Source: Candidatus Omnitrophota bacterium (lineage in GTDB: Bacteria; Omnitrophota; Gorgyraeia; Zapsychrales; Fredricksoniimonadaceae). From it: a stretch of 64,000 nt of DNA. The notes beneath the pieces are model-generated. The model was not told the DNA's origin. It ran no database searches and saw only the letters and a program-made list of their open reading frames with translations. The DNA is taken from contig CAWHFJ010000009.1 in assembly GCA_963828495.1 (NCBI GenBank), positions 234,338 to 298,337 of the forward strand. The letters are read 5' to 3'. Numbering within the stretch: the stretch's first letter is position 1; each line of letters opens with the position of its first letter. Both the position numbers and the translations under genes were made by a program. Of the stretch, positions 1 through 64,000 are shown piece after piece.

Positions 1-46
1 ATATTTATCTACTTTTAAAAATATTTATTATAGATATATTATTTTC

Positions 47-76
47 TTGACATATCCCAACTGTATCTGCTATTAT
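47..76 (+). promoter_or_regulatory. sigma70-type promoter candidate for ORF 109..540
   Basis: TTGACA at 47-52, an 18-nt spacer, then TATTAT at 71-76, read directly from the sequence. No other support. Confidence 0.3.
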
Positions 77-108
77 CTCTCTGTCTATATAGATACAAGG
101 GTGTTAAA

Positions 109-540
109 ATGACATATCAAGAATATTTAGCTCAAAAAAACCAAATACAAGAGGAGCTCTCTGAGCTACGAAACAAGCTTGTTACTCTTGAAAAATACTA
201 TCATTACTTTCAAGAAAAAGATGGAAAAAAGGAAGGACAGTCCATATTTCAGATTGCTCTTTCCGACCTATCCGCGTCTCGCCCTAGTGATCCAGGCCGT
301 ACTGAAAAAGTTCGTCGTTTTATACACTCTTCGACGGATTGGTTCCGCAATCATGATGTTTTAAATTACATTAACATAAATTTTCCTAATCATGGTTTAG
401 GCACTACCAGGATTTCAACTATTTTAGCCCACCTGTGTAAAATGGGCGAGCTGGAAAGAATGGAAAGCCAAAACCGTAGAGAAGGACATACGTATAGACT
501 GAAAAGCCGCGTTCAAAAGGAAGAAGAATTTGAATTATAG
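109..540 (+). CDS. hypothetical protein with a coiled-coil-like N-terminus and a winged-helix-like C-terminus
   Basis: ORF from the track in an AT-rich context. The C-terminal stretch TTRISTILAHLCKMGELERMESQNRREGHTYRL resembles a recognition helix plus wing. I do not recognise a family. Confidence 0.55.
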   Translation: MTYQEYLAQKNQIQEELSELRNKLVTLEKYYHYFQEKDGKKEGQSIFQIALSDLSASRPSDPGRTEKVRRFIHSSTDWFRNHDVLNYININFPNHGLGTTRISTILAHLCKMGELERMESQNRREGHTYRLKSRVQKEEEFEL

Positions 541-784
541 TAAGCAGGAACGGCCGGAATAGCATAAGCTGGATAATGCACTCCTCTGTCGAAGGGTGGG
601 ATGTGAGTCCAACTCTCACTAGGGCCACAACACAACTATATTCTGATTAAGTTGTACCATTTTTCAAGATAAAAGTCAATTATTTCATTAGGGAGCTAAT
701 CCTTCCCTCTCTACCATAAGAGATATTGCTTGAAAAATTGTGTGTTACTTTTAAATTTTTATTTCGTATAGAATAGGAGAAAAA

Positions 785-1318
785 ATGAAACGTCTAGCGA
801 TTTTTATTGATGGAAGCAATCTCCATGGTGGGTTAGGAAGAATGACTGACCTTCACAGAAGTTTATCAAAACTTAAAGCAACCCAACACTATTTCATTGA
901 TTTTAAAAAACTGCGTGACTCCTTCCATAAACCAACAGATGAGGAACTAGTCAAAGTTTATTACGCTAGGTCAGAAACAGATGCGGAATTAAATACACGT
1001 AAAGATTTTTATAGAACGCTTAATACATTAGGCTATAAACTCGATATTAAAGAACGAAAAAACCAAGCAAAAGAAAAAGGCGTTGACATGGCTATAGCGA
1101 TGGAAATGCTAATATTGGCCTTTTATAATGTATATGATGAAGCAATTTTAGTGGCTGGAGATGCTGATTATTGCCAATTAGTCAGAGAAGTTCAGCGTTT
1201 TGGGAAACGAGTTGGCATTGCGGCATTTGCTGAAGACCCGGGACTTAGTAATAAACTTCTTAACGAATCTGATTTCTTCACCAATCTAACCATACAGGAC
1301 ATTTTGATTATAAAATGA
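785..1318 (+). CDS. NYN domain (LabA/DUF88-like, PIN-related) protein
   Basis: AGGAG lies 6 nt upstream of the ATG. Motifs are LAIFIDGSNL at the N-terminus, KGVDMAIAMEM, and LVAGDADYCQLVREVQRFGKRV, which match the NYN-family pattern. Confidence 0.85.
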   Translation: MKRLAIFIDGSNLHGGLGRMTDLHRSLSKLKATQHYFIDFKKLRDSFHKPTDEELVKVYYARSETDAELNTRKDFYRTLNTLGYKLDIKERKNQAKEKGVDMAIAMEMLILAFYNVYDEAILVAGDADYCQLVREVQRFGKRVGIAAFAEDPGLSNKLLNESDFFTNLTIQDILIIK

Positions 1319-1320
1319 AA

Positions 1321-1356
1321 GGGAGCCAGCTTTCGCCAGCTCCCTCTTATTTTCTT
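1321..1356 (+). terminator. candidate intrinsic terminator after the NYN gene
   Basis: GGGAGC...GCTCCC stem followed by the T-rich tail TCTTATTTTCTTT. The stem is imperfect. Confidence 0.45.
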
Positions 1357-1695
1357 TCCCGATGCTAGTTAGGCTAAGCGACCCCATCGGGTAGGCACTT
1401 CTTAGCCCTTGTTGTATCTACTAAAAGTATACCCTTTACATATAAGCCCTGTCAAGCCCTCTCAAAAGTACATAAAAAACTAAATGTTTAATTTGTCGAC
1501 GGGTAGAGTTATCGGAATTTTTGAAAAATATCAAAAAATCGCTATTTTGTTAATTAAATCATCCCTTTCCTAATTCATGTCAAAACAATCTTAATAAGCT
1601 TTATACCCCAAACCCACATATTTTTTCCCTTTACATCTCCTCATAAAAACATTCTACGGGAAGCCCAAAATGAATCAATTGAACCAAGGTATAAA

Positions 1696-1722
1696 ATAGG
1701 GAGCAGCTCCCTATTCTTTATT
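1696..1722 (+). terminator. hairpin plus T-rich tail that precedes tRNA-3'-end copy A
   Basis: ATAGGGAG-CAG-CTCCCTAT gives an 8-bp stem, followed by TCTTTATT. Confidence 0.4.
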
Positions 1723-1742
1723 ACAGAAGGTTACGCGAGCAC

Positions 1743-1756
1743 TAGCCCCAACCGGA
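1743..1756. repeat. att-like copy A of the tRNA-Glu 3' end
   Basis: TAGCCCCAACCGGA is identical to 2055-2068 inside the tRNA gene. Confidence 0.7.
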
Positions 1757-1847
1757 AAAGGCTTCAGTGGTTACACCCTTGCTTCTCGTTACCTTGTTGC
1801 TTTCCAACGGATTTCTTTGAAGAGAGATTCGAACACGAAGGTAACAA

Positions 1848-1883
1848 TTAAATTTGAAAGGGCAAAAGCCCTTTCAAATTTAA
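1848..1883. terminator. perfect hairpin that precedes tRNA-3'-end copy B
   Basis: AAATTTGAAAGGGC-AAAA-GCCCTTTCAAATT flanked by A/T runs, so it has the shape of a bidirectional terminator. Confidence 0.45.
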
Positions 1884-1899
1884 TTGCCCCAACCGGATT
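1884..1899. repeat. att-like copy B of the tRNA-Glu 3' end
   Basis: The core GCCCCAACCGGATT at 1886-1899 is identical to 2057-2070 of the tRNA gene. Confidence 0.7.
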
Positions 1900-2016
1900 G
1901 CGTAAGCCGCTGTTATTTCCGCCGGCTTACGGCTCGATGACTTACTAAAAACATTCAGGGAAGTCATCGAGTGAACGGGCCTAAAGGCCCAGCTTCAAAT
2001 CGGAAGGGAACATACC
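1900..2016. other. structured non-coding unit with three consecutive hairpins (sRNA or element remnant candidate)
   Basis: Three stems are present: 1901-1909/1923-1931 (9 bp), 1933-1943/1961-1971 (11 bp) and 1977-1981/1986-1990 (GGGCC-TAAA-GGCCC). There is no ORF. Confidence 0.3.
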
Positions 2017-2051
2017 AATAAAAAGAGGAGGCTTCAGCCTCCTCTTTTTAT
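2017..2051. terminator. bidirectional intrinsic terminator abutting the 3' end of tRNA-Glu
   Basis: AATAAAAAGAGGAGGC-TTCA-GCCTCCTCTTTTTATT forms a perfect stem with an A-run and a T-run. Confidence 0.75.
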
Positions 2052-2129
2052 TGGTAGCCCCAACCGGATTTGAACCGGTGTTTTCTGCCTGAGAAGCAGA
2101 CGTCCTAGACCAGGCTAGACGATGGGGCC
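2052..2129 (-). tRNA. tRNA-Glu (anticodon CUC), CCA encoded
   Basis: The reverse complement GGCCCCATCGTCTAGCCTGGTCTAGGACGTCTGCTTCTCAGGCAGAAAACACCGGTTCAAATCCGGTTGGGGCTACCA folds as a cloverleaf. The anticodon loop is TTCTCAG. Confidence 0.9.
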
Positions 2130-2202
2130 TAAATTATAAATATCATTGACACTTATCGTCTTGAATTTATAATCAAAGACAAAATAGCATAAGGAGCTTC
2201 GA

Positions 2203-2619
2203 TTGTCTACCACTATCGGCGTTGGATTTAGCAAAATCCCGGATCCTAAAACAGCCACCACACAGGCTTGCACACAACTCAAAACCCTCCTCAAAACATC
2301 TGAAACAGATTTAGTAATCGTCTTCGTCTCCCCTGAATATGCGTCCCAAGAAATTCTGGAAATTATCACCCAGGCCCTCAAGCCTAAACGTTTGGTCGGT
2401 TCTTCCACCGGCGTCGTCATTTTACCCGACGGCGCAGCCCCTCACGGGATCGCACTGGTAGGTATTAATTCCGACGAAATGAAGTTCGGCATCTCTGCCG
2501 TCATGGACATCAACAACCTGGACATGCGCCACACCGGATTTGAACTTGCCAAAAAAGCCGGCGGTGACCTTCAAACGTCCACCGCGGGATATCTTCATCA
2601 CTTTTTCAGCAGGCATTGA
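2203..2619 (+). CDS. FIST-domain sensor protein, N-terminal fragment (frame-interrupted)
   Basis: TTG start with AAGGAG upstream. IGVGFS...DLVIVFVSPEY...LVGSSTGVVI is FIST_N-like. The frame is lost around 2540-2600. Confidence 0.7.
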   Translation: MSTTIGVGFSKIPDPKTATTQACTQLKTLLKTSETDLVIVFVSPEYASQEILEIITQALKPKRLVGSSTGVVILPDGAAPHGIALVGINSDEMKFGISAVMDINNLDMRHTGFELAKKAGGDLQTSTAGYLHHFFSRH

Positions 2620-3391
2620 AAAAGATACTACCCAGTTTATCCGTGGGGTCAGGGAAATGCTCGGCGGAGGGTTTCCTGTCATCGGGGCCATTTCCAGTGA
2701 CCATTTCAAATATAAAGAACTCAACCAATTCTTTCAGGACCAAATATTACAAAATTCCACAGTCGGTGTCTTATTAGGAGGCACGTTTGCTATCGCCTTA
2801 GGCTCTAAACACGGCTTTAAACCGCTGGGTAAACCGCGCACCGTCACTCAAGTCGACGGTCCCCTGATCCGCATGATCGATCATCAACCGGCCGTCGATA
2901 TTTATAGACATTTCCTTGGCCCCAAAGCCGATCAATTAAAAAATATGGGTTTGAATTCCCCTGCGGCTAGGTATCCGCTGGGTGTTTACTTGGAAGAAGA
3001 CCGGCAATATTTGTTGCGTAACATCATTGACATCCTGGAAGACGGTAGTATCGTATGTCAGGAGGGCATCCCGCGGGGGGCTGAAGTGCATTTGATGATC
3101 AGCAATAAAGATTCTTGCCACAAATCCGCCGTTGGTGCGGCGGAAATAGTCAAAACCACCCTGGGAGGCAAACAAGCTAAACTCATACTTGTCTTTGAGT
3201 CCTTGGCCCGCCATAAAATATTGGGGCGATCTGTCGCCGGTGAAATTCAGGCCGTCAGAGAAATCTTGGGGGCCACAACACCGATCGTAGGCATGTGTGC
3301 CTACGGTGAAATAGCCCCTTTTGGGTCACTCAACAATATTAAGAATATTTATTTACATAATGAAAGCATCCTTATCGTGGCCATCGCATAA
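2540..3391 (+). CDS. FIST-domain sensor protein, C-terminal fragment (continues 2203..2619 in the +1 frame)
   Basis: DIFITFSAGIEKDTTQFIRGV...FPVIGAISSD...GMCAYGEIAPF matches the FIST_N/FIST_C pattern. The true coding part starts near 2570. Confidence 0.7.
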   Translation: MNLPKKPAVTFKRPPRDIFITFSAGIEKDTTQFIRGVREMLGGGFPVIGAISSDHFKYKELNQFFQDQILQNSTVGVLLGGTFAIALGSKHGFKPLGKPRTVTQVDGPLIRMIDHQPAVDIYRHFLGPKADQLKNMGLNSPAARYPLGVYLEEDRQYLLRNIIDILEDGSIVCQEGIPRGAEVHLMISNKDSCHKSAVGAAEIVKTTLGGKQAKLILVFESLARHKILGRSVAGEIQAVREILGATTPIVGMCAYGEIAPFGSLNNIKNIYLHNESILIVAIA

Positions 3392-3400
3392 GATCAACCT

Positions 3401-4951
3401 ATGAACTCTTTGGGCGCTGCCAATCCTCAAGTTCTATGGACACTCGGTATTTGCGTCTTTGTACTGCTGTGTGCAACGGCCTACCTTTTCTTTGCCTTTC
3501 TCAGCAAGCAGGAAACCATCCGGCAAATGAACGAGGCGCATAATAAACTGATGCGTTCCTTTAACGACCTCGACGAACAAGCAAAGTTGATCGTGCGCAC
3601 AGACCTGGAACTTAATCGTGCCCAGGAGGAATTGGATAAACGTCTCAACGCCCTTAACGCTTTGCAAAGGACATCCCATCAAATCAGCCAGGCGCTTAAC
3701 GAATCCGAGATTTTTCAGAAGCTCTCTTTGTCTCTCTTTGAAAATCTGGGATTTGCCCGGGCCTTGATCGCCACCATCGATGATAGCCGCCATTTACGCG
3801 TCCGTCTTAACAGCGGATTTAAAGAACCCCGTGCGATCGCCCTATTAAAAGAATTCGAAGAGGATGCCTACCTGAAGGAGCTCCTCAAAGACCCCAAAAC
3901 TCTTTCATCCATTAACTGCCCGCACAAAACAAAAGAAAAACTGCTGCAGGCATTTGACTCCGAGCATTTTATCTTTTCGTCTATTTTGTCGCAAAACGGC
4001 AGCGTCGGTTTCGTATTCGCCGGCAACCGTTATACGGCGCCCAGCGTTGTCCAAAGCGATGAGGAGTTGATCTCCATTCTCGCCGCACAAATAGGCCAAT
4101 CGATCGAAAATGCGCAGTTATTTGAAAAAGTGTTCCGGTCAAGCCAGGAATTGGAAATAAAAGTCAGGGAACGTACCAAGCAGCTGGCCAGCGCTCTGGA
4201 AAAAGTGGAAGACATCAGTAAGAAAAAAACTGAATTTATCTCCGCTGTTTCGCATGAACTGCGGACCCCTTTGACTTCCATCAAAGGCTATGCCGTCCTG
4301 TTAATGGCCGGGAAAATCGGCGAGGTCCCCCCGGCGGTCAAAGAACGTCTGGCTAAAATCAATGCCCATTCCGATAATTTGGTCAGCCTGATCAACAACC
4401 TTTTGGACATCGCCCGCATCGAATCCGGACGCCAAGAGATGAAATTCGGTATGTGCAAAATCAAAAGTATTATCGATAATGTGGCTGATATCCTACAGCC
4501 GCAAATAACCGCCAAAAGTATTAAATTGCAATTGATTGTCCCTGAAGAGACCGGCGAAGTTTACACGGACACTTCCCAGATTGAACGTGTCTTTATCAAT
4601 CTGTTGAGTAACGCTATCAAATTTACACCCCCCAACGGGACCATCACGGTGAAAGGGGCCCCCGGACTGGATAAAGGATATGTCGTCTTTAGCGTATCTG
4701 ACACCGGTATCGGCATCCCCGCCTCCGACATACAAAAGCTATTCAGTGAATTTTTCCGGGTGGACAATGAAATCAACCAGAATGTCAAAGGCACAGGGCT
4801 TGGACTGGTCCTGGCTAAAAATATTGTCCAAGCGCACCGGGGCAAAATTTGGGTGCAGAGCACGGCCGGCATGGGGACCACTTTTTATTTTACGCTGCCT
4901 GCCTCCCAAGAGACATTTGAAGACAACAAACCCTTAACAGCCGTACCTTGA
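3401..4951 (+). CDS. sensor histidine kinase (TM, coiled coil, GAF, HisKA, HATPase_c)
   Basis: H-box SHELRTPLTSIKGY, N-box LLSNAIKFTP, G1 DTGIGI and G2 GTGLGL, with an N-terminal hydrophobic helix. Confidence 0.9.
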   Translation: MNSLGAANPQVLWTLGICVFVLLCATAYLFFAFLSKQETIRQMNEAHNKLMRSFNDLDEQAKLIVRTDLELNRAQEELDKRLNALNALQRTSHQISQALNESEIFQKLSLSLFENLGFARALIATIDDSRHLRVRLNSGFKEPRAIALLKEFEEDAYLKELLKDPKTLSSINCPHKTKEKLLQAFDSEHFIFSSILSQNGSVGFVFAGNRYTAPSVVQSDEELISILAAQIGQSIENAQLFEKVFRSSQELEIKVRERTKQLASALEKVEDISKKKTEFISAVSHELRTPLTSIKGYAVLLMAGKIGEVPPAVKERLAKINAHSDNLVSLINNLLDIARIESGRQEMKFGMCKIKSIIDNVADILQPQITAKSIKLQLIVPEETGEVYTDTSQIERVFINLLSNAIKFTPPNGTITVKGAPGLDKGYVVFSVSDTGIGIPASDIQKLFSEFFRVDNEINQNVKGTGLGLVLAKNIVQAHRGKIWVQSTAGMGTTFYFTLPASQETFEDNKPLTAVP

Positions 4952-4957
4952 TCGCTT

Positions 4958-5890
4958 ATGCGTAAAGAACGAATTCTTATCATTGATGATGACCCTGATA
5001 TTCGCGACGTCCTTGAACTTAGCCTGTCGGAATATTATGCCATTTCTGCCGCCACCAACGGTCAAGAAGGCCTGGAGATGGTCAAAACTAAAAACCCGGA
5101 TTTAATCATCACCGACTATAATATGCCGGTCATGAACGGCCCTGAGTTCTGCCGTAATCTGCGCCGTGACATTCTGCTGCGCCATCTGCCTGTCATCATG
5201 CTCACCGGTAAAGGAGAAACCAAGGACATGGTCACCGGCATAGAATCCGGAGCTGATGATTACTTGGTCAAGCCCTTTGAGCCTGAAAGCCTGCTGGCAC
5301 GTATTCGCATGATTTTAAAGAGGACCGTCCGTTCGCTGGACGCCAACCCCCTCACCCATCTGCCGGGGAATTCCTCTATTATGGAAGAATTCCAAAGCCA
5401 TATCGACGCCGGAAAGCCCTTCGCGGTGGGCTATGCGGACTTAGACAAATTTAAGATCTATAACGATAAATACGGTTTTGAATGCGGGGATGAGATCATC
5501 CGCGCGCTGGCCCGTATCCTCATCGATGCCACTCAACAGTTTTGCGGAGAAGACGCTTTTGTCGGTCATATCGGAGGGGATGACTTTATATTTATCTGCG
5601 CCGATGATAAAGCCGATGCCATCAGCCAAAAAATCATTAATGACTTTGATAAACTCTCCCCCAGCTTCTACAACGATGAAGACCGCCGGGCAGGTTTTAT
5701 CATGGGTGTTGACCGCCAGGGCAATACCATCAAAGCCGGATTAGTCTCTATTTCCATCGGCATTGTCAGCAATACCAACCAAAAAATAACCCACGTGGCC
5801 CAAATCGGAGAAATTGGTGCGGAGTTAAAGAAATACGCCAAGGCTATCGATAAAAGTAATTTCCAACGGGACCAAAGAAAACAACTATAG
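4958..5890 (+). CDS. response regulator, REC plus GGDEF-family domain with a GGDDF signature
   Basis: REC motifs are IIDDD, DLIITDYNMP and DDYLVKPF. The cyclase-like domain carries YADLDKFKIYND and HIGGDDFIFIC. Confidence 0.85.
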   Translation: MRKERILIIDDDPDIRDVLELSLSEYYAISAATNGQEGLEMVKTKNPDLIITDYNMPVMNGPEFCRNLRRDILLRHLPVIMLTGKGETKDMVTGIESGADDYLVKPFEPESLLARIRMILKRTVRSLDANPLTHLPGNSSIMEEFQSHIDAGKPFAVGYADLDKFKIYNDKYGFECGDEIIRALARILIDATQQFCGEDAFVGHIGGDDFIFICADDKADAISQKIINDFDKLSPSFYNDEDRRAGFIMGVDRQGNTIKAGLVSISIGIVSNTNQKITHVAQIGEIGAELKKYAKAIDKSNFQRDQRKQL

Positions 5891-5929
5891 CTCTTCTGTC
5901 CTCCTGAGGCTAATCCGAAAAATCTCTGC

Positions 5930-8900
5930 TTATGGGCAATTGTTCACGCAAGAGATCTCGACAAAGCCGCCCGACGGACAAGAGTATGAACCTATACTAC
6001 CGCCGCACGACCTGCCGACATTCTGTGATTGATCAGTGCCTGACGGAAAAGATCCTCCGGTCATCCAGCCGCACTGACATGCAGGACATCCAAAAGCAGG
6101 AACACACGGAGTTACTGTACACGTATATTTTGATGCGACTGACCCTCCACATGTCCCGCAAACATCCCTCGTTTGACAAGTATCACCGGTACAACCGCAA
6201 CCGCTAGCGCAAGATGAGCCGGCTGTTCCGCCGCATACGCCGCAAACATCCTTCGTTTCACAAGTATCACCGGTACAACCGCAGCCGCCAGCGCAGGATG
6301 AGCCCGCTGTTCCGCCGCATACGCCGCAAACATCCTTCGTTTGACAAGTATCACCGGTACAACCGCAGCCGCCAGCGCAGGATGAGCCCGCTGTTCCGCC
6401 GCATACGCCGCAAACATCCTTCGTTTCACAAGTATCACCGGTACAACCGCAGCCGCCAGCGCAGGATGAGCCCGCTGTTCCGCCGCATACCCCGCAAACA
6501 TCCTTCGTTTCACAAGTATCCCCAGTACAACCGCAGCCGCCAGCGCAAGATGAGCCCGCTGTTCCGCCGCATACGCCGCAAACATCCCTTGTTTTACAAG
6601 TATCACCACTACAACCGCAGCCGCCAGCGCAGGATGAGCCCGCTGTTCCGCCGCATACGCCGCAAACATCCTTCGTTTCACAAGTATCACCGGTACAACC
6701 GCAGCCGCTAGCGCAGGATGAGCCCGCTGTTCCGCCGCATACGCCGCAGGCATCAAGAATTGAACAAGTATCACTAGAGCTACAACAAGCCCCTGTACCC
6801 GTACATGCCGTGCAATGTCCGGAAACTCCGCAAGAGGCTGTTGTCCCTGCACAGCTGCCTACACACACATTGCCAACACAGTTCGGAGTACTACCGCTAC
6901 ATGACGTACAATTTCCAGGTGTTCCGCAAGAGGCTGATGTCCCGGCACAGCTGGCCACACACACATTGCCAACACAGTTCGGAGTACTACCGCTACATGA
7001 CGTACAATTTCCAGGTGTTCCGCAAGAGGCTGATGTCCCTGCACAGTCGGCCACACACACATTGCCAACACAGTTCGGGGTGCTACCGCTACATGTCGTG
7101 CAATGTCCGGAAACTCCGCAAGAGGCTGATGTCCCTGCACAGTTGGCTACACACACATTGCCGACACAGTTCGGGGTGCTACCACTACATGCCGTACAAT
7201 TGCCGGAAACTCCGCAAGAGGCTGCTGTCCCTGCACAGTTGGCTACACACACATTACCGACACAGTTCGGGGTGCTACCGCTACATGCCGTACAATTCCC
7301 CGCTATTCCGCAAGAGGCTGCTGTCCCTGCACAGCCGGCCACACACACATTGCCGACACAGTCCGGAGTGCTACCGCTACATGCCGTACAATTGCCGGAA
7401 ACCCCGCAAGAGGCTGCTGTCCCTGCACAGTTGGCTACACACACATTGCCGACACAGTTCGGGGTGCTACCGCTACATGCCGTACAATTCCCCGCTGTTC
7501 CGCAAGAGGCTGCTGTCCCTGCACAGTTGGCTGAACATGCTCCCGCTACACAGGAGCCACTGGAACAAACATTACCGCAGCTACCACAATTATTTTTATC
7601 TGTTGTCGTATTAACACACGTGCCATTACATAACGTCTCATTTCCCGCGCAGCCGCACATGCCGGGTGTACCGGCGGTGCTGCTACTGCAAACCTGCCCA
7701 TTAGGACATCCTCCTTGATGGCTCCCGCAAACATTGCCGCAACTGTCGGTCCCGCAATTATTATTCCCGCAAGGCGTTATGGATACGCAGGCGTTACCGT
7801 TCCAAATCTGACAGAGGGATCCTGAGGGGCCAACAGCAGTACAAATCGATTGGCAAACGCCAACCCCATTACTATAATTGCCACATTGCTGGCCTGAGGG
7901 ACATCCACCATTATTGGCCCCGCACTTGACGGTACAACTGTCCGTACCGCAATTATATGGAGGCGAACCTGACCCACAAGTAGTCTTGGGAGTGCAGCAA
8001 TTGCTGTTCGGACATTGAATACATCCAGGCCCACTGGGATTTGGTTCATACCCTTGAATGCATTGACAAGAATTCGCCGCCCCTCCCCAAGAGGTCGGCA
8101 CTCCGGTACAGTACATGCCTGTCGGGCAATTATAAGACACACAGCTAGAAGGGCCTCCCGTCGTTGAACATGGTGTGCCGCTAGAAGGCTTAGTACATGT
8201 GTATGAGCCATCCGAATTTAATATGGCCTGACATGGTTCACAGGCATTGTTTTGCGAGCTCCAAATAGCATATGAATCACATTGACATTCTACGCTGGTC
8301 GGACATGCAGGATTACACCATGCATTCGCACCGCAAGTGACCGGCACGCATGAACTTGAACTCGCACTCCAAGTAGTACATGGCTGTGTACAGGTTTGAC
8401 CGCATGAGTTATTTAGGCTGTCATACGTAGTCCCTGCCGGACAGATGCATTGGGTGCAATCGGTACTAGGAATAGAGCCGCAGGGCGGCCCAGGACTGGG
8501 GCACGGGCCCTGAGCAGAAGGACAAGTCAAAGTATTTGAACAACCGCAATGGCCATCAGGGGGAAGGCAAATTTGGCCGGTTGGGCATGAGCAAGCAGTG
8601 ACCCCCGTACATGTCACCTTCCCAGACCCTGAACAATAGCTCCCTCCAAAAGTCGGCTCCGGACATGCGCAGGTCTCATACATGACGGGCGTACCATAGC
8701 TTCCCGGAGGCGGACAAATAACCGGACACCAGCCACCATTGATGGCCTGAGGATTTTCTCCCAAGATGACACGAGTAATTGAGTTATAATAGCCCTGGGC
8801 CGAGTTGTGCACCTGGGACATCAGCGCCCCTTGCCTGAAACTGGCGATGACCACCACCGCAACCACCGCTAATAGCAAAAGATACTCTAATGACGTTTGG

Positions 8901-8935
8901 CCGCGGCAAGGCTTGTGGGAACAGGACATCTTCAT
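5930..8935 (-). CDS. giant cysteine-rich tandem-repeat protein with a Flp/class-III prepilin-like N-terminus
   Basis: The track ORF is 5930..8998. The preferred start is the ATG at 8935, which gives MKMSCSHKPCRG|QTSLEYLLLLAVVAVVVIA (G/XXXXEY and QXSXEXXXL motifs). The upstream extension would overlap rpe. Confidence 0.8.
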   Translation of the reverse strand: MKMSCSHKPCRGQTSLEYLLLLAVVAVVVIASFRQGALMSQVHNSAQGYYNSITRVILGENPQAINGGWCPVICPPPGSYGTPVMYETCACPEPTFGGSYCSGSGKVTCTGVTACSCPTGQICLPPDGHCGCSNTLTCPSAQGPCPSPGPPCGSIPSTDCTQCICPAGTTYDSLNNSCGQTCTQPCTTWSASSSSCVPVTCGANAWCNPACPTSVECQCDSYAIWSSQNNACEPCQAILNSDGSYTCTKPSSGTPCSTTGGPSSCVSYNCPTGMYCTGVPTSWGGAANSCQCIQGYEPNPSGPGCIQCPNSNCCTPKTTCGSGSPPYNCGTDSCTVKCGANNGGCPSGQQCGNYSNGVGVCQSICTAVGPSGSLCQIWNGNACVSITPCGNNNCGTDSCGNVCGSHQGGCPNGQVCSSSTAGTPGMCGCAGNETLCNGTCVNTTTDKNNCGSCGNVCSSGSCVAGACSANCAGTAASCGTAGNCTACSGSTPNCVGNVCVANCAGTAASCGVSGNCTACSGSTPDCVGNVCVAGCAGTAASCGIAGNCTACSGSTPNCVGNVCVANCAGTAASCGVSGNCTACSGSTPNCVGNVCVANCAGTSASCGVSGHCTTCSGSTPNCVGNVCVADCAGTSASCGTPGNCTSCSGSTPNCVGNVCVASCAGTSASCGTPGNCTSCSGSTPNCVGNVCVGSCAGTTASCGVSGHCTACTGTGACCSSSDTCSILDACGVCGGTAGSSCASGCGCTGDTCETKDVCGVCGGTAGSSCAGGCGCSGDTCKTRDVCGVCGGTAGSSCAGGCGCTGDTCETKDVCGVCGGTAGSSCAGGCGCTGDTCETKDVCGVCGGTAGSSCAGGCGCTGDTCQTKDVCGVCGGTAGSSCAGGCGCTGDTCETKDVCGVCGGTAGSSCASGCGCTGDTCQTRDVCGTCGGSVASKYTCTVTPCVPAFGCPACQCGWMTGGSFPSGTDQSQNVGRSCGGSIGSYSCPSGGFVEISCVNNCP
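6155..6750 (-). repeat. in-frame 84-bp (28-aa) tandem array, 7 full copies plus a partial copy
   Basis: The unit DVCGVCGGTAGSSCAGGCGCTGDTCETK has 6 Cys and the copies are nearly identical at the DNA level. Confidence 0.9.
6795..7550 (-). repeat. in-frame 96-bp (32-aa) tandem array, 7 full copies plus a partial copy
   Basis: The unit NCAGTAASCGVSGNCTACSGSTPNCVGNVCVA has 6 Cys and the copies are nearly identical. Confidence 0.9.
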
Positions 8936-8990
8936 AGATAATACAAATATACCATATAAATTAACACTTGGCAAAAGCAGGAAACATAAA

Positions 8991-9695
8991 TCAAGCAAGA
9001 CTTTTAAGACGCCTGACTACATCGCTGATATCGGCAGCGCCGAAAAGGAAGCTCGCGGTAATCAAGACATGCGCTCCGGCTTTCACGGCCAAAGGGGCAG
9101 TTTGAGCATTAATGCCTCCGTCTATCTCGATATCACCTTTAAAAATTTCCTTTAGACGCTGGAGCTTAGGCAAGACTGCCGGCATAAATTTTTGACCGGC
9201 AAAACCGGGATTGACCGACATGATTAAAACGCCATCGCAGTCATTTAAAACTTCTTCGCATAAGGGTGTGCCCGGATTGACGACGACAAAAGCTTTTTTA
9301 CCAAAGTTGCGGATCTTTTTTAAATCCGCCCGCAGATTATCAACATCCACCTTATCGATTTCTTTGGGCCATTGATTCCATTGCCGGCATGAAGCCCTGC
9401 GGGTCCCATAGCACTCCAGCTGAAGCTGAATAACATCCGCCCCGGCCTTGGCATAACTTTCGATATACTCTCCCGGATGCTCAACCATCAAATGGGCTTC
9501 AAGGCAAAGTCGGGTATGCTTGCGCATGGCCTCGACGACCACGGGACCTATAGTCAGGTTAGGGACAAAATGCCCATCCATGCAATCGATGTGAAAACGC
9601 GTCACCCCGGCGTCTTGACAACGCTTCATATCGCGCTCGAGTGCACCAAAATCCGCGGCTAAAATGCTGGCTGAAATTTCGATGGGTTTAGTCAT
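8991..9695 (-). CDS. rpe: ribulose-phosphate 3-epimerase
   Basis: SILAADF...HIDCMDGHFVPNLTIGP...HLMV...MSVNPGFAGQKF...IDGGI. It carries an insertion of about 20 aa relative to the E. coli Rpe as I recall it. Confidence 0.9.
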   Translation of the reverse strand: MTKPIEISASILAADFGALERDMKRCQDAGVTRFHIDCMDGHFVPNLTIGPVVVEAMRKHTRLCLEAHLMVEHPGEYIESYAKAGADVIQLQLECYGTRRASCRQWNQWPKEIDKVDVDNLRADLKKIRNFGKKAFVVVNPGTPLCEEVLNDCDGVLIMSVNPGFAGQKFMPAVLPKLQRLKEIFKGDIEIDGGINAQTAPLAVKAGAHVLITASFLFGAADISDVVRRLKSLA

Positions 9696-9700
9696 ATCAT

Positions 9701-9785
9701 TGGTGCGTGGGGAGGGGGTCGAACCCTCACGCCTTACGGCACACGCCCCTCAAACGTGCGCGTATACCAGTTCCGCCACCCACGC
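9701..9785 (-). tRNA. tRNA-Leu (anticodon GAG), type II with a long variable arm, CCA encoded
   Basis: The reverse complement GCGTGGGTGGCGGAACTGGTATACGCGCACGTTTGAGGGGCGTGTGCCGTAAGGCGTGAGGGTTCGACCCCCTCCCCACGCACCA aligns arm for arm with E. coli tRNA-Leu. The anticodon loop is TTGAGGG. Confidence 0.85.
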
Positions 9786-9791
9786 AAATAT

Positions 9792-11396
9792 TTATTTGCC
9801 GTGATTGAGGGCCGCCGCGATAAAGCCTCTGAACAACGGGTGGGCCACATCCGGCTTGGACTTGAATTCCGGATGAAATTGGCAGCCGACAAACCACGGA
9901 TGGTCTTTGATCTCGATGATTTCCACCAAATCCCGCTCGGGATTACGCCCCGCGATGACCAATCCCTTGTCCATAAACTGTTGGCGAAAAGTATTATTGA
10001 ATTCATACCGATGGCGGTGACGCTCGGAAATTTTCTCGGACTTATAGGCCTCAAAACTGCGGGTCATCTTTTCCAACAGACAAGCGTACGCCCCCAGACG
10101 CATGGAAGCCCCCATGTCCTTGACTTGCTTTTGCTCCTCGATCAAACTGATGACAGGATGTGCCGTTTCATTATCAAATTCCGTCGAGTTGGCCCCTTTA
10201 AGAAGGGCGACATTACGGGCGAATTCAATGGTGGCAATCTGCATGCCTAAACAAATGCCCAAATAAGGAAGATTGTTCTCGCGCGCATATTTGACCGCCG
10301 CAATTTTCCCTTCGATGCCGCGGGAGCCAAAACCGCCGGGAATTAAAATACCCTGCGCGTCTTTTAAATATTTCTTAAGGCCATGTTTTTCCACGTCTTC
10401 CGAATCGATCTTCACAATGTTGACCCGCGCATTATTGGCAATGCCTCCGTGCACCAAAGCTTCATAAATAGATTTATACGCATCCTGCAGCGTGATGTAT
10501 TTACCCACTACCGCAATGGTCACTTCCCTCGCCGGAGAACGCAGGCGCTTTAAAACCCCCTCTTCCCAATTTTTAATGCCCCGGTCCGGCAGCTTGATGT
10601 TGAGCTTTTTTAAAATCAATTCATCCAATCCTTCTTTTTTAAAAACCGCAGGGCATTCGTAGATGTGTTTAACATCCGGAGCTTCAATGACGGCTTCTAT
10701 GTCCACATTGCAAAACAAAGCGATTTTCTCGCGCTGTTCCTGAGACATGGGCCGCTCTGTGCGGCACATCAGGATCTGCGGAATGATCCCTATTTCCCGC
10801 AGGCGCCCCACACTATGCTGAGTGGGCTTGGTCTTCTGCTCACCGGCAGATTTGATATACGGCAGCAGGGTCACATGGATATTCAAGGCATAATGCTCCC
10901 CTAATTCCCAACGCAACTGGCGTATGGCCTCCAAAAACGGCAGGCTTTCGATGTCGCCTACCGTGCCGCCGATCTCCACGATCGTCACATCCACGTCATT
11001 GGATTTGGACACCTTCATGATGCGCTCTTTTATCTCGTCGGTAATATGCGGAATGATCTGCACGGTCTTGCCCAGATAATCCCCATGGCGCTCCTTGGTG
11101 ATCACGGAAAAATACACCTTGCCCGCGGTAATGCTGCTGTCTTGGGAGAGCTTAGCATTGGTGAAACGCTCATAATGCCCCAGATCCAGGTCCGTTTCCG
11201 CGCCGTCGTCGGTCACATACACCTCCCCATGCTGGTAGGGATTCATGGTGCCGGGATCAACATTTAAATACGGATCGCATTTGATGATGGCTGTTTTAAG
11301 CCCGCGGGCTTCCAGCAATTTACCTATAGAAGCAGCCGCGATGCCCTTACCTAAACTAGAAACTACTCCTCCTGTCACAAAAATGTATTTGCTCAT
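9792..11396 (-). CDS. pyrG: CTP synthase
   Basis: The N-terminus is [19 protein letters not shown] and the C-terminal GATase carries GICLGMQ. The length is full at 534 aa. Confidence 0.95.
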
Positions 11397-12445
11397 ATTT
11401 CCAACTTTAGTTTATCCGTATTTTTAGGGATCTGTGTCGGGTATTTGCCGGTAAAACAGGCTGAACAAAAACTGCCCTTATTTTTCATCACCGATAACAT
11501 ACCCTCCAGGCTCAAGAACCCTAAGGAGTCGACTTTAATAAAATCTGCGATCTCCTTGACCGTTTTGTTATGCGCAATCAACTCGCCCGTCGATGGAAAA
11601 TCGATCCCGTAAAAACAAGGGGAAACGATCGGCGGACAAGAAATGCGCATATGTATTTCTTTGGCGCCTGCCTCGCGGATCTCATCAATACGGCTGCGGG
11701 AAGTGGTCCCCCGCACAATGGAATCCTCGATGACCACAACCGACTTGCCGCGAATCACGTCCCGGATGGGATTAAGTTTAACACGCACACGGAACTCCCG
11801 CAAAAATTGGGTAGGCTGAATAAAGGTGCGGCCGATATAATGGTTGCGGACAATCCCCATTTCACAAGGTAACCCCAACTGTTCAGAATACCCTAAGGCC
11901 GCATAAAGGCCGGAGTCAGGTATCCCCATTACAAAATCGGCTTTCGCCGGATGCTCAATGGCCAACTGTGCCCCCAGCCGTTTTCTAACCTGATAAATAT
12001 TATCACCAAAAATACGGCTGTCAGGTCTGGCAAAATAAATATTTTCAAAAATACAAAAAGCGTGGGATGCGGCGGGCTGGGTTTCGGGTAAATACACAGA
12101 CTCCAGCTGATTGCCTTTGATGATCACAATCTCACCCGGGTTTATTTCGCGCACAAACTCTGCTTTCATCAAATCAAAGGCACAGCTCTCGGATGCCAAA
12201 ATATACCCATCCCCTAATTTGCCCAAACACAAAGGCCTAAACCCATGCGGATCACGGGCCCCGATGAGATAATCTTTGAGCAAAAGCACCACGTGAATAA
12301 GCGCCTTTGACCTGGGAAAAAACTTTAAGCAACCATTCGGCCATGTCCCCATTGGGGGTCTTGGCCAACAGATGCACAAAAATCTCGGAGTCCATCGACG
12401 TCTGAAAAATAGACCCCTCATTTTCCAGTTTAGCGTAAAGCTCAT
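11393..12445 (-). CDS. purF: amidophosphoribosyltransferase, C-terminal fragment (frame-interrupted)
   Basis: [16 protein letters not shown]...SESCAF...DSIVRGTT are PurF motifs. It continues 12252..12770 after a 1-nt shift near 12290. Confidence 0.85.
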
Positions 12446-12770
12446 CGGTGTTGGTCAGATTGCCATTGTGGGCAACGGCGATATGTTTTTTGCGATGGGT
12501 CACTAAAATGGGCTGGATGTTTTTGATATTGGGGCTGCCGGTGGTTGAATACCGCGTATGGGCAATGGCCATATGGCCGGTGAGTCTGCGGATATTCTCC
12601 TCATCGAAATTATCGACCGCGAGACCTATCTTTTTAAGGACATGGGTGTCAGTCCCGTCGTAAGAAACGATGCCCGCGGCCTCTTCCCCCCGGTGCTGCA
12701 GGGCATAAAGGCCTAAGAAGGCCATTTTACTTGCTTCCTTATGATGGCTGACACCGACGATCCCGCACAT
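12252..12770 (-). CDS. purF: amidophosphoribosyltransferase, N-terminal fragment
   Basis: MCGIVG...LQHRGEEAAGI...HTRYSTTG is the Ntn-GATase N-terminus. Confidence 0.85.
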   Translation of the reverse strand: MCGIVGVSHHKEASKMAFLGLYALQHRGEEAAGIVSYDGTDTHVLKKIGLAVDNFDEENIRRLTGHMAIAHTRYSTTGSPNIKNIQPILVTHRKKHIAVAHNGNLTNTDELYAKLENEGSIFQTSMDSEIFVHLLAKTPNGDMAEWLLKVFSQVKGAYSRGAFAQRLSHRGP

Positions 12771-13006
12771 CTATTGGAGCCTCTCCTATTCATCTTGTAC
12801 AACACCTGCAAAGATTCCACGGTAAATGCTTCCTTCAGGCTGGCCTCTATCCCGTTGACCGCGGCCCATGCCCCCTGCAAAGTGGTAATACAAGGAATAT
12901 TGTGTAAAATAGCCGCCGCCCGGATGACCCTCATATCGGACTGGCTTTTTTTGCCTGACGGCGTATTGATAATTAGATTTATCTCACCTTTTTTGACTAA
13001 TGTCAA
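12713..13006 (-). CDS. carB: carbamoyl-phosphate synthase large subunit, fragment 4 of 4 (MGS-like C-terminus)
   Basis: GEINLIINTPSGKKSQSDMRVIRAAAILHNIPCITT. The frame is restored by adding one A to the A4 run (plus-strand T-run 13011-13014). Confidence 0.8.
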   Translation of the reverse strand: MTLVKKGEINLIINTPSGKKSQSDMRVIRAAAILHNIPCITTLQGAWAAVNGIEASLKEAFTVESLQVLYKMNRRGSNRCAGSSVSAIIRKQVKWPS

Positions 13007-13872
13007 CGCGTTTTCTTCCCTTCATGATGTTTATCCACGATGGCCACATTAATGCCCGCCAAACGCATGGCCTGGGCCGTGCCTTTAGTCGCTATCAGCT
13101 TGAATTTTAAATCCGCCAGCTTCTTGGCAATAGCCGCCACATCACGCTTGTCGTGGTCATTGACAGAAATAAAAACCGTTCCCGTTTGGGGCAAGGCTTG
13201 GTTGGCCGCCATTTGTGATTTGGCAAAAGCCGCGCCAAAGTTCGAAGCGATCCCCATGACCTCGCCGGTTGATTTCATTTCCGGACTTAAAATAATGTCT
13301 ACTCCCGAAAAACGGCTGAAAGGCAAGACCGCTTCTTTGACACAAATATATTTTAATTCCTCGTGATCGACTAATTGGAAATCCGTTAATTTGCGGCCCG
13401 CCATGATCTGGGCCGCGATTTTAGCCAGCGGCATGCCGGTGGCTTTGCTGACAAAAGGCACTGTCCTGGAGGCCCGCGGATTGACTTCCAACACATACAC
13501 CTGGCGGCCTTTAACGGCGAATTGAATGTTCAAAAGCCCCACGACTCTCAACGCATGGGCCAAACGCGTCGTATGGCTTTTAATCTCTTTGATGACCGCT
13601 TGGCTTAAGGTATGCGGCGGTAAAACGCAGGCCGAGTCGCCCGAATGGATCCCGGCATTTTCAATATGCTCCATGACTCCGGCGATAAACACCTGGGTGC
13701 CGTCACAAATAGCATCCACATCAACCTCCTGGGCATCTTCCAGGAACTTGTCGATCAAGACCGGATGCCCGCGCGAGACGCTATGCACCTCATCCATAAA
13801 AGATTTTAAAGATTCCTCGTCATACACAATGCGCATGGCCCGTCCGCCCAGCACGAACGAGGGCCTCACCAA
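13003..13872 (-). CDS. carB: carbamoyl-phosphate synthase large subunit, fragment 3 of 4
   Basis: [18 protein letters not shown]...NIQFAVK...[19 protein letters not shown]. The frame is restored by adding one A to the A4 run (plus-strand T-run 13888-13891). Confidence 0.85.
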
Positions 13873-14321
13873 AACCGGATAACCATCTTTTGCGCCGCGG
13901 CCAGGGTTTCTTCTTTGGTGATCGCGGAGGCATTGGCCGGCTGCTTGATGCCCATTTGATCGATCAACTTGGAAAAATGTTCGCGGTTTTCCGCCAAATC
14001 GATAGAGTCCACCGACGTGCCGATGATCGGGACGCCGGCCTGCGAAAGCCTGCGGGCCAAATTAAGCGGCGTCTGCCCGCCGAATTGCACGATCACGCCA
14101 TCAGGCTTCTCCACTTCAAAAATATTCATCACGTCTTCAAAGGTCAAAGGCTCGAAATACAGCCGGTCCGATGTGTCATAGTCGGTGGAAACCGTTTCGG
14201 GGTTGGAGTTGACCATGATGGTTTCAAAACCCATTTCATGAAGAGCAAACGCCGCATGGCAGCAGCAATAATCAAATTCAATCCCCTGGCCGATGCGGTT
14301 GGGGCCTCCCCCTAAAATCAT
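13866..14321 (-). CDS. carB: carbamoyl-phosphate synthase large subunit, fragment 2 of 4
   Basis: [23 protein letters not shown] is the start of the second ATP-grasp half. The junction with fragment 1 lies at an A7 run (plus-strand T-run 14326-14332). Confidence 0.85.
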
Positions 14322-16021
14322 GATCTTTTTTTCTTGGATTTACGCTTTTGGTTATTGATCAAGGCTTCGTCTTGGGTTTCATAGGTTGAATAATAATACG
14401 GGGTATAGGCTTCAAATTCCGCGGCACAAGTATCCACCAATTTAAATGTCGCCACAATGCCCAAATCACGGCGCCATGCCCGTACGTCTTTTTCGCTTTT
14501 ATCGAGGATTTCTGCTAACTGCCCGTCAGAAAAACCATATTCTTTGGCCTGGCGCAAAAGTTGAGGGCCCAACGTTTTAGTGGCAAGCACCGTGGATTTC
14601 AAATGATTCTCCAACTCTAAAATTTGGGCGATCTGGTCAATGAACCAAACGTCGATCTTAGAAATTTTGCTAACTTCCTCGATCGTCATCCCTTTTTGTA
14701 AAGCATATTTCAGATAGAAAATACGCGAAGCATTCGGCTCAATCAGGCGCAGGCGGATTTTTTCATCCTCGATATAACGGTAATCCTGCTTATTATCCAG
14801 CCCTGCATGGTCGATTTCCAAACCCCGCAGCCCCTTTTGCAAAGCCTCCTTAAAATTGCGGCCGATCGCCATGGTTTCGCCTACACTTTTCATCTGTACC
14901 CCTAAAATATCTTTAGCTTCGGGGAACTTCTCAAAAGTAAACCGCGGGATTTTGACCACCACATAATCGATCGTGGGTTCAAAGCACGCGGGTGTTTCTT
15001 GGGTAATATCATTTTGAATTTCATCCAACGCATAGCCTACCGCTAATTTGGCCGCAAATTTAGCAATAGGAAATCCCGTGGCCTTGGAAGCCAGCGCCGA
15101 GGAACGTGAAACACGGGGATTCATTTCAATGACCACCATGCGCCCGTTTTGGGGATTAAGCGCAAACTGTATGTTCGACCCCCCGGTTTCAACCCCGATT
15201 TCCCGGATCAAACGTATGGCGCAGTCACGCATATGCTGATATTCCACATCACTCAATGTTTGCGCCGGTGCGACCGTAATGCTATCCCCCGTATGCACTC
15301 CCATGGCGTCAAAATTTTCAATCGAACAGACAATGACCACATTATCGCGATTGTCCCGCATGACCTCCAGCTCATATTCCTTCCAGCCTTCAATCGATTC
15401 TTCGATCAGAATTTCATGGATCATGGAGCTTTCAATCCCCAGCGCCGCGGCGCGTTCGAATTCTTCCGCGTTGCGTGCGATCCCGCCGCCGGTACCGCCT
15501 AATGTAAAGGACGCACGGATAATGCAGGGAAATCCGATGTCTGTCACACACCGCTTGGCTTCTTCTAAACTATAAGCAAATACGCTTTTAGGTACATCCA
15601 ATCCGATTTTGATGGCCGCGGCTTTAAATTCGCTGCGGTCTTCGGCTTTTTTGATGACCTCATATTTGGCGCCCAGCATCTCGACGCCGTATTTGGCTAA
15701 AATACCCCGCTCGTGCAATTGCATGGCCAAATTAAGGCCGGTTTGGCCCCCTAAGGTCGGCAAAATAGCGTCGGGTTTTTCTTTTTTAATAATGTATTCC
15801 AGGAATTCAACACTCAAAGGCTCAATATAGGTAGCATCAGCGATGCCCGGATCGGTCATGATGGTTGCCGGATTGGAGTTGACCAACACCACCTTGAAGC
15901 CCTCTTCCTTCAGGGCCTTGCAGGCTTGAGAACCGGAATAATCAAATTCGCAGGCCTGGCCTATAACAATGGGCCCGGCGCCTATAATCAGAATTCTCTT
16001 AATGTCCGTGCGTTTAGGCAT
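14318..16021 (-). CDS. carB: carbamoyl-phosphate synthase large subunit, fragment 1 of 4 (N-terminal half)
   Basis: [24 protein letters not shown]...[23 protein letters not shown]. Confidence 0.9.
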
Positions 16022-17108
16022 TTTTATAAGTATCGATCATTTCAAGAAACTGGTTGAATAAATATTTTGCGTCATGCGGGCCGGGAGAGGCTTCCGGATG
16101 GTACTGTATAGAAAAAGCGGGAAACACTTTGTGCCGTATGCCTTCCACACTCCGGTCATTTAAGTTCAGATGAATGACCTCGACCTCATTTGGATTGAGA
16201 CTTTTCATATCCACACAGAACCCATGGTTCTGGCTGGTGACAGAGATCCGGTTGCCTTGAAAATCCTTGACCGGATGATTGGCCCCGTGATGGCCGAATT
16301 TCAACTTATACGTCACCCCCCCCAAAGCCAATCCCAAAATCTGATTGCCTAAGCAAATGCCGAAGATCGGAAGCTTGCCCAAAAGCTCTTTGACGGTGGC
16401 AATCACATAGGTGACCACGGCAGGGTCTCCCGGCCCGTTGGAAAGAAAAAGCCCGTCAGGTTTAATGCTCATAATGTCCTTGACCGTCGCACGGGCGGGA
16501 TAGACGTGCACCTCGCAGCCAAGCCCTGCTAAAATGCGCAAAATATTAAATTTAATCCCGCAATCAATGGCCGCAATCTTATAGCGCCTCGGGCCTTTGG
16601 ATTTCCACACATATTTTTTAAGAGTGCTGACATCCTTGACAAAATCCATGCCTTCCATGGAAGGCATCTGGTCTATTTTTTTTTGCAGGCTTTGGGGGTC
16701 AAAATCTTCGGTGGAGATCAGCGCTTTCATGGCCCCTGACAGGCGCAAATGGCGGGTCAAAGCCCTGGTATCGACCCCTTCCACAGCGATGATTTTATGC
16801 TCATTTAAATAATCGATCAGGCTTTGTTGGGCGCGCCAATTAGAATGCCGGCGACAAAATTCTTTGACGACAAAACCTTTCACATGGATACGATCGGATT
16901 CAACATCACTATCATTGACGCCGTAATTGCCGATCAAAGGATACGTCATGACTACGATTTGGCCGGTATAGGAGGGGTCGGTGAGAATTTCTTGATAACC
17001 GGTCATGGCGGTATTAAAGACAGCTTCGCCTGAGGTTTCCCCTGACTCTTTTAAAGTACGGCCGCGGAAGCTCGTACCGTCTTGAAGATATAGTATTGCC
17101 TCTTTCAT
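16014..17108 (-). CDS. carA: carbamoyl-phosphate synthase small (glutaminase) subunit
   Basis: [21 protein letters not shown]...GICLGNQ...HGANHPV. It overlaps the carB start by 8 nt. Confidence 0.95.
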
Positions 17109-17139
17109 GTACTGCTTTTTTTGCTAAAAATATCGCGAA

Positions 17140-17168
17140 ATTATAATGGAATTCCCTCAGTCCTTCAA
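17140..17168 (-). promoter_or_regulatory. sigma70-type promoter candidate for carAB
   Basis: On the minus strand, TTGAAG (17168-17163), a 17-nt spacer, then TATAAT (17145-17140). Confidence 0.45.
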
Positions 17169-17169
17169 C

Positions 17170-17544
17170 CTAAATCTTCAGAATAGATCTAACCGAAGTA
17201 AGGAGTTCTTCCGAAGGCATTGTTTTTTGAATATAATCCTGAGCTCCGTAAGAAGTATAATCAATCAAGTGTTTGGGTGTATCAATGGACGTATAAAAAA
17301 TAATGGGTGTCTGCTGGGTGGCTTCATTTTTCTTAAAGTATTTACACAGCTCGATCCCTGAAATACCCGGCAGCAGAATGTCTAAAATGATCAAATCCGG
17401 CTCTTTTTCCTTGGCCAGGCGCTGGCCTACCTTGCCGTCCTCAGCTACAAAAACATCAAAACCGGATTTTTTCAAAAGCCGGCTGATTAATGTCCTGTCC
17501 ACCGGATTATCGTCAATAAACAGGATTATTTTTTTCTTCGCCAT
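17170..17544 (-). CDS. single-domain response regulator (CheY-like receiver)
   Basis: ILFIDDNPVD...DLIILDILLPGISG...DYIQK. Confidence 0.85.
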   Translation of the reverse strand: MAKKKIILFIDDNPVDRTLISRLLKKSGFDVFVAEDGKVGQRLAKEKEPDLIILDILLPGISGIELCKYFKKNEATQQTPIIFYTSIDTPKHLIDYTSYGAQDYIQKTMPSEELLTSVRSILKI

Positions 17545-17553
17545 GATTTTTTA

Positions 17554-18129
17554 TTATACTACAAAATCAACCTTTTCCAAAGCTAAACTAATAGCTTTGT
17601 TAATAGGCAAAAGTTTCCCCCCTGTGACAGGGTCAATATCCGCTACGCGCAAAGCATGGAGACTTAATAAAGGCGCTGAAAGCCCTTGATGCAATTGTTC
17701 TTGGACCCGGCTGCAGACTTCCTCTTGAGCTGCTTTAATAATTTTACAGGTGATTAACGCCGCTCGTCCGTATTTGTCCCGGCGTGCGGAAAATCCGAAC
17801 AAACGGCACAGCCCTGGGCGATAGGCATACATACGACAACCCCCTGGGGCTCCTGCCGCACGATGGGGCTGATAAAAAACACAAACCCCTCTATAGTCTT
17901 TCGATTGAATAGTCTCCAGATAACTTTGAGCTTGCCCCTCTGACCACAGCCGTACCGCCGCAGGTAAAACCTCGGCAACCGTCGTTTCAATATCGGGATT
18001 TTCACAACACTGGGAGCATTGGGCTTGACAACGTAGTCCGGTTTGAAGGGCAAAGCTTGATGTTTGACGGTCAATGTCTTCATATAAAAGCATAATGTCC
18101 GCGACGATCTTTTTGTCTTCAGGTGTCAT
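17554..18129 (-). CDS. YkgJ-family cysteine-cluster protein (CxxCxxCC, putative Zn/Fe-chelating domain)
   Basis: The CQAQCSQCCENPD motif plus downstream conserved Cys residues. Confidence 0.6.
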   Translation of the reverse strand: MTPEDKKIVADIMLLYEDIDRQTSSFALQTGLRCQAQCSQCCENPDIETTVAEVLPAAVRLWSEGQAQSYLETIQSKDYRGVCVFYQPHRAAGAPGGCRMYAYRPGLCRLFGFSARRDKYGRAALITCKIIKAAQEEVCSRVQEQLHQGLSAPLLSLHALRVADIDPVTGGKLLPINKAISLALEKVDFVV

Positions 18130-18141
18130 ACGCCCGCTCTC

Positions 18142-18522
18142 CTAAATATACGCCACCACTTCAATTTCTACCAAGGAGTCCTTGGGGATGCGGGCGACTT
18201 GGATGGTGGTGCGTGCCGGAGCGGTTTCGTTCTTGAAATATTTACCGTAGACCTCATTCATCCCTGCAAAATCATTCAGGTCTTTGAGAAAAACCGTGGC
18301 TTTGACCACACGCTCTAAAGATGATCCGCCGTCACTTAAAACCGCCATAAGATTTTGGATGACCTGCTCGGTCTGTTCTTTAATGCCGCCGGACACCATG
18401 TGACCTTGCCTGTCCAATGGGATTTGGCCTGCCGTGAAAATTAAATTGCCTATGGATACGGCTTGATTATAGGGCCCCACCGGTCGTGAAGCTTTGTCGG
18501 TTTTAATGATTGTCTTGTTCAT
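18142..18522 (-). CDS. ridA: RidA/YjgF-family reactive-intermediate (enamine/imine) deaminase
   Basis: PVGPYNQAVSIGNLIFTAGQIPLD...ARTTIQVARIPKDSLVEIEVVA. Confidence 0.9.
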   Translation of the reverse strand: MNKTIIKTDKASRPVGPYNQAVSIGNLIFTAGQIPLDRQGHMVSGGIKEQTEQVIQNLMAVLSDGGSSLERVVKATVFLKDLNDFAGMNEVYGKYFKNETAPARTTIQVARIPKDSLVEIEVVAYI

Positions 18523-18540
18523 GCGAGGTCTCCTTCTGGA

Positions 18541-18572
18541 CCCCGCCGCTTGTCGCTAACGACAGGCGGGGC
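18541..18572. repeat. conserved bulged GC-rich hairpin, copy 1 (partner at 49054-49088)
   Basis: CCCCGCC-GCT-TGTCG-CTAA-CGACA-GGCGGGG. It has the same outer stem, bulge and loop as copy 2, and the inner stem covaries. Confidence 0.6.
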
Positions 18573-19809
18573 TTTGTTTGATCAACGCCTCTCCCACCAC
18601 ATGACCGCTGGCCCAGGCCCATTGAAAATTAAAACCACCGATGCGGCCGTCCACATCGAGGATTTCTCCGGCAAAAAATAGACCGGATACGCGTTTAGAT
18701 TCTAACGTTTGTGGATTAATTTCCGCCAAATCAACGCCCCCGGCAGTGACTTCTGCTTTACTATAACCCAAGGCCCCTGTGACATCAAGCGGATATTGTA
18801 AACAGTTGTCCGTCAAACGCCGACGAGCTTGGGCTTGTAATTGATTGATACGCTCTGCTCCTTGAATACCTGACTTTTTTAAAATAACCTCACCCAAACG
18901 TTCGGGCATTAAATCACCCAACACGTTTTTGATGGTCTTGCTCCCGGATTTTTCACGGGTTTGACCTAAATACGCGCGCAAAGAATTTTCATCATGATCT
19001 GGAATAAAATTAACGACCACCTGCTTGCGGCCTTGGGCTCGAAGATAATGGCGGCTGATGTCTAAAACAACCGGACCGGAAAAACCAAAATGCGTAAAAA
19101 GAAAACTGTCACGGCCCCCCAAAAGCCGTTTCCCTTCAGTTAAAAGCGTCAGCCGGACTTCAAGGGTGATTCCTGATAAAGATTTAAAATCCTTGTCCTT
19201 GCTCGTCAAAGGTGTCAGCGCAGGAGATGTTTCAATCATAGAATGCCCAAAAGATTGCGCCAGCCTGTAGCCTATCCCGTCACTGCCGGTGGCAGGATAG
19301 GATAAGCCACCTGTGGTCAAGACCACCTTCTTGGCCTGATAACGAAAATGGTCCCCTTGGAGGATGAACTCATTCTTGTCAATCCTGGCAGCCTTAACTT
19401 TATGCCCGCATAAAAGTGTAATATTCGGCTGCGTATTAATCTTACGCAAAAATGCCTCAAGAATGGTTTTCCCGGAATGAGTGGAAGGGAAATATTTGCC
19501 CGTGGCCTCAAGGACCAACTCAACGCCTAAATCTTGAAAAAACCGTATGGTGTCTGCCTGGCCAAAAGAGCGCAAAATATGACGCACATCAATGATCCGC
19601 TCGCTGTTAAAATCCTTTTCGCTGACAGCTTTGTTGGTGACGTTGCAACGGGTCCCTCCGGACATTAAAATTTTTGCACCCACTTGTGGTTGACCTTCTA
19701 ACACAAGAACGGACAAACCGCTCTTAGCGGCACTAATCGCCGTCATGAGACCTGCAGCCCCGGCACCGACTATGATGACGTCATAAATCATGACCAATTT
19801 CCTTAACAT
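18556..19809 (-). CDS. HI0933/YhiN-family FAD-dependent oxidoreductase
   Basis: YDVIIVGAGAAGLMTAISAAK...GAKILMSGGTRCNVTN...FAGEILDVDGRIGGFNFQWAW. Confidence 0.85.
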   Translation of the reverse strand: MLRKLVMIYDVIIVGAGAAGLMTAISAAKSGLSVLVLEGQPQVGAKILMSGGTRCNVTNKAVSEKDFNSERIIDVRHILRSFGQADTIRFFQDLGVELVLEATGKYFPSTHSGKTILEAFLRKINTQPNITLLCGHKVKAARIDKNEFILQGDHFRYQAKKVVLTTGGLSYPATGSDGIGYRLAQSFGHSMIETSPALTPLTSKDKDFKSLSGITLEVRLTLLTEGKRLLGGRDSFLFTHFGFSGPVVLDISRHYLRAQGRKQVVVNFIPDHDENSLRAYLGQTREKSGSKTIKNVLGDLMPERLGEVILKKSGIQGAERINQLQAQARRRLTDNCLQYPLDVTGALGYSKAEVTAGGVDLAEINPQTLESKRVSGLFFAGEILDVDGRIGGFNFQWAWASGHVVGEALIKQSPACR

Positions 19810-20081
19810 TCACTTCTCTCAACTGCCCCGGCGTCGAGTGTCCCCAGTGTTAACTTTCCAAAAGCCATGCGTTTAAGGGCCGTCACCTCGGAGCCCAGCG
19901 CTTCAAACATGCGGCGGATTTCGCGGTTTTTCCCTTCGCAAAGTTCTATGATCAAATGCGATTCTTTATGGCTGACTTTACGCAACGTGATCTTGGACGC
20001 TTTGAGCTTCTCTCCTTTATCTTCGATCCCTTCTGATAAACGCCGGATATGTTCATCCGTGATTTTGCCTTGCACCGTCAC
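19803..20081 (-). CDS. RsuA/RluB-family pseudouridine synthase, C-terminal fragment
   Basis: EGKNREIRRMFEALG...L.R..FG. It continues 20104..20490 after a frame shift near 20085-20110. Confidence 0.75.
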   Translation of the reverse strand: MTVQGKITDEHIRRLSEGIEDKGEKLKASKITLRKVSHKESHLIIELCEGKNREIRRMFEALGSEVTALKRMAFGKLTLGTLDAGAVERSEC

Positions 20082-20103
20082 GGTATAGGTGCGGGGAATT
20101 TTA

Positions 20104-20490
20104 TTATCCGGACAGGTTAAAAAATGTAGACAGCTGCGTGTCTGTCGTCATTAATAATAAGCCTGTGGTGGCCATATCTAAACGTCCGACGGGGTGAAGA
20201 TGGCGCAAGTGCTCCGGCAATAAATCATACACGCTCTTGCGGCCTTTCTCATCGGATTTGGTGGTCACAACCCCGCGGGGCTTATACAGCATAATGGTAC
20301 AAAAAGCCGCCCTGGCCACACTTTTTCCGTCGACGGTAATACGGACTTTTTCCGGGACCACCCTAAATGCAGGGTCACGAATGACCTGGCCATTGACCGT
20401 GATACGGCCCGCTTCGACTAACCGTTTGGTCTGCGCACGGGACACTATGCCTAATTTGGATAACGCGCGCTCTAAAGGAACTTGACCCAT
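20104..20490 (-). CDS. RsuA/RluB-family pseudouridine synthase, N-terminal fragment (S4 domain plus catalytic Asp region)
   Basis: LSKLGIVSRAQTKRLVEAGRITVNG is the S4 domain and VGRLDMATTGLLLMT is the catalytic motif. Confidence 0.8.
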   Translation of the reverse strand: MGQVPLERALSKLGIVSRAQTKRLVEAGRITVNGQVIRDPAFRVVPEKVRITVDGKSVARAAFCTIMLYKPRGVVTTKSDEKGRKSVYDLLPEHLRHLHPVGRLDMATTGLLLMTTDTQLSTFFNLSG

Positions 20491-21398
20491 AATCCCACCA
20501 GGAAACTCTCCTTAAAACTATTACTGCCACAAAAATCCTCATCTTGACCTAGCCGTTCAATACGCCCCACCCGTCGTCCGTTAAGATTACGGGCTAACAT
20601 GTCCTCCAAATCCGCGTAGCTGATTTCACTATAATTAGTGCTTATCAACAACTTCCCGCCGGGATTTAAAACCGCCACGGCCATCGCTATTAATGGCGGC
20701 AAGTTGCGCCTAACCTGAAACACTTGGGTGCCATGACGCGCAAAGGAAGGAGGGTCGAGAATGATCACATCAAAGCTATGGCCCTTTTTTAACGCCCGCT
20801 TAAGATAGAACGTTGAATCCGCCTTAACTAATTCTCGCTCAGCGAGTGAAAAATCATTGAGAGCATAATTGTCTCTGCCGCGTTCCAGGACTTTTCGGCT
20901 GATATCCGTATTGACGACCTCGCCGGCACCCCCAGCGCGGGCATAAACGCCAAAAGAACAGGTATAGGCAAAACAATTCAGCACTTTTTTTCCCTTACAA
21001 GCCTCTTGGACCATAGTACGATTGTGCCGCATGTCTAAAAACAACCCGCAATTAAGCCCTTCATCCAGATTGACTTTAAAGTTAAGATTGTGCTCTCGTA
21101 CAATTGTTTCAGGATTAGTCCCTATCAAAGTTTCCGCTTGTAGGTGAAGACCCCGACGGGTCTTGACGATCAAATAATCCACCGGCATAGCGGAGGTTAA
21201 AATGCGCTGGATTTCATCTTGATGGCGTAGCCAACGCTCATTGAGCATCTGGATCTGAATATGCCTATCGTAGCGGTCAATCAACAACCCGTCTAAGTTG
21301 TCCCCCCTGCCGTTGACCAAACGCAGGGCATTGGTAACTTTCAACATTTTCTCACGGCGGGCAATCGCCTTGTTAAGGGAATTCTGTAAAGGAATCAT
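20472..21398 (-). CDS. class I SAM-dependent rRNA methyltransferase (RlmI/RlmK-like)
   Basis: VLNCFAYTCSFGVYA...VVNTDIS...IILDPPSFA. Confidence 0.75.
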   Translation of the reverse strand: MIPLQNSLNKAIARREKMLKVTNALRLVNGRGDNLDGLLIDRYDRHIQIQMLNERWLRHQDEIQRILTSAMPVDYLIVKTRRGLHLQAETLIGTNPETIVREHNLNFKVNLDEGLNCGLFLDMRHNRTMVQEACKGKKVLNCFAYTCSFGVYARAGGAGEVVNTDISRKVLERGRDNYALNDFSLAERELVKADSTFYLKRALKKGHSFDVIILDPPSFARHGTQVFQVRRNLPPLIAMAVAVLNPGGKLLISTNYSEISYADLEDMLARNLNGRRVGRIERLGQDEDFCGSNSFKESFLVGLWVKFL

Positions 21399-22453
21399 GG
21401 ATGATCTTTTAGAATTTCTGCGATTCTCTTGCGGCAGGTGCCCTCAGGACAATCCAAAAACGACAAACCCAGCCTGCGCTCTACAATATCTTCCATATTT
21501 TGCGCCATCTCGACATCCCGCGCGTAAACGACCTGCGCGGCAATGGTCGGCGAACAGGAACAAATCTTCTCCTTCAGCCGTTTGTTCTCCCGGGTGAGGT
21601 TGAGCACATCGATAAAACGGCCGCCGTAAACGTCCTGCAGAAAACGCAGCAGATCAATAGAAACCTCAAAACGCTGGCTTAAAATCTTAAGTTCTTCATT
21701 CACCCCTAAGCTGCCGTAAAGAGTAAACTCTCCGGCATACGGCATTTTGGATGCAAAAGAAGGCAACGCTTTAGCTACCGCCTCCTCGGCAATGGCGCGA
21801 TACGTGGTGTATTTGCCGCCCATCACAAAATAAATACCGGAAGAATGACATTCTAGGGCATGTTTGCGGGAAATGCGCGACGGGTGTCCCGCATCCGCCA
21901 CCAAAGGCCTTAATCCTGCAAAAGTCGTAATGATTTTGGAGCGGTCAAAATTAATATGCGGAAAAACTCTGGACGCTTCCTGCAATAAATACTGGATATC
22001 TTTCTCTTCGACCTGAACGCTGTCAGCACTCTGGTCATAATCCGTATCTGTCGTACCTATCAAAGAGTTGCCTTTAAAAGGGATCACGAAAAAAACACGC
22101 CTGTCCTGGCGGCTTTGCACTAAAAAAGCGCTGGGAGAAATTTGTCCGCGATAAACAATATGCACACCCTTGGTCGGCCGCAGACGCCTGACAGAGCGCG
22201 GTACATCTTTTTGAATCAAGGCATCCGCCCACGGTCCCGCCGCCACAATAATTTTGGGGGCCAAAATATCCATCTGTGTCCCCGTCAACACGTCCCGCGC
22301 CTTAACACCGACGGCGCGATTGTGTGTCTTGATAAAGCTCTCCACTTCTATATAGTTCGCGACCGTCGCCCCCTGTTTATCCGCCATCAGGACATTTTCC
22401 AGAACAAGCCTTGCATCGTCCATTTGCGTGTCAAAGTATTCCACGGCGCCCAC
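21395..22453 (-). CDS. glpD: FAD-dependent glycerol-3-phosphate dehydrogenase, C-terminal fragment
   Basis: VEYFDTQMDDARLVLENV...GLRPL. In this frame the coding sequence actually continues up to about 22545 (..DLLSGKYSIGHYRFLSPGDV..). Confidence 0.8.
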   Translation of the reverse strand: MGAVEYFDTQMDDARLVLENVLMADKQGATVANYIEVESFIKTHNRAVGVKARDVLTGTQMDILAPKIIVAAGPWADALIQKDVPRSVRRLRPTKGVHIVYRGQISPSAFLVQSRQDRRVFFVIPFKGNSLIGTTDTDYDQSADSVQVEEKDIQYLLQEASRVFPHINFDRSKIITTFAGLRPLVADAGHPSRISRKHALECHSSGIYFVMGGKYTTYRAIAEEAVAKALPSFASKMPYAGEFTLYGSLGVNEELKILSQRFEVSIDLLRFLQDVYGGRFIDVLNLTRENKRLKEKICSCSPTIAAQVVYARDVEMAQNMEDIVERRLGLSFLDCPEGTCRKRIAEILKDHP

Positions 22454-22547
22454 TAACCCGTCCGTATTAATCCCCGGGGCCAGAGCTGTGACATCGCCGG
22501 GCGATAAAAACCGATAATGGCCGATGCTGTATTTGCCGCTTAAAAGA

Positions 22548-22955
22548 TCAGTAAAGCCAAACGCCCACTTGCATCATCCACAAAGGCCTCGCGTCTTTTT
22601 TATACACCGGAATGACAAACGGCAGGAGTTTAACTAAATGAGGTGCGGTCTGCCACTGGATATAACGTTCTTTTAAAGATTCATGGACCAAGTCGAATTC
22701 AAAATGCTCCAAATAGCGGATACCCCCATGCAGGAGTTTGGTGGATTTGCTGGATGTGCCGCTGGCGAAATCCTTTTTTTCCAACAAGGCGACCGTAGCG
22801 CCGCAGGCCGCAGCCAAATTAGCAATGGCCGCCCCATTAATGCCGCCGCCCACCACAATCAAATCGTATTGTCTTTTAGAAAAAAGTGACGTATCCCGAA
22901 TCATTGAGTCTCCCCCCTGCCTTAGTGTGTCAAAACCTGCCGTACGGCGTGGCAC
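22548..22955 (-). CDS. glpD: FAD-dependent glycerol-3-phosphate dehydrogenase, N-terminal fragment
   Basis: YDLIVVGGGINGAAIA...ASGTSSKSTKLLHGGIRYLE. There is one extra base near 22547-22552. Confidence 0.8.
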   Translation of the reverse strand: MPRRTAGFDTLRQGGDSMIRDTSLFSKRQYDLIVVGGGINGAAIANLAAACGATVALLEKKDFASGTSSKSTKLLHGGIRYLEHFEFDLVHESLKERYIQWQTAPHLVKLLPFVIPVYKKDARPLWMMQVGVWLY

Positions 22956-23740
22956 CAGCCTTGATATTTAGATTGCGCCGCGGAGCGTGACATGCGAGGC
23001 TTAAAGGTCCGCTCGATCGTTTTAAGTTTAAGGACATCCTGCGGTGTCCACAAACCAATAGAGACGCCTGCCAAATACGCGGCCCCGGCCACGGTTGAGT
23101 CGACCATGGCAGGCCTGACAATAGGAATACCCAGCATATCCGCCTGAAACTGCATAAGAAAATTATTGCGGCTGGCCCCTCCGTCCACACTCAAAGATTT
23201 AATGTTAAGCCCTGATTCCCGATGCATAAGGTCAAACACGTCCTTGGTCTGATAGGCCATGGATTCCAAGGCCGCGCGCACCATATGCCGTGCATTCGTC
23301 CCGCGAGACAAGCCCGTGATGATGCCTCTCGCATCCGCCTTCCAATAGGGCGCCCCCAAACCTACCAAAGCCGGCACCAGATAGACCCCTCCTGTATCTT
23401 CAAGGCCATGGATCATTTTTTCCGTCGAAGATGAATCTTTAATGATCTTTAATTCATCCCGTAACCATTGGATGATGGCCCCGGCAATAAATATGGACCC
23501 CTCCAAAACATAAACCGGAGCGCCTAAACTATCGCAGCCTAAGGTCGTCAAAAGACCACCTTTAGAATACACCCATCGAGTCCCCGTATTGAGCAACATA
23601 AAACAGCCTGTCCCATAGGTATTCTTGATCGTCCCCGGCGCAAAACATCCCTGCCCATAAAGGGACGCCTGCTGGTCTCCCATCACAGCGCTGATGGGAA
23701 TGCCTGCCGGCAAACCGGCGATACTTAGCCGTAAAGCCAA
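22922..23740 (-). CDS. glpK: glycerol kinase, C-terminal fragment
   Basis: [29 protein letters not shown]...[17 protein letters not shown]. Confidence 0.9.
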
Positions 23741-24398
23741 ATACCGACGAAGAAGGCAGGACCCGAGGTAAAATATTTTCCGGAATATGTAATAATTTTA
23801 ATAACGGCTGGCTCCAGGTTTTAGTCTTGATATTAAAAATCAGCGTTCGACTGGCATTGGTCATGTCTGTGACGTGAGACGCCCCGCCGGTCAATCGGTA
23901 AATAAGCCAGGAGTCTATGGTGCCAAAGGCGACTTGCCCGCCGGCGGCTTTGCGCCGCAGGCCGAGGTGATCTAATAACCATTGAATTTTAGTGCCTGAG
24001 AAATACGCATCCACGACTAAACCCGTTGTCCTGCGAAATAAACGCTCATGGCGTTTTAGCCGGGCACAGGCCTGTGCCGTACGCCGGCATTGCCAGACAA
24101 TGGCATGATAAAAAGGTTTGCCCGTCTTGCGGTCCCAAAGTACCGTGGTCTCGCGCTGATTAGTAATGCCGATCGCGGCAATGGACTTGGGATCAATGCG
24201 GGCATGCGCCAGTGCCAAACGGATCACCTTGTCAACAGAGGCCCATATTTCACACGCATCATGCTCAACCCAGCCGGGCTTGGGATAATACTGCTTGAAT
24301 TCCTGATAGGCGCTGGCAACCACACGGCCCTGAGAGTCAAAAATAAACGCCCTCGAACCCGTCGTGCCCTGATCAATGGCAAGGATATGTTTTTTCAT
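23562..24398 (-). CDS. glpK: glycerol kinase, N-terminal fragment
   Basis: [17 protein letters not shown]...[12 protein letters not shown]...[13 protein letters not shown]. The frame is lost near 23745. Confidence 0.9.
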
Positions 24399-24407
24399 AT
24401 GTTCTCG

Positions 24408-25112
24408 CTACTGACTTAGCCTTTTTTTATTAGCCTCAAATCCCGCTGGACCCAAAACATGTTTGGCCAGCAGGTCTTTGTCCATGCCATTGTCAAAATC
24501 ATAATCCATAATAGCCACCATTTGTAACAATTCCCAAAAAGGCCGGTACAGCATGTCCGGATTTTGCGTGGCCATCTGATCGATCATCTGCACATAATAC
24601 ACCGGCTCTTTATTAATCTTGACGCCCTGCTTATGGAAACGGTCAATGTATTCGGAGACTGTCAAAACTTTGGCCTGATTGTCCACCAACAACGTCCACA
24701 CCGTTGCTCTCTTGTCCAACTTTTTCCAAACTTCGGCAAGGTCCACCACGTCTTGGGTCTCTGTCTTGGGCGCGGCTGTAGGCGTGACGGATGTGGGCTG
24801 GGTTGGCGCCTCCAGAGAAACAGCGCTATGATGGGCGTCGGCAATCGCCCGAGTAAGCGCCTGATTACGCTCTTCAACCTGCTGCTGATACGTGGGTGGC
24901 GCAGGCGCCTGCTGCTGTTGTTTTTGCTGTGCTAAAAGAGCCTGCTGATATTGCAAATAGGCTTGTTCTTCTCTCATGGCCTCCATTTGCATTTGCTGTT
25001 GCTTCATGGCTTTCATTTGTTGCTGGCGTACGATAAGACCCGCGGCATAGGACAACGGCGATGAAAGGAAGAAAATAAAAAAGAAAAGAATTAAAGCCCG
25101 CCATTGGTTCAT
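24408..25112 (-). CDS. hypothetical secreted protein with a Q-rich low-complexity N-terminal half
   Basis: Signal-peptide-like N-terminus (LILFFFIFFLSSPLSYAAG). A 4-nt overlap with lnt suggests co-translation. Confidence 0.6.
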   Translation of the reverse strand: MNQWRALILFFFIFFLSSPLSYAAGLIVRQQQMKAMKQQQMQMEAMREEQAYLQYQQALLAQQKQQQQAPAPPTYQQQVEERNQALTRAIADAHHSAVSLEAPTQPTSVTPTAAPKTETQDVVDLAEVWKKLDKRATVWTLLVDNQAKVLTVSEYIDRFHKQGVKINKEPVYYVQMIDQMATQNPDMLYRPFWELLQMVAIMDYDFDNGMDKDLLAKHVLGPAGFEANKKRLSQ

Positions 25113-26455
25113 CGAATCATTATATCAAAAATTCCAAACCCTTCGCGGCCTAATTTAAGATTCACGTCCTGGTGAATATGTCCATCCGGATCCACGGCAA
25201 AACTCAACCCCGTATTGGCCGCGCGTATGACCCACATTCTGTTTTCCACCGCGCGCATCACCGCCGCCTGCGCATGAAGCATATAGGACGCCCTGTCTGT
25301 AAACCATCCGTCGTTAGAGATCTCCACCAAGAACTGCGCTCCTGCCTGACGCAGTTGACGCACCATAGCAGGATGCGCGGATTCGGAACAAATCACCACC
25401 CCGAAACGCAAAAGGTTGCCGCTCAGCCTCATCACTGAGGGCTTATTCCCGGCACTCAAATGATATCCCCTGCCCCAATCCATACCCCATGCAGACAACG
25501 GCGTATATTCAGCAAAAGGCACCAAAGCTTGTTTATGATACAAGCCTTTGATTTGGCCATTGGCCCCAATAAGCAAGGCACTGTTATACTCTTTACCGTC
25601 GATAATAGGCGCTATCCCGACTAAAAGATCTGCGTGTCTGTCGATCGCTTCTTGAAAAATAATCGGACGCCATTGGGCGCTTGTCAAAAGATCGTCCGGA
25701 AATGCGGTTTCCGGCCAGATGACTAAATCCGGATGAGCGCGCAGAAAAGATTGTTCCGTCAGACGCAAATGGATCTCGGCATTGCGGTCAAACAGATTTG
25801 AATCCATTTTTTCCAAGGGAGAAATATTCGCCTGTATAACGCCCACGCGCACCACGGTCGCCTCCGACACAGGCGTGTCTTGTTTAAGGCGTCCCGCCAA
25901 AGGTAGGCTCAAAAAAATAATCCCGGCGGCCAATCCATAATAAAAACGATGCCGAGCCCGAAGGGTCCCCAAATAAATCAATGTGTTGACCAAAAAAATG
26001 ATCCCACTCATGCCCAAGCACCCCACCGTGCCGTACAATTGCAGCATCAGCGGGCAAAAAGCCTGGGCATGACTGATGGTAAAACTAAACCCTCCTAATA
26101 AAATGTTACGCAGCCACTCGCTGACAGACCAAAGCAACGGGTAATAAACAATGTCCCCCCCGATATGCCCCGTGGATCTAAAAAAACAGGCGAACACCCA
26201 TGCCTGCACGCTCAAGCCTAAAACAAAAATAAAAAAGCCCATGGGAGAAATAGCATACACGCCCTGCGCCATAAGCCCGTAGGCGCCTAAACCAAAAAGA
26301 ACTCCTAACCCTAACCGTTTCTTCAAGGGCTTCTCGTGCAAAGCCAACAGCAGCGGCACGGCAAAAAACCAGATGCACGGCCATAAGCCGTAAATAAAAA
26401 ATCGATTGGGAAAAGCAAGGTAAAAAATAAAGGCGGATAAGAGAGTGAGCAGCAT
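25109..26455 (-). CDS. lnt: apolipoprotein N-acyltransferase
   Basis: Multi-TM N-terminus plus a CN-hydrolase domain with WPETAFP, HKQALVPFAEYTP and VVICSES (the E-K-C triad context). Confidence 0.85.
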   Translation of the reverse strand: MLLTLLSAFIFYLAFPNRFFIYGLWPCIWFFAVPLLLALHEKPLKKRLGLGVLFGLGAYGLMAQGVYAISPMGFFIFVLGLSVQAWVFACFFRSTGHIGGDIVYYPLLWSVSEWLRNILLGGFSFTISHAQAFCPLMLQLYGTVGCLGMSGIIFLVNTLIYLGTLRARHRFYYGLAAGIIFLSLPLAGRLKQDTPVSEATVVRVGVIQANISPLEKMDSNLFDRNAEIHLRLTEQSFLRAHPDLVIWPETAFPDDLLTSAQWRPIIFQEAIDRHADLLVGIAPIIDGKEYNSALLIGANGQIKGLYHKQALVPFAEYTPLSAWGMDWGRGYHLSAGNKPSVMRLSGNLLRFGVVICSESAHPAMVRQLRQAGAQFLVEISNDGWFTDRASYMLHAQAAVMRAVENRMWVIRAANTGLSFAVDPDGHIHQDVNLKLGREGFGIFDIMIR

Positions 26456-26485
26456 GTAGCGCGTGTGAAGATTCTTTACATTAGT

Positions 26486-26661
26486 ATGGAGGAGTAGCTA
26501 TTAGGTATTCGGCACATTAAAGAATTTTTCGCCAAATGTCTGCGAGGCTTTATGGCAAAAATGTTCCAAATATACTAAGGATGCTTTAGAACATTGTTGC
26601 CATAAACCGAAGCAGACGGCGAAAATATTCCGTGCCGAATACCTAATAGCTACTCCTCCAT
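26486..26661. repeat. 176-bp long imperfect palindrome with perfect 30-bp terminal inverted repeats (MITE-like or long RNA hairpin)
   Basis: ATGGAGGAGTAGCTATTAGGTATTCGGCAC at 26486-26515 equals the reverse complement of 26632-26661. The interior is also largely self-complementary. Confidence 0.75.
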
Positions 26662-26683
26662 CATTAACGAATAGCTTCAAGCT

Positions 26684-27235
26684 TTACTTCGCTTGTCCGG
26701 CGCTCTTGCCCTGAACATTCCCTGCGGCCGGCGGAACTTCGCCCTTTTTGGCCGGGGTAAATTGCTCATCCGGGATATCAATAAGCTCGTGCAACAACGC
26801 TGCTGATTTAAGCATATTGGCACTGTCCTGCTGGGCCTGGAAAATTTCCACACTATGACGAGCCGCCAAAACCGCGGGTAATTTCTTACCGGCCATTTTA
26901 TTGGCAATGCTCAACATATAAAACATCGTCCCGTTGTCCGGGAAAGCCCTGGCCGCCTGATCAAGAAAATCTGCGGCATGGTCATACTCTTCGATCTTCA
27001 ACAGGATTTGCCCGAGAAGCAAATACGCTTCCGGCTCTGAAGGATTGATCTTCATGGATGTTTGAAGGTCAATGATAGCGGATTTTAAATCTTTATTTTG
27101 CAAATCCGCAAAACTTTTCAAAATCAATTTGTGCCCGACATCTTTTTTCTGATCAATTTCCGCCTGTTGCGAGGCTTGTTGCTGACAGCCGGCCAAACTT
27201 AAAAAGGCTATTAAAATAAAAACGGTTTTTTTCAT
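26684..27235 (-). CDS. TPR-repeat lipoprotein
   Basis: Lipobox FLSLAGC follows the signal peptide, with TPR-like helical repeats after it. Confidence 0.7.
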   Translation of the reverse strand: MKKTVFILIAFLSLAGCQQQASQQAEIDQKKDVGHKLILKSFADLQNKDLKSAIIDLQTSMKINPSEPEAYLLLGQILLKIEEYDHAADFLDQAARAFPDNGTMFYMLSIANKMAGKKLPAVLAARHSVEIFQAQQDSANMLKSAALLHELIDIPDEQFTPAKKGEVPPAAGNVQGKSAGQAK

Positions 27236-27243
27236 AATTTCTC

Positions 27244-28734
27244 CTATGGTTTTTGTATAGCTTTTTTTGTTAAATAACTATGCACACCTTCAGCCGCGGC
27301 CCGGCCCTCATAAATCGCCCATACCACCAAAGACTGGCCACGGGTCATGTCCCCAGCTGTAAATACACCCTCTACCGACGTCATTTTATGGCTGTCCGCC
27401 GTCACATTGCCTCTCGCATCCAAGGCGACACCCAGTTCTTCCAACATGCCACCCTTAAGAGGCCCTAGGAACCCCATCGCTAAAAGTACTAAGTCACACG
27501 CCACCTCAAAATCCGAGCCCGGGATTTCACTCATCTTCATCTGACCGCTGGCAGGGTCCTTAGACCACTGCAAGCGCACGGCATGCAATTTTTTCAACTT
27601 CCCGTTTTCTCCGCTGAAACGTTTCGTCATAATACTGTAGTCCCGGACACAACCTTCTTCATGGGAACTGGACGTGCGTAAAATAAACGCCCAATTAGGC
27701 CAGGGATTATCCGCTGTGCGTTCTTGCGGAGGCTTAGGCATCAGTTCAAATTGATGCACGCTTAAGGCTTTCTGACGAATGGCGGTGCCTACACAATCCG
27801 AACCCGTGTCCCCTCCGCCTAAAACAATGACCCGTTTACCTTGCGCCGACACGGCTTGCAAAGATGACAATTTCACCTGGGCCATGCTTTGCGCATATTG
27901 GGCCCTGAATTTATCCGCGCTATAATTGTTATTCATTAAATTCTGTTGCGGTAAATAATACATCGCCTGATAAACACCCTCTAATTCTCTGCCCGGCACA
28001 GCCAGCTCGCGCGCCCCCTCAGCCCCGCCGCATAAAACAATGGCATCAAATTTTTCCCGTAATTTCTGCGCGGGCATATCCACCCCGACGTGTACCCCTG
28101 TCTCAAAGACAACCCCCTCGGCGCGCATGCGCTCCACCCGACGCGCAACCACGCTTTTTTCCAATTTAAAATCCGGTATCCCAAGGCTCAGAAGCCCGCC
28201 GATCAATTCATTCTTTTCATAGACCGTCACTTTATGCCCCTTGTGATTCAACTGGTCCGCGCAGGCGAGTCCCGCGGGGCCGGAACCGACCACCGCAACC
28301 TTCATCCCGCTGCGGTGGACGGGAGGGGAAGCCTTCACCCACCCTTGGCCGTAGGCGTGTTCAATAATGGCAAGCTCGATATTTTTAATCGTCACCGCCG
28401 GAGCATTAATGCTCAGCACGCAAGAATTTTCGCAAGGGGCCGGACAAACACGTCCGGTAAATTCCGGAAAATTATTGGTCTTATGCAAACGCTCAAGGGC
28501 TTCCTGCCAGCGGTCACGGTAAACTAAATCATTCCAATCCGGGATGATGTTGCCGATAGGACAACCCGATTGGCAAAACGGGACCCCGCAATCCATACAG
28601 CGAGCGCCCTGGACTTTCAAGTCTTTCTCGGCAGGCAGATGAGTGAACTCTTTATAATTTTTAACTCGCTCGGCAACAGGCTCTCTCGTGTACTCCTGCC
28701 GGTCATACTTCATGAATCCCTTAACGTCGCCCAT
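27244..28734 (-). CDS. gltD: glutamate synthase (NADPH) small subunit
   Basis: CMDCGVPFC...CPAPCE...VAVVGSGPAGLACA...GGGDTGSDC. Confidence 0.95.
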   Translation of the reverse strand: MGDVKGFMKYDRQEYTREPVAERVKNYKEFTHLPAEKDLKVQGARCMDCGVPFCQSGCPIGNIIPDWNDLVYRDRWQEALERLHKTNNFPEFTGRVCPAPCENSCVLSINAPAVTIKNIELAIIEHAYGQGWVKASPPVHRSGMKVAVVGSGPAGLACADQLNHKGHKVTVYEKNELIGGLLSLGIPDFKLEKSVVARRVERMRAEGVVFETGVHVGVDMPAQKLREKFDAIVLCGGAEGARELAVPGRELEGVYQAMYYLPQQNLMNNNYSADKFRAQYAQSMAQVKLSSLQAVSAQGKRVIVLGGGDTGSDCVGTAIRQKALSVHQFELMPKPPQERTADNPWPNWAFILRTSSSHEEGCVRDYSIMTKRFSGENGKLKKLHAVRLQWSKDPASGQMKMSEIPGSDFEVACDLVLLAMGFLGPLKGGMLEELGVALDARGNVTADSHKMTSVEGVFTAGDMTRGQSLVVWAIYEGRAAAEGVHSYLTKKAIQKP

Positions 28735-28749
28735 ATATTCTTCCTTCGC

Positions 28750-28819
28750 GTGTCATTGCGAGCGAAGCGAAGCAATCTTTTAAGAGATTACTTCGTCGCT
28801 ACGCTCCTCGTAATGACAC
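28750..28819. repeat. palindromic GTCATTGCGAG-type repeat element, full inverted pair
   Basis: GTGTCATTGCGAGCGAAGCGAAGCAATC...GATTACTTCGTCGCTACGCTCCTCGTAATGACAC. The right arm supplies the last codons of gltB (..SLRGA*). Confidence 0.7.
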
Positions 28820-31800
28820 ATTATTCGTATTTTTGATGCTTTCCGCTTCTTCTAAAACCCTGCGATAGTCCCGCGGATAGACTTTGATAAATTTCCCCAA
28901 AATATGGTCCCAATCTTTTAAAATACCCTCAGCCACGGTTGATTGCGTATAGCGGAAATGTTTCTCAATCAATGTTTTTAATTCCAGAATATCTTGGGGT
29001 TGCGTGACCGCAAATAAATCCACCATGCCCGGATTACAATTTTTCTTGAAATTCCCGTCAGTGTCCAGCACATACGCAATCCCCCCGGACATCCCTGCCG
29101 CGAAATTGCGCCCCGTGGGTCCTATCACCGCCACGCGCCCGCCGGTCATGTACTCGCAGCCGTGATCTCCTATCCCCTCAACGACCGCATACGCTCCGGA
29201 ATTGCGCACGGCGAAACGCTCGCCGGCAATCCCTCTAAAAAACGCCTCCCCGCCAATAGCCCCGTACAAAACCACATTGCCGACAATAATATTCTCTTCC
29301 GGACGATAGCGCGCTTTTTTAGAGGGAAAAATAACAATGCGCCCGCCGGAAAGCCCCTTACCCACATAATCATTGGCCTCACCCTCAAGGCTAAAGCTGA
29401 TGCCGTGCGCCAAAAATGCGCCGAAGCTTTGGCCTGCCGCACCCTTAAATTGTATTTGGATGGTGTCTTCAGGCAAACCTGATAACCCATACTTTAAAGC
29501 CACTTGACTTGAAAGCATGGTGCCCACCGTGCGGTTGATATTCCGGATATTCGATGTTAATTGTACCGGCGTTTGATTCTCAATGGCCGGCTTGGCTTTA
29601 GCCATCAATACATTATCCAACGCCTTCTCAAGACCGTGGTCCTGGGTACTCGTGTGCCGTATCGCCACCCCTTTAGGCACGTCGGGCCGGTGCAAAATAT
29701 TCGTGAGATCAATGCCCTTGGCTTTCCAATGGTCAAGTGTGTCCTTGGTATCCAGCATGTCCACGCGGCCGATTAAATCCTCGAATTTGGCGATACCCAA
29801 TTCCGCCATAATCAAACGCACTTCTTCGGCTATAAAGGTGAAAAAATTGACCACATGCTCGGGCCTGCCTGTAAATTTTTTACGCAGCTCTTTGTCTTGG
29901 GTCGCCACCCCCACGGAACATGTGTTCAAATGACATTTACGCAGTAAAATACACCCTATAGTGACCAGGGCGGTGGTGGAAAAGCCGAATTCATCCGCGC
30001 CTAACATGGCGGCTATGACCACATCCCTCCCGGTCTTGAGTTGTCCGTCGGTCTGTACCCGTATGCGCCCGCGCAAATCATTCATCACCAAAACCTGCTG
30101 GGTTTCGGCAAGGCCCAATTCCATCGGCAACCCCGCATGTTTAATCGACGTCTGCGGCGAGGCGCCGGTCCCGCCTTCAAACCCGGAAATTAACACATGG
30201 TCCGCCTTGCCCTTGGAAACGCCGGCGGCCACTGTCCCTACCCCGATTTCAGAAACTAATTTGACCGAAATCATCGCTTTGGAGTTAGCATTTTTTAAAT
30301 CATGAATGAGCTGAGCCAAGTCCTCAATCGAATAAATATCGTGGTGCGGAGGCGGAGAAATCAAAATGACGCCCGGCGTAGTGTGCCGAGTCCATGCAAT
30401 TTCCTTGGACACTTTATGTCCGGGAAGCTGGCCGCCTTCGCCGGGCTTGGCCCCCTGGGCCATTTTAATTTGAAGCTGGTCGGCATTGACCAGATATTCA
30501 ATGGTCACCCCAAAGCGGCCTTGCGCGACCTGCTTGATGCGGCTTCTGCGCCAATCACCGTTGGGGTCTTTTTTAAAACGCTCGGCATCCTCCCCGCCTT
30601 CACCGGTATTTGAAAAACCGCCTAAACGGTTCATCGCAATGGCCAAGGTCTCATGCGCTTCCTTGGAAATGGAACCATAGCTCATAGCGCCGGTCGCAAA
30701 ACGCTTGACAATAGACGAGGCCGGCTCCACCCCCTCAAGGGGGATCGCATGGCCGGCTTTAAATTTTAAAAGACCGCGGATATTGGCAATCTGCCGGCTA
30801 TTCTCATTGACCGCCTTGGCATATTGCTGATACACTTTGAAATTGCCCGAACTCGTCGCGTACTGCAACAAAGCGATCGTTGTGGGATTTAATTGATGAA
30901 ATTCTGCTTCCTTGCGCCAAGCATATTCCCCGCCTTCATCCAGCATGGCATCTTGTGTGGGCAGCGACGGATAGCCTGCCTCATGACGCTTAAGCGCTTC
31001 CTGGGCCACGATAGCAATATCAATGCCGCCGATACGCGAAGGGGTTGCGGTAAAATAGGTATCAATCAATGCCTGTCCTAAACCCACTGCCTCGAAGATC
31101 TGCGCCCCGCAATATGACTGAATGGTGGAAATGCCCATTTTGGAAATAATTTTGTATAACCCCTTATGGCAGGCTTTAAGAAAATTCTTCTGGGCATCTG
31201 GGAAAGTGATCGGTTCCTCGAATAGCCGGTCTTTAATCATGGCTTCAATCGTCTCAAAAACCAGATACGGATTAATCGCTTGGGCCCCATAGCCGATTAA
31301 AACCGCAAAATGATGCAATTCGCGCGCCTCGCCGGTTTCAACAACTATGCTGACTTTCGTGCGCGTCCCTTGACGGATTAAATGATGGTGCAACCCGGCG
31401 CACGCCAACAACGACGGCATAGGGACCTTCTTCGCGGCAATGTCCCTGTCCGAAAGAATCAAAATACTCCTCCCTTGCCTAATGGCCTCATCGGCACCGG
31501 CACACAACGCCTCAAAGGCCTTCTCGATGCCTACAGGCCCGGCGTCTTTGTCAAATACGCAAGGCAGCCTTACCGCTTTTAATGCCCCCTGATTAATATG
31601 CACTATTTTCTCTAATTCTTCATTCGTCAGCATCGGGCGCTGGATCCATAAACGGTGGCAATGCTGGGGCGATTCTTCCAGCAAATTGCTCTCAGGGCCC
31701 AACATCATGTCCTCACCCATAATGATCTCCTCGCGGATAGCATCAATGGGAGGATTGGTCACCTGGGCAAAAAGTTGTTTGAAATACTCATAAAGGGGTT

Positions 31801-32716
31801 TAGGCCTATCGGACAATACCGCCAAGGGCGTATCGGCGCCCATGGAGCCGGTCGCTTCCTCACCCAAAACCATGGGCTTTAATAGTACTTTAAGATTTTC
31901 AAGCGTATAGCCAAACGCGCGTTGACGCTCCAGCAGGGTCTTTTCATCAAGGCCATGGACACCCTTAGGTTCGGGTAACTGGCGCAAATCGACGACGTTG
32001 TCCCTCAGCCACTGTGCATACGGCTGACGACCCGCATAAAATTTCTTCAGTTCTTCATCATCAATGATGCGTTTTTCCTCGGTATCCACCAAAAACATTT
32101 TCCCCGGCTGCAAGCGGCCCTTGAAGATGACCTTCTCTTCCGCTGTGGGCAACACCCCTGCCTCTGAGGCCATGATGACAATATCATCACTGGTGACCAG
32201 ATAGCGCGAAGGCCTAAGCCCATTGCGATCAAGCAGTGCCCCCACATAACGTCCGTCGGAAAAAGCGATCGATGCCGGTCCGTCCCAGGGTTCCATTAAA
32301 CAGGAATGATATTCATAAAAAGCGCGCTTGGCAGCGTCCATTTCCTGATGATTGCTCCAGGCCTCGGGGATCATCATCATCATCACGTGCGGCAGAGAAC
32401 GCCCGGAAAGGATTAACATTTCCAAAACATTATCAAAGGTGGCGGTGTCCGAACCTTGCGGGACAACGGTAGGCAATACTTTCTTTAAATCCTCGCCAAA
32501 AACTTTGGCAACAAACTGTTTCTCGCGTGTGCGTATCCAGTTGATATTACCGCGCAACGTATTGATTTCCCCGTTATGCGCGATATAGCGATACGGATGG
32601 GCCAACGCCCAGCTGGGGAAAGTGTTCGTGGAATACCGCGAATGGACCAACGCAATGGCCGATACCATGGCCGCGTCGCTCAAGTCAGGGAAAAAAAGAT
32701 TCAGTTGCTCGCTCAT
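28799..32716 (-). CDS. gltB: glutamate synthase large subunit, main fragment
   Basis: ALVHSRYSTNTFPSW, the FMN/central domains and a GXGXG-family C-terminus. It continues 32685..33341. Confidence 0.95.
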   Translation of the reverse strand: MSEQLNLFFPDLSDAAMVSAIALVHSRYSTNTFPSWALAHPYRYIAHNGEINTLRGNINWIRTREKQFVAKVFGEDLKKVLPTVVPQGSDTATFDNVLEMLILSGRSLPHVMMMMIPEAWSNHQEMDAAKRAFYEYHSCLMEPWDGPASIAFSDGRYVGALLDRNGLRPSRYLVTSDDIVIMASEAGVLPTAEEKVIFKGRLQPGKMFLVDTEEKRIIDDEELKKFYAGRQPYAQWLRDNVVDLRQLPEPKGVHGLDEKTLLERQRAFGYTLENLKVLLKPMVLGEEATGSMGADTPLAVLSDRPKPLYEYFKQLFAQVTNPPIDAIREEIIMGEDMMLGPESNLLEESPQHCHRLWIQRPMLTNEELEKIVHINQGALKAVRLPCVFDKDAGPVGIEKAFEALCAGADEAIRQGRSILILSDRDIAAKKVPMPSLLACAGLHHHLIRQGTRTKVSIVVETGEARELHHFAVLIGYGAQAINPYLVFETIEAMIKDRLFEEPITFPDAQKNFLKACHKGLYKIISKMGISTIQSYCGAQIFEAVGLGQALIDTYFTATPSRIGGIDIAIVAQEALKRHEAGYPSLPTQDAMLDEGGEYAWRKEAEFHQLNPTTIALLQYATSSGNFKVYQQYAKAVNENSRQIANIRGLLKFKAGHAIPLEGVEPASSIVKRFATGAMSYGSISKEAHETLAIAMNRLGGFSNTGEGGEDAERFKKDPNGDWRRSRIKQVAQGRFGVTIEYLVNADQLQIKMAQGAKPGEGGQLPGHKVSKEIAWTRHTTPGVILISPPPHHDIYSIEDLAQLIHDLKNANSKAMISVKLVSEIGVGTVAAGVSKGKADHVLISGFEGGTGASPQTSIKHAGLPMELGLAETQQVLVMNDLRGRIRVQTDGQLKTGRDVVIAAMLGADEFGFSTTALVTIGCILLRKCHLNTCSVGVATQDKELRKKFTGRPEHVVNFFTFIAEEVRLIMAELGIAKFEDLIGRVDMLDTKDTLDHWKAKGIDLTNILHRPDVPKGVAIRHTSTQDHGLEKALDNVLMAKAKPAIENQTPVQLTSNIRNINRTVGTMLSSQVALKYGLSGLPEDTIQIQFKGAAGQSFGAFLAHGISFSLEGEANDYVGKGLSGGRIVIFPSKKARYRPEENIIVGNVVLYGAIGGEAFFRGIAGERFAVRNSGAYAVVEGIGDHGCEYMTGGRVAVIGPTGRNFAAGMSGGIAYVLDTDGNFKKNCNPGMVDLFAVTQPQDILELKTLIEKHFRYTQSTVAEGILKDWDHILGKFIKVYPRDYRRVLEEAESIKNTNNVSLRGA

Positions 32717-33341
32717 CAGCTGACCTTTGTAAATTAACGTCCGGCCCGACAGCGAGCAAAAATAATAAAAATTCTTCTGCGGATAAAGTGGAATTAACCA
32801 CCTTGTTCCACAGGCGCTTGCGGATCACATAAAGCTTGCGTTCAAAATCTTCACGAGGGGTATTAGGACCGCGGGCGATAAAAAGCTGTTTGAAGGCCGG
32901 CATACCTGAGCGTGCCACCCTGCCCACTTGAGTCGGTTCATGGGGCACTTCCCTCCAGCCGATGAATTTTTGGCCTTCTTCATGAATAATGTGTTCCGTC
33001 CACTCCTCGATGATATTCCGGTCATCTAAAGAGGTGGGCAAAAAAACCAGGCCGGCGCCATAATCACCCGCGGCAGGCAAGGCGATATCCACCTTCGCCA
33101 ATTCCTTACGGAAAAATGCGTCCGGCATCTGAATGAGTATGCCTGCGCCGTCACCGGTTTTAGGATCGCAGCCGCAAGCCCCGCGGTGGGCCAGATTTTC
33201 TAAGATCTCCACCCCATGGCGAATAATCTCATGGGACTTCTGCCCCTTAATATGCGCGATAAAACCTACCCCGCAGGAAGCATGCTCAAAGCGCGGGTCA
33301 TATAACCCTTGTTTTTGTATATAACTCATATTTTTATCCAT
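32685..33341 (-). CDS. gltB: glutamate synthase large subunit, N-terminal fragment (Ntn amidotransferase start)
   Basis: EHASCGVGFIAHIKGQKSHEII. The frame is lost near 32760-32790. Confidence 0.9.
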   Translation of the reverse strand: MDKNMSYIQKQGLYDPRFEHASCGVGFIAHIKGQKSHEIIRHGVEILENLAHRGACGCDPKTGDGAGILIQMPDAFFRKELAKVDIALPAAGDYGAGLVFLPTSLDDRNIIEEWTEHIIHEEGQKFIGWREVPHEPTQVGRVARSGMPAFKQLFIARGPNTPREDFERKLYVIRKRLWNKVVNSTLSAEEFLLFLLAVGPDVNLQRSADERATESFFP

Positions 33342-33442
33342 TATTTATCTTAAGGAAGCCTTAAACCGAGATTAAATAGTATTATACCTGAGCTGGGTAT
33401 TCTATTATTTTTCGTCGATTAATGCAAATATAATTATGGGCT

Positions 33443-34258
33443 TTAAAATAACCTGACGGGTATCCGCTCTTGTAATAAAAGGTATAGCTTGTCGTCCTGC
33501 GATTGCTTTTGCAAGGCTTGTTTGCGGAGCTCTTCCCAAAGGTCCTGGTGCCAAGGATGCCCGCCAGAGGCCACCGACTGGACAATTTGCAGGACCTGAC
33601 CATACGCTCCGGCCTTCAGGTAACACGCGGCCAACATAAGTGCGGCATCTTGTACTCCCTGGTTGAGATTGCCTTCCAGCACTTGTGGAGGATTGGCTAA
33701 ATTACGCCAAATCTGTCGGTAAAATGGATTTTGAAACAGTATTGTCAAAGCCACTTTTTTCAAAGCAAGAGCTTGAGTCAATACCATGGCGCTTTTTAAA
33801 AAATCCCCCTGCTGAAAATAAATGACCCCTAAATTATAATACGACCAAAAAAAATAGGGATTGACTGCCACCGATGCCTCATACTGCGTGCGGGCCAAGT
33901 CCGGACTCCCCAGATAATACTCGCAAAACCCCAATAAAAAATGCGCGGCATCACTATCAGGCAGTAACTGGGCCGCCTTTTGATAATACTGATGGAAAAT
34001 ATACGGTTTGCCGAAATAATAACCCTGCATCCATTCTTTCTTCGGTGGCTGGGCCCCGGAAACAATGTCGGCAAAATACCCGAAGGCAGGATAATAATAA
34101 CTGATGGTGACTAACTTGCTTTTTTGTTCAACCAAATCGTGCTCTTTGATGATTTCAGTGACCAAAGGATTGTGCCTCCACAAAGCACAACCAACGGCCA
34201 AAACCACCAGCCCCGCCAGCCAAGGATCTTTTTTCAACCAGGAAAACACGGCCTTCAT
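33443..34258 (-). CDS. membrane-anchored TPR-like protein
   Basis: N-terminal TM helix followed by repeated helical (TPR-like) segments. It overlaps the upstream GT-C gene by 4 nt. Confidence 0.6.
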   Translation of the reverse strand: MKAVFSWLKKDPWLAGLVVLAVGCALWRHNPLVTEIIKEHDLVEQKSKLVTISYYYPAFGYFADIVSGAQPPKKEWMQGYYFGKPYIFHQYYQKAAQLLPDSDAAHFLLGFCEYYLGSPDLARTQYEASVAVNPYFFWSYYNLGVIYFQQGDFLKSAMVLTQALALKKVALTILFQNPFYRQIWRNLANPPQVLEGNLNQGVQDAALMLAACYLKAGAYGQVLQIVQSVASGGHPWHQDLWEELRKQALQKQSQDDKLYLLLQERIPVRLF

Positions 34259-35667
34259 TTGACAAAAAACCTCACTATTTTATGCGCCATGAATGCGAGC
34301 AGCACCAAAAACAAGGAAACCAAAGGAAACGCATAACGGTCGATCACAAAAAACACCGAATACATGGCCGCAAACCAAAAAATAAAATTCAATACCCAAA
34401 ATAAGACCCACACCTGGGAATGACTTTGCCGCCAATATGCTCGTCGATAAACACACAAATAACAAAAAGAAAACACGCAGGCACCCCAGGAAAAGAACGC
34501 CAAAACAATCTTGAGACTATTCATCAACCCCGGTGCATAGAAAATCCCTTCCAGCCAATCCGGATAAGCCACAAAAGCAACGGAAGATTCCCAAAAAAAT
34601 ATTTTATGGGCTTCAACGCCCCACAACATAACCGCCTGCAGAGGATTGGCCAAAACCATTCTGATCGAATCGTATATATAATATCGGGAAAGCTCTGCCT
34701 CTGTGGCGCCTTTGGCCTTAAGCTCCTCTCTCTTGGCTTGCGCCACATCCTCCGCATGCCTGTCAGACCAAAAGTCACAATCATCCGTGCCAAATATCGA
34801 CGGACAAACACTTAAGCCCGGCACATACGCCACGGCTGCCCCCAAACGCCTGAGGGTCAACGGCTGCATGCGACATGCCGTATTGCCGTATAAAAACCAA
34901 TCGCCCCTCGGTGTAAAAACAAAATGGCCGTTGGCCTGATAATTCTCCCATTTATAGATATTGACCGCGCCTTCAAAAACAAGAAGGGCCGCCAGACAAA
35001 ACATAATCACATGCTTGGCTTTAAGCAAGTGCCCTCTCCTCCAGCTGGCAACAATGAGCCCATAAAACGGCCATAAATAAAATAATAAAACCCCTTCAGC
35101 AACCGCTTTGACGGACATGATCAGCAAAAACATCAACCCCACCATTGTACCGTGTCCGATGGCCTTGAGCATGCCTCGACGGTCATCGGATAGATTATCC
35201 ATGACCCTCCAGGATTTAATGGTCCATAGCACCGCTAGCACCACCCACGGATACGCGGCGAATTCCGACCATAAACGCATGCTGGAGTTCGTCATGACCG
35301 GTGAGATGCCTAAATAAAAAACAGCCAAACACGCCATAATTCTGGGTATGGACAGCATCCTCATCAAACGGTAAGAAAAAACCATGGTCAACAGCAAAAA
35401 TAACGTGCCTATCATTTTCAAAGGATAGTAATAGGAAATCCCCCACCATTCTCCCAGCTGCATCGACCATGCCACCATGGCCGGAAACAACGGCTCCCGG
35501 TTAGGACCTGTACGGAAAAATTCACCCCATCCCTGGTGAACGATCATTTTGCCTAAATCTTCATAACTGGCGGCATCAAACACGACCACGATCTGGGTGG
35601 TAAAAAATAAATAGATCCACCACAAGAAGGGAATAATAAACGCCCATTTGACGTACGTGTTTTTCAT
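34255..35667 (-). CDS. GT-C fold membrane glycosyltransferase (ArnT/PMT family 39-like)
   Basis: Polytopic membrane protein. The first periplasmic loop FDAASYEDLGKMIV...PNREPLFP resembles the family D-x-x-Y/acidic loop. Confidence 0.65.
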   Translation of the reverse strand: MKNTYVKWAFIIPFLWWIYLFFTTQIVVVFDAASYEDLGKMIVHQGWGEFFRTGPNREPLFPAMVAWSMQLGEWWGISYYYPLKMIGTLFLLLTMVFSYRLMRMLSIPRIMACLAVFYLGISPVMTNSSMRLWSEFAAYPWVVLAVLWTIKSWRVMDNLSDDRRGMLKAIGHGTMVGLMFLLIMSVKAVAEGVLLFYLWPFYGLIVASWRRGHLLKAKHVIMFCLAALLVFEGAVNIYKWENYQANGHFVFTPRGDWFLYGNTACRMQPLTLRRLGAAVAYVPGLSVCPSIFGTDDCDFWSDRHAEDVAQAKREELKAKGATEAELSRYYIYDSIRMVLANPLQAVMLWGVEAHKIFFWESSVAFVAYPDWLEGIFYAPGLMNSLKIVLAFFSWGACVFSFCYLCVYRRAYWRQSHSQVWVLFWVLNFIFWFAAMYSVFFVIDRYAFPLVSLFLVLLAFMAHKIVRFFVK

Positions 35668-35673
35668 AAAATT

Positions 35674-37548
35674 TTAGAACTTTCTGACAAAAATAGTGAT
35701 CTTATCGTCTACCGCCGGGGATTGCCACGCCGGAACATAAATACCGCGGCCTACCAAAAGATAGGGTTGTAGTTCTGTGCCTGAAACAACCAGCGCGCAG
35801 GGTTGAAAATCACCTAATGGATATTTCAGGGACCCTGACTGATTAGCCACCTGCACATGCTCAATACGCAAGCCTTTCCCCCGCAAAAATTGCCACCAGG
35901 GATATTCCCATTCTCCGCCTGTTAAAAGCCCCACTTCTCGGCACGCAATAGATTTTAGATACTTCGTGCCGTAGAAATACGGCAAAATCAAATACGGACG
36001 CTTATAAAAATATTGGGTGACCTTCGGCTGGCGCCATATACCGCCGTCTCCCATCCACGGATGCTGTTGATTGTAAAACATCCACGGTATGGCTGTTAAA
36101 AATAACAGGATGACCACCACCACACTTTTTTTATTTAAGAAATGCTCCAGGATGACTCCCGCCACAGGACAAAATAAAATAAAGACAGGTAAATGAAAGC
36201 GGCTGTTCCATGGTTGGTAACGGACCACCCAACAAAACAACAAAGAAGCCAAAGCCACCGTCAACATATAAAAACCGGCCTTCTGCCTCAGGGAGCGGGA
36301 AAACCAGAATAATAAAAACACACCCCCAAAAAGCAGCAAGTGCAAAAAATTGCCGGTATAATCTTCATCGAAATTCAGACTGCGGATAGCAAAACTACCG
36401 CCAAAAGTCGCGCGCGGATCATCAATGTCCGCGCCCAAAAACCGGGCCGCCCTCCTCAGCGTCTGTACCGTATGCGCATTAACATCCATCCAGGGCATGG
36501 CTAAATGTACCCCCGTATTGCGCAATATATTCACCCATAAAACCTTCGGGCTCAAAGAGGCGTTGGTCAACGGAACACTTGTCCACGTCGGAGATCCAAA
36601 TGTCTGGCTATTGCGTGCATATTGCCCCACATTCACAAACACGGCGCAGGCGACGATCAGCAACACACCCGCGACAGACCTCCTCCAGTGCCTTTTTAAA
36701 GTCGTTCCCATAAACCAAATTAAAAAAGGCGCTGCGAAAATATAACTATTGCCTTTGGTTAACAACGCCAGCCCCAGGCTTAATCCGGCCGCCATGGTAT
36801 AAATAAAACGTGGGGAACGTTGGGTTTCTATAAGAAAAACCACGAATGCTATCAACCAAAAAGCGCCCACATAATCGGTTTGGGTGCTGACCGACTGTAA
36901 AATACCCATCGGCAAGGTTGCGGCCAAGGCCGCGGCCATCAGTTGCCCTAGACGGCCGGCGCCTAATTGCCGCGCCAGTAACGACACCCCTATTAAACTG
37001 CCGACCATCGCGAGCCATTGGACCCCATTCGCACTTGATTCCCCGCCGCCCAAGATACGCACATGGGCAATGGCAAACTCAGCCCACGGTGTAATATATA
37101 ATTGGCGGATATCATTGGTCGGATAAAAGGCAACTGTTTTGTCTTGTATCCAATGCTCCACACGAGGCAGATGATAGGTCATCGCATCCCATGTGTTGGG
37201 CACTCCGACCATGGCTGTAACCGCACTCACTGCGCCAATAAAAAGAATGATGCCTAAAAATATTTTCTCGCTTAAAAAGTAGTTTTTGCAGCGGCTTAGG
37301 TCTAGCCGTGCTGTCTTAGGCCACCCCCTAACCGCCCCGAGGCCGCTCGATATGGTCAACAACGACCAGCAGATCACTACAGGATAAAAACTTAAAACTC
37401 GTATAAGACTTAATCCTTCTGTTATCCCTGTCAATGCGCTCCCGCTCACAATCGCCGCGCATAGTATGGCCGAGCGCCAACCGTTAAGATAACGGTATAG
37501 GATGAGTGCACAAAAAACTAGAAAAAATATGGGAAGAAAAAGAAACAT
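35674..37548 (-). CDS. GT-C fold membrane glycosyltransferase-like protein
   Basis: More than 10 predicted TM helices. Contains the loop WDAMTYHLPRVEHW and a soluble C-terminal domain. Confidence 0.55.
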   Translation of the reverse strand: MFLFLPIFFLVFCALILYRYLNGWRSAILCAAIVSGSALTGITEGLSLIRVLSFYPVVICWSLLTISSGLGAVRGWPKTARLDLSRCKNYFLSEKIFLGIILFIGAVSAVTAMVGVPNTWDAMTYHLPRVEHWIQDKTVAFYPTNDIRQLYITPWAEFAIAHVRILGGGESSANGVQWLAMVGSLIGVSLLARQLGAGRLGQLMAAALAATLPMGILQSVSTQTDYVGAFWLIAFVVFLIETQRSPRFIYTMAAGLSLGLALLTKGNSYIFAAPFLIWFMGTTLKRHWRRSVAGVLLIVACAVFVNVGQYARNSQTFGSPTWTSVPLTNASLSPKVLWVNILRNTGVHLAMPWMDVNAHTVQTLRRAARFLGADIDDPRATFGGSFAIRSLNFDEDYTGNFLHLLLFGGVFLLFWFSRSLRQKAGFYMLTVALASLLFCWVVRYQPWNSRFHLPVFILFCPVAGVILEHFLNKKSVVVVILLFLTAIPWMFYNQQHPWMGDGGIWRQPKVTQYFYKRPYLILPYFYGTKYLKSIACREVGLLTGGEWEYPWWQFLRGKGLRIEHVQVANQSGSLKYPLGDFQPCALVVSGTELQPYLLVGRGIYVPAWQSPAVDDKITIFVRKF

Positions 37549-37554
37549 AGCTAT

Positions 37555-38262
37555 TTAAAGACGCTCTGCAACCATGATCAACGATTGTCCCACCGGCGGA
37601 TTGCCCAAAGATTCCACCGCTCTCAAGCATGGCACTATTCTGTCGAGCATATGGCAAGCCTCTTTATGGAACTCTTTTTGTCTTAATACCCGTCCGGCAA
37701 AAAACCAGGTCAATATGCCGAACATATTCATGTAATAGGCCTCTCTCACACGAAAACCCGCCTGCTGTGCAGCGGCGCGCAAAGTTTTTTTAGTATAGCG
37801 ACGGTGATGGTCAACGCTCCTGTCTAAAGTGCCGTAAATCGCCGGCAAAGCAGGAACAAAAATAACCACCTTCCCCCCTTTTTTTAAAAGATGCCTCATA
37901 TGCTTTAAAGCCGCCACGTCCTTGTCAATGTGTTCCAATACATTAATGCAGGTGATGGTGTCCGCAATCGCTTCGGGATACTTAACGATCACTTGCGGAT
38001 CGGCAATATCCAAAGACAGAACGCGGTAATTTTTCAAAGGAAGGAAGGTGTGTCTTAAGGTGTTGACCATCCGCGAATCATAATCTGAAAGGATGACCTC
38101 TTCAATGCCGGGTTCATCAAACTGCCCGGAGATATCTCCCAAGCCGCTGCCGATGTCCCAAACAACGCCTCGCAGATGCCGTCTAATACGGCTGTAAAGC
38201 CAGGCATTATACCTAAGCGACCCGCGGATGACGCTGAGTATTTTAAACATATCCGAAGACAT
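37555..38262 (-). CDS. class I SAM-dependent methyltransferase
   Basis: VWDIGSGLGD is the motif I region, with a Methyltransf_11/23-like layout. Confidence 0.8.
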   Translation of the reverse strand: MSSDMFKILSVIRGSLRYNAWLYSRIRRHLRGVVWDIGSGLGDISGQFDEPGIEEVILSDYDSRMVNTLRHTFLPLKNYRVLSLDIADPQVIVKYPEAIADTITCINVLEHIDKDVAALKHMRHLLKKGGKVVIFVPALPAIYGTLDRSVDHHRRYTKKTLRAAAQQAGFRVREAYYMNMFGILTWFFAGRVLRQKEFHKEACHMLDRIVPCLRAVESLGNPPVGQSLIMVAERL

Positions 38263-38285
38263 GTCATCTCCTGAAAAAACCTGCT

Positions 38286-39980
38286 TTATCGGCCACGGCT
38301 TTTAGCTATGAGCTCGTCCATCTGGGCCATAAAATCACGCGCCACCGGCAAGCCTAATTCTTTGGAGCGCCCCCCCAGCATATAGGCCGCCTGTGGCTGT
38401 CCCTGCACCAAAGCCATTTGTGCCATATAAAACAATTGAAACGCTTGTTTGTCATTAGCTTCAAGCACTCCGTAGAGTGCCGCATCGCCTCTTTGGGCCA
38501 CGAGTTTGACTTTAAACAACGGGCTAAAAAAAGCCTCCCCCATCGGGGAACCGTATAAAAACACCTGACGGCCGCCGGCGATGGCATCTTCAATAAAAGC
38601 GTCCTGAGGATTATTGATTTTAAATTGCAGGATGTCCATCACATAATCCGTCGGGTACAATTTTTGGATCAAATCCTTGTAGGCGCCCAGCCCATAACAA
38701 TCATCCCCAAACGCTAAAGAATAAGATACAGACGAACAACGGTAATACCCGCAAATAATGACCCCCTTATGCCTATACACCTCTTTAGAAAAAGTTTGGG
38801 CCACGCTCGATGCCCTATACGCGCCGCCTATTTCAATAAAACAAAGCATCAGGCTGATAGCAGTAAAAAGAAGAGCTGCCCCCCGCCAGACCCAAGGCTT
38901 TCCGCTCCCGCTGCGGTACATGAATGCCCACAAAAATCCAAACAATCCCATCGCCGGGACCATATAATGATACGCTGTTTCTTTAGCGACCATTAAAAAC
39001 TGTACAATGATAGTTATGCCTATCCATGCCGCCCAATAGTACGCTTTATTCAATTTGTTCCAGGCGCCAGAGACGATACGATGGTAAAGGACAATCCCTA
39101 AAATACAAAAAGCACTGCTCATTAATAACCATTGCTGGACGAAAGTGATTATTAATCCATTACGGAAACTCCCCCACGCTATCAATCCCTGATGGCCGTA
39201 GCCCCGGAATTCCGTATGCGTTAACATCTGATAAAGATTGTTCCACATCAAAAGATAATGTGAGGAGACCGGCCAAGTGGCTAAAATAAAAGTCACCCCC
39301 GCAAGCACACAAAAAAGCAGTCTTGCTCTCAACGCAGGTAATACGGCTAATGGGACGACCACCAACGAAAGACAGGTGAATTTGGTGGCGACCATCAACC
39401 CATACACCGCGCCCCACCCCAGCGCCGTTCCTAATGAAGATTTTTTGTCGTCTATAAAAAAAGCCCTCAATAAACATAGTCCATAGAGGTTAAGCATCCC
39501 CATCATCAAGGTCTCCGGACACACATTAGCCACTGCCAGCAGAAACCCTGATTCCTTGCACATTGTTAGATATAAAAAAGCCGGGGTCTGGACTAGAAAC
39601 GCGAAGAGCCAATCACCGCTGCGTCGGTAGGCATAAAAGCTCAAGGCCATCAGGGTCGCGCTAGTAAAAATGATCAGCACGGCGTACATGGCATGCAGAT
39701 AAAATTCAGGCGCCCTAAACACATTCTCAACCATCTGGCTATCGGAGATGAAAAAATTAAACGACTTAATGATGACCCCGCCCAGCCACTGTACCGTCGT
39801 GCCGGGATGCTGAAAATATAAAGGCACCCTGTGATCTGCCAAATACACCGCGTTCATCAAATACTGATACGCCGGGTCACTGTTGGCCCCCAGCCAAAAA
39901 GGTCCGCTGGCGAAACGCCAGGCTAAAGACAAAATCAACATCAACAAAGGCATCCCGGCTATGATCACATACGCCATCAT
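38286..39980 (-). CDS. polytopic membrane protein, GT-C-like, with a soluble C-terminal domain
   Basis: Multiple TM helices and an N-terminal loop NSDPAYQYLMNAVYL. No specific family recognised. Confidence 0.5.
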   Translation of the reverse strand: MMAYVIIAGMPLLMLILSLAWRFASGPFWLGANSDPAYQYLMNAVYLADHRVPLYFQHPGTTVQWLGGVIIKSFNFFISDSQMVENVFRAPEFYLHAMYAVLIIFTSATLMALSFYAYRRSGDWLFAFLVQTPAFLYLTMCKESGFLLAVANVCPETLMMGMLNLYGLCLLRAFFIDDKKSSLGTALGWGAVYGLMVATKFTCLSLVVVPLAVLPALRARLLFCVLAGVTFILATWPVSSHYLLMWNNLYQMLTHTEFRGYGHQGLIAWGSFRNGLIITFVQQWLLMSSAFCILGIVLYHRIVSGAWNKLNKAYYWAAWIGITIIVQFLMVAKETAYHYMVPAMGLFGFLWAFMYRSGSGKPWVWRGAALLFTAISLMLCFIEIGGAYRASSVAQTFSKEVYRHKGVIICGYYRCSSVSYSLAFGDDCYGLGAYKDLIQKLYPTDYVMDILQFKINNPQDAFIEDAIAGGRQVFLYGSPMGEAFFSPLFKVKLVAQRGDAALYGVLEANDKQAFQLFYMAQMALVQGQPQAAYMLGGRSKELGLPVARDFMAQMDELIAKSRGR

Positions 39981-39987
39981 GGCTCTC

Positions 39988-40680
39988 TTATCCTCTCACA
40001 AAACGGTATTTAATAATCGGCCAGTACATTTCCAAAGCTGTGGTCCATTTGATTTTTTTGCCGGCCTTAAAAGAGCGGGCGGTATAATCAATGGCAACTT
40101 CCTTGATGGTGAATCCTCGACGTAAAAGCTTCACCGTAAATTCAGTCTCAAAAGCAAAATTCCGGGACTCGATCGTGATGCCTTCCCATGCCCGACGGAC
40201 AAAAACCTTATAACAGGTGTTGATATCGGTCAACCCAACGCCATACAAGAGCTTGAATGTCCGATTGGAGATATTATTGGCCCAGCGATTGACCGGCTCC
40301 ATGCCTTGGATGGACCCCAAAAATCTGGAGCCGTATACGACCAAGGCGGTGCCGTCCAAAATAGGCTGCAAAAGTTTGGGATATTGATTGGGGTCATACT
40401 CTAAATCCGCATCTTGGACCAGCAAAATGTCTCCGGTGGCATTTTTAAATCCGGTTAAAAGGGCGGCTGTCTTGCCTTGATTGGTTTGATGAATGACGAC
40501 CAGCCCCGGCTGGCTAGCCAAACTCTTTAAAATCTCCCCGGTTTTATCCTGCGAGCCATCATTGACAACCACGATTTCACGCTCCAGGCCGGCGGGCAGG
40601 ATCACCTCCCGGACTTTTGAGATGATGGCCTCAATGGTCGACTCTTCATTATAGGCAGGAATAATAACGGATAATTTCAT
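39988..40680 (-). CDS. family 2 glycosyltransferase (polyprenyl-phosphate sugar synthase type, DPM1/ArnC/CsbB-like)
   Basis: LSVIIPAYNEE...VVVNDGSQDKT...VQDADLEYDP. Confidence 0.85.
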   Translation of the reverse strand: MKLSVIIPAYNEESTIEAIISKVREVILPAGLEREIVVVNDGSQDKTGEILKSLASQPGLVVIHQTNQGKTAALLTGFKNATGDILLVQDADLEYDPNQYPKLLQPILDGTALVVYGSRFLGSIQGMEPVNRWANNISNRTFKLLYGVGLTDINTCYKVFVRRAWEGITIESRNFAFETEFTVKLLRRGFTIKEVAIDYTARSFKAGKKIKWTTALEMYWPIIKYRFVRG

Positions 40681-42326
40681 TCTTTGTACTTATTGGTAAT
40701 CGGCAGGCGCCAGTCTTTGCCGAAAGCGCACGGGGTGATTTTGACGCCGGGCGGGGCCTGACGTCGTTTATATTCATTGGCATCTACCAAACGAATGGTC
40801 CTGGACACGAGTTGAGGGGACATGCCCCCGGCCACGATGTCCTGATAAGAGGCATGGCCTTCGATATATGCCATTAAAATTTTATCTAAATCCCGGTAGG
40901 CGCCCAGCGTCTGTTCATCGGTCTGATTCTTACGCAGTTCCGCCGACGGGGCTCGCCGCAAAATACTTTCGGGAATAAGTAGCGCCTTCGCCATGCTGTT
41001 ACGATACCTGGCCAATTCATAAACCTTGGTCTTAAAAACATCCTTGATGACCGCGTATCCGCCGGACATGTCCCCGTAGAGCGTGCAATAACCCACTGCC
41101 ATTTCGCTTTTATTGCCCGTGGTCAAAATCAATCCGCCAAACTTATTGGCAAAACCCATCAAAATATTACCGCGGATGCGTGCCTGAATATTTTCCTCAG
41201 TAGCATCAGCGGAGCGTCCGGTAAAATAAGGCGCTAAGGTTTTCACATAGTCCGCAAAAATCTTTTTGATCGGGATTTCTTTAAATTCAATGCCTAAATT
41301 CTTCGCCACTTGCCTGGCATCCAGACGGGTGGCTTTGCTGTTAAAGGCACTCGGCATAGAAATAGCCATGACATTGTGCGGCCCAAACGCGTCGCAGGCA
41401 ATACAGGCGACCAAAGCTGAATCCACGCCACCGCTTAAACCTAAGGCCACTTTTTTAAAACCATTTTTGGTCGCGTAATCACGCGTGCCCAACACCAGGG
41501 CTTTATAAATTTCTTCTGAATCATTCAAAAGCGGGGCTATCAAAGGCCCCCCTGTGTCATTGCGAGGAGCGTTTTTCGCGACGAAGCAATCTCTTCTTTT
41601 CAAGATTGATACTATAAGTAACTGCTCTTCAAATTGTACGGCCCGCGCCAACACCTGCCCTTTAGGAGATATCACCAGGCTTCCCCCGTCGAAAACCAGC
41701 TCATCCTGACCGCCGACAGCATTGACATACACCAAATATGTCTGTGTGGCACGGGCACGGGCCATCAAAAGGTCCTGGCGGATTTTCAACTTCCCTGCAT
41801 GATAGGGAGAGGAAGAAATATTGATCAAAATTTTAGCACCTGCCTTGGCTTGGGCTTGGTCCACAGCCCCCTCGACCCAAATATCTTCGCAAATATTGAT
41901 CGCGACCGGCACGCCTTTGATGGTTAAAACGCCCAGGTGCTCCCCGCGCGTAAAATATCTTTTCTCATCAAAAACGCCGTAATTGGGCAGTTCCTGCTTA
42001 TGATATACATGTTGGACGCCTCCGTCGGCAATCACCGCAGCGGCATTATAAATCTTTCCCTGCCGGTCGCTGTCCACAAAACCCGTAATGACTACAATCC
42101 CATGGATTTTCCCGGCCAAAGCCTGCAACGATTTACTGTTATCCGCCACAAAATGTTTCTTAAGCAGCAGGTCCTCCGGGGGATAGCCGCAAAGGGCCAG
42201 TTCCGGAAAAATCACAAGGTCTGCACCCCTTTTTTGGGCTTGCAGGGCATAGGCCAAAATTTTACGCGTATTGCCGGTTAAATCTCCGACGGTCGGATTA
42301 ATTTGGGCCAGGGCTATTTTTAACAT
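40677..42326 (-). CDS. nadE: glutamine-dependent NAD+ synthase (CN-hydrolase plus NAD synthetase domains)
   Basis: IALAQINPTVGD..., ICEDIW, and the SGGVDS P-loop. It contains the in-frame repeat-derived insert RRDCFVAKNAPRNDT. Confidence 0.9.
   Translation of the reverse strand: MLKIALAQINPTVGDLTGNTRKILAYALQAQKRGADLVIFPELALCGYPPEDLLLKKHFVADNSKSLQALAGKIHGIVVITGFVDSDRQGKIYNAAAVIADGGVQHVYHKQELPNYGVFDEKRYFTRGEHLGVLTIKGVPVAINICEDIWVEGAVDQAQAKAGAKILINISSSPYHAGKLKIRQDLLMARARATQTYLVYVNAVGGQDELVFDGGSLVISPKGQVLARAVQFEEQLLIVSILKRRDCFVAKNAPRNDTGGPLIAPLLNDSEEIYKALVLGTRDYATKNGFKKVALGLSGGVDSALVACIACDAFGPHNVMAISMPSAFNSKATRLDARQVAKNLGIEFKEIPIKKIFADYVKTLAPYFTGRSADATEENIQARIRGNILMGFANKFGGLILTTGNKSEMAVGYCTLYGDMSGGYAVIKDVFKTKVYELARYRNSMAKALLIPESILRRAPSAELRKNQTDEQTLGAYRDLDKILMAYIEGHASYQDIVAGGMSPQLVSRTIRLVDANEYKRRQAPPGVKITPCAFGKDWRLPITNKYKE
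41554..41593. repeat. GTCATTGCGAG-type repeat element, single arm, in frame inside nadE
   Basis: GTGTCATTGCGAGGAGCGTTTTTCGCGACGAAGCAATCTC closely matches the reverse complement of arm 28786-28819. Confidence 0.65.
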
Positions 42327-43002
42327 GGATTATTTTCCAAAAATTTTGATACAACCTTTGGGCTTGTTTCTCAAAAACCGGTTTTACCTTCCCATACTCT
42401 TCTATCATGGACCGGGCATGATCTAAACGGCCATATTCATCACACCATGCCTTGATGCTTTTGTCGGTAACTTCGATGTGAAATTGTAAACCGTACGCAT
42501 TCAAACCGACTTTGAAGGCCTGATGAGGACAACCTGTGTTCGTCGCTAATAGCAACCCGCCGCGGGGAATTTGAAACATGTCCTCGTGCCACTGATAAAC
42601 GGGATCTTGAGCGCGAAACCCCTTAAATAACGGGTCTTTCTTCCCTTCCTGAGTCAGCGTTATATGATACCAGCCGATTTCTTTAGCCGGAGATTGCCCC
42701 ACAGGGGCGCCGGCGGCCTTGGCCAACAGCTGTGCCCCCAAACAAATCCCTAAATAAGGAACGCCTGTTTTTAAAACTTTCCCAATAAACTCATTTTCCG
42801 GTTTAAGAAACGGGTAGCTGGCCTCTTGGTCTACATTCATCGGCCCGCCCAAAACCACCACCGCTTTAAAAAGCGTCGGGTCAGCCGGGAGCTCCTCGCC
42901 GGCGCCAAGCTCCACAATACGAAAAGCCTCTCCCTTGGCTTTAAGAAAATCCCCCAATGTCCCGGGGCCTTCGATAGCAATATGTTTAACGATTAAAATC
43001 AC
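42298..43002 (-). CDS. class I glutamine amidotransferase (GATase1) domain protein
   Basis: GICLGAQLLA and the HQ.HE region, with a GuaA-N-like fold pattern. Confidence 0.8.
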   Translation of the reverse strand: MILIVKHIAIEGPGTLGDFLKAKGEAFRIVELGAGEELPADPTLFKAVVVLGGPMNVDQEASYPFLKPENEFIGKVLKTGVPYLGICLGAQLLAKAAGAPVGQSPAKEIGWYHITLTQEGKKDPLFKGFRAQDPVYQWHEDMFQIPRGGLLLATNTGCPHQAFKVGLNAYGLQFHIEVTDKSIKAWCDEYGRLDHARSMIEEYGKVKPVFEKQAQRLYQNFWKIIHVKNSPGPN

Positions 43003-43134
43003 AAAGACCTGACACTATACAATGCCGGTGGATAACTTCACGATTATACAATCCTGTAAAAGAAAAAGCAAGGTAAGCGGCTGTTAGAATAATTATTCCT
43101 AAATTTTAACTAAAATGATATACTTTCACCCAAG

Positions 43135-44493
43135 ATGATTGCCCCTCATTCACGTTATTTAAAAAATGCCGCCTTTTTTATCATTCTTGCGACCATCCTT
43201 ATTGTTAATCTGCTGCGTTTCTGGAATTTAGAAAACGCCCCTAAGGGATTCTACATCGACGAAATTACAAGCGCGGTGAACGCTCATTGCATGGCCACAG
43301 ACGGCACCGATTACTCCGGGAAAAAATGGCCTCTGTTTGGCTTTGGGTTTGGTTCTCCCAAGCCGCCGACACAGCTGTATCCCTTAGGGTTTTGGGTCAA
43401 AATCTTTGGCATATCTATCGGCAGCGTTCGGGCTTTTTCGGCGTTCGCCTATACCTTGGGTCTCATCGGACTTTTTCTTCTGGCACGGCTTCTGGGAGGC
43501 CCTACATGCGCTTGGGCCACCCTTCTGGTATCCAGTATCTCGCCCTGGGGATGGATGTTATCCAGACTCGCTTTTGAGTCCATTTTGGGGCCCATATTCC
43601 TGATCTGGGGCGTCTTCTGTTTTCTGCGAAACCCTCGATGGGGAAATATGGTCCTTGCCGGATTTTTTATGGCCTGTGCCATGTATTCTTATCCGCCGAC
43701 ACGCCTGCAGGCCCCTCTCGTCATTCTTCTTCTGGTCGGCTACCAAATAAAACAAAAACATGTGGCGTTAAAATCTCTGGGAATTTTCTTTATCGTACTG
43801 GCTGTGTGTTGTGTTCCGCTCCTCCGGGGGACTCTCCAAGGTCCCTTGCTGGACCGTTTTAATTCGATAAGCATCCTCTCAACAACATCCTCTGCAACAG
43901 ATTTTCTCATGACCTTTACCAAAAATTATTTTTCCCATCTGAGCCCCCAATACCTATTCCTGACAGGTGATAATAATTATCGCCACTCCACAAGACATTT
44001 CGGAGAATTAAGCTGGCTTGATATGCTTGGCCTGGGGGCAGGAGTGTGGCTTTTCATCCTCTTACTTAAAAAAAAGAAAAGACCTTCTCCTCTTGTCATT
44101 TTTCTTTTAATGGCTGCCGCTAGCGGCATCGTCCCTGCGGCACTGACTTGGGAAAGCCTGCCCAATGCCCTGCGTTCATTCGGGGCACAACCTTTCACAG
44201 AACTACTGCTCGGCTATTCTCTGGCCCAAGCGATCGACCGCTGGCCTAATATCCTGATCGTGGGTTCTGTCACCGGAGCTATCTTTGCGGCTAGTTTCCT
44301 GAGCGTGTATTTCACCACCTATCCCGCCGATAGCGCAGAGGCCTTCCAATCCGATCTCAGACTTGAGGCTGAGCACTGCAAAACAGATCAAGACTGGGTC
44401 AAATTTTTCTTACATTACGCCAACGACAGGATCATATTCCAGTATTACCTAATGCGTAACTACCAGAAGCCCTATTCTACTTGGTTCTTTTAA
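43135..44493 (+). CDS. GT-C fold membrane glycosyltransferase (ArnT/PMT_2-like)
   Basis: Polytopic protein whose first loop FYIDEITSAVNAHCMA contains a DE motif. Confidence 0.65.
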   Translation: MIAPHSRYLKNAAFFIILATILIVNLLRFWNLENAPKGFYIDEITSAVNAHCMATDGTDYSGKKWPLFGFGFGSPKPPTQLYPLGFWVKIFGISIGSVRAFSAFAYTLGLIGLFLLARLLGGPTCAWATLLVSSISPWGWMLSRLAFESILGPIFLIWGVFCFLRNPRWGNMVLAGFFMACAMYSYPPTRLQAPLVILLLVGYQIKQKHVALKSLGIFFIVLAVCCVPLLRGTLQGPLLDRFNSISILSTTSSATDFLMTFTKNYFSHLSPQYLFLTGDNNYRHSTRHFGELSWLDMLGLGAGVWLFILLLKKKKRPSPLVIFLLMAAASGIVPAALTWESLPNALRSFGAQPFTELLLGYSLAQAIDRWPNILIVGSVTGAIFAASFLSVYFTTYPADSAEAFQSDLRLEAEHCKTDQDWVKFFLHYANDRIIFQYYLMRNYQKPYSTWFF

Positions 44494-46204
44494 ATAGCCC
44501 CAAGTCCCACATAATAGCTATCAGTCCTAACACGCTGACCCACAAGCCTAAAATAAAATTAAACGGCAGATACTGAAAAACAATTGTTGAATCCTCCGGC
44601 GTCACTTCAACGCCCAGAACGCCGTTGACATTCACCAGCGGCTTAGGCGGGTTCGTCCTCCATCCCCGATCAAAATTCTGATTCACCACCAGGATGTCCC
44701 TATGGGGGACGCGGACCTTCACATCCCATCGATTCGGAGACCACCCCGCCACCTCCACTTGTCCCGGGCCGTTCTGAAGGTAGAATTCGCCTCTATACAT
44801 CGGGGAATTTTTAGCATGCACATGGGGTGCAATCGGCAGGGCCTCATAGCCGTTGGCCGTTCCGGTATTGCGCAACAAAAGGTCCATCATGAAACTGTTC
44901 CCAAAACGAAATTCCTGTTTTTGCGTGACATCCAGCTGGCTAAAAGGCATCGACGGCTGGAAATCTTCATAGGGCCGCGCATTCGTTACAGTAAACTTAC
45001 GCGTCACTGACAGGACGGCAAAAAGATTAACCATCACAAAAATAACAGCTACGCATGAAAGCAAAACAACCAGGGGGTATTTATCACGCCACCGTGAAAC
45101 CAAATAAGATAACGAAACCCCGCCGGTGAAAGCGACAAAGAACACGGAAATCAAAAAGGAACGCGTTGAAAAATGGAAATAACCTAATCCCAACGCGGAG
45201 TTGCCCAAAGCCATGACTAAAGAAAAAAGAAGGACGCATAAATACGGCCAAAATTTCTTCCAGTGAAAAAACAAAACCACCGTCAACGCACACGGGATAA
45301 GACCGACGTAGGCGGAAAATTCCGTCACTGTCAGACCGGGCAGGTGCTCATGGATCTGGTCTGGACAAAGAAACGCATAGTAAAACACACTCCAGGGCAC
45401 GTCAGGTGAATCATTTAATGTTACGCGCGGGAATCGATACAGAGTCTCCATGACCATCAACAGCCTTGGCGCGCAGAACACCACAAAAGCGGCCATCATC
45501 TCGGCCAAACGCAGCAAATACCCTGCCCTTTTATCGCGCCAAGCCAAAAACACCGTCAACAACACAAAGACCCATATCACAAATGCAAAAGGATACGTTC
45601 CGCCGCCCCAAAATTGTAAACTCAGCATAAGCGCGGCCGGATACATCCATAACCGCACCTCCAATCCTTTAAGAAAAAACAGCATCATCCATGGCCAATA
45701 CATCGCCATCATCCACATAAAATTGCCTTGCGCAACGTGATAGGCCACTGTTCCGTTGAATGCTAAAACAACAGCTGCCAAAATGCGCGCTATCCATAGG
45801 GTGTTAAAATATCCCATCAGCACATACATCCCTGTCATGCCCACCACCGCATTTAAAATATTGCCCAGCTTAACGCCTGCTATGGGGCCCGCAAGCAGCG
45901 ATAATAAAAATGTTAAAGATAACGGAGAAGGATTTTGAGGATTACCGATTAAACTACAACCGCCCCGCACATACGGGTTCCACAGAGGGAATTCGTGGAA
46001 GTATTTAATACTCCAGGCAGGCACGGCGTGCATAAAATTGGAGTAATCCCAATCCGCCGTTCCATAGGCTTGCCAATCCCCATCCACAGGGCCATAAAAA
46101 AGCACGGCCAATAACACAAAAAGGCCCAACGCCGCGATAAAAAAAGCGCGGCGGTTTTCTGTCTTTTCCGGCAACTCACAAAATACGTGCATGAACTTCG
46201 GCAT
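44477..46204 (-). CDS. polytopic membrane protein, YfhO-like GT-C candidate
   Basis: The N-terminal loop ..FPLWNPYVRGGCSLIGNPQNP.. resembles YfhO-family proteins. It has many TM helices and a soluble C-terminus. Confidence 0.5.
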   Translation of the reverse strand: MPKFMHVFCELPEKTENRRAFFIAALGLFVLLAVLFYGPVDGDWQAYGTADWDYSNFMHAVPAWSIKYFHEFPLWNPYVRGGCSLIGNPQNPSPLSLTFLLSLLAGPIAGVKLGNILNAVVGMTGMYVLMGYFNTLWIARILAAVVLAFNGTVAYHVAQGNFMWMMAMYWPWMMLFFLKGLEVRLWMYPAALMLSLQFWGGGTYPFAFVIWVFVLLTVFLAWRDKRAGYLLRLAEMMAAFVVFCAPRLLMVMETLYRFPRVTLNDSPDVPWSVFYYAFLCPDQIHEHLPGLTVTEFSAYVGLIPCALTVVLFFHWKKFWPYLCVLLFSLVMALGNSALGLGYFHFSTRSFLISVFFVAFTGGVSLSYLVSRWRDKYPLVVLLSCVAVIFVMVNLFAVLSVTRKFTVTNARPYEDFQPSMPFSQLDVTQKQEFRFGNSFMMDLLLRNTGTANGYEALPIAPHVHAKNSPMYRGEFYLQNGPGQVEVAGWSPNRWDVKVRVPHRDILVVNQNFDRGWRTNPPKPLVNVNGVLGVEVTPEDSTIVFQYLPFNFILGLWVSVLGLIAIMWDLGLFKRTK

Positions 46205-46838
46205 TCAGATTTTCTCCCTGGTATTCCTGCTCTATTGCCGGATTAAGGTGGCCGCTGTGCGCCAAAGACTCCAGCAGAAGAATATACGCATCATGGTAGG
46301 ACTGACGTAAACTCACAATAATATCAAGGCTGTCATCCCTCGAGGCCAAAATCTGCCGATAAACAGTCGAACTCATCATCCGCTTCAACGTTTCCTGCGG
46401 CGGTATTGTCAGGGCTTTTTGCAAAAGCTCTGCACTGTGCCCATAATCCCCCTGCTTAAATAAAAGACGTGCTAAATTAAATTCTATGAAGAAAAACTGC
46501 GGGTCGAGGCGATGCGCGGCTTTTAAAAAAACTCTGGCCCGGGGGGTACGGCCTGTGATTTCATAGAGATACCCCAGCATTAACATCCCGTCACTATTGT
46601 CAGGCATGGCCTGGGTCACCAGATAAAAATAATCAAAATATTCTTTCAAGGTGTTCTTGGAAAGTCCATGAGACCTGTGCTTTTCGATATGAAGAAAGTT
46701 GTGAAAATCAGGACGGGTCCTGTTGAGGATGATGATTTGCCGGTCTGATTTAAAATGGCCGCTCGTGTAATGCAGTGACACGATGATTCCTGCTGCGACT
46801 ACAAGAAATAAAATGACCCGTGCCGGCCAATTGTTCAT
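46176..46838 (-). CDS. membrane-anchored TPR-repeat protein
   Basis: N-terminal TM helix and TPR-like repeats. It overlaps the downstream GT-C-like gene. Confidence 0.65.
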   Translation of the reverse strand: MNNWPARVILFLVVAAGIIVSLHYTSGHFKSDRQIIILNRTRPDFHNFLHIEKHRSHGLSKNTLKEYFDYFYLVTQAMPDNSDGMLMLGYLYEITGRTPRARVFLKAAHRLDPQFFFIEFNLARLLFKQGDYGHSAELLQKALTIPPQETLKRMMSSTVYRQILASRDDSLDIIVSLRQSYHDAYILLLESLAHSGHLNPAIEQEYQGENLNAEVHARIL

Positions 46839-46870
46839 TAAAGCCCCCCTTCTTTTTGGTTTAGTATATC

Positions 46871-46922
46871 AAAAAACAGGGACGTCTCCCATTTATTAAA
46901 TAGGAAACGTCCCTGTTTTTTT
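46871..46922 (-). terminator. intrinsic terminator after glnN
   Basis: CAGGGACGT...ACGTCCCTG stem flanked by an A6 run and a T7 run. Confidence 0.75.
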
Positions 46923-46947
46923 AATCGACTAAAACACTTAGAACTAG

Positions 46948-47169
46948 TTACGCATTCATCAATAACATTTCCGCGTAACTGGGTAATGGCCATAAGTTGG
47001 CCGGAACAAAACCTTCCAGCTCATCAATGGTCTCGCGCAAACTGGCCATGCCGGCAAAAATCTTCGCCGCGTCATGTTTAACCAAAGCCGCCTCCAAGGC
47101 GTCCGTCTCGCTCAATGCCTGATCGATCAGTCCCGAAATTTGCTTTAACAGTTTCTTTTGACCCGTCAT
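46948..47169 (-). CDS. glnN: type III glutamine synthetase, C-terminal fragment
   Basis: ..[13 protein letters not shown] is the GSIII C-terminal tail. It joins 47166..49049 if the A5 run (plus-strand T-run 47169-47173) is read as A6. Confidence 0.8.
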
Positions 47170-49049
47170 TTTTCCGGAACCCCCACAGACTTGATCGTCT
47201 CCGCCACCTGCTTTTGATACTCAATAGCCGCAGGGATCAACTGTGTGCGGGCCATGGTCACTGCGCAATCACCTTCTAAGACCAAAACTGTATGATAGGC
47301 GTGTTTGTTGATCTCATAGCGAGAGGCGATTTCCACCTCAGTCAAAACGCCATGCTTCACCAAAACTTGGATATTCTTCTTGGTCTTGAGGACTTCTATG
47401 GACTCCGGCGTATTTTTTAAATTCGGCAAACCGCGCTTTTTGGCCTCAACAGTCCATTCCGGGACATAATTGTCCCCATTGTAAACCACTCTCTTGTGTT
47501 TCTTAATGATCTCTTGCAGGACTTTTTGCAGGCTGGTATTAAAATTCTTGCCTGCTTTCTTGTCCGCTTCCAATTGGTCACAGATATCAGAAACAGCCTC
47601 AGCCACAATGGTGTTGAGAATCATGTTAGCGGCTGAAGGGTTCATATTAGAACCCACTGCGCGGAATTCGAACTTGGCTCCGGTAAAGGCAAAAGTCGAA
47701 GAACGGTTGCGGTCAGTTGTGTCCTTGGCCAATTGCGGCAAAGAATCAACGCCCACTTGCAATACCCCGCCCTGTTTGGAAGTTTTGGCTCCGCCCTTTT
47801 CAATTTGTTCAATGATATCGGTCAGCTGATCGCCTAAAAAGATAGACACGATCGCCGGAGGCGCTTCATTAGCACCCAGACGATGATCATTGCCGGCCGT
47901 GGCGACACTGACGCGTAAAAGATCCGCATAGGTATCAACCCCTTTGATAACCGCGCACAACAAAGCTAAAAACTTCGCATTATCATGCGGGGTCTTGCCG
48001 GGATACAGCCAATTCTTACCATCCGGCCCTACCACCGACCAGTTATTGTGCTTGCCCGAACCATTGATCCCTGCAAAAGGTTTTTCATGCAATAGGCAAA
48101 CTAACCCATGCTTATCAGCGACCTGACGCATCACTTCCATGGCCACCATGTTATGATCAACGCCGATATTCAGCTCTTCATAAATCGGCGCCATTTCATA
48201 TTGGGCCGGGGCCACTTCATTGTGACGGGTCTTCGACGGCATCCCCAACCCCCACAACGTGCGGTCCAAATCTTCCATAAAGCCCATAATACGCGGCTTG
48301 ATCGCCCCAAAATAATGGTCTTCCTGCTGTTGATGTTTGGCCGGTTTTCTGCCGAAGAGCGTGCGTCCGGTTTCGACCAGATCCAACCGTGCCTCATAAT
48401 GGGCTTTGTCGATGAGAAAATATTCCTGTTCAGGCCCTAACGTGCAGTAGGCGCGCTTACCTTTGGTATCAATGCCAAAAAGATTAGCTAAACGGCAAAC
48501 CTGACGACTTAAAGCCACCATGGAACGCAACAACGGCGTCTTTTTATCCAACGCCTCGCCATGATAACCAATATAAAATGTCGGGATGCACAAGGTGGTT
48601 GCTTCAGGCCCTTCTTTAATGAACGCCGGCGACGTCGGGTCCCAACCTGTATAGCCGCGGGCTTCAAAAGTCGCGCGCAATCCGCCGGAAGGAAAAGAAG
48701 ACGCATCCGGCTCGCCTTGAATAAGCTCTTTACCGGAAAAATTTAAAACAACCCCTCCTGTAGCGTCCCACGCGATAAACGAATCATGTTTTTCAGCAGT
48801 AACGCCGGTCAACGGCTGAAACCAATGCGTAAAATGCGTGGCCCCTTTAGCAATGGCCCATTTTTTCATGGCCTCGGCCACTTCATCGGCAATAGAGACA
48901 TCCAGCTTGCCGCCTTCTTTTATAGTTTTCTCAATAGAAGCATAGGCTTTGGGAGAAAGGCATTCTTTCATCACCTTGAGACTAAATACGTTTTCGCCGA
49001 AATGTTCAGGTAAATATTCACTAAGACCTTGACTCATGTATCCCTCCAA
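47166..49049 (-). CDS. glnN: type III glutamine synthetase, main fragment
   Basis: Size and motifs are those of GSIII (..[10 protein letters not shown].., ..[12 protein letters not shown]..). Confidence 0.85.
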
Positions 49050-49053
49050 TTTG

Positions 49054-49088
49054 GCCCCGCCGCTTGGTTGCTAACAACCAGGCGGGGC
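49054..49088. repeat. conserved bulged GC-rich hairpin, copy 2
   Basis: GCCCCGCC-GCT-TGGTTG-CTAA-CAACCA-GGCGGGGC. It lies just upstream of the glnN RBS. Confidence 0.6.
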
Positions 49089-49100
49089 TGATGTTAATAG

Positions 49101-49150
49101 TAATAAAAGAATTTCACGCAGACTGCTTGCCAGCAGTCTACGTGAAATTC
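49101..49150 (-). terminator. intrinsic terminator after glnA
   Basis: Long stem GAATTTCACG.AGACTGC..GCAGTCT.CGTGAAATTC followed on the minus strand by TTTTATTA. Confidence 0.8.
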
Positions 49151-49188
49151 AGATTGGCTTTATTGGGTGATGTTAGAAACTCTGTAGA

Positions 49189-50661
49189 TTAAATATCAAA
49201 ATACAGATAGAACTCATGCGGATGAGGCCTCAAACGCATTGGATCAATCTCGCATTCATGTTTGTATTCAATCCAGGTATCAATCACATCCGGTGTAAAT
49301 ACCCCTCCTTCCAATAAAAACGCGCGGTCTTTGTCTAACGCATCTAAAGCCTGGTCCAAAGAACGCGGAACTTGTTTAATCTTTTTGGCTTCTGCCTCTG
49401 TCAAGGCATAGATATTCTTGTCCAGCGGTTCGCCGGGATCAATCTTATTCTTAATGCCGTCTAATCCGGCCATGAGCATGGCGGCAAAGGCCAAATACGG
49501 GTTGGCGGCAGGGTCCGGCGGACGAAACTCGAGCCTCTTGGTTTTCGGGCTCTTAGAATACATCGGAATACGTACAGCCGCGGAACGGTTGCGCTGGGAA
49601 TACACCAGGTTGACCGGTGCTTCATATCCCGGGACCAAACGTTTATAGGAATTGGTCGTCGGCGCCGCAAAGGCCAAAATGGCATGCGAGTGTTTCAAAA
49701 GACCGCCGATATAATACATGGCCTCTTGGCTTAATAACGCATACCCATCCTTATCGAAAAAGGCATTCTTACCATTTTTCCAAAGGCTTTGGTGGACGTG
49801 CATGCCGGAACCGTTGTCTTTAAAAAGAGGCTTGGGCATAAACGTCGCGGTCATATTATGCTTGCGGGCAGTGTTCTTGATAACATACTTGTAATACATC
49901 AAATTATCCGCCATCTTAACAAGACTGCCGTAGCGGATATCGATCTCGCATTGACCGGCAGTCGCCACTTCATGATGATGCACCTCAATGGGCACGCCGA
50001 TTTTCCTAAGCGTCAGCATGATCTCGGAACGGATGTCCTGGAGCGTATCATGCGGCGGCACCGGGAAATACCCTTCCTTATACCGTGGTTTATACCCTAA
50101 ATTGGGTTGCTCGTCGCGGCCGGAGTTCCAGTCACCCTCATTCGAATCAATGAAATAATAACCGGCATTCTCCGTCTGGTCAAAACGGATGTCATTAAAC
50201 AAGAAAAACTCGGCTTCCGGCCCCCAGTAACTGGTGTCGGCGATACCGGTTTTCTTCAAATATTCTTCTGCCTTCTTGGCAATATACCGCGGGTCTCTCG
50301 AGTAGGCCTTGCGCGTAACCGGGTCAAAAACATCGCAGATAATGCTTAACGTCGGGACTTGGCAGACCGGATCAACAACCGCACTGGACGCATCCGGCAT
50401 CAAGATCATATCGCTTTCATGGATCTTTTGGAAACCGCGGATACTGGAACCGTCAAAACCGATGCCGTCGGTCCAAATACTCGTCGGACTTTCAACGTCC
50501 ATAATATCGGCCGCCGGGATTGAAAAATGCTGCCAGAGGCCCGGCAAATCATTAAACTTAAGGTCAATGATCTCGATCTTATGCTTCTCGATGAGTTTGA
50601 CCACATCTTTCGGGTCTTTCGGCAGACCGTTGCCTTCCATCTTCGTCACTAATGTTGACAT
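49189..50661 (-). CDS. glnA: type I glutamine synthetase
   Basis: [18 protein letters not shown]...[13 protein letters not shown]...RIP. Confidence 0.95.
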
Positions 50662-50710
50662 TTTATTTGCTCCTCTCTAAGTGAAAATGCTCTTTTCAAG
50701 GTGATTGGGC

Positions 50711-50739
50711 ATGATAATATATCTACCTAAAACTGTCAA
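50711..50739 (-). promoter_or_regulatory. sigma70-type promoter candidate for glnA
   Basis: On the minus strand, TTGACA (50739-50734), a 17-nt spacer, then TATCAT (50716-50711). Confidence 0.5.
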
Positions 50740-50759
50740 GATTTTCATCTCTCCTCAGC

Positions 50760-51101
50760 CTACCCGATGGCCTTGGAGCCTTCTTCACCGGTGCGGATGC
50801 GTATACATCGGGGCAAATCCAAAACGAAAATTTTGCCGTCCCCGATTTTTCCGATGCGAGCCCCCTTAATAATGGCCTTGATGGTCGGTTCAACAAAATC
50901 CTCGTTCACGGCGATCTCCAGCTTAATTTTGCGCAGCAAATTGCCGGTTTCCTTGACCCCGCGATAGAATTCGGTGACCCCCACCTGACGGCCATGGCCC
51001 AAAACCTCGGACACCGTGATCAAGTTGACATCCACGGCATACAGCTCCTTCTTGACATCATCGAGCTTGTAGGGCTGAATAAATGCAATGACTAATTTCA
51101 T
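50760..51101 (-). CDS. glnB: P-II nitrogen regulatory protein
   Basis: [17 protein letters not shown]...GHGRQ...GDGKIFV. It is linked to amt, so it could equally be named glnK. Confidence 0.95.
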
Positions 51102-51114
51102 ATCAGAATCCTCC

Positions 51115-52380
51115 TTAATCTAAAATAGTATACGCGCGCTCGTGATGTTGGCTTATATCCAGGCCAAGTATTTCATCTTCGGATGTGGTGCGCATGCCCA
51201 CAGTTTTATCTATCACAAGGCAGATAAGCCATGTGACGGTCCCGCAATAAACAATGGTCAACAAACAGGCTTTGGCCTGAATCAGAAGCTGACCGGGATT
51301 GCCGTCGAAAAGTCCGGAGCCGGCGGCATTAATCGCTTTGACGGCAAAAAGTCCGGTGGCTAAAGCGCCCCACGTCCCTCCGATAAAATGCACCCCGAAA
51401 GCATCCAGTGTGTCATCATAACGGAATTTCGGTTTGACAAAAGAAACCATGGAATAACAAAACACGCTGACCAAAAAACCAATCGCCAAGGCACCGCCGA
51501 CATTCACGAAACCTGAAGCCGGTGTAATGGCCACTAAACCAGCCACAGCACCGGACGCGGCCCCCACCATGGTGGGCTTGCCGGTAAAGATCCACTCACA
51601 CGCCGCCCAGCTAATAGCTGCGGCAGCTGTTGCCGTATTGGTCACCACAAAAGCGCTGGTTGCCAACGCGCCTGCTGAAACAGCGGAACCGGCGTTGAAA
51701 CCAAACCAGCCAAACCATAATAGGGAAGCGCCGATCATCACATACGGCACATTATGCATGCCGGGTTTATCTGTGCCAATGCGCTTGCCTAAAAATAAAG
51801 CGGTGACCAAGCCCGCCAAACCGGCATTCATATGCACGACTGTACCGCCGGCAAAATCCAATGCCCCCCAAGTATGCCCGGCCAAACCATCAGACGACCA
51901 GACCATGTGGCAAATGGGACAATACACAAAGGTCAGCCATAAAACGGTAAACCAGACAAACGCGGAGAATTTTACCCGTTCGGCGAAAGAACCGATCACT
52001 AATGCCGGTGTAATCACCGCAAACATCATCTGGAAAATCATGTAAGCTTGATGCGGAATAGTCGGCGCATAATCCGGATTGGGAGTATTGATATCCACAC
52101 CCTTTAACATAAACCATTGCAATCCGCCTATAAAAGGTTCTAGAATGCCTGACCCTTTACCAAAGGCCAAACTATACCCATAAACTACCCATAAGACACT
52201 GACAATAGCCAAACACATAAAGCATTGCATCAAAACACTTAAGATGTTTTTACGTCTGACCATCCCCCCGTAAAATAGGGCCAATCCCGGTGCCGTCATC
52301 AGCAAAACTAAAGCGGATGAGACCAGGACCCATGCCGTATCCCCGGAATTAATAGGATTTACTGGTGGTGTTGTTCCCAT
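51115..52380 (-). CDS. amt: ammonium transporter
   Basis: [13 protein letters not shown]...FGWFGFN...HFIGGTWG. Confidence 0.95.
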
Positions 52381-52405
52381 ACGTGTCGCCTCCTTTGAGT
52401 TTTAG

Positions 52406-52451
52406 AAAATAAAAAATCCGGTTTGCTGTGCTCCAAAGCACATAAAACCGG
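52406..52451 (-). terminator. intrinsic terminator T2 inside the amt leader
   Basis: CCGGUUUUAUGUGCU-UUGG-AGCACAGCAAACCGG followed by AUUUUUUAUUUU. Confidence 0.7.
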
Positions 52452-52464
52452 ACGTCAATGCCCT

Positions 52465-52510
52465 TAAAAATAGAAAATCCCCTTAGGGTTGTACTTGTTT
52501 CCCTAAGAGG
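52465..52510 (-). terminator. intrinsic terminator T1 inside the amt leader
   Basis: The 10-bp stem CCUCUUAGGG...CCCUAAGGGG followed by AUUUUCUAUUUUU. Confidence 0.6.
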
Positions 52511-52555
52511 ACTTATCTTTGCCCCTTGTATCTGCCCGGAACATCTTTGCCCCGG
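52505..52555 (-). promoter_or_regulatory. tandem GGGGCAAAGAU hairpin pair (candidate ANTAR-type antiterminator target)
   Basis: P1 is CCGGGGC-AAAGAU-GUUCCGG, a hexaloop with A1 and G4. After a 10-nt linker, P2 is GGGGC-AAAGAUAA-GUCCU, whose 3' arm overlaps the 5' arm of T1. Confidence 0.4.
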
Positions 52556-52583
52556 ACTTTTCTCAAATTCAAACTACACGACA

Positions 52584-52612
52584 ACTATACTCGGATAAAA
52601 AATGGTTGTCAA
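52584..52612 (-). promoter_or_regulatory. sigma70-type promoter for the amt-glnB leader
   Basis: On the minus strand, TTGACA (52612-52607), a 17-nt spacer, then TATAGT (52589-52584). It predicts a leader of about 195 nt. Confidence 0.55.
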
Positions 52613-52619
52613 TAAAATT

Positions 52620-52835
52620 TTAAGCGCCCTTAAGAATTCTTTCAGCCTGTTTCCAATCCTCTTCGGCACTGCCAGGGCCGCCGTTACGCTTAAGATAAAG
52701 TTCATAAGCTTTCTCTTGAATTCTCTGAAGAGAAACTTCCTTAGTGGCAGCCTTTGGTGCTGTGGGCGTTTCTACCCTGTTTTTAGGTGTCTGAGAAGTA
52801 AATACTGTCCTTTTAATTGTGCTGGCTTGAGCCAT
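52620..52835 (-). CDS. DUF2934-like small protein
   Basis: The C-terminus IQEKAYELYLKRNGGPGSAEEDWKQAERIL fits DUF2934. The preferred start is the ATG at 52835 with GGGAGGG 5 nt upstream; the track ORF starts at 52937. Confidence 0.65.
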   Translation of the reverse strand: MAQASTIKRTVFTSQTPKNRVETPTAPKAATKEVSLQRIQEKAYELYLKRNGGPGSAEEDWKQAERILKGA

Positions 52836-52862
52836 AAAACCCTCCCTGCCCCATCTGCCCCA

Positions 52863-52896
52863 CTTAAAAAGAGCGGCAACAAACGGCGGCTTGTTA
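52863..52896. repeat. 34-bp inverted-repeat partner 1 (palindromic core TAACAA-N8-TTGTTG)
   Basis: Its reverse complement matches 54303-54336 at 33 of 34 positions. Confidence 0.85.
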
Positions 52897-53005
52897 GATA
52901 AAAATCCTCTCATAAAATTCTCAGAGAAGATGCCCATGCAACGTAACTACCTGAAGGCAATAAATATACACCTGCCTACTTAATTTTGTCAACAAAAATT
53001 TTTCC

Positions 53006-54253
53006 CTATTTTTGTAACTCGGCCATCAAAATAATGGACTCGGCGATGTCTTTCATACAACGACAGGTATCCATGCTTTTCTTATGGATCAAACGATGCG
53101 CAGCATCCTCGGACAGATTGTTCATTTTCATCAAAATACCTTTGGCCCGCTCAATGAGCTTGCGGGTTTCCAGAGCTTCCTTGGCGTTTAAAGCTTCTTC
53201 CATCAATTTGGTGTTCTCTACGGCCACCGCAGCTTGGTTGGCCACCATTTGCAGGACATTGATTTCTTCTTCCGTAAAATGATGCGGCTCTTTGGTATAC
53301 ACATTGACTAGCCCAATGGCCTTGGTCTTAACAATCATCGGCACCACCAGCATGGACGTCAGTCCTTCTTTCAGGGCCAAGTCGCGGTAAAAATATTTTT
53401 CATCCTTACTCACGTCATAGACAACAGCGGGCTTTTTGGATTTGATAACGCTGCCGCTTAAGCTGTTCTCTACCTTAATATTAGGCTTCTGTTTGTAGTC
53501 CTGGCTTAAGGACTGTGTCGCCTTAATGGCAAGCTCTTGGGCCTTATCGTCCAAAATCATAATCGAACAAATTTTCGAATTCAGCATCTCCGCCGTGACA
53601 ACCACAATCAGATTAAGGATTTCATCTAAATAGTGCTCGCTGGTAATCGAATGGCTGACCTTGACCAAAGAATCAAACTGCAGCGCTTTTTTCTTGGCTT
53701 CTTCAAAAAGTCTGGCATGATCAATAATACCGCCGACCTGTTTGGCGATCATTTCAATGAGATTGACTGCACCCCCAGAATAATCCTGCGGGCTTTGATG
53801 CTGGACATTAACGACGCCGATCGCCTTGCCCTTATAAATAATCGGTACGGACAAAAACGCCTCATAACGGTCTTCGGGGAGCACGTCGAAACTTTTAAAG
53901 CGCGCATCGCTATAGGCACGGGATTTGATGGCTACTGTCTTGTTTTCACGGGCCACCCAGCCGGTAATGCCTTCGCCGACTTTAAGCACCACATTGCCCA
54001 ATTCTTTTTTATGGGCGGTTTTGGAGGCCATCAACACGAGATTCTGTTTACTCTCATCAAAAAGATAAATAAAAACAGAATCCGCGTCCGTCATCTCTGT
54101 GACGATTTTAACGATTAACTGCAAGGTCAAATTTAAATCAAGCTCGGAGGAGGCAATATCAACGACATTGCGTAAAATCTGCAGCTCTTTGGCGCTGGTA
54201 ATGCTTAATTTTTTATTTTTCGTTCGGCCCACCATGATGAATAAACATAACAC
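53006..54253 (-). CDS. GAF-GAF-ANTAR RNA-binding antiterminator-type regulator
   Basis: Two GAF-like domains and a C-terminal ANTAR motif (RKLIERAKGILMKMNNLSEDAAHRLIHKKSMD). Confidence 0.85.
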   Translation of the reverse strand: MLCLFIMVGRTKNKKLSITSAKELQILRNVVDIASSELDLNLTLQLIVKIVTEMTDADSVFIYLFDESKQNLVLMASKTAHKKELGNVVLKVGEGITGWVARENKTVAIKSRAYSDARFKSFDVLPEDRYEAFLSVPIIYKGKAIGVVNVQHQSPQDYSGGAVNLIEMIAKQVGGIIDHARLFEEAKKKALQFDSLVKVSHSITSEHYLDEILNLIVVVTAEMLNSKICSIMILDDKAQELAIKATQSLSQDYKQKPNIKVENSLSGSVIKSKKPAVVYDVSKDEKYFYRDLALKEGLTSMLVVPMIVKTKAIGLVNVYTKEPHHFTEEEINVLQMVANQAAVAVENTKLMEEALNAKEALETRKLIERAKGILMKMNNLSEDAAHRLIHKKSMDTCRCMKDIAESIILMAELQK

Positions 54254-54302
54254 AAGAACTTTCTACTAACAAGCACTTTGATGAGGCATAATTTTCCCCT
54301 AT

Positions 54303-54336
54303 TAACAAGCCGCCGTTTGTTACCGCTCTTTTTAAG
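54303..54336. repeat. 34-bp inverted-repeat partner 2 (palindromic core TAACAA-N8-TTGTTA)
   Basis: TAACAAGCCGCCGTTTGTTACCGCTCTTTTTAAG lies 50-85 bp upstream of the ANTAR gene start. Confidence 0.85.
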
Positions 54337-54442
54337 CTGTACCTAAAATCACAGCTGAATCATTTACAAAAAGGCCTCCACTGTCACCTGCATTGTTTGA
54401 ATTATAAATGACAGACTACTCATAATTAAGTTCACAATCAAA

Positions 54443-56041
54443 TTAAATATCCGTACCATAAAAAATCTGCCCCTGCTGGGTCTGGAAATCATACCAGGCA
54501 TCGCCGTCACCGTTGCCGCCGTAATAATAAGTGGGCGGCGAGGCTTCTATGATTTGTAAAATGTTGCCCGCGTCATAACCATAAGCAGCGCCGGTATCCA
54601 GCATCAATTGCCCGATCCCGGCAGAATTAAAATTCGCGAAATTTAACCCGCTAATCAAAATATAGTCCCCGTCATTAAAATTGGTCGTCACCGTAAGGAC
54701 AAGCGTAGTATTTGAATTAGCATAACTGACCGTTGCCGAGACCTTGCCGGAAGCGCCGCCGCTGATTGTCGCTGTGGTGATCAAGGGATCCCAGGCCATC
54801 TTCAGCCCTGAGGGAATGTCTACTTTAATGCCGCTGGAAGTGGTGATTCCGGTCCCCGAGCCGGCGGTGTCCTGCATGACTTCAATTGTCCCGGCTGAGG
54901 CCGATGCGCCGTTGTTGACGAAAGCCTGCTCGGTGAAGGCCAGCAGGGCCGGCGGATACCGGCCGTACGAGTCCCCGCTGCCGTTGCCGCCGTAATAATA
55001 AGTGGGCGGCGAGGCTTCTATAATTTGTAAAGCGTTGTCCGCGTCATAACCATAAGCAGCACCGGTATCCAGCATCAATTGCCCGGTCCCGACAGAATTG
55101 AAATTCTTGAAATTTAACCCGCTGATCAAAATATAGTCCCCGTCATTAAAATTGGTCGTCACCGTAAGGACAAGCGTAGTATTTGAATTAGCATAACTGA
55201 CCGTTGCCGAAACCTTGCCGGAAGCGCTGCCGCTGATTGTCGCTGTGGTGATCGAAGGGGCCCAGGTCATATTCAGCCCTGAGGGAATGTCTACTTTAAT
55301 GCCGCTGGAAGTGGTGATTCCGGTCCCCGAGCCGGCGGTGTCCTGCATGACCTCGATTGTCCCGGCTGAGGCCGATGCGCCGCTGTTGACGAAAGCCTGC
55401 CCGGTGGAGGCAAGCAGGGCCGGCGGATACCGACCGTAGGAGTCCCCGCTCCCGTTACCACCCAGATATGGTGGCGGACAACCGGCTCTGATTGTCCAGT
55501 TACTGCCGTTGTCGCTGACGCTGGAACTGCCATACGCCGTGATCACGGCTGACCCGCCCTGGTCTTTTACAGTCACATCCGTTATCAAGAAGCCCCCTCT
55601 GCCGCTCCAGGATCGCTGTATACCGGAAGAGCTTGAAGTGATGGCAATCGATTGAGTACTGCCGCAAATCAAATCCGATCCGTCAAACTCGATGATGCCG
55701 AAATTAGACACGCCACCGCTTCCCACAATCAGGCCTCCGGTCCCATTGTTGGTCATCGTTGCGCCGGAGCTGATGGTCAGGGCGCCGGTGCCGGTCGTTA
55801 AATTATACGACGCGCTCTGGTCAAAGGTCCCGGAAGACACAGTCACAGTCCCTGTGACAGTTGTATTTCCGTCTAAAGCGGCGGTATAACCGGTGTCGGC
55901 AAGGGTCAGATTAGTGTAAGTGCCGTACGCTGACTGTCTGGTTGGCGGCTGTTGAATCATAATAAACCGTACCTCCCCAGGTTTTGCCTGTTGATAATGG
56001 AGGGTTGGCCGTGCATTCTGTTTGGACGGTGCCTGAATCAT
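54443..56041 (-). CDS. secreted Thr/Ser/Gly-rich beta-helix-like surface protein, C-terminal fragment
   Basis: It continues 55911..56945 after a shift near 55925 (..AANQTV / SAYGTYTNLTL.., compare the earlier QTVLGTTYDNLTLS). It contains a 157-aa tandem duplication. Confidence 0.7.
   Translation of the reverse strand: MIQAPSKQNARPTLHYQQAKPGEVRFIMIQQPPTRQSAYGTYTNLTLADTGYTAALDGNTTVTGTVTVSSGTFDQSASYNLTTGTGALTISSGATMTNNGTGGLIVGSGGVSNFGIIEFDGSDLICGSTQSIAITSSSSGIQRSWSGRGGFLITDVTVKDQGGSAVITAYGSSSVSDNGSNWTIRAGCPPPYLGGNGSGDSYGRYPPALLASTGQAFVNSGASASAGTIEVMQDTAGSGTGITTSSGIKVDIPSGLNMTWAPSITTATISGSASGKVSATVSYANSNTTLVLTVTTNFNDGDYILISGLNFKNFNSVGTGQLMLDTGAAYGYDADNALQIIEASPPTYYYGGNGSGDSYGRYPPALLAFTEQAFVNNGASASAGTIEVMQDTAGSGTGITTSSGIKVDIPSGLKMAWDPLITTATISGGASGKVSATVSYANSNTTLVLTVTTNFNDGDYILISGLNFANFNSAGIGQLMLDTGAAYGYDAGNILQIIEASPPTYYYGGNGDGDAWYDFQTQQGQIFYGTDI
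54500..55470 (-). repeat. 471-bp in-frame tandem duplication (2 copies plus a partial third)
   Basis: Anchor GTTGCCGCCGTAATAATAAGTGGGCGGCGAGGCTTCTAT occurs at 54512 and 54983. The copies are nearly identical. Confidence 0.85.
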
Positions 56042-56945
56042 TGACAGTTGTCACTGTCAATGCGTATGTTGACATGTCCAGGGTGCCGCCGGAACTTGTG
56101 GTTAAAGTACCGGTAACGACGACAGCGGCACCGGCTGTGTCAGTGCCACTCGTATTGCTCAAAGTCAGGTTGTCATAAGTAGTTCCCAGCACTGTTTGTC
56201 CTCCAGTGGCAGCGGTGTAATCAACAGTACCGTACGTTAAAGTTGTAGTGCTTGTGCCCGTGCCGCTTAAAACCCAAGGCGACGCGGCAGATAAATCCAG
56301 TGTTCCGGTTTCTGCGCCGGTAGCCATGGTAATTAACGCCGTGTTGGTTGCATTAGCCAGAGAAGTCGTAATACTGGCAGCGCTTAAGGTACCTGCTTGT
56401 ATTTCCAATTCCGGATTATTATATCTGGCACCGGTTCCTTTATAGCCGTTCATGGTTACACCACTGCTGAGGGTAAAAGTGGTAATTGTTGAAACTAAGT
56501 CAGTAGTAAATGTATTAGTAGAAGTAGGATTAACGCCTGAACCTATTACAACAGAAGCGGCGGAAATAATTCCCGTACCAGCCAAAGTAGCTGTCAGACT
56601 GGCACCGGCCAGATTATTAACCGTTATTGCTCCGGATAAGGTTAATGAGCCGGTAGAGGTGATGGTGATACGGCCACCGCTGGCGGTAAAAGTCAAGCTG
56701 GTTGCCGCGTCAGATTCCCCGGTTGGAATGGTCATCTGAAAATTACCAATGCTAACAGTATCAGCGCTGTGAGGGTAGGTACTGCCGCAGCCGGTCCAAT
56801 AGGTAGTGCTAGGCGTTGCCTCCCAAGCGCCTGAAGCAGCGGCAACACAAGCATTCCCTGCATGGGCGTTAACGGAAAACCCCAATAAAAAAATGGCCAG
56901 GCAAAAAAATGTGATCAACTGTTTGTACATAAGCGTCAATAACAT
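55911..56945 (-). CDS. secreted beta-helix-like surface protein, N-terminal fragment with signal peptide
   Basis: Signal peptide ..FFCLAIFLLGFSVNAHA, followed by T/S/G-rich degenerate repeats. Confidence 0.7.
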   Translation of the reverse strand: MLLTLMYKQLITFFCLAIFLLGFSVNAHAGNACVAAASGAWEATPSTTYWTGCGSTYPHSADTVSIGNFQMTIPTGESDAATSLTFTASGGRITITSTGSLTLSGAITVNNLAGASLTATLAGTGIISAASVVIGSGVNPTSTNTFTTDLVSTITTFTLSSGVTMNGYKGTGARYNNPELEIQAGTLSAASITTSLANATNTALITMATGAETGTLDLSAASPWVLSGTGTSTTTLTYGTVDYTAATGGQTVLGTTYDNLTLSNTSGTDTAGAAVVVTGTLTTSSGGTLDMSTYALTVTTVNDSGTVQTECTANPPLSTGKTWGGTVYYDSTAANQTVSVRHLH

Positions 56946-56974
56946 ATTTAGTTAAACCCAAAGATCAAAAACAA

Positions 56975-57664
56975 CTATGGGGAGGTCCTGACCAACCGCC
57001 CGCCGTCACCACTGTTATTGTAGAAGGGGTTACCGGCGTTAGAGGCGTTAGAGCGGTCAGAGATGGCAGCGTACGTCGCTACATCGATCCAATCGCCGCC
57101 GATATACCCGGCACCGTCCGCGGTTGACACATCCCCAAAAGTCCCATTATAGTAGTAGCCGGGCCAGTCTGAATTAGTCGCCAACCCATATGTGTCCAAT
57201 CCTCCGCTCCCATGCGTCCCTGTAAATCCCCGTCCTGTGCTATTGCCCACCGTCACATCACGCTTCCATAAATTCCCTGATAACTCCATGGCCCCGTAGT
57301 AACCCGCCCCTGCAGCCTGACGGGTTGAGCTTGAGGTCGCGTAGGAACCGGCACGGACAGGCCCACTAAAAGTACCGCTGTAGTTACAATTCCCGGCGGT
57401 CGGCACCTCGGAGGCCTGACAAACATTGTTTACCGCCGGGGTTTGGGCGATGACCGTTGTGCCCCAGGAGTATTCTCCGGCCACCGCCGCATTGGGGCCC
57501 CGCGATGCTTTCTCAATCTCAAATTCCGTTGCCGGCCTTAAAGCCCGACCACGCCGCATAGGCGGCCACATCCGGCCAGGCAAGCCAGTTTCTCCCCTCC
57601 ATCCTCCACCCGTGCTGGAATTCATCAGGGAATAGTCTGGCTGAACCGTCAGGACCGGCAGCAT
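56975..57664 (-). CDS. FGE/SUMF1-type (sulfatase-modifying-factor fold) domain protein, fragment 3 of 3
   Basis: LRPATEFEIEKASRG matches the RLPTEAEWEYAARG-type motif. Deleting one T of the TTT (plus-strand AAA 57540-57542) joins it to fragment 2. Confidence 0.7.
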   Translation of the reverse strand: MLPVLTVQPDYSLMNSSTGGGWRGETGLPGRMWPPMRRGRALRPATEFEIEKASRGPNAAVAGEYSWGTTVIAQTPAVNNVCQASEVPTAGNCNYSGTFSGPVRAGSYATSSSTRQAAGAGYYGAMELSGNLWKRDVTVGNSTGRGFTGTHGSGGLDTYGLATNSDWPGYYYNGTFGDVSTADGAGYIGGDWIDVATYAAISDRSNASNAGNPFYNNSGDGGRLVRTSP

Positions 57665-57746
57665 CAGAGCAATCCACGCCGAAGAGGCTGTTGGATGCTT
57701 GTTTAATAAAGTAGTGCCGTTGCCAAAATTTCCGGTGGCCCAACAT
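57519..57746 (-). CDS. FGE/SUMF1-type domain protein, fragment 2 of 3
   Basis: ..NWLAWPDVAAYAAWSG is the typical motif that precedes LRP.TE.E.E. Confidence 0.6.
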   Translation of the reverse strand: MLGHRKFWQRHYFIKQASNSLFGVDCSDAAGPDGSARLFPDEFQHGWRMEGRNWLAWPDVAAYAAWSGFKAGNGI

Positions 57747-58602
57747 ATTGCTGTTGGACCGGCGTCAGGGTGTTGAGAAACTCCGCGTACTGGCGCTGGG
57801 TGATATCATATTTCATGATGTAATAGGCGTTATAGCCTTTAGGGAAAGCCGCGGGGATGGGGCCACCCTGGTCGTCGCCGCAATAACCGTCATACCACAG
57901 GTCCCCGCTGGACTGGGCCACGGTGATGGCTGATTCGCCGGTGATCTGATAAGCGTTGGCGCTGTTGCCGCCGTCATAAAAAGGGCAGTACAGCGAGTCA
58001 CCGGGATCTCCCACATAAAATGAAAAACCGGATTCAGATAAAGAGGCATCGTAACCAGGGACATAGACCATCTCAATGCCAAAAACCCTGATCTCCACTT
58101 TATCGGTATTGCCCACCCCATCTGTGCCATACTTCCACTGGACCTGGTTGCCGGTATAGGAAACACTGCCTGTCTCGACGCCGGAGGCGTAAATAAAAAC
58201 ACCTTTATAACTGGTTATGCCGGCTGTATCAGGGGTGCCGGAACCGGTTTCCTCATAAGGATACCCGCCAAAGGCCATGTGGGAGCCGGTGGCGACCGTA
58301 TTGCCGCTGTTGTTAAGCGTGCAATGCGCCCAACTGGTCCAGGCTCCTGAGGTATAATGCCGGAATTTGACAAACACCCACACCGCGTCCCAATTGGCCG
58401 TGGAAGACGGCGCTCCTGTAATAAACCATGAATTGTTCCAGCTCATATCAAACTTGATTTGATACGTCTGGGCGCCCGTATTCTGGCTTGCCAGGGTCAC
58501 ATTGGTTAGGGCAAGGTTGTTGGCCCTGGCCTGGGGGGCAAAAACACCGGCAGAGATAACTGCAAGAATAACCAAGGATAAATTGCGCATAAATTTCCTC
58601 AT
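57703..58602 (-). CDS. FGE/SUMF1-type domain protein, fragment 1 of 3 (signal peptide plus N-terminal domain)
   Basis: The preferred start is ATG 58602, in an ATGA overlap with the upstream stop. The signal is MRKFMRNLSLVILAVISAGVFAPQARA, and it ends with ITQRQYAEFLNTLT, the start of the FGE domain. Confidence 0.7.
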   Translation of the reverse strand: MRKFMRNLSLVILAVISAGVFAPQARANNLALTNVTLASQNTGAQTYQIKFDMSWNNSWFITGAPSSTANWDAVWVFVKFRHYTSGAWTSWAHCTLNNSGNTVATGSHMAFGGYPYEETGSGTPDTAGITSYKGVFIYASGVETGSVSYTGNQVQWKYGTDGVGNTDKVEIRVFGIEMVYVPGYDASLSESGFSFYVGDPGDSLYCPFYDGGNSANAYQITGESAITVAQSSGDLWYDGYCGDDQGGPIPAAFPKGYNAYYIMKYDITQRQYAEFLNTLTPVQQQYVGPPEILATALLY

Positions 58603-59000
58603 GAGCTTGTACCTGAGCGGGAGCTTATGCAATCCAGCCTTTCCTGGCGCATTTTCTGGATAAAAACCATCCTGTCGTTCATCTGTTTTTTCCCAAAATC
58701 TGCCAATGCCTTCTGTGCCGCGGCCCGGGCTTGCAACTGGGTTTTACTTAAAAGTGTTGCCTTGGTTTGCCCGTTCTGGATTGGCGAAAGGGCCGGATTG
58801 GCTTTCATAAAAGCATCCCTGTCCTGGGCTTGCTTCTGGAAAAAAACTTTTGCCGGCGCATTGACCTTTTGATCGCACTCTGCCAGCTTGGCTTTTGTCA
58901 GGGAGGGACTTGCCCCGCTGGAAGGCTGGTCCGCCCCGAAAGACACTTGAGACAGCAAGCCCGCCATAAAGATTGACAATAAAAAAATATTTTTCATCAT
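58599..59000 (-). CDS. small secreted/periplasmic protein (possibly Spy/CpxP-like)
   Basis: The preferred start is ATG 59000 with AAGGAG upstream. The signal is MMKNIFLLSIFMAGLLSQVSFG. The helical K/Q/A-rich repeats give only a weak family assignment. Confidence 0.6.
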   Translation of the reverse strand: MMKNIFLLSIFMAGLLSQVSFGADQPSSGASPSLTKAKLAECDQKVNAPAKVFFQKQAQDRDAFMKANPALSPIQNGQTKATLLSKTQLQARAAAQKALADFGKKQMNDRMVFIQKMRQERLDCISSRSGTSS

Positions 59001-59020
59001 GTAACAGCTCCTTTCTTGGC

Positions 59021-60487
59021 CTAGCCGAAGTTCAACGCCGCGGAACAATAATAATTCGTCCCGTTGTAATAACAGCTGACAACATCAATCCCGTTTGCTG
59101 TTGTCGTCAATACCGGTCCCACCTTACCCGGCCAGTACACCCCCGCAGGCCAGGTCACTGTACGTGAACCTGTTCCATCTTGGATCAAATCAAAAGTCAA
59201 ATGAGTGGGGCCGCCTGGAACCGTGAAAGTGAAGGTACAATTACCCGTCAAGGTGATTTTCTGGTTATTACCGTTGTTCCAATTAATCGTGATAGAAGTA
59301 CCGGAATTTCCATTATTGTATTCACTAAAATAAGTGATTGAATTATTGACCTGTAAAGCCGAGCCCGGTACCCATGTCCCTATCCCCACATTCCCGTTGG
59401 TCACCACAAACCTACCTTGCGGGGTGGTGGTGCCGATGCCGACGTTACCTCCGGATACCATTCTCATGGCCTCCACATTGGCGGTATTGCTCCCATTACC
59501 TACAATGAAATTGATATAATCCGATGTTCCGTAATTACTAAATGGAGCAGATGCAACTGACTGAATTGTTACAAATGAATTAGTGCCTCCGCCACCCTCG
59601 AGCTCGGTATAAGTTCCGTTACCGTTATTGTTATACAATTGAAACATTGCCTCCTGATTCCCTTGAATATTGCCTGTAACATAAAGGGTATTACCATTTA
59701 ACAGGGTACTACCATTATCCACTTCCAACCCATATCTCGGGGCCCACGTGCCGATGCCCACATTGCCGTTCATAACAACCAATCCTGCTCCAACTCCTGA
59801 AGTCGTCCCTATGCCTACGGTGTTGGTCGTACTTATTCCGACGTTGCCTGTGCCGCCGGCTAACGACCAATAGTTACTAGCACTAGCCCATGATGTTTTA
59901 CAACTACTGCCAAAACAAATTGTGCCTGTCGGACTCACGTCCAGGGAACCAGCCGGAGTTACGGAGCCGATCCCCACGTTACCAACCACATTCAAAGCCG
60001 ATCCCGGCGCCCATGTCCCTATCCCCACATTGCCATTAGTCACCACCAATGCTCCTTGATTGGTCGTCGTGGTTCCTATCCCTACATTACCATTGTGATA
60101 CGTGTCCCCAATGACGCTTAACGGTTTCGCCGGCGCCCATGTCCCAATCCCCACATTCCCGTTCATCACAACCAACCCTGCCCCAACCCCTGAAGTCGTC
60201 CCTATCCCTACGGTGTTCGTGGTATTTATCCCGACGTTGCCGGTGCCGCCGGCTAACGACCAATAGTTACTAGCGCTAGCCCATGATGTTTTACAACTAC
60301 TGCCAAAACAAATTGTGCCTGTCGGGCTTACGTCCAAAGAACCAGCCGGAGCTGTAGAGCCGATCCCCACATTACCAACCACATTCAAAGCTGAGTTCGC
60401 TATCCATGTGCCGATGCCCACATTACCGCCAACAACACTAAGCAATGTCTGCGGAGTCGTCGTGCCAATGCCGACGTTCCCATTCAT
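59021..60487 (-). CDS. GNVGIGT-repeat surface / tail-fibre-like protein, C-terminal fragment
   Basis: Many (N)GNVGIGT(W/T).P repeats and a distinct C-terminal domain ..TVTWPAGVYWPGKVGPVLTTTANGIDVVSCYYNGTNYYC... There is no signal peptide of its own. Confidence 0.75.
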   Translation of the reverse strand: MNGNVGIGTTTPQTLLSVVGGNVGIGTWIANSALNVVGNVGIGSTAPAGSLDVSPTGTICFGSSCKTSWASASNYWSLAGGTGNVGINTTNTVGIGTTSGVGAGLVVMNGNVGIGTWAPAKPLSVIGDTYHNGNVGIGTTTTNQGALVVTNGNVGIGTWAPGSALNVVGNVGIGSVTPAGSLDVSPTGTICFGSSCKTSWASASNYWSLAGGTGNVGISTTNTVGIGTTSGVGAGLVVMNGNVGIGTWAPRYGLEVDNGSTLLNGNTLYVTGNIQGNQEAMFQLYNNNGNGTYTELEGGGGTNSFVTIQSVASAPFSNYGTSDYINFIVGNGSNTANVEAMRMVSGGNVGIGTTTPQGRFVVTNGNVGIGTWVPGSALQVNNSITYFSEYNNGNSGTSITINWNNGNNQKITLTGNCTFTFTVPGGPTHLTFDLIQDGTGSRTVTWPAGVYWPGKVGPVLTTTANGIDVVSCYYNGTNYYCSAALNFG

Positions 60488-60652
60488 GCGTCAGCTGTTG
60501 CCCCGTGAGAGAGGCCAATGAACCCGAGAATTTACCATATAACAATGAATAGGCTTTATCGTTGGCAAGACTTGTCTCCTGGACATTATTCACATAAAAA
60601 GAGTTTGAAGCAGTTTCATTATAGCCGGCATCGGAACCGATAAAAATATCCC

Positions 60653-60946
60653 CTACTCCTGTGCTATTGGTATACCCTGCTTGATATCCAAGAGCGGCGT
60701 TGTTAGATCCTGTGGTGTTATTAAGGAGCGCCTGAAATCCATTTGCGGTGTTGTTAGTGCCTGTGGTGTTAACATGAGCGCCCCATATCCATTTGCGGTG
60801 TTGCTAGTGCCTGTGGTGTTGGACGTGAGCGCCGCATTTCCATTTGCGGTATTCCAAGTACCTGTGGTGTTAGTATAGAGCGCCAAACTTCCATTTGCGG
60901 TGTTGGAATAACCTGTAGTGTTAGCCCTAGAGCGCCGCATTTCCAT
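60653..60946 (-). CDS. same surface protein, middle fragment (NTANG..AL repeat region with several frame breaks)
   Basis: SNTANGSLALYTNTTGTWNTANGNAALTSNTTGTSNTANGYGAL. The neighbouring frames encode ..IFIGSDAGYNETASNSFYVNNVQETSLANDKAYSLLYGKFSG... Confidence 0.6.
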   Translation of the reverse strand: MEMRRSRANTTGYSNTANGSLALYTNTTGTWNTANGNAALTSNTTGTSNTANGYGALMLTPQALTTPQMDFRRSLITPQDLTTPLLDIKQGIPIAQE

Positions 60947-62648
60947 ACGCGGTGTTCGCCAAATTTCCTGCTGTCGTTACAGCTCCGGCTTGATAACCCG
61001 CATAAATACTTGAAGTATCTGTTCGCAAAGTTAAAATAGTATTGCCTGAAGTGCCTGCCATAATACTAAACGCCGTACCGATGCCGATGTTACCATTATG
61101 ATATGAGTCCCCTGTCACGCTAAACGGCAGAGCCGGCACCCATGTCCCTATCCCCACATTGCCATTCATAACAACTAGCCCTGCTCCAATCCCTGAAGTC
61201 GTTCCTATCCCCACGGTGTTGGTCGTACTTATCCCGACGTTGCCGGTGCCGCCTGCTAACGACCAATAATTACTAATACCAGCCCATGATGTTTTACAAC
61301 TACTGCCAAAACAAATCGTGCCTGTCGGGCTCACGTCCAGGGAACCGGCCGGAGCTACGGAACCGATCCCCACATTGCCAACCCGCACGATTAAACTCCC
61401 TCCGAAAGTGGTCCATGTGCCTATCCCGACATTACCATTAGTCACAACTAAACCGCCTACCGGAGTCGACGTGCCGATGCCGACATTACCGGAAGCATTA
61501 ACAACGTCCAACGTATTTCCGTTTACTAGCCACTGCTCTAAGTTTCCCGTCTGCCCGGTTATTCCTTCAATACTAAGTCCAATAGTAACAGTATTCGTGT
61601 TCTCTATTCTCGTGTTATACGCGGAGCCATTCCCGGTGGCAAAGGCAGGGAAGGTTGATGTAGCGCGTCCCCCCATAAGAACTAATTCATGCCACGCCCC
61701 TATCTGATTAGCTACTCCACCCGCAGCTTGCCAAAAGTAATCTCCCAAGGCAGACTGGATACGCATCGCTCCGCCGGTGCCTGGATACGTGCCTCCTCCT
61801 ACATTTGTAAATGTTATCTGTCGGACAGCGCCTGTTACTGCATTTAATTCCAAGTCTCCTCCCGCAAGGGATATCCTATTTGCCGGCACCCATGTCCCTA
61901 TCCCTATATTCCCATTCATAACGGTCAATGCGGAAGTCGTCGTTAATGTTGTCCCAATGCCGATATTGCCATTATGATAAGTGTCCCCTGTCACGCTCAA
62001 TGGTTTCGCCGGCACCCATGTCCCTATCCCCACATTGCCGCTCATGACGCTCAAAACGGCAGTCGATGTCTTAATCGTGCCAATGCCTACATTGCCGTTA
62101 CTGTCAACCGCAAAAGGATCGAAACCATTGCTGACCTGAAACATCACCGCCGGCGCCCATGTGCCGATACCCACATTGCCATTCATGACAACCAACCCTG
62201 CTCCAACTCCTGATGTTGTTCCTATGCCTACGGTGTTGGTCGTACTTATCCCGACGTTGCCGGTGCCGCCGGCTAACGACCAATAGTTACTACTACTACC
62301 CCATGATGTTTTACAACTACTGCCAAAACAAATCGTCCCTGTCGGGCTTACATCCAGGGAACCCGCCGGAGCCACGGAACCGATGCCCACATTGCCCACC
62401 ACATTCAAAGCCGAGCCCGGCACCCATGTGCCGATGCCTACATTACCATTCATCACCGTCAATGCACCAAGTGGTGTGCTCGTCCCGATGCCGATGTTCA
62501 TATTAACGTTGGTATTGAAAGGCATATATGAGGCCATCGCCGGCAAGGAATAAGCCATGCCAAGAAAGCCAAAGATAATAAAAATTATCCTTTGGCCCCA
62601 ACGGCTACTCTTCCTGATTGTTATTTGTATCTTAGTTTTTCTTCCCAT
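60927..62648 (-). CDS. GNVGIGT-repeat surface / tail-fibre-like protein, N-terminal fragment with signal anchor
   Basis: ..RIIFIIFGFLGMAYSLPAMA followed by GNVGIGT repeats. The start lies 3 nt downstream of the HTH gene stop. Confidence 0.75.
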   Translation of the reverse strand: MGRKTKIQITIRKSSRWGQRIIFIIFGFLGMAYSLPAMASYMPFNTNVNMNIGIGTSTPLGALTVMNGNVGIGTWVPGSALNVVGNVGIGSVAPAGSLDVSPTGTICFGSSCKTSWGSSSNYWSLAGGTGNVGISTTNTVGIGTTSGVGAGLVVMNGNVGIGTWAPAVMFQVSNGFDPFAVDSNGNVGIGTIKTSTAVLSVMSGNVGIGTWVPAKPLSVTGDTYHNGNIGIGTTLTTTSALTVMNGNIGIGTWVPANRISLAGGDLELNAVTGAVRQITFTNVGGGTYPGTGGAMRIQSALGDYFWQAAGGVANQIGAWHELVLMGGRATSTFPAFATGNGSAYNTRIENTNTVTIGLSIEGITGQTGNLEQWLVNGNTLDVVNASGNVGIGTSTPVGGLVVTNGNVGIGTWTTFGGSLIVRVGNVGIGSVAPAGSLDVSPTGTICFGSSCKTSWAGISNYWSLAGGTGNVGISTTNTVGIGTTSGIGAGLVVMNGNVGIGTWVPALPFSVTGDSYHNGNIGIGTAFSIMAGTSGNTILTLRTDTSSIYAGYQAGAVTTAGNLANTAYGNAAL

Positions 62649-62651
62649 CGC

Positions 62652-62828
62652 TTAAAAATTCATCCTGCTTTTAATAAAAGCTTCTAAATCTTGGGGATTG
62701 ATACGCCATTGCCCAATTTTAACCGCTCTCAACTCTTTGGCTTTAATTAAATCGCGGACAGACTCTTCACTGATGTCGAGTTTCTGTGAGGTTTCACGAA
62801 TAGTTAAAAAGCTGCTTATGCCATCCAT
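62652..62828 (-). CDS. 58-aa helix-turn-helix protein (excisionase/MerR-like HTH_17 type), absent from the ORF track
   Basis: Hand translation gives MDGISSFLTIRETSQKLDISEESVRDLIKAKELRAVKIGQWRINPQDLEAFIKSRMNF*. It matches the LT..E.A..L.VS..TV..LI..G.L.A.KIG..WRI...DL..FL pattern. Confidence 0.7.
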   Translation of the reverse strand: MDGISSFLTIRETSQKLDISEESVRDLIKAKELRAVKIGQWRINPQDLEAFIKSRMNF

Positions 62829-62840
62829 CTTATACCCCGT

Positions 62841-62870
62841 TTACTCCCTATTACTCCTTATTACTCCCTA
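62841..62870. repeat. three tandem 10-bp repeats upstream of the HTH gene
   Basis: TTACTCCCTA / TTACTCCTTA / TTACTCCCTA. On the minus strand each unit carries a GGGAG or AGGAG core. Confidence 0.8.
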
Positions 62871-62961
62871 TTTTGATATTTTTTTATTGTTATGCAAGAA
62901 CTATTTCTAATCATTTGGAAAAGCAGGGGAGGGCTCTTAATCCCTAAACATTACTATCCTC

Positions 62962-62989
62962 TTGACAATATCCGGTTTATTTCTATGAT
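62962..62989 (+). promoter_or_regulatory. sigma70-type promoter candidate placed for a leaderless nuoJ transcript
   Basis: TTGACA at 62962-62967, a 16-nt spacer, then TATGAT at 62984-62989. The ATG is at 62996 and no SD lies in between. Confidence 0.4.
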
Positions 62990-62995
62990 AAAAAC

Positions 62996-63517
62996 ATGCA
63001 CGCCTTTTTCTTTTACTTTTTTGCGGCTATCTTGGTTCTCGCGAGTCTCGCTGTCATCCTTGCGCGCAATCCTCTCTACAATGTTTTAGCCTTAGTGGTC
63101 GCTATCTTCTCTCTGTCCGGTCTCTTTGTGCTGTTGGAAGCTTTTTTTGTCGGGATTATCCTTTTGTTAATCTACGCCGGAGCCGTGCTGGTCTTTTGCC
63201 TTTTTGTCGTCATGTGTTTGGATCTTAAATCCATCCCCCTTGCATCTGTCCAAGGAAACCGCCTGCGATGGTTGGGCGCGCTGGCCGGGGTGCTCTTCGC
63301 CTTTTCCTTCTTTTTAGCGACCCAAAGTTTCATCAAAGCCTATACACTGGGGGAGTCTTCGATTCGCGGCACGATTGAAACTCTGGGCAAAATTCTCTTT
63401 ACGGATTATCTGCTGCCTTTTGAATTAACGTCATTCCTGTTATTAATTGCGATTTTCGGCATTGTTGCACTAGCTCAAGGCGCATTAAATACAGGGAAGG
63501 ACATCAAAAACTCATGA
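62996..63517 (+). CDS. nuoJ: NADH-quinone oxidoreductase subunit J
   Basis: ..ARNPLYNVLALVVAIFSLSGLFVLLEAFFVGIILLLIYAGAVLVF.. fits the NuoJ pattern. Confidence 0.85.
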   Translation: MHAFFFYFFAAILVLASLAVILARNPLYNVLALVVAIFSLSGLFVLLEAFFVGIILLLIYAGAVLVFCLFVVMCLDLKSIPLASVQGNRLRWLGALAGVLFAFSFFLATQSFIKAYTLGESSIRGTIETLGKILFTDYLLPFELTSFLLLIAIFGIVALAQGALNTGKDIKNS

Positions 63518-63816
63518 TTACGCTGGGGTCCTATTTAGCCTTAAGCGGCATTATTTTCTCGATCGGCATCGTGGGTGTTATCACCGGCCGCACCGTGATC
63601 AAGGTGCTTTTATCTCTTGAGCTTCTTTTGATGGCTTCCAACCTGTCTTTTGTCGCCTTCTCGAAATTTAATGGGGATTACGCGGGCCAATTGATCGTAT
63701 TTTTTGTCATTCTCGTCGCCGCCACAGAGGTGGCTGTGGGGCTTGCCATTGTTGTTTTGATGTACCGACGGCTGTCGACTATTCAGGCGGATGAGTTAAG
63801 GACAATGAAATGGTAG
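63514..63816 (+). CDS. nuoK: NADH-quinone oxidoreductase subunit K
   Basis: 100 aa with three TM helices. ..LLSLELLLMASNLSFVAFS...AATEVAVGLAIVV.. It overlaps nuoJ by 4 nt. Confidence 0.9.
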   Translation: MITLGSYLALSGIIFSIGIVGVITGRTVIKVLLSLELLLMASNLSFVAFSKFNGDYAGQLIVFFVILVAATEVAVGLAIVVLMYRRLSTIQADELRTMKW

Positions 63817-64000
63817 ACCCTCTTTTAGTTTGGATAGCTTTTGGGGCGCCGCTGGTCGCTTGCGTCGTTATTACGCTTTTTTTCCTGAACTCTAAATCTT
63901 TCAGTTCCTTATTGGCCATTGCCGGCATCCTAACCTCTTTTGTTTGTACAAGTTTAGCCGCTGTGCAAATATTTCACACGCAGCCTCCTGTGGAATTTCA
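63810..64000 (+). CDS. nuoL: NADH-quinone oxidoreductase subunit L, N-terminal part (runs off the window)
   Basis: Hand translation from ATG 63810 gives MVDPLLVWIAFGAPLVACVVITLFF... The call rests on position after nuoK and the hydrophobic N-terminus. Confidence 0.6.
   Translation, partial: MVDPLLVWIAFGAPLVACVVITLFFLNSKSFSSLLAIAGILTSFVCTSLAAVQIFHTQPPVEF

Follow-up and report, generated by a model that had tools for sequence, protein, structure and literature searches.

A putative ANTAR-controlled attenuation leader with two terminators upstream of amt-glnB in Candidatus Omnitrophota

Introduction

The RNA substrate of ANTAR proteins consists of two hexaloop hairpins, each with an A at position 1 and a G at position 4 of its loop (A1 and G4), the second of which, P2, overlaps a terminator (Ramesh et al., 2012; PMC3369931). 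Covariance matches to this element were reported in many bacteria upstream of genes for PII proteins, ammonium transporters, and glutamine and glutamate synthases; glutamine synthetase was also among the genes with upstream matches, and one Desulfotomaculum species was found to carry 13 ANTAR elements in six transcription units (PMC3369931). ANTAR control of ammonium-transporter and PII genes is hence already known from the bioinformatics of 2012, and the mechanism considered in this report is not new. With regard to RNA recognition, each ANTAR dimer engages a single hexaloop at any one time, and a succession of P1 and then P2 has been proposed (Walshe et al., 2022; PMC8934654); in the EutV system, antitermination was lost when the linker between P1 and P2 was made 20 nt longer (PMC8934654). 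GnfR relieves the premature terminators of nifH (Ueki and Lovley, 2010; PMC2995071), and in Geobacter sulfurreducens a conserved hairpin-forming sequence, CAGGCAANGGCGCC, overlaps the terminators that precede glnK and amtB (PMC2995071). The one-component ANTAR proteins characterized to date, NasR and PAL, do not include a GAF-ANTAR protein (PMC7496416). A full-text literature search returned no account of ANTAR regulation in the Omnitrophota, a group that lay outside the sample of the 2012 survey (PMC3369931).

Here we describe the amt-glnB leader within a 64-kb stretch of DNA from a Candidatus Omnitrophota bacterium; the whole of this stretch is referred to below as the window. Like the EutV/eut system of Enterococcus faecalis and the ANTAR RNAs reported in 2012, the leader contains a close pair of hairpins with A1 and G4 and a P2 arm that overlaps a terminator, and like the ANTAR regulons of that survey (PMC3369931) it has an ANTAR gene nearby and an ammonium transporter, PII and glutamine synthetase as its putative targets. 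Unlike EutV, the regulator here is a one-component GAF-GAF-ANTAR protein and not a response regulator. The leader departs from the canonical dual hexaloop in the 8-nt loop of its P2 and in the presence of a second terminator and a lone hexaloop hairpin in the same leader; it also differs from canonical ANTAR RNA in a conserved G.U wobble beside the loop-closing C-G pair, which is typical of the Omnitrophota sites.

Two other systems offer close parallels. In GnfK/GnfR, as proposed here, an ANTAR protein relieves premature terminators in nitrogen-gene leaders, with glnK and amtB among the targets of GnfR, and the single GnfR hairpin sequence located at and overlapping the terminator resembles the third hairpin (P3) and the lone modules described below. 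However, GnfR belongs to the response regulators, with a REC-ANTAR architecture, and is phosphorylated and controlled through sigma-54/GnfLM; its hairpin sequence differs from GGGC-ANNGAN-GUCC, and the promoters found in the present work are sigma-70-like. NasR/nasF of Klebsiella and NasS-NasT share with this locus a one-component or ligand-gated ANTAR protein, a nitrogen-assimilation operon and a two-hairpin leader with a terminator, but they rely on a NIT domain or a NasS sensor, respond to nitrate/nitrite and act on nitrate-assimilation genes instead of amt-glnB.

Results

Gene content of the locus and layout of the leader

The amt-glnB leader is read from the minus strand and runs from a promoter through P1, P2/T1 and P3/T2 to the RBS and the ATG of amt (Table 1). 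A near-consensus promoter had been proposed in an earlier reading of the DNA from its letters alone (hereafter the sequence-only reading), and both of its hexamers proved to be unchanged across 10 aligned relatives. Transcription is predicted to start at about position 52577, P1 begins some 20 nt later, and the leader is approximately 195 nt long. The P1 hairpin was present as that reading had described it, with the A1/G4 hexaloop AAAGAU, except that its stem is longer than the 7 bp it had been given. P1 has a fold energy of -15.8 kcal/mol (z -5.1) and is separated by a linker of 8 nt from P2, which on its own is weak (-6.1 kcal/mol, z -1.1). The overlap claimed between the P2 3' arm and the T1 5' arm was upheld by folding: the two arms have in common the sequence GUCCU, which constitutes the first five nucleotides of the T1 arm.

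Table 1. Positions of the genes and leader elements in the window, and leaders of related loci (L numbers) with near-start partnerless modules.
Feature	Position	Strand	Basis and remarks
GAF-GAF-ANTAR one-component regulator gene	53006-54253	-	Pfam; likely true start ATG 54235
DUF2934 own promoter	52992-52963	-	Promoter scan
DUF2934 gene	52620-52937 as listed	-	Pfam; more likely start by homology ATG 52835, behind a GGGAGGG site
Sigma-70-type promoter TTGACA-17-TATAGT	52612..52584	-	11 of 12 consensus positions matched
P1 GUCCGGGGC-AAAGAU-GUUCCGGGC	52557-52534	-	9 bp; hexaloop A1/G4; no terminator overlap
P2 GGGGC-AAAGAUAA-GUCCU	52525-52508	-	5 bp; 8-nt loop; A1 and G4 kept
T1 GUCCUCUUAGGG...CCCUAAGGGGAU	52512-52464	-	Intrinsic terminator; stem-loop 52512-52477 (12-bp stem, 12-nt loop), then U-run UUUCUAUUUUU
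P3 GGGC-AUUGAC-GUCC	52463-52450	-	4 bp; hexaloop A1/G4; directly 3' of the T1 U-run
T2	52453-52406	-	Intrinsic terminator; stem-loop with internal loop 52453-52416, then U-run UUUUUUAUUUU to 52406
amt RBS AAAGGAGG	52396-52389	-	Sequence; 8 nt before ATG at 52380
amt, ammonium transporter, 421 aa	51115-52380	-	Pfam PF00909, E=4.8e-120
glnB/glnK, PII protein, 113 aa	50760-51101	-	Pfam PF00543, E=1e-22
GlnA	49189-50661	-	Pfam
GSIII	47166-49049	-	Pfam
Near-start partnerless modules, DUF2934 leaders of L002, L003, L004, L006			
Near-start partnerless modules, GS leaders of L001, L009, L012, L016, L024			

The second strong terminator that had been placed before the RBS was likewise recovered; T2 has an energy of -21.3 kcal/mol (z -5.5) and ends 9 nt 5' of the RBS, and the corresponding values for T1 are -17.7 kcal/mol and z -3.4. 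Both terminators are G+C-rich stem-loops directly followed by a stretch with at least 9 U per 11 nt. A simple consensus terminator scan listed neither of them, because it accepts only loops of 3-8 nt, whereas the T1 loop measures 12 nt and T2 has an internal loop; folding was used for terminators in its place. Between the T1 U-run and T2 lies P3, which is absent from the sequence-only reading. The 3' arm of this lone hairpin, located 44 nt beyond P2, overlaps with its GUCC the 5' arm of T2 at the T2 base. Each terminator of the leader has its own competing hairpin, P2 for T1 and P3 for T2.

Pfam confirmed the GAF-GAF-ANTAR neighbour, whose gene ends about 450 nt 5' of P1; a search for a second ANTAR protein in the 64-kb window found none. 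Homology of the DUF2934 protein begins at about residue 30 of the listed ORF. No terminator was found between the DUF2934 gene and the amt leader, so that transcripts reading through from DUF2934 would also meet T1 and T2. The sequence-only reading had also pointed out a related sequence, GGGGCAGAUGGGGCAGGGAGG (positions 52861-52841; GGGGCAGAUGGGGCAGG before DUF2934). It forms no hexaloop hairpin, and we rejected it as an ANTAR site since it is not conserved in relatives and, in the predicted fold, pairs as the 3' strand of a long helix whose other strand is the repeat arm GCCGCCGUUUGUUGCCGC just before it. As a separate observation, a 34-nt inverted repeat surrounds the regulator gene, and no further copies of the repeat were found in the relatives, the rest of the window or the metagenome collection.

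Competition between hairpins and terminators in predicted folds

The unconstrained minimum-energy fold of the whole leader comprised P1, T1 and T2, with an energy of -67.2 kcal/mol (z -5.3 vs shuffled sequences). For a nascent RNA ending at P2, before the 3' arm of T1 exists, the minimum-energy fold was P1 plus P2, and in the predicted fold T1 displaced P2 once the T1 3' arm was present. Forcing P2 to form cost 6.8 kcal/mol, forcing P3 cost 2.8 kcal/mol and forcing both cost 9.0 kcal/mol. With P2 forced, T1 was reduced to its upper 7 bp and detached from the U-run; with P3 forced, T2 lost the 4 bp adjoining its U-run. In this folding of the alternative structures, a check that the sequence-only reading had recommended, P2 and T1 are mutually exclusive, and so are P3 and T2. 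Since forcing the hairpins costs energy, the terminators should win unless P2 and P3 are stabilized, which makes termination the predicted default. In the folding model, a factor that stabilizes P2 and P3 would yield read-through, which is the logic of an antiterminator protein.

Specificity of the element in the window

The 11-mer GGGGCAAAGAT has only two exact occurrences in the window, and both are in the amt leader. A covariance model, R1, was built from the P1-P2 segments of 25 leaders (see below) and run with filters off. In the 64-kb window, the amt leader was the sole significant R1 match (56.7 bits, E=2e-13); P3 was the second-best match (E=0.11), and nothing else scored better than E=0.1. 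The ANTAR hairpin motif was not found in the glnB-glnA and glnA-GSIII intergenic regions, and two isolated motif-like hairpins in the window, at positions 34621 and 8829, both occur without a terminator.

Comparison with Rfam at gathering thresholds left the leader without any family match, and at E<=10 only chance-level matches appeared, the best being the trpB motif with 23.6 bits vs a threshold of 59. The weak matches to trpB, L20-leader and snoRNA families were rejected, since any hairpin followed by a terminator may resemble these by chance. The glutamine riboswitch (glnA RNA) was not found in the leader even at E<=10.

Conservation and covariation in related Omnitrophota loci

A genome-collection scan yielded 80 related Omnitrophota loci, and the gene order ANTAR-(DUF2934)-amt-glnB-(glnA/GSIII) was kept in about 45 of these, although the loci were retrieved through the ANTAR protein and the co-occurrence of motif and gene is partly built into the sample. 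The plan that recurs 5' of amt is a TTGACA promoter, an interval of 35-56 nt (measured from TTGAC to P1 in 37 leaders), a P1 of 7-11 bp, a short linker and a P2-type hairpin, GGRC-[A/G]NNGNN(N)(N)-GUCC, which overlaps a terminator. The P1-P2-terminator unit also precedes amt in loci without DUF2934. At E<=0.01, R1 gave 61 matches in 50 of the 80 loci; all 61 lie downstream of the regulator gene and on its strand, with none on the opposite strand. These matches are followed by amt in 23 cases, by a small hydrophobic ORF of ~40 aa that itself precedes amt in about 12, by glutamine synthetases in five and by a porin-like protein in two. Viewed from the side of the target gene, the P1/P2 motif was present upstream of 32 of the 33 amt orthologues that share at least 62% identity; its absence there would, by the terms of the sequence-only reading, have refuted the interpretation.

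The pairing of P1 is borne out by covariation. Compensatory changes were observed at eight of the nine P1 pairs, both in an alignment of 25 leaders and among 60 distinct model-aligned matches, with examples such as CCGG/CCGG replaced by CACA/UGUG, UCAAA/UUUGA or UAAAG/CUUUA. The P1 cells were paired in 96.9% of cases in the 25-sequence alignment and in 96.5% among the 60 matches; these percentages are inflated, because the sequences were picked with a hairpin finder or aligned with the model, but the variety of base pairs within a given pair of alignment columns is not. Sliding the 3' partner of P1 by one column lowered pairing to about 55%. In P1 and P2 together, 60 cells were changed on both sides in the 25 sequences vs a shuffle mean of 17, and 164 in the 60 matches vs a mean of 51; in neither alignment was the covariation score reached by any of 500 shuffles. 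The P2 stem, GGRC/GUCC, was invariant or nearly so in the 60 sequences and showed no covariation. The support for its predicted pairing comes from this conservation and from the terminator that it overlaps in every case.

Loop features were similarly conserved. In the 25 aligned leaders, G4 of the P1 loop was invariant and position 1 was A or G. The loop-closing C-G pair was invariant, and the adjoining pair was a G.U wobble in P1 of 37 and in P2 of 41 of the 60 sequences. P2 had been described as an imperfect hexaloop, and that description holds for the window. The P2 loop has 7-8 nt, consisting of AAAGAU plus 1-2 nt on the 3' side, in the 17 closest leaders (regulator at least 78% identical), and is a true hexaloop in the eight more distant leaders of the 25-leader alignment. 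Judged from these aligned sequences, the 8 nt of the P2 loop probably reflect an expansion specific to this clade, and the size of the loop need not speak against the ANTAR model. The P1-P2 linker measures 5-12 nt in most relatives; longer linkers of 17-45 nt appear, from inspection of the sequences by eye, to be able to form a hairpin of their own.

The whole leader, with promoter, P1, P2, T1, P3 and T2, could be aligned in 10 close relatives. The position of T1 was kept and its inner stem varied. P3, GGGCAUUGAAGUCCGG, was nearly invariant while its flanks and the inner stem of T2 varied, the latter with covariation from GC to AU in four of the 10.

The GAF-GAF-ANTAR regulator

By Pfam, the regulator consists of two GAF domains and an ANTAR domain (PF03861; 73.1 bits vs a cutoff of 27.3). 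Its homologues run to thousands; identity ranges from 70 to 96% among the 120 best, and all of these with a named source are assigned to Candidatus Omnitrophica/Omnitrophota. The ANTAR domain could be aligned to those of EutV, Rv1626 and NasR. With a shift of two in the numbering, the residues reported to contact the hexaloop in EutV, R142, K143, K149, E160 and M172, correspond to R364, K365, K371, E382 and M394 of the regulator. In 17 homologues, R364, K371, E382 and M394 were invariant and K365 was nearly so (at least 90%). The Tyr164 of EutV, which stacks on G4, is replaced by His in the regulator of the window; most homologues and the family consensus have Tyr at this position.

The best match of GAF1 to a solved structure was the GAF domain of PtsP (EI-Ntr; PDB 3ci6, E=3e-24). 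The GAF domain of PtsP binds glutamine and reports nitrogen status (PMC4848567). PtsP differs from the present protein in its output, which is a PEP-dependent phosphotransferase in place of an RNA-binding ANTAR domain. Because GAF1 resembles this glutamine-binding domain, the signal is most likely nitrogen status perceived through the GAF domains, with glutamine or the glutamine/2-oxoglutarate balance as the likeliest ligand and low glutamine as the "on" condition, an assignment made by analogy on the basis of approximately 38% similarity of one GAF domain to that of PtsP.

Follower and lone modules in related loci

Generic hairpin and terminator finders, used at first, were discarded as too permissive, with many chance "terminators"; a strict motif of 14-16 nt was used instead. 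The motif was defined as G[GA][GA]C-[AG]NNGNN-G[UC]C[CU], and a terminator had to have a perfect stem no shorter than 6 bp. In its strict 14-nt hexaloop form, the motif was present across the loci in 156 sense and 19 antisense copies, and the copies that overlapped a strict terminator numbered 110 on the sense strand vs none on the antisense strand.

Across the related loci, 132 hairpin-terminator modules were classified. In 38 modules, those of the dual form, a free hairpin with a hexaloop and 6 bp or more is located 3-45 nt upstream. A further 33 were of a follower form that resembles P3 and directly succeeds the terminator of another module. Up to 61 modules were partnerless, a class that probably includes some with an imperfect P1, for example in loci L006 and L012. 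Several partnerless modules start only about 10-15 nt past the predicted transcription start (Table 1), which leaves no room for a P1.

Discussion

The leader of approximately 195 nt that precedes amt-glnB is very probably a transcription-attenuation switch run by the adjacent GAF-GAF-ANTAR protein. The sequence-only reading had interpreted it as a dual-hairpin antiterminator of the ANTAR type, and this interpretation gained support from the A1/G4 loops, the terminator overlap, the conserved synteny and the covariation of P1. The anatomy of the leader, the exclusivity of hairpins and terminators in the folds, the conservation, the P1 covariation and the linkage to ANTAR and nitrogen genes are established by the analysis. 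The rest is what we infer: that the regulator binds the leader and in what order, that polymerase really stops at the terminators or passes them, and which ligand is sensed. By default, the RNA would fold T1 and T2 in series and transcription would halt before amt. An active regulator would use its dimeric ANTAR domain to capture the P1 hexaloop first and next to hold the weak P2, by which GUCCU would be withheld from the base of T1 and T1 could not reach its U-run. Then, by holding P3, the ANTAR domain would withhold GUCC from the base of T2; RNA polymerase would pass both terminators and amt-glnB would be expressed. Because P3 lies 44 nt past P2, while EutV fails with a linker longer by 20 nt, P3 would need either independent capture or a path from P2 that is shortened by the upper stem of T1. 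The 8-nt loop of P2 in the window also counts against this account, as does the invariance of the P2 stem, whose pairing covariation cannot confirm. On the account given here, T2 would be part of a second antitermination module with P3, and the leader would hold two modules in series.

A narrower account confines ANTAR control to P1-P2/T1 and takes T2 for a constitutive leaky fail-safe, or for a terminator served by another factor, with P3 as a functionless hairpin. P3 has only 4 bp, no partner hairpin near it, little covariation in its stem and a distance from P2 beyond the spacing that EutV tolerates, all of which would suit such an account; yet P3 is nearly invariant in 10 relatives between flanks and a T2 inner stem that vary. 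Moreover, overlap with a terminator recurs on the sense strand in 33 follower and up to 61 lone modules but has no counterpart on the antisense strand, and some of the lone ones are so close to the predicted start that there is no space for a partner. Taken together, the lone and follower modules and the near-invariance of P3 argue that the hairpin-terminator overlap is itself the selected unit, and we regard a functionless P3 as unlikely.

The remaining explanations take the ANTAR protein out of the switch, or the switch out of the leader. Since the ANTAR gene was the means of finding the loci, its linkage to the motif is not independent evidence, and the gene might be a mere neighbour of a leader that responds to another RNA-binding factor or to a metabolite such as glutamine, as a riboswitch. 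What is conserved, however, are two to three simple hairpins with A1/G4 loops and not a multi-helix ligand pocket, the Rfam comparison gave neither a family match nor a glutamine riboswitch, the ANTAR domain keeps the residues that contact the hexaloop, and ANTAR regulons of nitrogen genes built on this logic are on record (PMC3369931); this explanation is accordingly very improbable in our judgement. We find it harder still to credit that T1 and T2 do no more than end transcription of DUF2934, the gene upstream, with hairpins that arose by chance. They do lie downstream of that gene, which has no other terminator, but a conserved near-consensus promoter is located between its stop codon and P1, the P1-P2-terminator unit stands before amt in loci that lack DUF2934 as well, and the probability of obtaining the hairpin arrangement by chance is negligible.

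Attenuation by the ANTAR protein is hence the reading that we retain, and the leader goes beyond the textbook case in its tandem modules, its expanded P2 loop, the frequent lone modules of the phylum and the PtsP-like GAF sensor of its regulator. In the Omnitrophota, the working unit of ANTAR control could be a single hexaloop hairpin that overlaps a terminator, and the amt leader could represent a relay of one dimer from P1 to P2 to P3; we put this forward tentatively, as a serious possibility that falls somewhat short of being probable. If the relay is true, two terminators in series would multiply the on/off ratio. If the single-hexaloop reading is true, antitermination would take place on a moving polymerase without the need for two hexaloops, and this would contradict the spacing found for EutV and the dual-hairpin requirement. 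The P2/T1 and P3/T2 tandem and the lone modules are natural test cases for whether two hairpins are needed or one hexaloop suffices.

The work links an uncharacterized class of regulator to a concrete candidate RNA target and a plausible signal. It provides a phylogenetically validated example of predicted ANTAR antitermination of ammonium uptake in uncultivated Omnitrophota, and the R1 covariance model can be used to annotate nitrogen regulons in metagenome-assembled genomes of this phylum.

Elements of the regulator and DUF2934 genes

The GAF-GAF-ANTAR gene is bracketed by a 34-nt inverted repeat with 33 of 34 positions identical: its first arm precedes this regulator gene, and its second falls inside the DUF2934 5' UTR. 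The core of the repeat, AACAA-N8-TTGTT, is palindromic in itself, and no further copies were detected in the window, the 80 related loci or the metagenome scan. Possible explanations are that it serves as an operator, that its arms pair over a long range in the RNA, or that it arose by a lineage-specific duplication. A second repeat, direct and with 92% identity between its 300-nt copies at a period of 471 nt, is contained in a 532-aa ORF that has no Pfam match.

DUF2934 is served by a separate promoter, and a terminator-like hairpin follows in the 5' UTR. At the position of this hairpin, four related loci (L002, L003, L004 and L006) carry a lone hexaloop hairpin overlapping a terminator; the hexaloop hairpin is absent or degenerate in the window, L001 and L012. 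Judging from where homology begins, the ATG at 52835 is probably the true start of the DUF2934 ORF, and the listed start (52937) wrong.

Coordinates of features (L001 and L024, related Omnitrophota loci, in their own numbering; all others in the window)
Feature	Position	Strand or context
Hairpin GGGC-GUUGAA-GCCC, fits stem/hexaloop motif	34608-34621	minus
Hairpin GGGGC-GCUGAU-GUCCC, fits stem/hexaloop motif	8815-8830	minus
G+C-rich hairpin, strong, CAGCCCCGCC...GGCGGGGCC	49057-49094	
Terminator-like palindrome, 19 bp	49109-49150	3' of glnA
glnB-glnA intergenic region	50662-50759	
34-nt inverted repeat arms	52863-52896 and 54303-54336	
Terminator-like hairpin, then UUUUUAUC	about 52925-52895	DUF2934 5' UTR
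DUF2934 promoter, TTGACA-18-TATATT	52992-52963	
532-aa ORF	54443-56041	minus
300-nt direct repeat copies	54501-54800 and 54972-55271	
Hydrophobic peptide ORF, ~40 aa	L001 5888-6016	between T2 and amt
Insertion, ~70 nt	L024 about 5715-5785; also L016, L018, L019	leader, T1-P3

Leaders and intergenic regions of the nitrogen genes

Most relatives encode a conserved hydrophobic peptide of ~40 aa (...AERMAFLFAMAQIALALGLFWAFKAHLV) between the last leader terminator, T2, and amt (L001, L003, L004, L006, L009-L011, L014, L017, L021 and L024). The window is without this ORF, and its amt RBS directly follows T2. Several relatives also have an insertion (GGTTCGACTCA...CCTGAGCGAGTC...GACGAGTCGAAGGA) between terminator T1 and hairpin P3, which resembles a small repeated element and is possibly mobile or structured.

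Downstream, the G+C-rich hairpin follows the glnA palindrome directly 5' of the GSIII RBS; it has no U-run and possibly acts in translation or RNA processing. The two isolated hairpins elsewhere in the window overlap no terminator and do not score significantly with the covariance model of the P1-P2 unit; they are probably chance matches to the motif. Between glnB and glnA, the window keeps a promoter seen in relatives (TTGACA-17-TATCAT). Missing there is the lone hexaloop-terminator module found in relatives before glnA or GSIII (e.g. L001 7739, L016 7355 and L024 7849). In the window's genome, amt-glnB seems to be the only unit still under hexaloop-terminator control.
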